64,000 nt of DNA from Macrostomum lignano (GCA_002269645.1 NIVC01000540.1:62001-126000); one strand, 5' to 3'; shown: positions 1 through 64,000, counted from the stretch's first letter. Program-made: numbers and translations. Notes: generated from the letters alone by a model not told the origin.

Positions 1-45070: not shown

Positions 45071-47879
45071 ATGGGCGATTTGATGGCGGATTTGCAGACT
45101 CATTGATGCGCATGAGTTCAAATGAGACAAATATGAGACAGATCTGTTCTTATGCTTACCTTTCAATAATATCATTCAGTTTTAGAGTGAGGTGGGTGTT
45201 GCGGAGTGAGGTGGGTGTTGTGGAGTGAGGTGGGTGTTTGGAGTGAGGTGGGTGTTTGGAGTGAGGTGGGTGTTGTGGAGTAAGGAGGGTGTTGCGAAGT
45301 GAGGTGGGTGTTTGGAGTGAGGTGGGTGTTTGGAGTGAGGTGGGTGTTGTGGAGTAAGGTGGGTGTTGCGGAGTGAGGTGGGTGTTGCGGAGTGAGGTGG
45401 GTGTTGCGGAGTGAGGTGGGTGTTGCGGAGTGAGGTGGGTGTTGCGGAGTAAGGTGGGTGTTGCGGAGTGAGGTGGGTGTTGCGGAGTGAGGTGGGTGTT
45501 GCGGAGTGAGGTGGGTGTTGCGGAGTGAGGTGGGTGTTTGGAGTGAGGTGGGTGTTGCGGAGTGAGGTGGGTGTTGCGGAGTGAGGTGGGTGTTGCGGAG
45601 TGAGGTGGGTGTTGCGGAGTGAGGTGGGTGTTGCGGAGTGAGGTGGGTGTTGCAGAGTGAGGTGGGTGTTATGGATTGAGGTGAGGGTGCTGGAGGGTGA
45701 GGTGTGGGTTCTGGAGAGGGAGGTGAGGGTGCTGGAGGGTGAGGTGAGGGTGCTGGTCGAGTTTAGTGAGATACAGCGAGTGCTCTAAAATATTTAAGTC
45801 CATTAAGACATTATATTGTATTTCATTTTTAACCAGAAGTATGAGTGTTTATATTAAGCCGGCTCTTGTTACGCTTCTTGCACTAGACAGAATCCCTTGT
45901 TAAGCAATAATTTATTAACAGCACTTATGTAATATGAATAGAATTATGTTCAATCAAACTTGTTCGCAATCGCTGCCTGATAGAAAATACAACTCATGAA
46001 AAACAGCAGCTGGAATGCTCAAATCCGCATTGAAGCCTTGGAAGAATACTCTATAAGGTAATTTGATACCTCGCTAAATCTGCGTTCCTGTCTGAACTCA
46101 AGCGAATCTTACAGCCAGCATGCAAATCCTCTCACTGACTGTCTGTTCTTTGAAAAAAACACATTCGACGTATACTCGTGGAAGAGGAAGCACGAATCGA
46201 ATTGCCCTCATCTGATGACACCGAACTGAGCTGATGGGGCTTGAATTCAGTGAGCGATAAATTCTCAGACTCGGCTGTCAACCTGGCATGCGCCCTTTTT
46301 CAGGCTAAACTGGAGATAAAAACACGCAAAGTGCAGATCAACTGTTGAATAGCAAGAAAGGAGTGAGGTGGGTGTCTGGGAAGTGAGATGTGTGTCTGTG
46401 GAGTGAGATGTGTGTCTGTGGAGTGGAGTGGGTGTCTAGGGATAGAGATGTGTCTGTGGAGTGAGGTGGGTGTCTGGAGAGTGAGATGTGTGTCTGTGGA
46501 GTGAGGTGGGTGTCTAGGGATAGAGATGTGTGTCTGTGGAGTGAGGTGGGTGTCTGGAGAGTGAGATGTGTGTCTGTGGAGTGAGGTGGGTGTCTAGGGA
46601 TAGAGATGTGTGTCTGTGGAGTGAGGTGGGTGTCTGGAGAGTGAGATGTGTGTCTGTGGAGTGAGGTGGGTGTCTAGGGATAGAGATGTGTGTCTGTGGA
46701 GTGAGGTGGGTGTCTGGAGAGTGAGATGTGTGTCTGTGGAGTGAGGTGGGTGTCTAGGGATAGAGATGTGTGTCTGTGGAGTGAGGTAAGTGTCTGGGAA
46801 GTGAGGTGTGTGTCTGGGGAGTAAGGTGGGTGTCTGGGAAGTCAGATGGGTGTCTGTGGAGTGAGGTGGGTGTCTGGGGAATGAGATGTGTGTCTGTGGA
46901 GTGAGGTAAGTCTGGGGAGTAAGGTGGGTGTCTGGGAAGTGAGATGTGTGTCTGTGGAGTGAGGTAAGTGTATGGGAAGTGAGGTGGGTGTCTGGGGAGT
47001 GAGGTGGGTGTCTGGGAAGTCAGATGGGTGTCTGTGGAGTGAGGTGGGTGTCTGGGGAATGAGATGTGTGTCTGTGGAGTGAGGTAAGTCTGGGGAGTAA
47101 GGTGGGTGTCTGGGAAGTGAGATGTGTGTCTGTGGAGTGAGGTAAGTGTATGGGAAGTGAGGTGGGTGTCTGGGGAGTGAGGTGGGTGTCTGGGAAGTCA
47201 GATGGGTGTCTGTGGAGTGAGGTAGGTGTCTGGGGAATGAGATGTGTGTCTGTGGAGTGAGGTAAGTCTGGGGAGTAAGGTGGGTGTCTGGGAAGTGAGA
47301 TGTGTGTCTGTGGAGTGAGGTAAGTGTATGGGAAGTGAGATGTGTGTCTGTGGAGTGAGGTAAGTGTATGGGAAGTGAGGTGGGTGTCTGGGGAGTGAGG
47401 TGGGTGTCTGGGGAGTGAGGTGGGTGTCTGGGGAGTGAGGTGGGTGTCTGGGGAGTGAGGTGGGTGTCTGGGGAGTGAGGTGGGTGTACGATCTGGGGTT
47501 GAGAGTGCGAGATGATTTTTAAATATTTTCTTATAAATTGGGAAAGGTGTGCTTTCATTCGAACAACACCAAGTCAGACCGAACTACGCTAATCGTTTTT
47601 AACGTTAATAAACTTATCGAATACATAAACGAATAGATATATACGAGTATAAACTAAATCGCTTGCAGGTTTACGACTCATAAAACTGAGCTTAGGCATG
47701 CATAATTCAGTCGAAATATTTTATAGCCTAAAATCAGTTTCTTCCTTACTGATAGGTCGCAAGCTCGTCCCCGATCATCAGAGCTCACGCGGCTCAACGA
47801 AAACTGCAAAACTCAGTTTTAAGTTTTGGAAGTCAAAGTAAACTGCAAAGTATATATATAGATTGCTGCCTAATTAACA

Positions 47880-48850
47880 ATCCATTCTATTCCACCATCC
47901 ATGATTGGCTAGATTAGCAATCCATTCCATTCCATCATCCATGATTGGCTAGATTAGCAATCCATTCCATTCCATCATCCATGATTGGCTAGATTAGCAA
48001 TCCATTCCATTCCATCATCCATGATTGGCTAGATTAGCAATCCATTCCATTCCATCATCCGTGACTGGCTAGATTAGCAATCCATTCCATTCCATCATCC
48101 GTGACTGGCTAGATTAGCAATCCATTCCATTCCATCATCCATGATTGGCTAGATTAGCAATCCATTCCATTCCATCATCCATGATTGGCTAGATTAGCAA
48201 TCCATTCTATTCCACCATCCATGATTGGCTAGATTAGCAATCCATTCTATTCCACCATCCATGATTGGCTAGATTAGCAATCCATTCTATTCCATCATCC
48301 ATGATTGGCTAGATTAGCAATCCATTCCATTCCATCATCCATGATTGGCTAGATTAGCAATCCATTCCATTCCATCATCCATGATTGGCTAGATTAGCAA
48401 TCCATTCTATTCCACCATCCATGATTGGCTAGATTAGCAATCCATTCTATTCCACCATCCATGATTGGCTAGATTAGCAATCCATTCCATTCCATCATCC
48501 ATGATTGGCTAGATTAGCAATCCATTCCATTCCATCATCCGTGATTGGCTAGATTAGCAATCCATTCCATTCCATCATCCATGATTGGCTAGATTAGCAA
48601 TCCATTCCATTCCATCATCCGTAATTGGCTAGATTAGCAATCCATTCCATTCCATCATCCATGATTGGCTAGATTAGCAATCCATTCCATTCCATCATCC
48701 GTAATTGGCTAGATTAGCAATCCATTCCATTCCATCATCCATGATTGGCTAGATTAGCAATCCATTCTATTCCACCATCCATGATTGGCTAGATTAGCAA
48801 TCCATTCCATTCCATCATCCATGATTGGCTAGATTAGCAATCCATTCTAT
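47880..48850. repeat. 40-bp minisatellite (TCCATTCCATTCCATCATCCATGATTGGCTAGATTAGCAA), ~24 units
   Basis: Highly homogeneous tandem copies. Confidence 0.95.
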
Positions 48851-49424
48851 CATCCAACTCATGCAAACTCATCCAGCTAACATTACGCACTCAGATTATG
48901 CTGTAGCCCAGTGACACGGGGGGAAGGCCGCACAGGGCGGTGAGCAGTTCTTCCCGCCATCAATTAGTACAAAAATTTAGCTTCAGTTGCAGTCAGATAA
49001 GAATGTGCAGATAAAGATTGGATTGGCACAGGCTGGAGCTAACTTTGCTCAGCCATCTCGCTGCCACAGAAGGCTCTGTGCTGAATTCTGGATAAACGGT
49101 ATAGTCCATGGACCATTGTAGATACCAAATATGGATTAGAAACAGAAAATGTATACATATACAGATAAGGGACTTTTACACAGAAAAATAGCAAAAATAC
49201 TAGCAATCCGTGCCCCCGTTATGTATAAACTATATACAGCTTTTGACCTTATAAATTCGATATTGTAAGTGCCCTAATAAAAAAGATTTTTAAAGCAAAA
49301 AAGCATCAGCCCCGGGAGCCAGCTGTCTAGCCTAAGATATTAACATCCCTCATGAGCTTTGGCATCAACGCCTCCCTTTAAGACTTTTGCTTGGCCGACC
49401 AACAACTTCCAATTGACCCTTGAC

Positions 49425-50050
49425 ATCTCAGCAACCCCCTCCATGAGCCACAGCATCTCAGCAACCCCCCTCCATGAGCCACAGCATCTCAGCAACCCCC
49501 CTCCATGAGCCACAGCATCTCAGCAACTCCCCTCGATGAGCCACAGCATCTCAGCAACCCCCCTCCATGAGCCACAGCATCTCAGCAACCCCCCTCCATG
49601 ACCCACAGCATCTCAGCAACCCCCCTCCATGACCCACAGCATCTCAGCAACCCCCCTCCATGAGCCACAGCATCTCAGCAACCCCCCTCCATGACCCACA
49701 GCATCTCAGCAACCCCCCTCCATGAGCCACAGCATCTCAGCAACCCCCTCCATGAGCCACAGCATCTCAGCAACCCCCCTCCATGACCCACAGCATCTCA
49801 GCAACCCCCCTCCATGAGCCACAGCATCTCAGCAACCCCCCTCCATGAGCCACAGCATTTCAGCAACCCCCCTCCATGAGCCACAGCATCTCAGCAACCC
49901 CCCTCCATGAGCCACAGCATCTCAGCAACCCCCTCCATGAGCCACAGCATCTCAGCAACCCCCTCCATGAGCCACAGCATCTCAGCAACCCCCCTCCATG
50001 AGCCACAGCATCTCAGCAACCCCCCCTTCATGAGCCACAGCATCTCAGCA
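49425..50050. repeat. 30-31 bp minisatellite (ATGAGCCACAGCATCTCAGCAACCCCCCTCC), ~20 units
   Basis: Tandem copies. Confidence 0.92.
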
Positions 50051-50646
50051 ATTCAGACGGGTCCGCCCAAAACGTTCCTACAGCGCAGAGAACTGGACGC
50101 GGACAGACTCGCTCAAACAGCAAGCAGACGATTCGCATAGAGTGGCCGACGAACAAGTCACCAGTGCAGCACTCTATCGCCTCGTTTGTCCAGGCAACCT
50201 GTTGCACCGTCGGCGACGCTGCAGGCACCTCACCGGTGATGACAGGCTACTCATCGACTGCTGCGTACTGGCTGACGCCGATGCTGACGTCAGCAGAGCG
50301 CCCAAGCCTTGAGACGGGCCCTCAGACGCTGACATGTAGAAAAAAAATTAAGTTTCTACTCAACGCCCAGTCCAGTGAATTATCCAGGGATCCATGGATT
50401 ACCAAAGCCTTTCCCCATTGGCCAGTGCCGCTCGACGTCACCCCAGCGAGCCCAAATTGAAGCGGACTGCTAAAAGAAGATAAAACAGCCGCTGCCAGCA
50501 GCGCCAGCCGGGACTTTTGCAGCCGAGTGAAGAAAAGCAGAAACAGCTTTCTCAAGGGGAGAAAATCACAGCACTGCTGCTTCCCCTTATCCCGCATTGC
50601 TCAGGTTAACAGGGTTCGATCCGCAGTCCATCCAAAGGTCACTACA

Positions 50647-51950
50647 ATGCCATCAATTACTGACGGCAGCCTCACAGCCAAGCTAGCCGTCCATCTGCTG
50701 CTTCTCGTGCTCATCTCGATGCAGTGCAGCTGCTTTCACATCAACGAAGGTGAGGCTCTGGTTAGCTAGATGTTGGCTGTGGGATTTTGTTCCCAGTTCG
50801 AAATCTCAGCTATTGGGATATCTTCCCTTACATGTTCGTATTTGTTAATTGTTCCAGAAGCAGAGTGCGTGCAGATGTGCATATCAAACAGACTGCAGTG
50901 CTGTATACAGTCGCTGCTCAACTCTGTTCTTAAAGCTGCTGTTTAACTTGGACATGCGTGCTCTGGCTTAGCACCTTTGTGCCACCAGCTGCTGGGCAAA
51001 CATTTGCCTTCATTCTCCAATTTGATGTCTCTGAGGCGCGACACTTTTGGGGGTGGGACAATTTACTAATTTCTTATCACTTTATCGCCTCTACTGTGCC
51101 ACCTGGGCAACTTGGGCAACCAGGTGGCACAGACGGCCATTCAAAGCCAATTAAATTGTTTTCTAGGTAAAAGCAATTGAAATTGGTCGATTTTGGGAGG
51201 TCTGAAAATAATAATAACCAATTTTGATAATTTGGGTTCAGTAAACAAGACTGATTTGCCAATTGTCTGGCTTGACATTTTATTTACAGTAGCTTAATTC
51301 TCATCTCCTACTCACAGTAGTTAGCATTATAACAGAAAGTGCTAAAAATCAGTAATTTATTAGTAATTCTTTACAATAAGCTCGAATTCAGCTTAGGAAA
51401 GGGACTTCCAAATCTGTTCGGGCTCGATGGTTTTGTTTTAATCTTAAGAAACATCCGGTGATACTGGGCTAAAACAAACTGACTCATTTAAAAAAACTCG
51501 TAAAACTCGAAAGAAACTGACAAATGTCCGTTTCTGACCTTTTCAACTATGGCTATAAGGATTGTAGCTCCTTTATGGTTTTGCTTCATTTAAAACTCCG
51601 GTGTTAATGCATTTAAACAAACAGCAATCTCCGACTCTCCGACTACCATAGGCGCTGCTGACAAGGGGGAACAAAATTCTGATGGTATCGAACTCGACGA
51701 GGGAGGCGTCATCAGCATTGACGACGGCCTCCAGGACGGTCTTGGCAACCGCCTGCCAATCGGTCAACACCCTGCCAAGACTAAGCGCTTCATGTACCAC
51801 TCGAACGGCGACTGTCCAGTGTTCCGTGTCCAGTGTTTCAACAGCTACGACTGCTACAGGCAAACCGGCGACTACAACTTTCGCTGCGTGATGCACCGCT
51901 GCGCCGTCAGCTGCTTCGACATGCGGCCGTACATGAAGTCTACGAAGTGA
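50647..51950 (+). CDS. Secreted Cys-rich prepropeptide, copy A, 133 aa, unknown family
   Basis: Exon 1 50647-50749 (MPSITDGSLTAKLAVHLLLLVLISMQCSCFHINE, signal-peptide-like; GTGAGG donor); exon 2 51652-51950 (acidic spacer, KTKR, then FMYHSNGDCPVFRVQCFNSYDCYRQTGDYNFRCVMHRCAVSCFDMRPYMKSTK*). Phase-1 intron, open frame; all 6 Cys kept in the paralog. Confidence 0.82.
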
Positions 51951-52667
51951 CGCCCAAGTCCCATCTGGACTTCAAGCATTGCCTGCCGCGCAATGATGTA
52001 AAACTGCCACAACCGCTGCGTGCACTCATTGAGATCGGCACTTAATGAAAAATGCAAAACAAAATATAAACCGACTGTCGGGCTAATTCCTGGCTTTGGA
52101 ATGTCCTGACCGTCGGAAATCTTCAAGTGCAACAGTACTTAAAGAGCTTAGCAATACTTGGGTATTCATTTCCTCAATGAAAATAGTTGACTAAAACTCT
52201 TTTAATCGGTGAAATTTTGCCAATACTACCTAAAAAACTGTGCTCATAATTAACAACCGATTGCCATAGCAGCTCCATCACCATAGCAACTGGATGAGTT
52301 CAAAGCACGGCTTTATCACCATAGCAGCAAATATATTATGCGGAATGGCGATGCAACCAGTATATAATGCATCCTAAAATTTCATAGCACACCAATATTT
52401 CCCTCAACTTAATGGCCGGGCGTAACGCACTGACTGGAGGGTGAGTTTCAGAGCCGCTCGGGTCACGGATGCCTGAGACAGTCAGTCATAAAGCTCCGTG
52501 TCCATTCAGTCCCCGCGGGAATGGCGCGGACATTCGGAGTCATTTTTACTAGCTGACTGCCATTTCGGTGGGCTGAATCACGCAACTGGAGCAGCTGGGG
52601 AGATGGTAAATCTTCCTCAGGCTTTGACTGACCGACCGCACAGAGTGGATAAATAAAGTAATGAGTC

Positions 52668-53430
52668 TTGCACTGGGATACAAAGGCACTGGGATACTAC
52701 AAGGGCATTGAGATACAAGGGCACTGGGATACAAGGGCACTGGGGTACAAGGGCACTGGGATACAAGGGCACTGGGATACAAGGGCACTGGGATACTACA
52801 AGGGCATTGAGATACAAGGGCACTGGGATACAAGGGCACTGGGGTACAAGGGCACTGGGATACAAGGGCACTGGGATACAAGGGCACTGGGATACAAGGG
52901 CACTGGGGTACAAGGGCACTGGGATACAAGGGCACTGGGATACAAGGGCACTGGGATACAAGGGCACTGGGGTACAAGGGCACTGGGATACAAGGGCATT
53001 GAGATACAAGGGCATTGAGATACAAGGGCACTGAGATACAAGGGCATTGAGATACAAGGGCACTGAGATACAAGGGCACTGGGGTACAAGGGCATTGAGA
53101 TATAAGGGCATTGAGATACAAGGGCACTGGGGTACAAGGGCATTGAGATACAAGGGCACTGAGATACAAGGGCACTGAGATACAAGGGCATTGAGATACA
53201 AGGGCACTGAGATACAAGGGCACTGGGGTACAAGGGCACTGGGATACAAGGGCATTGAGATACAAGGGCATTGAGATACAAGGGCACTGAGATACAAGGG
53301 CATTGAGATACAAGGGCACTGAGATACAAGGGCACTGGGGTACAAGGGCATTGAGATATAAGGGCATTGAGATACAAGGGCACTGAGATACAAGGGCACT
53401 GGGATACAAGGGCATTGAGATATAAGGGCC
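52668..53430. repeat. 16-bp minisatellite (GATACAAGGGCACTGG/A) in the inverted-repeat spacer
   Basis: Tandem copies; source of the SQCPCIPVPLY ORFs. Confidence 0.92.
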
Positions 53431-54858
53431 CTCCTTAAAAGAAACTGGTGGCGCCACACCTGAACTCATCATCCAATCGACCATGCGCATTTGGCTATCC
53501 TAATCAAAGGAGGGAGGTGTTCACAGGGATTCTTCCCAGTCCAGGTGCATTTGCTCAGTCTCCAAGTGTCGGCTATACTTGTGGAGCAGATCAGCGGGAA
53601 GGCCGCTCTAGTGAATCATGTTTTGCTGCTCCATCTCGGGGGGGGGGGGCTACAGACGCCCCCAAGCGGGGGCTTTGCCAGTATTTCTGTCCTCCGAAAG
53701 CAAAATGGAAATCTCTTGTTTCGCCCCACTGTTTGCGCGACTTCTTAAATCAAAATCTAAGATCTCTCTACTCAATAGTATTTCTAAACGAACTTCATTC
53801 AACAGGCCTTGGTAAGAACTCCAGTATTTAATTAACATGGTCTTGTTAGCAGAGAGGAGAAAGGTAGATGAGATTCAGAGACTACCATGAAGAAGGGACG
53901 AGGCGTACTTGATTGAGTCGGGAATCAAGATGGGAAATGTAAAATTGATAAGAAAAGTCAGAAAAGTTTTACAATGCAATGAAATGAATTTTGAGAAGTT
54001 CTGAGATGGGAAAACAGTTGGTATGCGCGAGGGATCCTTGTAGATGATGGAAAGATGCTGGTAGATGGGGAACTTTGAGATGGGGTTGTTTTGAGTATTC
54101 TGTGGCTAAAATTTCTGGGTTGCTATTAAGATCTTTTGATGTTTAAAACGTCAGTTTTTTTAGTCTGTTCTGCAGTGCCTGGTATGTCCCTCTCTAGAGT
54201 GAAAGTAAAGCAGATCTTAGTGATTATTTAACTGCCTTTCAGATTTTTTTCTTGATTTTAAATCAAGTCGAGTAAAGTTTGAGTGAAGGTGATTTTTTAG
54301 AATCTTCACCTTTGATGACCGATATGCGAGTGATTTGGGTACAGGTCGAACGCTGACTTTCAATCTCTGATTGTTCATCTCTGGTCAGTGTCCTCAGTCT
54401 GAGAAGTGGCTTCTACATGACATTTCAATTCTAGAAAAAAGGTGGAGCAGATGCCAATGGAATTACAGAGCTGGAGAGAATAGCCAACTTTGGTGTCACA
54501 CCCAAGTGTCGTTCAATTCTCGAATCAAGTGCATGGCTTCATTCCCCTTTTTACTTTTTATTAATTTTCGTACAAGCGGAAGTCGTTAAAACTGTAGATT
54601 TTCAAAAAGTCGGTCAACTAACGAAGTTAAATTTTAGTACACAGAAGTTCTTATAATAGAAATGAATACCAAAGTATTGCTCAGCTCTTGAAGCACTGTT
54701 GCACTTGAAAATTTCCGGCGATCAGGACATTCCAAAGCCAGGTATCAGCTCGACAATTGATTGAGTTTTTATTTCGCATTTAAAGTTAGTTTGGATCTCA
54801 ATGAGTGCACGCAGCGGTTTGTGGCGGTTTTACATCATTGCGCGGCAGGCAATGGGCG

Positions 54859-56002
54859 TCACTTCGTCGACTTCATATACGGCCGCATGTCGAAACATCT
54901 GACGGTGCAGCCGTGCACAACACAGCGGTAGTAGTAGACACCGGTTTGCCTGTAGCAGTCGTAGCTGTTGAAACACCCCACACGGAACACCGGACAGTCG
55001 CCGTTCGAGTGGTACAAGAAGCGCTTACGATTATACTTGACGGTGCGTTGACCGTTTGGCAAGCGGTTGCCAAGGCCATCGCTAGCTCTGATGACGCCTC
55101 CTTCGTCGAGTCCGATTACGTCCAAATTTTTTTCTGTTTCGCCTTCGGTAGTCGGATAGTCGGAGATTGCTTTTTGTTTAAATGTACTTACACCGGAACT
55201 TTTTTTATTAAAACAAAACTATCGAGCCCGAACAGATTTGGAAGTCCCTTTCCTAAGCTGAATTCGAGCTTATTGTAAAGAATTACTAATAAATTACTGA
55301 TTTTTAGCACTTTCTGTTATAATGCTAACTACTGTGAGTAGGAGATGAGAATTAAGCTACTGTAAATAAAATGTCAAGCCAGACAATTGGCAAATCAGTC
55401 TTGTTTACTGAACCCAAATTATCAAAATTGGTTATTATTATTTTCAGACCTCCCAAAATCGACCAATTTCAATTGCTTTTACCTAGAAAACAATTTAATT
55501 GGCTTTGAATGGCCGTCTGTGCCACCTGGTTGCCCAAGTTGCCCAGGTGGCACAGTAGAGGCGATAAAGTGATAAGAAATTAGTAAATTGTCCCACCCCC
55601 AAAAGTGTCGCGCCTCAGAGACATCAAATTGGAGAATGAAGGCAAATGTTTGCCCAGCAGCTGGTGGCACAAAGGTGCTAAGCCAGAGCACGCATGTCCA
55701 AGTTAAACAGCAGCTTTAAGAACAGAGTTGAGCAGCGACTGTATACAGCACTGCAGTCTGTTTGATATGCACATCTGCACGCACTCTGCTTCTGGCAAAA
55801 TTAACAAATACGAACATGTAAGGGAAGATATCCCGATAGCTGAGATTTCAAACTGGGAATAAAATCCCACAGCCAACATCTAGCTAACCAGAGCCTCACC
55901 TTCGTTGATGTGAAAGCAGCTGCACTGCATCGAGATGAGCACGAGAAGCAGCAGATGGACGGCTAGCTTGGCTGTGAGGCTGCCGTCAGTAATTGATGGC
56001 AT
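54859..56002 (-). CDS. Secreted Cys-rich prepropeptide, copy B, 128 aa
   Basis: Exon 1 55900-56002 (same protein sequence as copy A exon 1); exon 2 54859-55142 (GETEKNLDVIGLDEGG...YNRKR, then FLYHSNGDCPVFRVGCFNSYDCYRQTGVYYYRCVVHGCTVRCFDMRPYMKSTK*). Confidence 0.82.
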
Positions 56003-57419
56003 TGTAGTGACCTTTGGATGGACTGCGGATCGAACCCTGTTAACCTGAGCAATGCGGGATAAGGGGAAGCAGCAGTGCTGTGATTTTCTCCCCTTGAGAA
56101 AGCTGTTTCTGCTTTTCTTCACTCGGCTGCAAAAGTTCCGGCTGGCGCTGCTGGCAGCGGCTGTTTTATCTTCTTTTAGCAGTCCGCTTCAACTCGGATT
56201 CCGACACTAATCGATTTGATAATAATCAGGCAGCGGGTAAAAGTATCGTGTTGGGAGAAATTCGAACTAAGGCACATTTCCCTTTTTACCGATTTCTTTA
56301 AGAATAGTGAATATAAAACTAATGAGTTTATGGAGTGAAAAATTTGTCCTGAAATTGGCTCATTGGGGGATAAACAAGTGGCAGGTAAAATCATGTTGAA
56401 ATATTTTGAGCTAAATAACTCGCCATTTTTCCCATTTTCTTCGGGAAAATATACGAATATTCCCAAACGATGAATTCTGACGTACAAATAGGATTAATGA
56501 GATCGGGAAAAATTCTGTCCGGAAAGTGGTTTACTGAAGATTCAGCAAGCAACAGGTAAAAGTATCGTATCTGAAGATTTTTGTCAATTTCTTTGCGAAT
56601 AATAATTATAGGACAAATGGGATTATAAAGGTCGTGAAAAATTCAATCCTGAAAACCACCTTTCTTGAAATCTGGTAGTTAGGGATTTTACAAATGGGAA
56701 TAAAGCTGGTAGATAAGGGGGACGTTGTACGATCTAAAATTTTTAAATCATTCGAATCTTTGAGGCTAAACAATTTTATAACAAGTCGTCATCAAGTTAT
56801 ATTGCTTGCTTGCTTTCATAAGCTCAAACTTTAACATAGTCAAATCCTGCTACGAGTTTGTTTGAGTTCGTTATTTATTGGTCACCTCCGCTAGCTCACC
56901 ACTGAAGCAAACTCGAGGAAGTGTAAAGTTTTGAGCCTGTGAAAGCGACAATGTAAATAGGAAAGTGGAAAGTCGTCGAAGCCGAAAATATTAATTTGTG
57001 TAAAAAGCTTATAAGATAAAATTATGTTAATTAAATATGAACGGGATAATGTATAAAACTTGGATATTCAATCACTATATGTTAGATCAAGACCAGGAAT
57101 ACTTTTCAGGCAATTTTTCAACCTCTGATGAAGCTTAGGAGAGCTAGTATAGAGTCTTAAACTGCAGTCAGCTATAGTCTAAGCAGACTTAGCAAATAAA
57201 GTTGGCCAAGAAAGTCAAATAAAGAATGAGAGGGAAAGGATCGGATGCGTGGGCAGGTTGCCAAAGGCTTTCTAACTTCGAGTATGAAAATCAATAAATC
57301 TTGCTTGTTTGCAAGATCAGCGAGCGCGGCCTCCCCAAGCATTTACTTACCGCGACCTCTGACCTGCCAATCACCTGATCTTGCCGACTCAAGAGAGATC
57401 GTGTCGTTTGAGCGGCTAA

Positions 57420-58690
57420 TTAGAATTGCTCAGCGGGTCTCAGACTCAATAGGGAATTGCTCAGCCGCCTCAGACTCAATGGGGAATTGCTCAGCCGGTC
57501 TCAGACTCAATAGGGAATTGCTCAGCCGCCTCAGACTCAATGGGGAATTGCTCAGCCGGTCTCAGACTCAATAGGGAATTGCTCAGCCGCCTCAGACTCA
57601 ATAGGGAATTGCTCAGCCGCCTCAGACTCAATGGGGAATTGCTCAGCCGGTCTCAGACTCAATAGGGAATTGCTCAGCCGGTCTCAGACTCAATAGGGAA
57701 TTGCTCAGCCGCCTCAGACTCAATGGGGAATTGCTCAGCCGGTCTCAGACTCAATAGGGAATTGCTCAGCCGGTCTCAGACTCAATAGGGAATTGCTCAG
57801 CCGCCTCAGACTCAATGGGGAATTGCTCAGCCGGTCTCAGACTCAATAGGGAATTGCTCAGCCTGCCTCAGACTCAATGGCGAATTGCTCAGCCGGTCTC
57901 AGACTCAATGGGGAATTGCTCAGCCGCCTCAGACTCAATGGGGAATTGCTCAGCCGGTCTCAGACTCAATAGGGAATTGCTCAGCCGGTCTCAGACTCAA
58001 TAGGGAATTGCTCAGCCGCCTCAGACTCAATGGGGAATTGCTCAGCCGGTCTCAGACTCAATAGGGAATTGCTCAGCCTGCCTCAGACTCAATGGCGAAT
58101 TGCTCAGCCGGTCTCAGACTCAATGGGGAATTGCTCAACCGGTCTCAGACTCAATAGGGAATTGCTCAACCGGTCTCAGACTCAATAGGGAATTGCTCAG
58201 CCGGTCTCAGACTCAATGGCGAATTGCTCAGCCGGTCTCAGACTCAATGGCGAATTGCTCAGCCGGTCTCAGACTCAATAGGGAATTGCTCAACCGGTCT
58301 CAGACTCAATAGGGAATTGCTCAGCCGGTCTCAGACTCAATGGGGAATTGCTCAGCCGGTCTCAGACTCAATGGGGAATTGCTCAACCGGTCTCAGACTC
58401 AATGGGGAATTGCTCAGCCGGTCTCAGACTCAATGGGAAATTGCTCAACTCAACCGGTCTCAGACTCAATAGGGAATTGCTCAGCCTGCCTCAGACTCAA
58501 TAGGGAATTGCTCAGCCGCCTCAGACTCAATAGGGAATTGCTCAACCGGTCTCAGACTCAATGGGGAATTGCTCAGCCGGTCTCAGACTCAATGGGGAAT
58601 TGCTCAGCCGCCTCAGACTCAATAGGGAATTGCTCAGCCTGCCTCAGACTCAATGGGGAATTGCTCAGCCGGTCTCAGACTCAATGGATG
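57420..58690. repeat. 30-31 bp minisatellite (GGGAATTGCTCAGCCGGTCTCAGACTCAATA), ~40 units
   Basis: Tandem copies. Confidence 0.93.
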
Positions 58691-59569
58691 TTGCTAATAT
58701 GAGCTCATTATGATGTCGAGTTAACTCCATGGCATGCAGGTGAGAACAGCCTTGATAGAGGCTTAAAATTTAAGTTAGGAATAAAAAGAGGCAGTCATTA
58801 AATTTGAGCCATAATCAAAGCTGATTTTGATTAAAACAAAATTATTATTATTTGTTTTTGAGCTCATAACACGACTGGATTTTGAGCACAGAATAAAAAT
58901 ATATTAGTAATTAAAGAATAGCAATTTGACTTTTTAGGGTCTAAAATAATCAGCATCTCAACCGCAACGCTGATAGGCACATTGTTTAGATGTATAGACA
59001 CAACGATCGGGAACTGTTCCAAAATAGGATTCAACTTAAAACAAGAGCAGAGGCTACAGATAGAATTATGCAACAGATGCGTATCACGCTACTAATAAGT
59101 AGGAGAGACGTAATTGCGCTAGCCGAAATTGAAGATTTTAGCCTAGGCAAGAGCTTTATATTAATAATGTGCACGATTGTATGGCTTTCTTTCAAAATTT
59201 CAAAAGTATTTGAAAACAAAAAAATATAAGAAGTGGAAATCTGTAACACTGCTCAACAAGATTTTTATTTATAACTAATAGACAGACAGATAAATCGAGC
59301 GATGGGGACATTATAGAATTAGAAAATAACTAAGCTATGCAAATAAAAATAGTAGACCGATTTTTGGATTAAATTTTGGCAGCAGCCATGACGTCAGAGC
59401 CAGTACTGTCGGTAAGAGGGAGGCTCGTTAGTCTATGGCCAAGTGTAGTGCTAGTCATCAACAGTTCGTGTTGCAACGTTGCTGAGACAAAAATATTAGT
59501 GGCCATCTATTTCGCTGAGTTCAAGAACATGCTGTCTCCATGACCACATTGCTAGGGCAACAAACATTA

Positions 59570-59830
59570 GTTGCTATGTCCGTTGCTAAGGCCACAAAAA
59601 TTCTGTTTACATGTCCGTAGCTAAGGCCACAAAAATTATGTTGACATGTCCGTAGCTAGGCCACAAAAATTATGTTGACATGTCCGTAGCTAAGGCTATA
59701 CACAAGAGTTGTTATGTCCATTGCTAACGCTACAAACACTGTTTACATGTCCGTTGCTAAGGCTATAGATACGAGTTGATATGTCCGTTGCTAAGGACAT
59801 CAACAATAGTTGCCAAGCCCGTTGCCAAGG
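59570..59830. repeat. Degenerate repeat (ATGTCCGTTGCTAAGGC core)
   Basis: About 7 diverged copies. Confidence 0.7.
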
Positions 59831-59999
59831 GTAAAATACAGAGTCAATACACGTTACTTAGGTTGCTACACCGCTTGAAAACAATCCAAGAAAATCCAAT
59901 AAAATTTAATTAGTCTAATGAAAACAAAATCGAGCATTGGCTTAACAGATAAAGAAATATCAAATAGGAAACACAAATTCACCAGAATTCAACCTCGGC

Positions 60000-61878
60000 T
60001 CAGGGGGCATAGTCAAACTTGAACACCGTAGCCTGGCTGTACTTCGATCCGGGCGTCAGTAGTGACGACGGAAATTCCGGATGGTTGAGCGAGTCGGGAT
60101 AGAGCTGGGTCTCGAAGCACAGGCCAGCGTGGCGGCTATACTGGCAGCCGCCTTTGCCAGGCACCGAGTCAATGTAATAGCCGGTGTAGAACACCAGCAC
60201 TGGCTGGTCAGTGCGGCAACTCAGCCTCCGGCCGCTGCTCAGCTCCTCGGCAACTCCGGCAGCTGGTGCCGATTCGTCATCAACCGACTGACCAGAGGCC
60301 GAGTCTAACACGTAGATGTGATCAAAATTGATGCCGTCAGACAGTTTGCGGCCGGCGCCGCGAAGGTCGGACGGCGTGCCATCGACGGGCAGTACGCGGC
60401 CAGTGGGCAGCAGCTCGGCGTCCAGTTCGATCAGACGGGAGCTGGCAAGCTGCCAAAAGTGGGGATAGGGTAGACTGGATGATGAGGCTGTTTGGGATTG
60501 GGGAGGTTGGATGGTGAGGCTGGATAATGAGGCTGTTTGGGGATCGGGGAGGCTGGATGATGAGGCTGTTTGGGGATCGGGAGGCTGGATGGTGAGGCTG
60601 TTTGGGGATCGGGGAGGCTAGATGGTGAGGCTGAATAGTGAGGCTGCTTGGGAATAAGGGAGGTTGGATGATGAGGCTGTTTGGGGATTGGAGGCTGGAT
60701 TATGAGGCTGTTAGCGGATTAAAGAGCATGGATGATGAGACAGCATAGGATTCGGGAAGTTAGATGATGAGGATGTTTGAGGGCCGTTTGGGGATTGGGG
60801 ACGCTGGTGATAAGGCTAGCTACATACATGCGCAACCCCAGATTCACACTGGCCGTGCGAATTACTTTTTGACCAAAAATTGGACTTGCCTGTGAAATGA
60901 ACCTAGAGAAAAATTAATGCAATTTTTGGTAAACGGCAGGAGTAACTCGGTGGTCTTATTAAGGCTAAAGGCCTCGTCATCTAATTAGTACTACGTCTAT
61001 TTTTTCGGGCTGGCCTTTTTGCGACTTACCTTGGCTGGGACCCTCGCCAGCCGGCCGGGTGTTGCGCATGTTTGTGAGGCTGTTTGGGATTAAATAGGCT
61101 GAATTGGGAGACAGTTTGAGGATCTGGGAGGCTTGGTGATGAGACTATTTGGTGATGAGGTCTGACGAGCTAGGACTTCTAAAAAGATTGGCGGCTGCTA
61201 ATTCAGTTATCAATAATATTATCAACTAGGCCATCCTTAGGCTTAAGTCCCTCCGCATAAGCGCAGTGAATTCCGAACCTGGACTCGATGATTGGAGACG
61301 TCACCGGACGAGTGGCCAGACAGATTGAAGTAGGCGTGATTAGTGAGGCTCACTGGACACGGTCGGTCGCACTCGGCCGAGTAGTTCAACCGCAGACTGT
61401 TGTCATTAGAAACTGTGTAGGTGACGGTGACGCGCAGGTTGCCAGGGTAGCCATCTTCGCCGTCCTTGCTAAGCAAGCTGAGCGTGACGGAGTCCTCGCC
61501 CAGATTGTCAATGTTCCACACTGCTCTGGTGAGTCCGCGCTCGCCGCCGTGCAGACTGTGCCGACCGTGATTGCGAGTGACGCTAACGGGTTGATCGCCG
61601 CCAGGCAAGCTGAACTGGGCGTCCTTGACTCGGCCTGGCTGGCGTCCAACAACAAAGCCGAAGTAGCACGGACAGCTCTCGTAGCCTTGCACCGTGTCGT
61701 AGCCGAGCACGACGTCGGTTGGGGGGTCGCACGGGTTGCGCGAAGGGCAGTAGAGACTTTGCAGAGCGGCACCATAGGTCAGCACGTGGGCCTCGAAGCC
61801 GCCAGGGCTGCGCAGTACAATCTTTTGAACTTCGCGACCGTCACTTGTACGGCCGAATAGTTCGGACACGGCTACCAT
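60000..61878 (-). CDS. GALM: Aldose 1-epimerase / galactose mutarotase, 2 exons, 349 aa
   Basis: Exons 61279-61878 and 60000-60449, phase-0 GT-AG intron; motifs DVVLGYD, SLHGG, GYPGNL, SLTNHAYFNL, FDH, GLCFETQLYPDSLN. Confidence 0.93.
60470..60800. repeat. Degenerate TGATGAGGCTGTTTGGG minisatellite in GALM intron
   Basis: Tandem diverged copies; core resembles the reverse complement of the 3180-3620 repeat. Confidence 0.7.
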
Positions 61879-62848
61879 TTGTAATGCTTATTAAATGATG
61901 CAGCAGGAAGATGTGGCAAAAAGGTGGAGAGCATTCATCAAATAAAAAGGTAAATTATTGATTGGACAAGGCGGAAAGAAAGACAGATGCCGATTTTTAT
62001 GGATTTAGAGACAGCCTCGGATATACAGAACTAAACATACACGAATACACAATTATCAATGGATAAAAGTACTTCAATAAGGACTTAGCTCATAAAGAAT
62101 TGCTAAACTCTTTGCAGACAAACTTAATTTGTTTCTCAGCTTGGTGACTTAGTTTCCGCTCAGACAAGGCTCTGCATTTTTGAGGCTGTCTTTACAGCAG
62201 ACAAAAATCGCAAGCAGCTCATCAATCACCGCAGTATTCAAATGCGTTGGGAATTCCAGCGACGCAAGGGAATTCAATTTCCTAGGGTAGAAAGTGAAGC
62301 AATCTTATTACGCGGGTGCTAATTTAGAGCCACGTCTGCTTTCGAAGAGTGGACGAAGGATCCGCTCGCATATGTTTCGAATTCTCAAGAGTTGTATGTA
62401 CACTAGCCACTCTGCACATTGCCTCAAAGCGAGACCAAATTTCTGCAAATTCCACTGCCTACACCTGAGCAAGCTTACAAGCAGTTGGGTGCTTATTTAG
62501 GCACACGTACACATAAATATACGCTCGTACATCTGCCCTCGACACTGACACTTGCATCACGAATTTGACTTTCTGTGCCTCAGATCGTGAACAGTACATG
62601 TATACATGAAGAATGTAAACTGTGACCCGTAAAAATTTGGTCTGGCATTCACCCATCAGATTATTCGACATCTCTGAATTTAGTAATGAACTAATTTTTC
62701 ATTGGCTCTCAGTTGAAAGAAAAAAACGTGACAAGTCTCTGGTCTAAGCCAATGATCACACCGCAAAGAGCTTAAGTTTCGCCTCAAAATAGGCTGAGCC
62801 AAATTTCCTAAAATAATTCTCCCTTAGACTGTCACAAAAACAACTAAG

Positions 62849-63915
62849 ATGAATTACACCGGCATTAGCCAAGCAGAGCTGGTTGATCTGTTAATGTTAA
62901 CAGCAGTTTCAGCGGTTGGCACATTCGGTAACTGCCTCGTGATATTCTGCGTGCTAATTCTCAGACGTATGCGCACCGTCACGGCGATTTTTGTTGCCAA
63001 CTTGGCCGGAGCCGGGCTCCTGTTGGCCGGCCTGGTGGCACCAAGCTCAAGCCGGTTGCTGTGGAAACGCTTTGATAATAACGATGCGTCTGAGGACGAT
63101 CAATGGTGTCGAATTTTCGGAGAATTGTTATTTTTTGGTTGCGCGGCTAGCGTCAATATGAGTGCACTGATTGCGGTTGCAAGGTGATGCTCACCATTTT
63201 TTGGACTGCTTTGGACTTGGCTCGTATAATTTCAAATATTTATTTACGTGCACAGATTTATAAACTATTCTAAGGACAAGGATTTACATTAAGAAATGAA
63301 GTGTCTAGCAAATACTAGTAATATTTATCCAACCATGACATTGCAGTACCTAGGGAATTAAAATGAAAAAGCTGCAAGTCTCGAATACCAAGGCACATAC
63401 CAAATAGCTTTAGTGAAAGAAATAACGAAGCGTTATTATAAACTACTCCAATTAAATACGGTGCAAACCAGGTACATTGCCGTGTGCCGACCGCACTTGT
63501 CTGCCTACCTGTTCAGACACTGGCGAGTGACAGGATGGTGTCTCGTCGCCTGGGTCTACACAGCATTACAAGTGGTTGCACCCACCTAGACCGGACTGTT
63601 TCGATATGCTTACAACCCGGCAACAGGTGTGTGTCATCTTAATTACACCAGGCAGCCAATAGCTGTTGCTGTCTACATAAACTGCGCATGCTTCGCGCCA
63701 AGTGCGCTTCTCTGCGCCGTCTCATACGCGCTGATATTTTGCAACCTGCGTCGAGCGCGTCAACGACTGGCAGCTCAGAGCGACGCTGCCGCAGCAGCCC
63801 GGCGACTACGCCGTGAGAGACGCGCAACTCTGCCAATGTTCGCAGCTTTGATGGCCTTCCTGGCTCACTGGCTTCCCGTTATGGTGGCTCTGGCGCTAGA
63901 TCCAGCCTTCGACAG
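62849..63915 (+). pseudogene. Rhodopsin-family (class A) GPCR with in-frame stop; probable pseudogene; continues past the window
   Basis: Exon 62849-63183 (TM1 GNCLVI, TM2 NLAGAG, TM3) spliced in phase 2 to 63472-63915 (ARYIAVC, TM4 W, TAG at 63587-63589, TM5, TM6 HWLP; GTAAAA donor). Confidence 0.72.
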
Positions 63916-64000
63916 GTAAAACAAGCGAATGCGTACTAACCATGCGCTAAATTGAAGTACAAGTGACCAAGCGATTTGTTTGCTCTAATCTCTCTGAATT

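Follow-up and report, generated by a model that had tools for sequence, protein, structure and literature searches.

Two convergent genes in the genome of Macrostomum lignano raise two questions: what kind of secreted peptide they might encode, and how a pair with near-identical first halves has come to carry different peptide exons. We analysed a window of 64,000 nucleotides, which is part of contig NIVC01000540.1 of assembly Mlig_3_7; all positions are counted from its first base.

Gene structure and transcript evidence

The initial annotation had placed two convergent two-exon genes at 50647-51950 (gene A, + strand) and 56002-54859 (gene B, − strand), and when we re-read the sequence all of these coordinates proved correct. 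The leader, KR site and 53-aa peptide with the framework C-x6-C-x5-C-x10-C-x4-C-x3-C that it had described are present in both A and B. Exon 1 of gene A (CDS 50647-50749, +) starts at the ATG at 50647 and encodes the leader MPSITDGSLTAKLAVHLLLLVLISMQCSCFHINE and the first base of codon 35. A GT donor at 50750 and an AG acceptor at 51650-51651 delimit, on sequence reading, a phase-1 intron of 902 bp (50750-51651, +). The exon 2 CDS (51652-51950, +) consists of the pro-region, a K-T-K-R site (KR codons at 51783-51788), the predicted mature peptide FMYHSNGDCPVFRVQCFNSYDCYRQTGDYNFRCVMHRCAVSCFDMRPYMKSTK (51789-51947, +; 53 aa, six Cys, net charge +3) and a TGA stop, giving a product of 133 aa.

Exon 1 of gene B (CDS 55900-56002, −; ATG at 56002) is string-identical to that of gene A and is followed by a GT..AG intron of 757 bp (55143-55899, −; likewise read from the sequence). 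The exon 2 CDS (54859-55142, −) carries the pro-region, an R-K-R site (KR codons at 55026-55021), the predicted mature peptide FLYHSNGDCPVFRVGCFNSYDCYRQTGVYYYRCVVHGCTVRCFDMRPYMKSTK (54862-55020, −; 53 aa, six Cys, net charge +4) and a stop at 54861-54859. The acceptors of the two genes are homologous (CCGAAG/GCG in B, CCATAG/GCG in A; the slash marks the splice site), and the product of gene B has 128 aa with this acceptor or 125 aa with a second in-frame AG at 55133. A TATA-like A/T box, CTAAAAGAAGATAAAA (50470-50485, +), lies within the inverted arm described below, close upstream of the annotated transcript start of gene A at 50500, where its GenBank model begins. A mirror copy for gene B is found at 56164-56179. 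These boxes may serve as core promoters.

Both genes had been reported as unannotated. For gene A this is correct solely of a prokaryote-style ORF list: the gene is present in GenBank as the hypothetical protein PAA81298.1 (P0001) and also in UniProt. The predicted junction 50749/51652 is identical in that model and has transcript support, since the GenBank models of Mlig_3_7 were derived from RNA-seq via StringTie, TACO and TransDecoder (PMC5730564). Gene A is transcribed and spliced. Gene B is indeed unannotated: none of the three copies of the locus carries a gene model for it, and its protein is absent from a collection of 5.8 billion sequences. The missing model is weak evidence, because the annotation left out transcripts that overlap repeats or fall below RPKM 0.5 (PMC5730564).

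An inverted duplication with one half homogenised by gene conversion

Copies A and B each consist of a homogenised and a diverged part. The homogenised arm, which takes in the core promoter, the 5'UTR, exon 1 and the greater part of the intron, spans 50457-51442 (+) in copy A and is 99.29% identical to 56192-55207, its 986-bp mirror in copy B (55207-56192, −). The diverged part, with the end of the intron, exon 2 and 3'UTR, spans 51597-52172 (+) in copy A and has 79% identity to 55197-54659 in copy B (54659-55197, −). At the boundary of the homogenised arm sits a 154-bp intron stretch (51443-51596) that is present in A and missing from B. The stop-to-stop interval (51951-54858, ~2.9 kb) is mostly non-palindromic; this spacer between the two 3' ends holds a tandem array of ~47 copies of the 16-bp unit GCACTGGGATACAAGG (52670-53429).

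The A/B pair is intact on three separate contigs, giving six intact copies in three loci, and in every locus the leader halves are 99-100% identical and the peptide halves 77-90%. In the leader arm 28 sites vary, and just one of them separates the A copies from the B copies; in the peptide half 65 of 95 variable sites do so. At seven sites a variant common to both genes of one locus is missing from another locus. We conclude that an inverted duplication gave rise to A and B long ago, and that gene conversion has held the half with promoter, leader and intron near-identical, whereas the peptide exon and the 3'UTR have accumulated differences. Conversion across the entire 5' arm, including the intron, accounts for the conserved leader, rather than selection on that segment only.

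Both mature peptides have the Cys spacing 6/5/10/4/3. The nine residue differences noted earlier between them were confirmed, and seven of these lie between Cys3 and Cys6 (7 of 17 non-Cys sites there versus 2 of 30 in the rest of the peptide; Fisher p = 0.007). Between A and B, dS is ~0.38 and dN 0.08, which corresponds to an omega (dN/dS) of ~0.2; among A copies omega is 0-0.1. Purifying selection acts on the coding sequence. Between the two B alleles there are four non-synonymous changes and one synonymous change, tiny numbers that are compatible with relaxed constraint.

Two explanations would make less of the pair. Palindromic chimeras are a known artefact of long reads, and 5' arms with 99.3% identity are what an assembly artefact of this kind would leave. 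However, the arrangement occurs in three independent contigs, each with locus-specific differences, the peptide halves are just 79% identical and the spacer is mostly non-palindromic, so that an artefact is barely credible. A weightier alternative is that only gene A is functional and that B is silent or decaying and has been made to look intact by conversion of its 5' half. The missing gene models and protein of B and the excess of non-synonymous changes between its alleles favour this reading, the former with less force given the annotation filters for repeats and expression. Against it, exon 2 of gene B, which lies outside the converted tract, retains in all three loci an open frame, the KR site, six Cys, the AG acceptor and the conserved tail; omega has stayed at ~0.2 over a dS of ~0.38; and B has the putative core promoter, 5'UTR and leader found in the transcribed gene A. 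We regard a non-functional gene B as unlikely, while giving it real weight.

A peptide family in M. lignano and a candidate mechanism

A complete HMMER scan of 1.84 billion proteins revealed three further gene groups, all from M. lignano, with P0008 (E 1.8e-12), P0010, P0011 and P0012 as matches beyond A. No homologues outside this species were found in the scan, which could miss short divergent ones, as the species' own paralogs score only ~40 bits. The family comprises five sequence types: A, B, Mlig006190, Mlig025436 and Mlig004136. Its members have in common the motif KR-F-[LM]-[YF]-x-S-x-G-x-C and the cysteine framework; in each gene a phase-1 intron follows the leader exon, and the second exon carries a variable pro-region. 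After K-R the consensus of all paralogs reads F-[LM]-[YF]-x-S-x-G-x-C-x6-C-F-x3-D-C-x9/10-C-x4-C-x3-C. The residues K, R, F, S, G, the six C, F and D are invariant in paralogs whose identity to A is 36-52%. The gene pair is beyond chance, given that it is intact in three contigs, that A/B dN/dS is ~0.2 and that three more paralog groups have the same framework and intron position.

The leader of gene A has a hydrophobic core, LAVHLLLLVLIS, with a mean Kyte-Doolittle value of 2.79, and the -3/-1 rule permits cleavage after Cys29. By the same heuristics, every one of the five types has a hydrophobic core of 12 residues inside its first 25 residues (mean Kyte-Doolittle 2.35-3.28) and sites compatible with the -3/-1 rule. 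The acidic spacer that had been attributed to both precursors is present in A (~−5, counted from the sequence); the pro-region of B is ~+1 overall and acidic in its first half only. Every paralog has an unchanged K-R just before F-[LM]-[YF], even though the pro-regions cannot be aligned, and the P4-P1 residues of the five types are KTKR, NRKR, ISKR, RAKR and AYKR. A conserved dibasic or furin-type site thus directly precedes the peptide domain, as in convertase-processed prepropeptides, a class defined by function and not by homology. As far as the sequence can tell, the N-terminal hydrophobic leader and the conserved KR fit a secreted, convertase-processed precursor.

We propose that the leader would send the precursor into the secretory pathway, and that a furin/PC-type convertase would cleave after KR and free a C-terminal peptide of 48-53 aa. 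The peptide may then fold as a compact strand-helix-hairpin mini-protein with three disulfides and act by binding one particular protein outside the cell, which it would serve as a ligand or modulator or else inhibit, instead of lysing membranes through its charge. A and B would be isoforms with a common leader and core promoter that differ in the surface of the Cys3-Cys6 hairpin. We infer that specific target binding is the most likely mode of action, because net charge is unconserved (A +3, B +4, Mlig006190 +5, Mlig004136 +1, Mlig025436 −1) while conservation in the family is strongest in the N-terminus that cleavage would expose and in the first two loops. We put the probability at about 60% that A and B are paralogous members of an orphan M. 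lignano family of cysteine-rich prepropeptides that act by this mechanism and target binding.

Predicted fold, alternative functions and known systems

AlphaFold2 modelled mature peptide A from 8 sequences only, with a mean pLDDT of 76.9 (core ~90), as a strand (17-19), a helix (24-31) and a hairpin (36-41/44-49). In Foldseek the best four matches of this eight-sequence model were WAP domains, with non-significant scores (E 0.46-3.6, probability 0.14-0.41, TM 0.37-0.48, rmsd ~9 Å). The original remark that the Cys spacing was not recognisable as that of a named family agrees with the searches: Pfam gave no Kunitz, ShK or WAP match at E<=10, and a PDB sequence profile search was empty. The loose likeness to WAP noted at the same time is mirrored in the identity of the four best Foldseek matches and not by their scores, nor by hhalign, in which a WAP profile that recovers all PDB WAP entries gave 0.65%. 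It is possible, and we suggest it tentatively, that the five types form a previously undescribed three-disulfide fold family restricted to Macrostomum or to flatworms, perhaps a reduced WAP derivative, of extracellular ligands or effectors. In that case the A/B locus would represent a simple route to co-regulated peptide isoforms: conversion across the inverted repeat holds promoter, leader and intron together, and a sharp boundary in the intron frees the peptide exons to diverge.

The initial annotation had proposed toxin, defence or signalling peptides, and the present evidence does not tell these roles apart. As defensin- or WAP-like antimicrobial peptides, the products would come from epidermal, gut or gland cells, and the pro-region would mask a cationic peptide until cleavage. 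A, B and Mlig006190, the three most alike members, are all cationic (+3 to +5), and in gene A an acidic pro-region precedes a cationic peptide in the classic defensin-type layout. The predicted topology resembles that of cysteine-stabilised alpha/beta peptides, the best Foldseek matches (SLPI, elafin, omwaprin) belong to a domain class with antibacterial members, and restriction to one species, as seen for M. lignano in the HMMER scan, is common for immune effectors. P0008 also has a sub-threshold Pfam match to Nodulin_late, the plant NCR peptides (E 1e-3; 19.7 versus a 30.4-bit cut-off). However, particular N-terminal residues are conserved and charge is not, omega is ~0.2, the family has not expanded past five types, the WAP matches are non-significant and the signature CxxxC...CxC is missing from all five mature peptides (regular expression), which makes host defence an unlikely if serious candidate. 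Still less probable is a reduced Kunitz- or WAP-type protease inhibitor. UniProt automatically names P0006, P0007, P0012 and P0015 'BPTI/Kunitz inhibitor domain-containing protein', the best Foldseek match is the half-SLPI-trypsin complex 4doq_B (non-significant score), and by eye elafin shares the local motifs C-P-x5-C, x-D-C and C-x3-C-F. But Kunitz (PF00014) gave no Pfam match at E<=10 for A, B, the mature peptides, P0008, P0010 or P0011, WAP gave none either, and the family profile reached a probability of only 4.3% against BPTI in hhalign. Another paralog is named 'ShKT'; one domain receiving both names suggests weak, cysteine-driven profile matches, and neither name is supported. A venom peptide for prey capture or deterrence is very unlikely. 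The precursor layout, with conserved leader and diverged mature exon, is superficially conotoxin-like, and the A/B differences are concentrated in the Cys3-Cys6 loops. Yet the conserved leader follows from gene conversion that spans all of the 5' arm, the A/B comparison (dN/dS ~0.2) gave no sign of toxin-like positive selection and describes an old duplicate in a small family, and Pfam, PDB sequence profile and Foldseek searches yielded no toxin family. M. lignano, a small worm that feeds on diatoms, is not known to have a venom apparatus. The toxin part of the earlier proposal is left without positive evidence.

We favour the orphan family of convertase-processed, target-binding peptides, and compare it with known systems. 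Kunitz domains have the spacing C-x8-C-x15-C-x7-C-x12-C-x3-C and the signature PS00280, F-x2-{I}-G-C-x6-[FY]-x5-C; the spacing in all five types is instead 6/5/10(9)/4/3, and a regular-expression search found the signature in none of them. With ShKT as with Kunitz domains, the family shares six Cys in a short, here putatively secreted, domain, and its order of short and long loops is loosely ShKT-like. ShKT domains, however, end in C-x3-C-x2-C and have an all-helical fold, whereas these peptides end in C-x4-C-x3-C and are modelled with a beta-hairpin; ShKT (PF01549) gave no Pfam match, and hhalign against ShK gave 0.15%. WAP domains (elafin, SLPI, omwaprin, nawaprin) are small, secreted and cysteine-rich (~45-50 aa), as is predicted for these peptides, with local likeness in the initial C-P-x5-C, the x-D-C before a short helix and the C-terminal hairpin C-x3/4-C-x3-C-F. 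They have eight Cys and a central CC, whereas the family has six Cys and no CC, WAP (PF00095) gave no Pfam match at E<=10, and the hhalign alignment covers the C-terminal hairpin segment only. The relation to WAP is a resemblance and not membership.

Defensins, both the cysteine-stabilised alpha/beta ones and those of the beta-/big-defensin type, have the precursor layout predicted here (signal, pro-region, dibasic site, six-Cys peptide of ~40-50 aa) and the predicted strand-helix-hairpin topology, and beta-defensin ranges accommodate the spacing of the first five Cys (6/5/10/4). They differ in having CxxxC...CxC or a terminal CC, both missing here, and in the variable charge of the family; the sole cysteine-stabilised alpha/beta structure among the Foldseek matches was noxiustoxin (E 9.9). 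Precursors of the CHH/ITP type and of other cysteine-rich peptide hormones in invertebrates consist of a leader, a precursor-related peptide, KR and a single C-terminal six-Cys peptide which in CHH has an all-helical fold. The M. lignano family differs from them in sequence, Cys spacing, a predicted fold that is not all-helical, the lack of an amidation signal and the lack of orthologues found beyond M. lignano, but it has the same predicted precursor architecture, conserved residues just after the cleavage site and purifying selection.

Gene models and surroundings of the convergent pair

The sequence was read from 50400 to 56300, and the junctions, products and cysteine spacing were re-derived from it; they confirm the description and coordinates of two convergent two-exon genes given in the initial annotation. 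Gene A (50647-51950, forward strand) has its ATG at 50647; a GTGAGG donor follows the last base of exon 1 (50749), CCATAG closes the intron at 51651, and exon 2 extends from 51652 to the TGA at 51948-51950. Gene B (56002-54859, reverse strand) starts at 56002 and has a GTGAGG donor, an acceptor at 55142 (CCGAAG/GCG) homologous to that of A, and a stop codon at 54861-54859. Exon 1 of B is identical in sequence to exon 1 of A. The spliced products are 133 aa (A) and 128 aa (B; 125 aa with the next in-frame AG at 55133), and both end in a 53-aa peptide after K-R with the cysteine spacing 6/5/10/4/3.

The window is 100% identical to contig NIVC01000540.1 of the Macrostomum lignano assembly Mlig_3_7 (GCA_002269645.1), where gene A is already present in GenBank as BOX15_Mlig017203g3 (PAA81298.1, 'hypothetical protein, partial'). 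The splice junction of this model matches ours exactly; it departs from ours solely in carrying a translated stretch of 5'UTR that reaches back to 50500, and the 'partial' label reflects a 5'UTR without an in-frame stop rather than a truncated gene. For this assembly, the models in GenBank derive from RNA-seq transcripts assembled by StringTie and TACO together with a de novo transcriptome, and TransDecoder supplied the ORFs (PMC5730564). The junction 50749/51652 is therefore supported by transcripts. A common name prefix denotes transcripts that are at least 95% identical (PMC5730564), and the three A copies, each on a contig of its own, are the Mlig017203 models g1, g2 and g3. Gene B lacks a model at all three loci, and the searched collections contained no B protein. 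We conclude that the gene pair is real, and that the initial description of both genes as unannotated applies to B but not to A. Some A-type entries in UniProt carry the automatic name 'BPTI/Kunitz inhibitor domain-containing protein', and an older UniProt model of 1437 aa (P0003) joins gene A to the upstream channel gene via the segment 50049-50333.

This upstream neighbour consists of TRPM2-like cation channel exons (33697-45040, plus 50049-50333) on the same forward strand as A. The TRPM2-like gene encodes LSDAT, TRPM2, Ion_trans and NUDT9 domains in the sister loci; a TRPM gene is listed at two of the three loci (L002 and L003) and is absent from the gene list of the third (L001). Upstream of gene B, on the same reverse strand, lies an aldose 1-epimerase gene (PF01263, 349 aa; 60000-61878), so that each peptide gene is located downstream of a same-strand neighbour. 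As M. lignano produces polycistronic precursor transcripts that are resolved by spliced-leader trans-splicing (PMC5730564), it is conceivable that A and B are transcribed as downstream cistrons. CAG sites occur just before the annotated 5' ends (50496-50498).

The pair sits within dense minisatellite DNA (43449-50051 and 57423-58687). Between the TRPM2-like gene and gene A, the repeat units are 22, 20, 19, 20, 40 and 31 bp long, with arrays such as 46360-47487 (20 bp, 57 copies), 47873-48847 (40 bp, 24 copies) and 49424-50051 (31 bp, 20 copies), and upstream of gene B the array at 57423-58687 has 31/92-bp units. Between the two 3' ends there is a 16-bp tandem array of GCACTGGGATACAAGG (52670-53429), with ~47 copies at 90% matches, and also a poly-G run of ~13 nt (53639-53651). 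Elsewhere in the window, long near-perfect microsatellites, (AGT)117 at 11097-11446, (ATAG)298 at 26306-27497 and (AGAT)304 at 32459-33672, together with a 27-bp array of 55 copies at 15719-17217, account for the strong local GC-skew and the low-GC blocks in the composition profile.

Gene conversion restricted to one arm of the pair

The convergent A/B pair was found on three contigs, with all ORFs, KR sites and cysteines intact. The M. lignano assembly is highly redundant (PMC5730564), and the three contigs are probably duplicated genome copies. The three independent loci rule out an assembly artefact, as does the ~2.9-kb, largely non-palindromic stretch between the stop codons.

Within each locus, A and B are 99-100% identical over a 5' arm (50457-51442 versus 56192-55207) that takes in the core promoter and 5'UTR, exon 1 and the greater part of the intron. 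The remaining part (51597-52172 versus 55197-54659), with the intron end, exon 2 and the 3'UTR, is only 77-90% identical, and a 154-bp intron indel marks the boundary between the two. A copies can be told from B copies at only one of the 28 variable sites of the 5' arm, compared with 65 of 95 in the 3' part; seven 5'-arm sites show a variant common to the A and B genes of a single locus but missing at another. Such distributions are the mark of repeated gene conversion limited to the 5' arm and superimposed on an older duplication.

The mature peptides of A and B differ at nine positions, seven of which lie between Cys3 and Cys6 (7/17 non-cysteine sites versus 2/30 elsewhere; Fisher p=0.007). 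Diversifying selection in the manner of toxins would be one explanation of a conserved leader in front of a variable peptide. It is ruled out by the conversion of the whole arm, intron included, which accounts for the conserved leader, and by purifying selection on the peptide exon. For the mature peptide, dS between A and B is 0.38 and dN 0.08 (omega ~0.2), and omega among the A copies is 0-0.1; the two B alleles differ by four non-synonymous and one synonymous changes. We conclude that the peptide exon is simply of greater age and evolves under purifying selection.

A six-cysteine peptide family in M. lignano

A profile built from the exon-2 products of A and B was scanned in full with HMMER against 1.84 billion representative proteins. 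This gave, besides A itself, four real matches, all from M. lignano, and one low-complexity false positive (P0009), which was discarded as a family member. The matches represent three paralogs: Mlig006190 (117 aa; E 1.8e-12), Mlig025436 (92 aa, with a second, 5'-extended entry that duplicates it) and Mlig004136 (92 aa). Word-indexed searches of 5.8 billion proteins returned M. lignano entries only, and a search of this kind with a short family alignment gave just four candidates and added nothing. Judging from these searches, the family appears confined to M. lignano so far; the paralogs themselves scored only ~40 bits, so that equally divergent homologues elsewhere could fall below the threshold and escape detection, and the HMMER library may lack Macrostomum species represented by transcriptomes only.

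Every member has the pattern K-R-F-[LM]-[YF]-x-S-x-G-x-C-x6-C-F-x3-D-C-x9/10-C-x4-C-x3-C, and each paralog, like A and B, has its leader on an exon of its own followed by a phase-1 intron. The paralogs are located on different contigs with unrelated neighbours, and each is single within ±8 kb, without an inverted partner. The pro-regions of the family cannot be aligned. The tripeptide FH[IV] is common to A/B (leader, 50719-50733) and Mlig006190 (~8070-8090 of its contig, L004), just before the phase-1 intron and directly after the predicted signal-peptidase site (QCSC/FHIN and VFVGG/FHVG), and GLG is common to the pro-regions of A/B and Mlig025436 (DGLGNRLP versus AGLGELAGP). These shared motifs may be remnants of a common pro-region or of a second processed product.

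UniProt gives one and the same domain conflicting names, 'BPTI/Kunitz inhibitor domain-containing' (entries P0006, P0007, P0012 and P0015) and 'ShKT domain-containing' (A0A267DLA0, P0010), which points to weak, cysteine-driven profile matches. Pfam searches with the paralogs and with A and B, both as whole precursors and as mature peptides, detected no Kunitz, ShK, WAP, defensin or toxin family at E<=10, the only signals being sub-threshold noise (Nodulin_late, DUF5332, DUF5556, VF530). Neither a single peptide nor the family profile matched the PDB by sequence; an LDL-receptor repeat (E 2-9) and nitric oxide synthase (E 1.2) came closest. With hhalign, the family profile scored 4.3% against BPTI, 0.15% against ShK and 0.65% against a WAP profile that was checked to recover all WAP structures. 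The Kunitz signature, the CxxxC...CxC motif of cysteine-stabilised alpha/beta peptides and a CC pair are all absent from the family. Pfam, hhalign and cysteine spacing support neither a Kunitz nor a ShKT identity. We conclude that the two peptides belong to a small orphan family of six-cysteine peptides, predicted to be secreted and processed, that matches no curated family.

Proposed role and predicted fold

The hydrophobic N-terminal cores would act as signal peptides, and the invariant KR is a putative convertase site, in the context K-x-K-R in A and R-x-K-R in Mlig025436. The released peptide of 48-53 aa would form three disulfides. Since net charge varies across the family from +5 to -1, and the new N-terminus and the first two loops form the most conserved surface, we tentatively favour an action through specific binding of an extracellular protein, with the peptide as ligand, modulator or inhibitor, in preference to a membrane attack driven by charge. 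An antimicrobial role is a serious rival: the subgroup of A, B and Mlig006190 is cationic and the pro-region of A is acidic. Counted from the sequences, the charge balance of pro-region and mature peptide follows no consistent pattern across the family.

The searched Macrostomum literature contained no description of the family or of M. lignano antimicrobial peptides, and very little on peptide hormones of this species. The four gene-group identifiers were not found in the supplements of PMC5816591, PMC5946080, PMC5730564 and PMC12896417, nor in those of PMC7336406, whose big tables were covered in part; the family is also absent from the complete PMC7336406 list of genes whose in situ patterns have been published (192 occurrences of Mlig0 identifiers).

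In M. lignano, a flatworm model for transgenesis and regeneration, a small, well-defined family of processed six-cysteine peptides whose framework falls outside curated families would make a practical entry point, with five targets for in situ hybridization and RNAi and with peptides short enough for chemical synthesis. It could give access to secretory cell types, to innate defence or to peptide signalling in these early-branching flatworms. Our analysis also corrects the misleading automatic 'Kunitz' and 'ShKT' labels in UniProt and flags an unannotated paralog, gene B, in all three locus copies. The kind of gene is familiar and its partial conversion a neat feature, the locus being a natural case that cleanly shows an inverted gene pair evolving in concert over part of its length. 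We regard the importance of these findings as moderate, because no long-standing open question is addressed.

An AlphaFold2 prediction of the mature domain from eight family sequences reached a mean pLDDT of 76.9 (~90 in the core), with a short strand (17-19), a helix (24-31) and a hairpin (36-41/44-49); with A and B only and the pro-region included, pLDDT was 38 and the model unusable. Foldseek found no significant match of the former model in the PDB. The initial annotation had noted a loose resemblance to a WAP motif missing one disulfide. Membership of the WAP family is contradicted by every defining feature that could be tested; the resemblance itself is still a lead, as the four best, non-significant Foldseek matches were all WAP structures, namely half-SLPI, elafin and omwaprin (twice), at E 0.46-3.6, TM 0.37-0.48 and an rmsd of ~9 Å.
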